In this document: positions 1-5,720 of the stretch, one piece after another
Layout of the letters: each line of letters opens with the position of its first letter
Numbering within the stretch: position 1 is the first letter of the stretch
IMG/VR virus record: IMGVR_UViG_2671180846_000005
Length of the DNA stretch: 5,720 nt
Origin: a virus
Taxonomy: Duplodnaviria > Heunggongvirae > Uroviricota > Caudoviricetes
Reading direction: 5' to 3' (one strand)
Translations under genes and position numbers: made by a program
Notes under the pieces: generated by a model
Told to the model about the DNA's origin: nothing
Database searches by the model: none
What the model saw: the letters and a program-made list of their open reading frames with translations, nothing else

Positions 1-207
1 GAAAATGAGGTGGTATCAGCACAGACGGATACCGTGACTGATACGGCTGCTCTGGTCACGGTTGTGGCACTGGTGACGCTGCATACCGATGCACTTCACG
101 CCACGCGGGATGAACCTGTGGCATTTGTGCTGCCGGGAACGGCGTTCCGTGTCTCTGCCGGTGTGGCAGCCGAAATGACAGAACGTGGCCTGGCCAGAAT
201 GCAATAA
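1..207 (+). CDS. FI: Head assembly / DNA-packaging protein FI, C-terminal fragment; the gene continues upstream of the window
   Basis: Frame 1 is open from base 1 to TAA at 205-207. Translation ends ...HATRDEPVAFVLPGTAFRVSAGVAAEMTERGLARMQ, which I recognise as the lambda gpFI C-terminus. The tracked ORF 10..207 is only the first internal ATG. FII begins 12 nt downstream, as in lambda. Confidence 0.85.
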   Translation, partial: ENEVVSAQTDTVTDTAALVTVVALVTLHTDALHATRDEPVAFVLPGTAFRVSAGVAAEMTERGLARMQ

Positions 208-218
208 CGGGAGGCGCT

Positions 219-447
219 GTGGCTGATTTCGATAACCTGTTCGATGCNNNNNNNNNNNNNNNNNNNNNNNNNNNNNNNNNNNNNNNNNNNNNNNNNNNNN
301 NNNNNNNNNNNNNNNNNNNNNNNNNNNGACACGCTGACCATCGGTGAGGAAAACTTCTGGATAGACCGGATTTCGCCGGATGATGGCGGAAGCTGTCATC
401 TCTGGCTTGGGCGTGGCGTGCCGCCTGCCGTTAACCGTCGCCGCTGA
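219..447 (+). CDS. FII: Head-tail joining (head completion) protein FII, interrupted by the N-run at 248-327; only the first ~10 and last 39 codons are present
   Basis: GGGAGG at 209-214, then GTG at 219 giving MADFDNLFDA before the gap. After the gap, 328-447 translates DTLTIGEENFWIDRISPDDGGSCHLWLGRGVPPAVNRRR* with TGA at 445-447. The frame before the gap (219) and after it (ending 447) differ, so the N-run does not preserve length. Confidence 0.8.
248..327. other. Run of 80 N: assembly or scaffold gap, or masked sequence
   Basis: Directly visible N characters. Falls inside FII and replaces roughly 200 nt expected from a lambda-length FII. Confidence 0.95.
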
Positions 448-458
448 AAGGGGGATGT

Positions 459-805
459 ATGGCCATAAAAGGTCTTGAGCAGGCCGTTGAAAACCTCAGC
501 CGTATCAGCAAAACGGCGGTGCCCGGTGCGTCAGCAATGGCCATTAACCGCGTTGCTTCATCCGCGATATCGCAGTCTGCGTCACAGGTTGCCCGTGAGA
601 CAAAGGTACGCCGGAAACTGGTAAAGGAAAGGGCCAGGCTGAAAAGGGCCACGGTTAAAAATCCGCAGGCCAGAATCAGGGTTAACCGGGGGGATTTGCC
701 CGTAATCAAGCTGGGGAATGCGCGGGTTGTCCTGTCCCGACGCAGGCGTCGTAAAAAGGGGCAGCGTTCATCCCTGAAAGGTGGCGGCAGCGTGCTTGTG
801 GTGGG
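459..805 (+). CDS. Z: Tail completion protein Z (lambda-type allele), 5' fragment of ~115 codons, truncated by the N-run at 806
   Basis: AGGGGG-type Shine-Dalgarno at about 449-454, ATG at 459. Translation MAIKGLEQAVENLSRISKTAVPGASAMAINRVASS...SRRRRRKKGQRSSLKGGGSVLVV matches lambda gpZ as recalled. Starts 12 nt after the FII stop, as in lambda. Confidence 0.85.
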
Positions 806-855
806 NNNNNNNNNNNNNNNNNNNNNNNNNNNNNNNNNNNNNNNNNNNNNNNNNN
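806..855. other. Run of 50 N: assembly or scaffold gap
   Basis: Directly visible. Separates the lambda-type Z 5' fragment from a 5'-truncated second FII allele. Confidence 0.95.
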
Positions 856-1038
856 GTTGAAGGCTCCAGCCCGTCCCTGTTTGTCCGGACTGATGATGTG
901 CGGCAACTGCGGCGTGGTGACACGCTGACCATTAACGGCGAGATGTTCTGGGTGGACCGTGTTTCTCCGGATGACGGAGGGAGTTGTTATCTCTGGCTCA
1001 ACCGTGGGCAACCACCGGCAGTTAACCGGCGACGATAA
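856..1038 (+). CDS. FII: FII' (second, diverged allele), 3' fragment of 60 codons plus stop
   Basis: In frame from 856 to TAA at 1036-1038: VEGSSPSLFVRTDDVRQLRRGDTLTINGEMFWVDRVSPDDGGSCYLWLNRGQPPAVNRRR*. Homologous to but clearly different from the FII 3' end at 328-447 (for example TINGEMFW vs TIGEENFW, CYLWLNRGQPP vs CHLWLGRGVPP). Confidence 0.8.
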   Translation, partial: VEGSSPSLFVRTDDVRQLRRGDTLTINGEMFWVDRVSPDDGGSCYLWLNRGQPPAVNRRR

Positions 1039-1052
1039 ACGCAGGGTGAATT

Positions 1053-1586
1053 ATGGCGATAAAAGGGCTTGATCAGGCGATTGAAAATCTGAGCCGGGTT
1101 CGTAAAAACGCCATTCCGGCGGCTTCAGCAATGGCCATTAACCGCGTGGCCACAACGGCGATTAATCAGTCTTCATCACAGGTTGCCCGTGAGACAAAGG
1201 TACGCCGGAAACTGGTAAAGGAACGGTCCAGACTGAAACGGGCCACGGTCAGAAATCCGAATGCCAGAATTATCGTTAAACGCGGTGATCTCCCTGTGAT
1301 TAAGCTGGGGATCAGGATGCTGGGCCGTCGTCCGGACAGCATACTTAAAGCTGGTCAGCATCGGTATCAGCGGGCATTTATCCAGCGATTAAAAAATGGT
1401 CGCTGGCATGTCATGCAGCGTGTGGCCGGGAAAAACCGTTACCCCATTGATGTGGTGAAAATCCCGATGGCGGCCCCACTGAAACAGGCGTTTGATGAGA
1501 ATATTGACCGTATCCGGCGTGAACGTCTGCCCGGAGAACTGGCATACGCGCTGAAACAACAACTTAGGATTGCGATAAAACGATGA
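1053..1586 (+). CDS. Z: Tail completion protein Z' (second allele), complete, 177 aa
   Basis: ATG at 1053, 14 nt after the FII' stop; TGA at 1584-1586 overlapping the U' start. N-terminal ~85 aa and C-terminal ~60 aa are homologous to lambda-type Z. The central segment is replaced (IRMLGRRPDSILKAGQHRYQRAFIQRLKNGRWHV) and lacks the Arg/Lys-rich tract of the lambda-type allele. Confidence 0.85.
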   Translation: MAIKGLDQAIENLSRVRKNAIPAASAMAINRVATTAINQSSSQVARETKVRRKLVKERSRLKRATVRNPNARIIVKRGDLPVIKLGIRMLGRRPDSILKAGQHRYQRAFIQRLKNGRWHVMQRVAGKNRYPIDVVKIPMAAPLKQAFDENIDRIRRERLPGELAYALKQQLRIAIKR

Positions 1587-1978
1587 AACATACTGATATC
1601 CGTGCGGCAGTGCTGGATGCACTGGAGCTGCATGAACACGGGGCGACGCTGTTTGATGGTCGCCCCGTTGTTTTTGACGAAGAGGATTTTCCGGCCGTCG
1701 CGGTTTATCTGACGGATGCAGAGTATACCGGTGAAGAGCTGGATGCAGATACCTGGCGGGCCACACTGCATATTGAGGTGTTTTTACCGGCACAGGTACC
1801 GGATTCGGAGCTTGATCAGTGGATGGAAAGCCGGATTTATCCGGCGGTGACTGCGATCCCGGCACTGGCAGACCTGATTACGACGATGGTTACGCAGGGC
1901 TATGAGTATCGTCGTGATGACGATATGGCGTTATGGAGTTCTGCGGATCTGACTTATTCCATTACATACGAGATGTGA
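1583..1978 (+). CDS. U: Tail terminator protein U' (second allele), complete, 131 aa
   Basis: ATG at 1583 overlaps the Z' stop (ATGA), TGA at 1976-1978. Translation [54 protein letters not shown]... is the same length as the U copy at 2394-2789 with many substitutions. Confidence 0.88.
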
Positions 1979-1985
1979 GGACGAT

Positions 1986-2173
1986 ATGGCAACACCAAAT
2001 CCCCTTGAGCCGGTAAAAGGTGCCGGTACCACTCTGTGGGTTTACAACGGCAAGGGTGATGCTTATGCAAACCCGTTGTCAGACGATGACTGGCAGCGAC
2101 TGGCTAAGGTGAAGGATCTGACGCCGGGCGAGATGACGGCAGAACCCTACGATGATAACTACCTGGATGATGA
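1986..2173 (+). CDS. V: Major tail tube protein V' (second allele), 5' fragment of ~62 codons, truncated by the N-run at 2174
   Basis: GAGGA at 1977-1981, ATG at 1986. [62 protein letters not shown] is homologous to the V N-terminus at 2797. Confidence 0.85.
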
Positions 2174-2223
2174 NNNNNNNNNNNNNNNNNNNNNNNNNNN
2201 NNNNNNNNNNNNNNNNNNNNNNN
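2174..2223. other. Run of 50 N: assembly or scaffold gap
   Basis: Directly visible. Separates the V' 5' fragment from the 3' end of lambda-type Z. Confidence 0.95.
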
Positions 2224-2397
2224 ATGCAGCGTGTGGCCGGGAAAAACCGTTACCCCATTGATGTGGTGAAAATCCCGATGGCGGTGCCGCTTACCACGGC
2301 GTTTAAACAGAATATTGAACGGATACGGCGTGAATGTCTTCCGAAAGAGCTGGGCTATGCGCTGCAGCATCAACTGAGAATGGTAATAAAGCGATGA
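2224..2397 (+). CDS. Z: Tail completion protein Z (lambda-type allele), 3' fragment; the continuation of 459-805
   Basis: Open in frame from 2224 to TGA at 2395-2397: [57 protein letters not shown]. Together with 459-805 this gives a lambda-length Z missing only ~20 codons, about the size of one N-run. Confidence 0.85.
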   Translation: MQRVAGKNRYPIDVVKIPMAVPLTTAFKQNIERIRRECLPKELGYALQHQLRMVIKR

Positions 2398-2789
2398 AAC
2401 ATACTGAACTCCGTGCAGCCGTACTGGATGCACTGGAGAAGCATGACACCGGGGCGACGCTTTTTGATGGTCGCCCCGCTGTTTTTGATGAGGCGGATTT
2501 TCCGGCAGTTGCCGTTTATCTCACCGGCGCTGAATACACGGGCGAAGAGCTGGACAGCGATACCTGGCAGGCGGAGCTGCATATCGAAGTTTTCCTGCCT
2601 GCTCAGGTGCCGGATTCAGAGCTGGATGCGTGGATGGAGTCCCGGATTTATCCGGTGATGAGCGATATCCCGGCACTGTCAGAGTTGATCACCAGTATGG
2701 TGGCCAGTGGCTATGACTACCGACGCGACGATGATGCGGGCCTGTGGAGTTCAGCCGATCTGACTTATGTCATTACCTATGAAATGTGA
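2394..2789 (+). CDS. U: Tail terminator protein U, complete, 131 aa
   Basis: ATG at 2394 overlaps the Z stop (ATGA), TGA at 2787-2789. [131 protein letters not shown] matches lambda gpU as recalled. The tracked start at 2334 is an in-frame upstream extension with no SD and is rejected. Confidence 0.92.
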
Positions 2790-2796
2790 GGACGCT

Positions 2797-3537
2797 ATGC
2801 CTGTACCAAATCCTGTAATGCCGGTGAAAGGTGCCGGGACCACCCTGTGGGTTTATAAGGGGAGCGGTGACCCTTATGCGAATCCGCTTTCAGACGTTGA
2901 CTGGTCGCGTCTGGCAAAAGTTAAAGACCTGACGCCCGGCGAACTGACCGCTGAGTCCTATGACGACAGCTATCTCGATGATGAAGATGCGGACTGGACT
3001 GCGACCGGGCAGGGGCAGAAATCAGCCGGAGATACCAGCTTCACGCTGGCGTGGATGCCCGGAGAGCAGGGGCAGCAGGCGCTGCTGGCGTGGTTTAATG
3101 AAGGTGATACCCGTGCCTATAAAATCCGCTTCCCGAACGGCACGGTCGATGTGTTCCGTGGCTGGGTCAGCAGTATCGGTAAAGCGGTGACGGCGAAGGA
3201 AGTGATCACCCGCACGGTGAAGGTCACCAATGTGGGACGCCCGTCGATGGCAGAAGATCGCAGCACGGTCACAGCGGCAACCGGCATGACCGTGACGCCT
3301 GCCAGCACCTCGGTGGTGAAAGGGCAGAGCACCACGCTGACCGTGGCATTCCAGCCGGAAGGCGCAACCGACAAGAGCTTCCGTGCGGTGTCTGCGGATA
3401 AAACAAAAGCCACCGTGTCGGTCAGTGGTATGACCATCACCGTGAAAGGTGTTGCTGCAGGCAAGGTCAACATTCCGGTCGTATCCGGTAATGGTGAACT
3501 TGCTGCGGTTGCAGAAATCACTGTCACCGACAGTTAA
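2797..3537 (+). CDS. V: Major tail tube protein V, complete, 246 aa, including a C-terminal Ig-like domain
   Basis: GAGGA at 2788-2792, ATG at 2797, TAA at 3535-3537. [33 protein letters not shown]...[10 protein letters not shown] matches lambda gpV as recalled, with the same length. The tracked start at 2767 is an upstream extension overlapping U. Confidence 0.93.
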
Positions 3538-3552
3538 TCCGGAGAGTCAGCG

Positions 3553-3975
3553 ATGTTCCTGAAAACCGAATCATTTGAACATAACGGCGTGACCGTCACG
3601 CTTTCTGAACTTTCAGCCCTGCAGCGTATTGAGCATCTCGCCCTGATGAAACGGCAGGCAGAACAGGCGGAGTCAGACAGCAACCGGAAGTTTACAGTGG
3701 AAGACGCCATCAGAACCGGTGCTTTTGTGGTGGCGATGTCCCTGTGGCATAACCATCCGCAGAAGACAAAGCAGCCTTCCATGAATGAAGCCGTTAAACA
3801 GATTGAGCAGGAAGTGCTTACCACCTGGCCCACAGAGGCAATTTCTCATGCTGAAAACGTGGTGTACCGGCTGTCCGGTATGTATGAGTTTGTGGTGAAT
3901 GATGCCCCTGAACAGGCAGAGGACGCCGGGCCTGCAGAGCCTGTTTCTGCGGGAAAGTGTTCGACGGTGAGCTGA
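3553..3975 (+). CDS. G: Tail assembly chaperone G, complete, 140 aa
   Basis: GGAGAG at 3541-3546, ATG at 3553, TGA at 3973-3975. MFLKTESFEHNGVTVTLSELSALQRIEHLALMKRQAEQAESDSNRKFTVEDAIRTGAFVVAMSLWHNHPQ... matches lambda gpG as recalled. Confidence 0.9.
   Translation: MFLKTESFEHNGVTVTLSELSALQRIEHLALMKRQAEQAESDSNRKFTVEDAIRTGAFVVAMSLWHNHPQKTKQPSMNEAVKQIEQEVLTTWPTEAISHAENVVYRLSGMYEFVVNDAPEQAEDAGPAEPVSAGKCSTVS
3951..3957 (+). promoter_or_regulatory. Slippery heptamer GGGAAAG (G GGA AAG in the G frame): programmed -1 ribosomal frameshift site producing the G-T fusion
   Basis: The heptamer lies 16 nt upstream of the G stop. The -1 frame is open from 3957 (GTG) to 4391 and encodes the T moiety. This arrangement is the well-known lambda G/GT frameshift. 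Confidence 0.8.
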
Positions 3976-4391
3976 GTTTTGCCCTGAAACTGGCGCGCGA
4001 GATGGGGCGACCCGACTGGCGTGCCATGCTTGCCGGGATGTCATCCACGGAGTATGCCGACTGGCACCGCTTTTACAGTACCCATTATTTTCATGATGTT
4101 CTGCTGGATATGCACTTTTCCGGGCTGACGTACACCGTGCTCAGCCTGTTTTTCAGCGATCCGGATATGCATCCGCTGGATTTCAGTCTGCTGAACCGGC
4201 GTGAGGCTGACGAAGAGCCTGAAGATGATGTGCTGATGCAGAAAGCGGCAGGGCTTGCCGGAGGCGTCCGCTTTGGCCCGGACGGGAATGAAGTTATCCC
4301 CGCTTCCCCGGATGTGGCGGACATGACGGAGGATGACGTAATGCTGATGACAGTATCAGAAGGGATCGCAGGAGGAGTCCGGTATGGCTGA
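3957..4391 (+). CDS. T: Tail assembly protein T reading frame, expressed only as the C-terminal part of the gpGT frameshift fusion (fusion spans 3553-4391)
   Basis: -1 frame relative to G, open 3957-4391 with TGA at 4389-4391. VFDGELSFALKLAREMGRPDWRAMLAGMSSTEYADWHRFYSTHYFHDV... No independent SD or ATG; it overlaps the G 3' end and the H 5' end exactly as in lambda. Confidence 0.85.
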   Translation: MFDGELSFALKLAREMGRPDWRAMLAGMSSTEYADWHRFYSTHYFHDVLLDMHFSGLTYTVLSLFFSDPDMHPLDFSLLNRREADEEPEDDVLMQKAAGLAGGVRFGPDGNEVIPASPDVADMTEDDVMLMTVSEGIAGGVRYG

Positions 4392-5720
4392 ACCGGTAGG
4401 CGATCTGGTCGTTGATTTAAGTCTGGATGCGGCCAGATTTGACGAGCAGATGGCCAGAGTCAGGCGTCATTTTTCCGGTACGGAAAGTGATGCGAAAAAA
4501 ACAGCGGCAGTCGTTGAACAGTCGCTGAGCCGACAGGCGCTGGCTGCACAGAAAGCGGGGATTTCCGTCGGGCAGTATAAAGCCGCCATGCGTATGCTGC
4601 CTGCACAGTTCACCGACGTGGCCACGCAGCTTGCAGGCGGGCAAAGTCCGTGGCTGATCCTGCTGCAACAGGGGGGGCAGGTGAAGGACTCCTTCGGCGG
4701 GATGATCCCCATGTTCAGGGGGCTTGCCGGTGCGATCACCCTGCCGATGGTGGGGGCCACCTCGCTGGCGGTGGCGACCGGTGCGCTGGCGTATGCCTGG
4801 TATCAGGGCAACTCAACCCTGTCCGATTTCAACAAAACGCTGGTCCTTTCCGGCAATCAGGCGGGACTGACGGCAGATCGTATGCTGGTCCTGTCCAGAG
4901 CCGGGCAGGCGGCAGGGCTGACGTTTAACCAGACCAGCGAGTCACTCAGCGCACTGGTTAAGGCGGGGGTAAGCGGTGAGGCTCAGATTGCGTCCATCAG
5001 CCAGAGTGTGGCGCGTTTCTCCTCTGCATCCGGCGTGGAGGTGGACAAGGTCGCTGAAGCCTTCGGGAAGCTGACCACAGACCCGACGTCGGGGCTGACG
5101 GCGATGGCACGCCAGTTCCATAACGTGACGGCGGAGCAGATTGCGTATGTTGCTCAGTTGCAGCGTTCCGGCGATGAAGCCGGGGCATTGCAGGCGGCGA
5201 ACGAGGCCGCAACGAAAGGGTTTGATGACCAGACCCGCCGCCTGAAAGAGAACATGGGCACGCTGGAGACCTGGGCAGACAGGACTGCGCGGGCCTTCAA
5301 ATCCATGTGGGATGCGGTGCTGGATATTGGTCGTCCTGATACCGCGCAGGAGATGCTGATTAAGGCAGAGGCTGCGTTTAAGAAAGCAGACGACATCTGG
5401 AATCTGCGCAAGGATGATTATTTTGTTAACGATGAAGCGCGGGCGCGTTACTGGGATGATCGTGAAAAGGCCCGTCTTGCGCTTGAAGCCGCCCGAAAGA
5501 AGGCTGAGCAGCAGACTCAACAGGACAAAAATGCGCAGCAGCAGAGCGATACCGAAGCGTCACGGCTGAAATATACCGAAGAGGCGCAGAAGGCTTACAA
5601 ACGGCTGCAGACGCCGCTGGAGAAATATACCGCCCGTCAGGAAGAACTGAACAAGGCACTGAAAGACGGGAAAATCCTGCAGGCGGATTACAACACGCTG
5701 ATGGCGGCGGCGAAAAAGGA
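4384..5720 (+). CDS. H: Tail tape measure protein H, N-terminal ~445 codons; the gene continues beyond the window end
   Basis: AGGAGG at 4370-4375, ATG at 4384 overlapping the T stop (ATGGCTGA). The frame is open from 4384 to the last base of the window, which is why it is absent from the stop-delimited ORF track. MAEPVGDLVVDLSLDAARFDEQMARVRRHFSGTESDAKK... matches lambda gpH as recalled. Confidence 0.92.
   Translation, partial: MAEPVGDLVVDLSLDAARFDEQMARVRRHFSGTESDAKKTAAVVEQSLSRQALAAQKAGISVGQYKAAMRMLPAQFTDVATQLAGGQSPWLILLQQGGQVKDSFGGMIPMFRGLAGAITLPMVGATSLAVATGALAYAWYQGNSTLSDFNKTLVLSGNQAGLTADRMLVLSRAGQAAGLTFNQTSESLSALVKAGVSGEAQIASISQSVARFSSASGVEVDKVAEAFGKLTTDPTSGLTAMARQFHNVTAEQIAYVAQLQRSGDEAGALQAANEAATKGFDDQTRRLKENMGTLETWADRTARAFKSMWDAVLDIGRPDTAQEMLIKAEAAFKKADDIWNLRKDDYFVNDEARARYWDDREKARLALEAARKKAEQQTQQDKNAQQQSDTEASRLKYTEEAQKAYKRLQTPLEKYTARQEELNKALKDGKILQADYNTLMAAAKK

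Follow-up and report, generated by a model that had tools for sequence, protein, structure and literature searches.

The closest described counterpart of the locus analysed here is the G/G-T gene pair of phage lambda, in which a -1 ribosomal frameshift gives rise to gpGT in addition to gpG. The lambda shift is the subject of work by Levin, Hendrix and Casjens (1993) and by Xu, Hendrix and Duda (2004, 2013, 2014), as cited in PMC5009743; for lambda, site, mechanism and role all date from 1993, and the finding was extended to long-tailed phages in 2004. The slippery sequence of lambda G/GT is listed as GGGAAAG in Table 1 of PMC3296357, and G_GGA_AAG is among the highly shift-prone heptamers in E. 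coli (PMC5009743). The zero frame is kept in ~96% of cases in lambda, and gpG and gpGT are both required (PMC3296357), with a gpG:gpGT ratio of ~30:1 that is crucial to tail assembly (PMC5009743). The tape measure protein is the binding partner of gpG and of the G portion of gpGT; the T portion binds the major tail protein to recruit it, and gpG and gpGT are both absent from the virion (PMC5009743). Loss of tRNA-Lys thiolation results in more shifting and a lower phage yield (PMC7618472). The running text of PMC3296357 (section 9) prints the site as GGGTTTG, with the codons GGT-TTG, while Table 1 of the same paper prints GGGAAAG; the former appears to be an error because the sequence, PMC7618472 and other reviews support GGGAAAG.

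Here, we analysed a stretch of 5,720 nt of DNA from a tailed phage (IMG/VR record IMGVR_UViG_2671180846_000005), which we refer to as the window. We are highly confident that positions 3951-3957 of the window represent the programmed -1 ribosomal frameshift site of lambda-type G-T tail assembly chaperone genes. Site, mechanism and role are already known and hold no new biology; the feature is a textbook one and very widespread. The assignment is useful chiefly for annotation, since T appears in the output of gene callers and in several reference records as a gene of its own that starts from GTG, while the correct product is the 279-aa GT fusion. With the site recognised, the block is also confirmed as a tail assembly module of the lambda type whose chaperone pair is intact. 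The features of the region are the following.

2797..3537, + strand: gene V, major tail tube protein, equivalent to lambda V at 8955-9695
3553..3975, + strand: gene G, tail assembly chaperone of 140 aa, the normal in-frame product (PF06894, TIGR01674)
3951..3957, + strand: slippery heptamer G GGA AAG, the same in lambda, 434 and HK630
3957..4391, + strand: T segment, 144 sense codons and TGA, forming only the C-terminal part of gpGT (PF06223, TIGR01715)
join(3553..3957, 3957..4391), + strand: gpGT coding region, 279 aa, with a translation that carries both Pfam domains
3966..4034, + strand: tentative predicted RNA structure, with a stem 3966-3972/4028-4034 enclosing a hairpin 3991-4006/4011-4026
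3973..3975, + strand: TGA stop of the G frame, which shifted ribosomes would bypass
4384..5720, + strand: gene H, tape measure protein, of which the first 445 codons are present, open to the end of the window

The window contains a single GGGAAAG, on the + strand. The G frame runs from the ATG at 3553 to the TGA at 3973-3975, and with codons that begin at positions congruent to 1 mod 3, the heptamer is parsed as G GGA AAG, in agreement with a preliminary description of this DNA. The spacer between the heptamer and the G stop is 15 nt (3958-3972), and the distance of 16 nt given in that description is a valid count as well, since the first base of the stop lies 16 nt past the last base of the heptamer. 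The first codon past a -1 slip is GTG at 3957-3959, from where the -1 frame comprises 144 sense codons and is closed by TGA at 4389-4391; the figure of 145 codons proposed earlier holds if the stop or the re-read AAA is counted. Gene H starts with ATG at 4384-4386, equivalent to lambda position 10542, and this start and the T stop are both within ATGGCTGA. The earlier claim that the T stop overlaps the H start is correct for the frames, which overlap by 8 nt, but not for the stop itself, which lies 3 nt past the H ATG and has no bases in common with it. Translation across the slip gives the junction ...AEPVSAGK followed by VFDGELSFALKL, and in this way bears out the anticipated passage from PVSAGK to VFDGELSFALK. 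The resulting fusion has 135 + 144 = 279 aa. Trypsin would cleave precisely at the G-T junction (K|V), and the diagnostic tryptic peptide would be the T-frame peptide VFDGELSFALK.

The locus is nearly identical to that of lambda. Positions 2224-5720 of the window align without gaps to lambda 8382-11878 with 98.3% identity over 3497 nt, and the gene order V-G-T-H is collinear with lambda 8955-11878. The G-T region has 20 nucleotide differences from lambda over 839 nt, none of them in the heptamer. Around the heptamer, the sequence matches lambda in the preceding 30 nt, except at 3933, and in the following 40 nt; in other words, the closest differences are 18 nt upstream and 41 nt downstream. 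At the protein level, G differs from lambda G by five substitutions (L59V, Q73K, M74Q, N117D and T122A), the T residues are identical (144/144) with three nucleotide differences that are each silent in the T frame, and the portion of H in the window is 99.3% identical to lambda H. Thus, the window copy shares with lambda G/G-T the heptamer, the frame, the spacing to the stop, the junction peptide, the T sequence, the ATGGCTGA overlap and the gene order, and differs from it in five G residues and 20 of 839 nt.

A lone GGGAAAG is no more than expected by chance: the expectation is 0.76 copies per window, and at least one copy was present in 107 of 200 dinucleotide-preserving shuffles. What sets the site apart is its context. 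The genes of the window contain three in-frame heptamers of the form X XXY YYZ in ~1275 codons, and GGGAAAG is the only one of the three with a long -1 frame. In the genes of the window, -1 runs have a median length of 9 codons, and the 144 codons of this frame also exceed the 95th percentile (84 codons); the T frame closes exactly at the next gene, H. The combination of frame, position, long -1 frame and conservation is not due to chance. In H, seven consecutive Gs (4671-4677) are parsed in frame as G GGG GGG, with a -1 frame of 83 codons after them; this run is identical in lambda (aligned stretch 10818-10848) and is probably incidental.

The two frames also belong to the expected protein families. 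For G, the matches are PF06894 (lambda tail assembly chaperone G) at 4.9e-59 and TIGR01674, an NCBIfam equivalog (215 bits, cut-off 74); for the -1 frame, they are PF06223 (minor tail protein T) and TIGR01715, likewise an NCBIfam equivalog (189 bits, cut-off 77). In PHROGs, G corresponds to positions 1-142 and T to positions 140-285 of phrog_32165, which has 290 positions. Thus, the G and T halves tile this family and have the same appearance as deposited GT fusion proteins.

We considered the conservation of the site at two evolutionary distances. The close relatives are 80 IMG/VR loci that were obtained in an alignment search with G and are 96-100% identical, and the distant relatives were taken from tblastn hits in a phage collection. 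Among the close relatives, GGGAAAG is kept at the same position in 79 of 80, and the 144-codon -1 frame is present in 78 of those 79. The remaining close relative at the heptamer position (L072) has AGGAAAG, with which re-pairing of the P-site tRNA is lost. In another close relative (L031), T carries an in-frame deletion of 45 nt between two GACTGGC repeats, and this deletion removes RAMLAGMSSTEYADW together with the 3' half of the predicted RNA structure.

At larger distances, a slip site is present at the homologous position and in the G frame in 17 lineages, in which G is 31-100% identical to G of the window and which comprise phages of E. coli, Salmonella, Klebsiella and Vibrio. The site is kept in the diverged lineages, with G proteins that are only 31-69% identical to that of the window. 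The -1 frame after the slip site has 113-152 codons in the 17 lineages, and the heptamers are distributed as follows.

GGGAAAG: lambda group, PhiR12_1, Turner
AAAAAAG: VT1-Sakai, Stx1 and Stx2 phages
GGAAAAG: N15, HK225, phi80, mEp213, LLS, Klebsiella Kp4865-4, cdtI, Salmonella Fels-1
CCCAAAA: Vibrio phage HY01

The spacing between heptamer and stop is 15 nt in 12 of the 17 lineages and 3 nt in four (cdtI, Fels-1, Kp4865-4 and HY01). N15, phi80, HK225, VT1-Sakai, cdtI and Fels-1 share with the window a slip site at the homologous position and a chaperone that is followed in the -1 frame by a T domain, both encoded between the major tail and tape measure genes. However, these phages have G GAA AAG or A AAA AAG and not G GGA AAG, and in those with G GAA AAG, full re-pairing of the P-site tRNA is impossible, which leaves A AAG as the only part of the heptamer shared with the window. 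The records of N15 (gene 14/15) and LLS carry a slippery-site annotation, and those of phage 434 and LLS annotate a joined GT CDS. The lambda-type G-T frameshift proposed in the preliminary description is backed by the near-identity to lambda, the family matches and this conservation of the site. As a side observation, the record of the Campylobacter phage CJLB-4 (MW057783.1, 48,361 bp) has a G that is 96.4% identical to lambda G at lambda-like coordinates and looks like a lambda sequence deposited under the name of another host.

The same comparison bears on whether T could be an independent gene that starts at GTG 3957, next to which the heptamer would be incidental. This is how the mechanical listing of open reading frames begins T, and the RefSeq record of lambda and PGAP-annotated E. 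coli genomes give a separate T CDS from the GTG. However, most relatives have no start codon at the GTG position, which reads GTC, GCA, GCC, GCC, GCC, GTC, GCC and CTA in them, and at codon 16, where the T frame has its first ATG here, the N15, phi80 and cdtI groups have Phe. Because neither the GTG codon nor the first ATG is conserved, T is without a conserved start of its own; by contrast, the slip site is kept in all 17 lineages. Moreover, there is no Shine-Dalgarno-like sequence at a usable distance from the GTG, as GGGAAA directly abuts it, and gpGT is described as a frameshift product (PMC5009743, PMC3296357). We therefore consider independent initiation of T highly improbable and favor a T segment that is translated by frameshifting from G.

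A change of frame could also arise in the transcript, if RNA polymerase rather than the ribosome slipped and deleted one A. The site does include a short run of As, and there are six As in the relatives with AAAAAAG. However, 3951-3957 has three As and three Gs only, while far longer homopolymers are required for slippage of the polymerase to be productive. The heptamer also fits the pattern of two-tRNA re-pairing exactly, and the shift in lambda is treated as ribosomal and responds to modification of tRNA-Lys (PMC3296357, PMC7618472). Slippage by the polymerase is, therefore, hardly a serious contender against a ribosomal shift.

For the ribosomal shift, we propose a mechanism that follows the lambda model. 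Most ribosomes would keep the frame through G GGA AAG and terminate at the TGA at 3973-3975, giving rise to the 140-aa gpG. A small fraction (~4% in lambda) would slip back by one base while the P site holds tRNA-Gly paired to GGA and the A site holds tRNA-Lys (anticodon mnm5s2UUU) paired to AAG; upon slipping, tRNA-Gly would re-pair on GGG and tRNA-Lys on AAA. The shifted ribosomes would miss the G stop and add 144 codons to yield the 279-aa gpGT. By analogy to lambda, H, the tape measure protein, would then become coated with many copies of gpG and a few of gpGT, the T domain would recruit the major tail protein V, and the tail tube would polymerise around H, with neither chaperone staying in the virion. 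We infer from the lambda literature and the near-identity to lambda that the window copy shifts, and likewise at what rate and to what end in tail assembly. In the window, we found no sequence features that contradict a -1 frameshift.

Some frameshift sites are assisted by stimulatory signals. In E. coli dnaX, the slip site is A AAA AAG with a Shine-Dalgarno-like element upstream and a stem-loop downstream, and ~50% of ribosomes shift with the two stimulators. The two sites are read by the same host translation system, and the same tRNA-Lys slips on A AAG (PMC5009743), but the shift of ~50% at dnaX compares with ~4% for lambda G-T, and the window site is without a Shine-Dalgarno-like element within ~20 nt upstream. 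Specifically, the 20 nt upstream of the heptamer contain none of GGAG, GAGG and AGGA, with 3921-3950 reading ggacgccgggcctgcagagcctgtttctgc; the GAGGA closest to the heptamer is at 3919-3923 and ends 27 nt upstream.

Downstream of the heptamer, the evidence for a structure is weak and mixed. The 83 nt past the heptamer are predicted to fold into the outer stem and hairpin listed above, with a z of -3.7 relative to shuffled sequences, and this fold begins 8 nt after the heptamer. The same minimum-energy fold is predicted for PhiR12_1, VT1-Sakai, N15, mEp213 and Kp4865-4 (z of -2.8 to -4.5). When 12 and 15 lineages were aligned, pairing held in 90-95% of cells compared to 19-46% in slid controls, with the predicted fold having been derived from the same related sequences that were used in these counts. 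The pair 3966:4034 is G-C, A-U or C-G depending on the group, and there are a few compensatory changes. We detected no synonymous constraint in the fold, with differences at 40% inside compared to 44% in the rest of T, and no clear sparing of paired third positions (10/14 versus 8/9 variable among 27 distinct sequences). The predicted fold is absent in cdtI and Fels-1, in which the slip site is kept, and a scan of 3800-4200 against Rfam at E ≤ 1 gave no match. The region of the fold encodes the most conserved peptide of T, LAREFGRPDWRAMLAGM, and this peptide alone accounts for much of the nucleotide conservation in 3966-4034. It is doubtful that the structure predicted at 3966-4034 tunes the efficiency of frameshifting as a conserved element of the lambda, N15 and phi80 groups. 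If it did, this would contradict the usual statement that the G-T shift of tailed phages works without stimulatory signals.

How the site is used in its host is a separate matter from how it works. The signal could be intact but a relic in a defective prophage, no longer serving tail assembly in its host, and several observations on other copies point in this direction. The 839-nt G-T segment is present in 3702 of 5426 complete E. coli genomes, in many cases more than once, and many of these copies likely belong to cryptic prophages. At a coverage of at least 80%, it occurs in 3691 of the 5426, and the median genome has two copies. It is 100% identical in many chromosomes of Shiga-toxin-type E. 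coli. The block of the window that holds G-T is 99.83% identical to a prophage in E. coli E2865 (NZ_AP018808.1, 637097-649935; L011), which carries a 100% identical G-T copy and is visibly defective: an element of the IS66 family (ISCro1-type) adjoins a truncated gene for an S49 head protease, and the K homolog (C40 peptidase) has an internal stop. Because the identical copy in E2865 sits in a defective prophage, an intact site is not proof of a working phage, and the earlier statement that this copy appears functional would, as judged from sequence, apply to the signal only. On the other hand, U, V, G, T and the start of H are all open in the window and 98-100% lambda-like at the protein level, and the genes that are broken in E2865 lie outside the window. 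Altogether, we regard a relic as unlikely, though as an alternative that deserves to be kept in mind; it concerns the use of the site, and the assignment of 3951-3957 as a G-T frameshift site is the same in either case.

The window covers part of the tail module only and consists of four pieces that are joined by runs of N at 248-327, 806-855 and 2174-2223. Relative to lambda, the pieces are the following.

1-247: lambda 7391-7640, 93.6% identity
328-805: lambda 7846-8323, 95.8% identity
856-2173: lambda 7783-9142 (FII'-Z-U-V'), a diverged second allele, 75.9% identity
2224-5720: lambda 8382-11878 (Z'-U-V-G-T-H'), 98.3% identity with no gaps, containing the G-T site

The third piece is an alternative allele of a region that is also present in the second and fourth pieces. 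The N runs do not match the lengths that they replace, as 80 N stand for ~205 nt, and 50 N, 1318 nt and another 50 N stand for ~58 nt. The window looks like a scaffold in which two lambdoid prophages have been flattened into one sequence. An exact 42-mer from the third piece had no match in a collection of genome contigs and recurs in 15 IMG/VR contigs, all of them free of N runs and without the composite order. The second allele at 856-2173 is 100% identical to positions 461-1778 of one IMG/VR contig (L100), and because this contig has no N runs, we infer that the second allele belongs to a separate prophage. The preliminary description had attributed the single slip site in the window to the second allele block stopping in V', and this explanation fits the alignment: the block ends at the equivalent of lambda 9142, inside V. 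The contig with the second allele continues into a native G-T site (stretch 2357-2779), in which the heptamer is A AAA AAG at 2755-2761, followed by a -1 frame of 152 codons; thus, a second site would have used a different heptamer.
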